Numbered from the stretch's first letter, positions 1 through 8,321 are shown. The stretch: 8,321 nucleotides of DNA from Ascoidea asiatica JCM 7603 (GCA_001600695.1 BCKQ01000049.1:1-8321); one strand, 5' to 3'. Program-made: numbers and translations. The notes: a model not told the origin generated them from the sequence alone.

Positions 1-95
1 ATAAAATAAAATAAAATAAAATAAAATAAAATAAAATAAAATAAAATAAAATAAAATAAAATAAAATAAAATAAAATAAAATAAAATAAAATAAA
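1..95. repeat. (ATAAA)n pentanucleotide microsatellite, at least 19 perfect units, truncated by the window edge
   Basis: Direct reading: ATAAA repeated without interruption from 1 to 95. Confidence 0.98.
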
Positions 96-1273
96 AAGGC
101 AAGTTATTAGTTTGGGATAAACTAGGATTGAATATATGAGTATTGTAAGTAAATAGTTAAAAAATAGGTCAGTTAAATGAATAAATGAGTAGGTGAAAAA
201 AAGAAGTAAATAAATAAATAAACAAGTAAACTAGATATTAGAAACTAGAAATTTTAAAAAAAAATAAACAAACAAAAAGAATAAATAAATAACTAAATAA
301 ATAAATAAACAAATAAAAGAATTGAATTTGTAGTTAAAGTTCAATAATTTCTCCTTTTGAAAATGACTGCATATATTTGAATTTTATTGAATTAAATGAG
401 TTATTGAAGAATTAAAGTGAATGAAAATGAATGAAAGTGAATGAGATGGAATAAATTTTAAATTTATATAATTGAATGATTAAATAAATTATAAAATTTA
501 TATGACAGAAATTAATTGATTTAGATTATTAAAATATAGTTTGATTTAATGAATTAAGGAATTAATTTAACTAAATTTATTGATCTAAAAATTAAGGGTA
601 AATTGATTTAATTTACCAAATGATTTAATTTATAAATTAGTTTGAATTGAATTGAATTGATTTAATTTGATTTGATACTTGGTATTGGATATCTAATAAT
701 TGCTAATTTAAATGAATGAAATTGAATAGAGATAAATGAAATGATTGTAAGTTAATTTACATTATTTACATGGAATCAAGGATATTTCAAGGAGGATAAA
801 TAAATAAAGGAGGTAAATTTTTTATTTTTTTCATTAAATACTGTTTATAAAATTTTAAATATCATTAACCATTAATAATTGATAAGATTGAGAATTATGA
901 AAATTAAAATTTCCTTAAGATTTTTTTTAAATCAAAAATGATTTGTTTATTTTAATTGAGTGGAAGTAAATATTATTAGTAATAAAATGTTATGTAATAT
1001 TGTTATTGTTTAAAGGAATTTTTAAATTTACCTGAAATTAAAATAAGTAATTTTCAGTTTTAAGAAGTTATGAATACAAAATTAATAGTTTGTTTATTCA
1101 TTATCGGTAAAATACCATAGTATCAGTCATAATATTTCAAATAACATTATTCATATTTTTAATTTGATTAGTTAACCAGCTTCATGTTATTATTTTATTA
1201 TGAAAAGAAGGTAGTTGAAAGAGGAAATTATTCTTAATGAGTAAAAGGAAAGTTATTTCATTACTTTATTAAT

Positions 1274-1300
1274 TTCTTACTTTCTTACTTTCTTACTTTC
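1274..1300. repeat. (TTTCTTAC)x3 short tandem repeat
   Basis: tttcttac tttcttac tttcttac ttt read directly. Confidence 0.8.
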
Positions 1301-1429
1301 TTTGTTTCTTACATTATTTCTCTGAGAGTTAAAATACTCAAAAGAATTAACTTGATTTGATTGAATTGAGTTGTTTATTTCAAAGGGGCACTTTTTTTAT
1401 ATTTGTTTTGTTTTGTTTTGTGGTTTTTT

Positions 1430-1600
1430 CCCGTGCCTTTTTGGGGAATTTTAAAAATTCGACGGCTGCCGCAGTACCGCAGACATGGATTCAAAAAAAT
1501 TAACGTTTTGTGGGTGCATATAGGTACACTAATGCACATGATGGTTGGTTTGAAGGAGTTAAGGTTTTGTGAGTGCAGTGTCCCACTGAAATTCTATATT
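1430..1600. promoter_or_regulatory. GC-enriched island, probably the upstream regulatory region of a minus-strand gene left of the window
   Basis: GC content rises sharply against the AT-rich background. Contains CGG-N3-CCG (1463-1471), tandem CCGCAG and TGGGTGCA (1511-1518, the reverse complement of TGCACCCA). It lies past the DET1 stop and resembles the other two promoter islands in the window. Confidence 0.45.
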
Positions 1601-1769
1601 ATGACAGTCCCAAAAAATGTTATTTCTTGACCCATGATTAGAAGAATAAATGAGGTTGAGACCATTTATATGGATTTACTATTATTTCATATACTTTATA
1701 TTTATTATTTATTATTTATTATTTATTACCGTATATTCATTTAAAAAGTTATGGATGAAAATTATAATA

Positions 1770-1963
1770 TTATTGAACATCAGATAATATAGAATCTGTT
1801 GGGATATTATAATTTTGATCTAGATCTAAAAAATCATTTAAATCTTTTAAATTTGATTTACTATAATGTTTTGATTCACCATCATTATTATTTTCATCAT
1901 CACTAAAATTATTTAAAGATAATTTATGTTTTAAATTATTTTCTATAACTTTTATTTCACCAC

Positions 1964-1994
<31 letters not shown>

Positions 1995-2999
1995 TTTTAA
2001 AGATAATTTTCTTGAATTTCTTCTTTTTTCAAAAGCAAATTTTATTTTATCTTCTTTTAATTTTTGATCTTTTATAGTTTCTTTTTCTTTATTTAAAATT
2101 TCATCAATTTCTTTATTATTAGTATCATTTAAAATAGAATTATTTAAATTATTATTTAAATTACTATTAGAACTATTATCGAGATTATTATCGAGATTAT
2201 TATCGAGATTATTATTATCAACTAGATTAGAAGTTGCATTTAACATTAAAGATCTTTCAGTATCATGATTATAATTATCAATTTCTTTATCATTTGTTTC
2301 ATCCCAAGTTTTTAATTTTGTTAATAATTTATATTTTTTATTATTATTATTTAAGGATATATTTTTTTGCATAATAAGAAATTTACAATGAGATATATTT
2401 CTTAAATTTTCAAATTTTTCAACATTCCATCTAAACCATTTCATTAAAAATACTCTTGCCCAAATTCCATGAGTTATTAATACTAAAATTGTTGGGAATT
2501 TATTACTATTAAATTGTCTAAAAATAGTTTCATTAAAACCTGCAACTCTATCATAAACATCAGCAGCACTTTCACCATGTGGAATTCTATAAAAAAAATG
2601 ACCATAATTTGATCTTTCTTTCCAAATTTTTTCCATTTCTATAGAATTTGATTGAAAATTACCAAAATCTTGTTCTCTCATTCTTGGTTCTTCATGAACT
2701 CTATATGGTATTTTATTATTATTATTGTTATTATTGTTATTACTTTCAGAATTGAATTCAAGACCTTTAATTATACCATCTAAAGTTTGTCTTGTTCTAA
2801 TATATGGAGAAGTATAAAATAAAATTGAATCATTTTTATTTAAAAATTTTCTTAATTTTTTACCAGCTAAAATAGCTTGTTCTTGACCTTTTTTAGTTAA
2901 AGGTACTTTATGATTTGGTATATATCTATTTACACTTTTATCACAATTACCTTCAGATTCTCCATGACGTACTAAAATTATTAATCTTGGTCTTGTCAT
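1770..2999 (-). CDS. DET1: Broad-range acid phosphatase Det1-like protein (histidine phosphatase / phosphoglycerate mutase superfamily) with an Asn-rich low-complexity C-terminal tail
   Basis: 409-aa ORF. RPRLIILVRHGES carries the catalytic RHG motif, followed by YTSPYIRTRQT, EEPRMREQDFGNFQ, YGHFFYRIPHGESAADVYDRV and a second His motif LITHG. These match Det1 as recalled, and the gene neighbours TPI1 as S. cerevisiae DET1 does. Confidence 0.9.
2174..2215. repeat. Coding 12-bp minisatellite (TATTATCGAGAT)x3.5 encoding LDNN repeats in the Det1 tail
   Basis: Perfect units at 2174, 2186 and 2198. The protein reads NNLDNNLDNNLDN. Confidence 0.9.
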
Positions 3000-3123
3000 T
3001 TTAATTTATATTGTAATTGATGAAGTTGAGATAAGAATTTGAAATAAGAATAAACTGAATGATTGATAAAGGAGAAGGAGTATAATATATATAATACAAA
3101 TTGAATGAGAATAAATAAATATA

Positions 3124-3159
3124 ATAATATAATATAATATAATATAATATAATATAATA
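3124..3159. repeat. (AATAT)n microsatellite upstream of DET1
   Basis: About 7 perfect units, the exact reverse complement of 3629-3664. Confidence 0.95.
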
Positions 3160-3204
3160 AAATAATATAAATAAAGTATAAATAAAGTATAAATAAAATA
3201 TAAT

Positions 3205-3530
3205 ACGGGTACTACCTGATGGCAGCTAACTAAGATCACATGACCGGCGCAGTTAAATATATCCCCAGTCAAATATCACGGACACAGCACAAAGAAGTCA
3301 AGGACAGACCGAGAACACCCATCGAAGTGGTCTCTATTTCCACTGTGGCGTGTGATTTGCGTCCCGGTGCCATCTGACGATCCACCACCAGTGCCATGGT
3401 ACTGCTGAGACTACCCCGGAGTGATTGCCTGGTGCATGGCAGCGGATGATAACACTAACAGTAACACTAACAGTAACACTAACAGTAACACTAACAGTAA
3501 CACTACCTACCACCCACCACCAGATGATGT
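3205..3530. promoter_or_regulatory. GC-rich bidirectional promoter core for DET1/TPI1
   Basis: GC island between divergent ATGs. Contains ATCACATGAC (3235-3244, matches RTCACRTG, a Cbf1/Tye7-type E-box), further ATCAC half-sites (3275, and as GTGAT at 3352 and 3421), a partial Rap1-like ACACCCAT (3315-3322) and the near-palindrome AGTGCCATGGTACT (3390-3403). Confidence 0.7.
3450..3505. repeat. 12-bp minisatellite (TAACACTAACAG)x4.7
   Basis: Perfect units at 3450, 3462, 3474 and 3486, with a partial unit at 3498. Confidence 0.95.
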
Positions 3531-3587
3531 CTTCTCTTTATTACTGCATTATCTCTTCACTTTCTCAATTTCTCACTTTCTTTCTTT

Positions 3588-3595
3588 TATAAAAG
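3588..3595 (+). promoter_or_regulatory. Candidate TATA box of TPI1 (TATAAAAG)
   Basis: Matches TATAWAWR about 200 bp upstream of the ATG, after a pyrimidine-rich tract. Part of the palindrome CTTTTATAAAAG (3584-3595). Confidence 0.6.
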
Positions 3596-3626
3596 CCTTT
3601 GCATTTCTTCTCATTAATAGCTTTTG

Positions 3627-3664
3627 TATATTATATTATATTATATTATATTATATTATATTAT
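3627..3664. repeat. (TTATA)n microsatellite upstream of TPI1
   Basis: About 7.5 perfect units. Confidence 0.95.
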
Positions 3665-3691
3665 CAATTGTCAATTATAAGTTATCTAATA

Positions 3692-3725
3692 ACAAATACA
3701 AATACAAATACAAATACAAATACAA
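3692..3725. repeat. (ACAAAT)n hexanucleotide repeat in the TPI1 upstream/leader region
   Basis: About 5.5 units read directly. Confidence 0.9.
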
Positions 3726-3791
3726 TAACAATAACAAATATTGAATAAAATTTCATTATTAACTAAATTATATTATAAATCTTTTTTAAAA

Positions 3792-4541
3792 ATGTCTCGT
3801 ACTTTTTTCGTTGGTGGTAATTTTAAAATGAATGGTTCAAAAAATTCAATTGAAACAATTATTAAAAGATTAAATGAAAGTGAATTACCTAAAAATACAG
3901 AAATTGTAATTTCTCCACCTTCAATTTATTTAGATTTTTCAGTTTCAAAAAATTTAAAATTTCCAATTGTTCAAATTGCTGCACAAAATTCATTTGATAA
4001 AAAATCAGGTGCATATACTGGAGAAATTTCTGTTGAACAAATTAAAGATATTGGTGCAACTTGGGTAATTCTTGGACATTCTGAAAGAAGAACAATAATT
4101 AAAGAATCTGATGAATTTATTGCTTCAAAGACAAAATTTGCTTTAGATAATAATTTAAAAGTAATTTTATGTATTGGAGAAACTTTAGATGAAAGAAAAA
4201 TTGGTATAACTTTAAAAATTTGTTCAAGACAATTAACTGCAGTTTCTAAATTAGTTAAAGATTGGAAAAATATTGTTATTGCTTATGAACCTGTTTGGGC
4301 TATTGGTACTGGATTAGCTGCAACTCCAGATGATGCTCAAGAAACTCATAAATCAATTAGAGAATTTTTAATTAAATTAATTGGTGATGAACAAGCTTCA
4401 AAAATTAGAATTCTTTATGGTGGTTCTGTTAATGGTAAAAATGCAAATCAATTTAAAGATAAAGTTGATGTTGATGGTTTCTTAGTTGGTGGTGCATCTT
4501 TAAAACCTGAATTTATTGATATTATAAATTCAAGAAATTAA
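3792..4541 (+). CDS. TPI1: Triosephosphate isomerase (249 aa)
   Basis: [12 protein letters not shown] (catalytic Lys), ILGHSERR (catalytic His), [11 protein letters not shown] (catalytic Glu and loop 6), [14 protein letters not shown] and a yeast-type IINSRN end. The ATG at 3792 (aaaaATGtct) matches homologue N-termini. The ORF-track start at 3741 is a TTG. Confidence 0.99.
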
Positions 4542-4900
4542 TTAAGTAATTAATTAAGTAATTATTTATTTATTCACTTATTTACTATATATTAATTATT
4601 ATTTACTCTTCTTACATAATTACCATTTACAAACTTAATATGATAATGATTTACAACTTTTAAAATATTCTTTAATTGACTCTAATATATTATCCAATCA
4701 AATGATTAAGTAATAAAATTAACACTCAAGAGTAAATGAATAAAAGTAATTAAGTCTTAATCAATTTTTATTTAATCTTAAAGACAATATCAAAATAAAT
4801 ACAATATTATAACTACAATTTAAAGATAAGAATTAATTTAAAAAATAAAATATATTAAATAAAAACTATAAAAATAAGTAATTAAAATGACAATTTATAA

Positions 4901-5178
4901 CTATAATAAAACTTGTTAGTAATAATCCTTTAATAATTTACAACATTATTCATATTTATATCAATATCCATTAATAATTAATAATTAATATATACATATA
5001 CATATTTTATTTTTTTTTATAAATTTATCAGATTTAAAAAGCTCGGTAATGTTTAATCCTCATAATTTAGAAATCGGTCGAAGAAATTCAACTTGTGCAT
5101 TTGGGTCATCATGAAATTTATAATTAACTTATATATATATAGATATAAATATTGATATTTAAATCATTGTAAACTTAC
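4901..5178 (-). other. Spliceosomal intron (278 nt) of a non-coding snoRNA host transcript
   Basis: Minus strand: 5' splice site GTAAGT (5178-5173), perfect branch point TACTAAC (4921-4915), then AAGTTTTATTATAG ending in the 3' splice site TAG (4903-4901). Order and spacing are correct and the intron encloses the snoRNA. Confidence 0.8.
5021..5119 (-). ncRNA. SNR47: Box C/D snoRNA, snR47/U36 family (2'-O-methylation guide for 18S Am619 and 25S Am2220 in S. cerevisiae numbering); ends approximate
   Basis: Minus strand: C box ATGATGA (5112-5106), D' CCGA (5077-5074), C' ATGAGGA (5063-5057), D CTGA (5031-5028) and a 10-bp flanking stem (5017-5026 with 5114-5123). The D guide is complementary to conserved 18S TTAAAAAGCTCG (5034-5045) and the D' guide to conserved 25S GAAGAAATTCAAC (5080-5092). 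The D+5 rule selects an A in both targets. The rRNA sequences and family assignment are from recall. Confidence 0.92.
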
Positions 5179-5269
5179 TCTTTATTCATGGTATTGGTTA
5201 AATACTTTTAATGATAATAATAATATAAATGAATAAACTAACATAATAAAACAAAGTGAATTTGAGTCT

Positions 5270-5277
5270 CTTTTATA
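5270..5277 (-). promoter_or_regulatory. Candidate TATA box (TATAAAAG) of the snoRNA host transcript
   Basis: Perfect TATAWAWR on the minus strand, about 90 nt upstream of the 5' splice site and about 65 nt downstream of the Reb1 site. Confidence 0.6.
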
Positions 5278-5340
5278 TTCATTCTTTGATACTGCCTCAA
5301 TTGAAAAGTTTTAATTCACACACTGAAAATGGGTGACTGC

Positions 5341-5350
5341 TCCGGGTAAC
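5341..5350. promoter_or_regulatory. Reb1 binding site (TCCGGGTAAC)
   Basis: Exact match to the Reb1 consensus CCGGGTAA / TTACCCGG, unlikely by chance at this AT content, in the divergent snoRNA-host/ORC2 promoter. Confidence 0.8.
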
Positions 5351-5375
5351 AGCCAAATCTCTCGTTCTTTCTTTG

Positions 5376-5437
5376 TTTCAGGGCTTTTTCAGGGCTTTTT
5401 CAAACGTGTTTTTTTGTTTTTGTTTTCTTCCAGGGCT
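5376..5437. promoter_or_regulatory. Three CAGGGCT (Tbf1-like) motifs, two as an 11-bp tandem repeat, flanking a poly(dT)-rich tract
   Basis: TTTCAGGGCTT at 5376 and 5387, CAGGGCT at 5431. The first two read AGCCCTGA on the minus strand, one mismatch from Tbf1 ARCCCTAA. T-rich tract at 5409-5426. Confidence 0.5.
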
Positions 5438-5479
5438 CTAAAATAAAGAAGACCCAGGAATATGGTCTCAGAGAGTACA

Positions 5480-5544
5480 CAGGGGTCTACAGCAGAGGTC
5501 TACTTCAGGGGTCTACTTCAGGGGTCTACTTCAGGGGTCTGCAA
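5480..5544. repeat. 13-bp minisatellite (CAGGGGTCTACTT)x5 with four AGGGG/CCCCT cores upstream of ORC2
   Basis: Units: CAGGGGTCTACAG (5480), CAGAGGTCTACTT (5493), CAGGGGTCTACTT (5506 and 5519), CAGGGGTCTGCAA (5532). Confidence 0.93.
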
Positions 5545-5685
5545 CAACTTTGTTTACTCTTCACACTTCAAAAGTGTATAAACAAAGAAGTAAAATGGGT
5601 GATATAAACAAAGTAACAAAGTAACCAAGTAACAAGAACAGAATTGATACTAATTCTAAAATAATCATTATAAACTACAATTATA

Positions 5686-6084
5686 ATGCAGAATATTCCA
5701 TCTTTGAAATCTCCAAATAAAAGAATATCAAAAGATGAAATAATATTACCTTCAATTAATAAAATAAATAATAATAAATTAAATTCAATCTCAAGTCTAA
5801 AAAGAGGTATAATATCTCCAATAAAATCTCCATATAAAAATCAAATTAAAAGTCCATTAAAATCTCCATTAAAATCTCAAATAAATCAATTTACAAATTC
5901 AATTATACCTTTAAAAAGAGTACTTGATCAATCTGATGATGATGAAGATTTTAATGATTATGAAAATAATAATAATTATAAATTTTTAAAAAATAAAAAT
6001 TCATTTTATGAAAAATTAAAAATTGCAGGTTATGCATCTCCTGAAAAATTTGAAATTAAATATTCAAATAATATAACTAGAAAC

Positions 6085-6128
<44 letters not shown>

Positions 6129-7527
6129 TGAAATTCAAATTAATAATTTTACAAAAACTCCATTACCAAAAACTATTGAAGAAGAAGAATTTTATAATAA
6201 ATTCTTTAATAATTTAATATCTTCAAATTTTTATAAAAATAATAACAATAAAAACATTACCGCCAATATAAATAATAATAAAATTACTACCGCCAATAAT
6301 AATAAAAATAAATTTACTTATTCAAATTCAATTGAAAATAAAATCTTATTCTTAGATGGTCCAGAAGGTTATTTTGAACAAAATAAATATAAAATAAAAT
6401 TATCAAATAATTCAATCTCAGAAATTTCAAATTTAAATTATATTGAATTTAATAAATTAATAAAATTAAAAAATTTTTTAAATTTAAATTCAAAAAAAAA
6501 TTTAAATTTAATTTATTATTCTTTATTTAATCAATTTTTTTTACAATTAAATCTTGGTTATAATTTAATTTTTTATGGTATTGGTTCAAAATTAAAAATT
6601 TTAAATAAATTTATTAAAAAATTCTTAATAAATTTTATTAATTTTCCAATTTATATTATTAATGGTTATAATCCATTAATAAATTTAAAAGAAATTATTG
6701 AAAATATTATAAAAATTTTAATAAATAATAAATTTTATAAAAATTATTTTAAAAATTTAATTTTTCCAAAATCTTTAAATGATTTAATACCATTTTTAAT
6801 AAAAATTTTAAATAATTTAAAAGAAAAAGAAAAAGAAAAATCAAAATCAAAAAGTAATAATATAAATAATATAAATAATATAAAAATTTTAATTATTTTT
6901 AATAATATTGATGGTAATTCAATTAAAAATTTTAAATTTCAAAAAATTTTCTCAGAATTAATTTCAACAAATCAATTTTGGTTAATTTCAACAATTGAAA
7001 ATATAAATTCATCATTATTATGGAATTCAAATATTTTAAATAATTATAATTTTATATTTCATAATTTATCAACTTTTGAAAATTCATTAATTGAAAATTC
7101 TTTTGAAGATTTATTAACAATTGGTCAAAATGATAAAAAAATTGGTTCAAAAGGTGCAAAATATGTTTTATCTTCATTAACTATAAATTCAAGAAATTTA
7201 TATAGAGTTTTAATTTCAAATCAATTACAAAATATGGAAGATGAATTAATTTTATCTGCTAACAATAATAATAATAATAATAATAATAAAATTATAGATA
7301 GAGATAATTATTTAGGTAATATTAAACATGGTATAAGTTTTAAAATGTTATTTAATTTATGTGCTGATGAATTTATTTCAAGTAATGAAATTAATTTTAG
7401 AACAATGTTAAGAGAATTTATTGAACATAAAATGGCAAATTTAACTAAAGATTCTTTTGGTACTGAAATTGTATTTGTACCATTAACTTTAAAAGAATTA
7501 GAACAATTATTAATTGAATGTTTTTAA
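5686..7527 (+). CDS. ORC2: Origin recognition complex subunit 2 (613 aa)
   Basis: FLDGPEGYFEQ, LGYNLIFYGIGSK (the Orc2 YGxGSK motif), INGYNP, YNFIFHN, GAKYVLSSLTINSRNLYRVL and a C-terminal winged helix (FRTMLREFIEHKM). The N-terminus is disordered, with S-P-x-K sites and poly-Asn tracts. Confidence 0.95.
6085..6126 (+). repeat. Coding (AAT)n tract, poly-Asn in the Orc2 N-terminus
   Basis: 14 consecutive AAT codons after an AAC. Shorter tracts occur near 7261-7287 and in DET1. Confidence 0.95.
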
Positions 7528-7660
7528 TTGTAATAATATAGAACTGTAATAATATTTAATCGTAATGATATTTAATTGTATAAAATTTTAAAGTAAATTT
7601 TTGAAGAAAAAGAATATAAAAAGAAGATTAATAAAAGTAATAAAAGTAAGTAAATATAAT

Positions 7661-7666
7661 AAAAAA
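7661..7666 (-). terminator. RNA polymerase III oligo(dT) terminator of the tRNA gene
   Basis: T6 run on the minus strand, 16 nt past the discriminator base. Confidence 0.7.
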
Positions 7667-7682
7667 GAGACAAATATATAAA

Positions 7683-7755
7683 TGCCCCCTACCGGATTTG
7701 AACCAGTGACCTCCGCATTACGAGTGCGGCGCTGTAACCACTTAGCTAAGCGGGC
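7683..7755 (-). tRNA. tRNA-Thr (anticodon CGU), intronless, 73 nt
   Basis: Minus strand GCCCGCTTAGCTAAGTGGTTACAGCGCCGCACTCGTAATGCGGAGGTCACTGGTTCAAATCCGGTAGGGGGCA folds as a cloverleaf. Anticodon stem CCGCA/TGCGG with loop CT-CGT-AA (anticodon 7722-7720), T arm ACTGG-TTCAAAT-CCGGT, intact A and B boxes. Confidence 0.97.
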
Positions 7756-7817
7756 AAACGTCAATTTTAAAAAGGAAAGGAAAAAACATAAATCAAAGAC
7801 TGAAACACGTAAAAATA

Positions 7818-8082
7818 TGTGGCTGATGGTCTTAATTTGGAAACTTTTTTGAATAGGTCACAAACTGTAGAGATTATGCAGAGCTCCAGATGAGGAAGGT
7901 GGCGGAACTGTACACCCAGGTCTAAATCTGCAGGGCACTTTTCCTCCACAAAAACCCTGAGTAAAAAATATAAGCAGGCAGCTTAATGTAGCATAATAGA
8001 ATAAAATACAATACAAAAAGGATCCTTTATGAAAGATAACGTTACCTTCATGCAAAATAACAACCATTTTGAGACCATCACA
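7818..8082. mobile_element. Possible degenerate solo LTR or small inverted-repeat element upstream of the tRNA gene
   Basis: 265 bp with TG...CA ends, inverted repeat TGATGGTCT (7824-7832) / AGACCATCA (8072-8080), 4/5-matching flanks AAATA/GAATA and higher GC than the surroundings. It starts 62 bp upstream of a tRNA gene. Confidence 0.3.
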
Positions 8083-8321
8083 GAATATAAAAGGGACAAT
8101 TGTAATAATATATACTAAAACATACACTCACTAAATGACTGGCTGAAATAATACTCGATACAATTACTAAGTTGCTGAGTCTCAAAAATACAGTAGCACA
8201 AAAATAATGAATTACTGTATAAACTCAAGTTTAAACTCTGTACGAAGAAATCCAAGCAATTTCCAAGAATTATTGATCGAGCAATAAGAGATTTTACTAA
8301 GGCAATTCAAAAATTCAATCA

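Follow-up and report, generated by a model that had tools for sequence, protein, structure and literature searches.

Human copies of SNORD36 (U36) lie in introns of a ribosomal-protein gene, a coding host. The published targets of snR47, U36 and the plant AtU36 are Am619 of the SSU rRNA and Am2218/2220 of the LSU rRNA (S. cerevisiae numbering). In S. cerevisiae SNR47 is an independent Pol II unit, which is located next to YDR042C and has its own 70-bp NNS terminator. The C′/D′ motifs of the S. cerevisiae snoRNA are divergent and were found active by experiment (van Nues et al.), and the same work reported 'extra base-pairing' elements for snR47. A review describes most vertebrate snoRNAs as residing in introns of protein-coding host genes, with an optimum position for box C/D snoRNAs ~50 nt upstream of the branch point.

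A different arrangement has been described in the Candida clade. In C. albicans and its relatives introns house the majority of C/D snoRNAs, and a supplementary table in Donovan et al. [quoted passage not shown] Loss of such introns in the Saccharomyces lineage ('de-intronization', Mitrovich et al. 2010) is the accepted account in later papers that cite that work.

The DNA analysed here is a stretch of 8321 bases from Ascoidea asiatica JCM 7603 (GCA_001600695.1 BCKQ01000049.1:1-8321), referred to as the window. It contains genes for a His_Phos_1 protein (1770-2999, minus strand), TPI1 (3792-4541, plus strand), ORC2 (5686-7527, plus strand) and, flanking the ORC2 side, tRNA-Thr(CGU) (7682-7756, minus strand). 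The snoRNA host described below sits on the minus strand between TPI1, which is convergent with it, and ORC2, which is divergent. Among named species the closest TPI1 and ORC2 proteins were those of Ascoidea rubescens (77% and 56% identity, respectively); the identities to the Saccharomycopsis crataegensis proteins were 72% and 42%. The TIM match with the second-best bit score (P0002/L118) was set aside: it is a 413-aa TIM-domain protein from a 2.6-kb metagenome contig. The His_Phos_1 gene beside TPI1 matches the DET1-TPI1 adjacency of S. cerevisiae, and His_Phos_1 genes adjoin TPI1 also in Pachysolen and D. hansenii. Long low-complexity tracts, either poly-Asn or rich in Asn, are present in the His_Phos_1 and ORC2 proteins; in a genome of this AT content they are to be expected.

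The GC content of the window is 21.7%. Its distribution is inverted relative to most genomes: coding regions have 7-26% GC, with only 7-9% in the 6400-6900 segment of ORC2, and GC-richer, promoter-like intergenic islands (29-48%) are found at 1400-1700, 3200-3500, 5200-5700 and 7600-8100. The island upstream of TPI1 includes, at 3450-3505, a perfect tandem repeat of the 12-mer TAACACTAACAG (4.7 copies), which lies inside a spurious 107-aa ORF. The first 1400 bases (13-20% GC) open with (ATAAA)x19, contain several short tandem repeats and have no ORF of at least 60 aa; on the plus strand there are two GTAAGT motifs (145 and 747), and the segment has no TACTAAC. At the other end of the window, upstream of the tRNA gene (7760-8321, 29-36% GC), no convincing ORF and no Rfam match were found. 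A 'Plastid-ycf2' match (34 bits, gathering score 65.7) was rejected, as it is the antisense of the tRNA-Thr(CGU) gene.

Searched with Rfam models at gathering thresholds, the minus strand gave a SNORD36 (RF00049) match at 5022-5117, which scored 40.5 bits where 30 are required (E = 5e-4). The match was full-length (model positions 1-77 of 77). With permissive filters the snR47 model (RF01203) scored 52.8 bits (E = 5e-4), which is below its gathering score of 61; the shortfall is probably due to the divergent AT-rich spacers of the window snoRNA. The two models belong to the same Rfam clan, CL00051. The first-pass annotation had proposed a complete C/D snoRNA on this strand, which the full-length match bears out, and had named snR47/U36 as the family to be expected in Rfam. 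SNORD36 came out above its threshold as foreseen, RF01203 below. The assignment of the window snoRNA as an snR47 ortholog is based on synteny and targets.

As matched, the snoRNA is 96 nt long (5022-5117, minus strand, like all features that follow in this paragraph). The C box AUGAUGA (5106-5112) was read from the sequence and aligned to the C box of the model, and the D box CUGA (5028-5031) was located by model alignment and sequence. The internal boxes are degenerate. The D′ box CCGA (5074-5077) stands where the Rfam consensus has CUGA, and the C′ box AUGAGGA (5057-5063) was found by sequence reading and model alignment. The CCGA form of the D′ box is common to the window and S. crataegensis (contig L002, ~13275), A. 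rubescens having the canonical CUGA; the C′ box AUGAGGA occurs also in A. rubescens snR47. Folding of 5014-5125 revealed a terminal stem of 9 bp, in which the 5′ arm (5115-5123) pairs with the 3′ arm (5017-5025), and these arms were paired in the minimum-energy and centroid folds alike. The snoRNA has its C box near the 5′ end and its D box near the 3′ end, with the terminal stem joining both. Folded together with its flanks, the snoRNA had an energy no better than that of shuffled sequences (z = +0.29), which for this reason was not counted as evidence. The identity of the snoRNA, its boxes and its stem are established, and we consider it practically certain that the locus encodes a genuine rRNA-methylation guide snoRNA, snR47/U36.

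Since the window carries no rDNA, guide duplexes were analysed with eukaryotic metagenome rDNA contigs; the predicted 18S target of the D guide served to find them. Three contigs were inspected and the remaining fetched contigs were covered by pattern matching. The inspected contigs had LSU genes of 3.4-3.6 kb where complete, as well as short spacers, and none was taken for human. The SSU rRNA gene of metagenome contig L091 contains a group I intron (5934-6233).

The D guide CGAGCUUUUUAA (5034-5045, minus strand) forms 12 Watson-Crick pairs with the SSU rRNA of contig L014, so that the fifth nucleotide upstream of the D box faces A609, the equivalent of A619. The D′ guide GUUGAAUUUCUUC (5080-5092, minus strand) forms 13 Watson-Crick pairs and one G.U pair with the LSU rRNA of the same contig, and here the nucleotide 5 upstream of D′ is opposite A2220, the A2220 equivalent. 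On rDNA contig L031 the computed target positions were SSU 616 and LSU 2219. Both guides thus obey the fifth-nucleotide rule and fall within the 10-21 nt range on metagenome rRNA of other species, and the dual specificity at SSU 609/616 and LSU 2220/2219 on the two contigs corresponds to the published sites. In six contigs of sufficient length for both sites, the 12-mers from the two window guides were located on the same strand, and Rfam places the guide-target 12-mers in SSU and LSU rRNA. Both target regions are among the most conserved parts of rRNA. The duplexes are in this way established; two guides of 12-13 nt had been predicted, the lengths found were 12 and 13 nt, and the anticipated complementarity was perfect at the snR47/U36 sites, with the rRNA taken from metagenome contigs and not from the species itself. 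We also considered 'extra base-pairing' by the spacers of the window snoRNA. Neither the conserved spacer AUGCACAAG nor the internal spacer showed complementarity of at least 6 nt to rRNA within 80 nt of either target, and this possibility was rejected.

The snoRNA lies wholly between a 5′ splice site on one side and a branch site and 3′ splice site on the other, all on its own strand. The predicted spliceosomal intron is 278 nt long (4901-5178, minus strand), a call supported by motifs, shuffling and two relatives. It starts with the 5′ splice site GTAAGT (5173-5178) and ends with the 3′ splice site TAG (4901-4903), both found by sequence reading and pattern search. The branch site TACTAAC (4915-4921) has its branch A at 4916, 106 nt past the 3′ end of the snoRNA and 15 nt before the AG. 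An AG also occurs at 4913-4912, which, by established yeast splicing rules, would be implausible as an acceptor at a distance of 3-4 nt after the branch A. The putative non-coding exon 1 (5179-5240, minus strand) has a fixed 3′ end at 5179, where it ends in ...AATAAAGA, and a 5′ end guessed from the position of the TATA box. The putative non-coding exon 2 (4600-4900, minus strand) has a fixed 5′ end at 4900, where it starts with TTATAAAT, and a provisional 3′ end; because TPI1 converges on it, its termination must occur in the gap between the two, no further than the TPI1 3′ end (4541).

GTAWGT occurs five times in the window (5.1 expected), and TACTAAC, counted on both strands, once (0.68 expected), this copy being on the strand of the snoRNA. 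The order GTAWGT, branch heptamer, YAG was found by script in exactly one arrangement on the two strands of the 8321-base window, and this one surrounds the snoRNA. To estimate chance, the flanks of the snoRNA (150 nt on its 5′ side, 200 nt on its 3′ side) were shuffled 20,000 times with preservation of dinucleotides. The joint occurrence of 5′ splice site, TACTAAC and YAG had a frequency of 1.5e-4. Reading the sequence also reproduced every minus-strand position that had been proposed beforehand, namely the TATA box, GTAAGT, TACTAAC, TAG and the exon edges at 5179 and 4900.

In A. rubescens TPI1 is followed by snR47, which is encoded on the other strand, and then by a tRNA whose anticodon loop is of the Thr(CGU) type; in S. 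crataegensis TPI1 and snR47 have the same relative orientation, and ORC2 comes next. The linkage to ORC2 has been lost in A. rubescens. With RF01203 the two snoRNAs scored 63.3 (A. rubescens) and 65.5 bits (S. crataegensis), both above the gathering score of 61. In view of the shared synteny and of these scores, the window snoRNA is the positional ortholog of both. No snR47 was detected at the gathering threshold in the TPI1 loci of Wickerhamomyces mucosus, Pachysolen tannophilus and Debaryomyces hansenii. According to gene tables, the ORC2 loci of Pachysolen, W. ciferrii and a JGI yeast have an RPB9-like gene upstream and no snoRNA gap; Logan contig L114, which carries ORC2, includes only 200 nt upstream of the gene. 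The P. tannophilus TPI1 gene (L004, 10001-10105) has an apparent 102-nt intron right after the ATG (GTAAGT ... TGCTAAC ... CAG), which fits with a genomic locus that does not translate to the query protein.

The layout of promoter, 5′ splice site, snoRNA, branch site and 3′ splice site is the same at the three syntenic loci. The relatives differ from the window in having GTATGT, variant branch sites and shorter introns. The 5′ splice site is GTAAGT at 5178 in the window, GTATGT at 13551 in A. rubescens (contig L001) and GTATGT at 13351 in S. crataegensis (contig L002). The corresponding branch sites are TACTAAC, ATCTAAC and GACTAAC, so that those of the relatives deviate from TACTAAC by one or two mismatches, with the branch A at 4916, 13341 and 13152, respectively. 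The introns end with TAG (last base 4901), CAG (13325) and CAG (13141). In the same order, the distance from the 5′ splice site to the snoRNA is 61, 47 and 35 nt, from the snoRNA to the branch A 106, 75 and 76 nt, and from the branch A to the AG 15, 16 and 11 nt; the intron lengths are 278, 227 and 211 nt.

With a relaxed branch motif, the shuffle frequency was 2.5e-3 in each relative. There was one intron-like arrangement in 20.7 kb of A. rubescens, the one at snR47, and four in S. crataegensis, one of them at snR47. In a three-way alignment the snoRNA alone aligned: the flanks were unalignable and the exon sequences unconserved. Because the flanks do not align, the splice signals must be regarded as persisting against free drift. 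Across the three species the splice signals are kept, and the exons drift, as does the remaining intron sequence. The excess of splice signals and their conservation are thus established, and the retention of a 5′ splice site, a branch site and a 3′ splice site around snR47 of two relatives, together with the lack of a host-strand ORF, supports the intronic location that the first-pass annotation had suggested.

The host strand has a TATA box, TATAAAA (5271-5277, minus strand), 99 nt upstream of the 5′ splice site. In A. rubescens and S. crataegensis TATA-like elements are found 93 and 130 nt upstream of the 5′ splice site, respectively. A Reb1-type site, TTACCCG(G) (5343-5349, minus strand), is located in the promoter shared with ORC2 and is the sole TTACCCG in the window. 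The motif is likewise unique within 20.7 kb in A. rubescens and in S. crataegensis, and the sole copy of each locus lies 171 (window), 113 (A. rubescens) and 172 nt (S. crataegensis) upstream of the 5′ splice site. Judged from the S. cerevisiae consensus, Reb1 would bind at this motif. No Tbf1-type CCCTAA was found in the host promoter of the window. Budding-yeast start sites are ~40-120 nt downstream of the TATA box. With the TATA box only ~100 nt upstream of the 5′ splice site, the first exon must be short; by the same reasoning (99 nt against 40-120 nt) some or all starts could fall at or after the 5′ splice site.

The divergent ORC2/host promoter also contains tandem repeats of CAGGGGTCTACTT (4.7 copies, 5480-5540) and TTTCAGGGCTT (2.5 copies, 5376-5402), which have a CAGGG core in common. 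These repeats may be arrays of transcription-factor sites. These arrays and the AGCCCTG repeats noted in the window promoter do not recur in the promoters of the two relatives, A. rubescens and S. crataegensis.

The exons were inspected separately for coding capacity. Between 4542 and 5300 the host strand has no ORF longer than 20 aa, the longest being one of 20 aa in putative exon 2, and the exons are in this sense non-coding. The absence of an ORF, which had been asserted for the locus from the start, is therefore established. Putative exon 2 and the rest of the host strand in 4542-5300 matched no other Rfam family. The suspicion that protein-centred annotation overlooks such a gene also proved justified, as neither in A. 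rubescens nor in S. crataegensis has a gene been called at the orthologous position.

We weighed several other explanations of the locus. It is hardly credible that the sequence matched by the model is a non-functional pseudogene or that the match itself is a false positive. One could cite for it the modest E-value of the SNORD36 match (5e-4), the snR47 score under the gathering threshold, the degenerate D′ and C′ boxes and the unremarkable fold energy. However, nothing is missing from the two guides, the C and D boxes or the terminal stem, the pairing of the guides with rRNA extends over 12 and 13 bp and is correctly registered, the position is syntenic with bona fide snR47 in two relatives, and divergent C′/D′ motifs are active in the S. 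cerevisiae snoRNA. The intron might also belong to a protein-coding or small-peptide gene, as a 5′-UTR or coding intron. The lack of a host-strand ORF longer than 20 aa (4542-5300), the unconserved exon sequences and the identity of the next gene downstream in the window, TPI1, which is on the opposite strand at a distance of 360 nt, make this very unlikely. Many fungal intronic snoRNAs do occur in protein-coding or UTR introns (S. pombe, literature), and in S. crataegensis a DUF1749 gene is found ~1.2 kb downstream on the same strand, but in A. rubescens the 2.5 kb that follow are free of called genes.

An independent, unspliced gene of the S. cerevisiae type would start near or after 5178, and its precursor would end at an NNS-type terminator and be trimmed, the splice-like motifs being unused relics or coincidence. 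S. cerevisiae SNR47 behaves in this way, the TATA-to-5′ splice site distances of 93-130 nt permit starts close to the 5′ splice site, and de-intronization via decay of splice signals is documented in yeasts. The signals in the window, however, are perfect, undecayed consensus sequences. Also against this explanation are the recurrence of the three signals at similar spacing in two relatives with unalignable flanks, and the chance frequencies of 1.5e-4 and 2.5e-3. Moreover, the TATA box and the C box are 160 nt apart, and 5′ processing would be needed anyway. We regard an independent gene as unlikely, albeit less so than a coding host or a pseudogene. The location of snR47/U36 in the intron of a short non-coding host RNA is, in our judgement, quite probable.

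If snR47 is intronic as predicted, its production may be envisaged as follows. Pol II would transcribe the non-coding host from the divergent Reb1/TATA promoter shared with ORC2, starting upstream of 5178. The host RNA would consist of short exon 1, the 278-nt intron and exon 2, and the intron would be spliced out. The lariat would then be debranched, and exonucleases would trim the linear intron from both ends until halted by snoRNP proteins bound to the C/D kink-turn and the 9-bp stem. Debranching followed by exonuclease trimming is the established route for intronic snoRNAs. The mature snoRNA of ~96 nt would direct 2′-O-methylation of the equivalents of 18S A619 (D guide) and 25S A2220 (D′ guide).

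For yeast hosts of this kind a simple annotation rule could be an Rfam snoRNA match flanked by GTAWGT, CTAAC and YAG. The locus can serve annotation and the dating of de-intronization; it changes no concept and will not surprise a specialist. As an added data point it helps to date the loss of snoRNA introns and supports ancestral intron hosting. A more far-reaching interpretation, which we put forward tentatively and consider rather doubtful, is that the intron-hosted snR47 was kept with a near-fixed geometry (snoRNA 75-106 nt from the branch point, 11-16 nt from the branch A to the AG, short exon 1) in Ascoidea, Saccharomycopsis and the Candida clade, that selection maintains a vertebrate-type, splicing-coupled assembly of the C/D snoRNP in these yeasts, and that de-intronization took place later, on the Saccharomycetaceae branch. 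If this were true, a strictly shared ORC2/host promoter might additionally couple the snoRNA supply to a replication gene.

Compared with the described systems, the window snoRNA shares with human SNORD36 (U36) and plant AtU36 the clan CL00051 and homologous SSU and LSU target sites. The distance to the branch point, 75-106 nt in the window and the two relatives, differs from the optimum of ~50 nt given in the review. With S. cerevisiae SNR47 it has in common the targets (SSU Am619 and LSU Am2218/2220), the guide sequences and the divergent C′/D′ motifs. Unlike the S. cerevisiae gene, which is unspliced, the window copy is surrounded by consensus splice signals. The literature agrees with the first-pass annotation in treating SNR47 of S. 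cerevisiae as an unspliced, independent transcript with its own NNS terminator, in placing snoRNAs in introns of non-coding hosts in Candida (PMC5033589 lists snR47 under 'non-genic intron') and, with its account of de-intronization in the Saccharomyces lineage, in interpreting the intron-hosted form as ancestral.

The A. rubescens and S. crataegensis loci apart, the closest parallel is the snR47 of the Candida clade, which by published classification is in the intron of a non-coding host. The Candida-clade introns were determined from RNA-seq, whereas those described here were deduced from sequence and comparison; they belong to another yeast lineage and, in the window, to a TPI1/ORC2 neighbourhood. 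The arrangement as such is already published for Candida and is here extended to Ascoidea and Saccharomycopsis. Since Candida snR47 had been listed as intronic and de-intronization is the accepted account, the locus represents a known arrangement in a further lineage. In summary, snR47 is found as an independent gene in S. cerevisiae, in a non-genic intron in Candida and, by sequence evidence, in the same state in three species of a further lineage.
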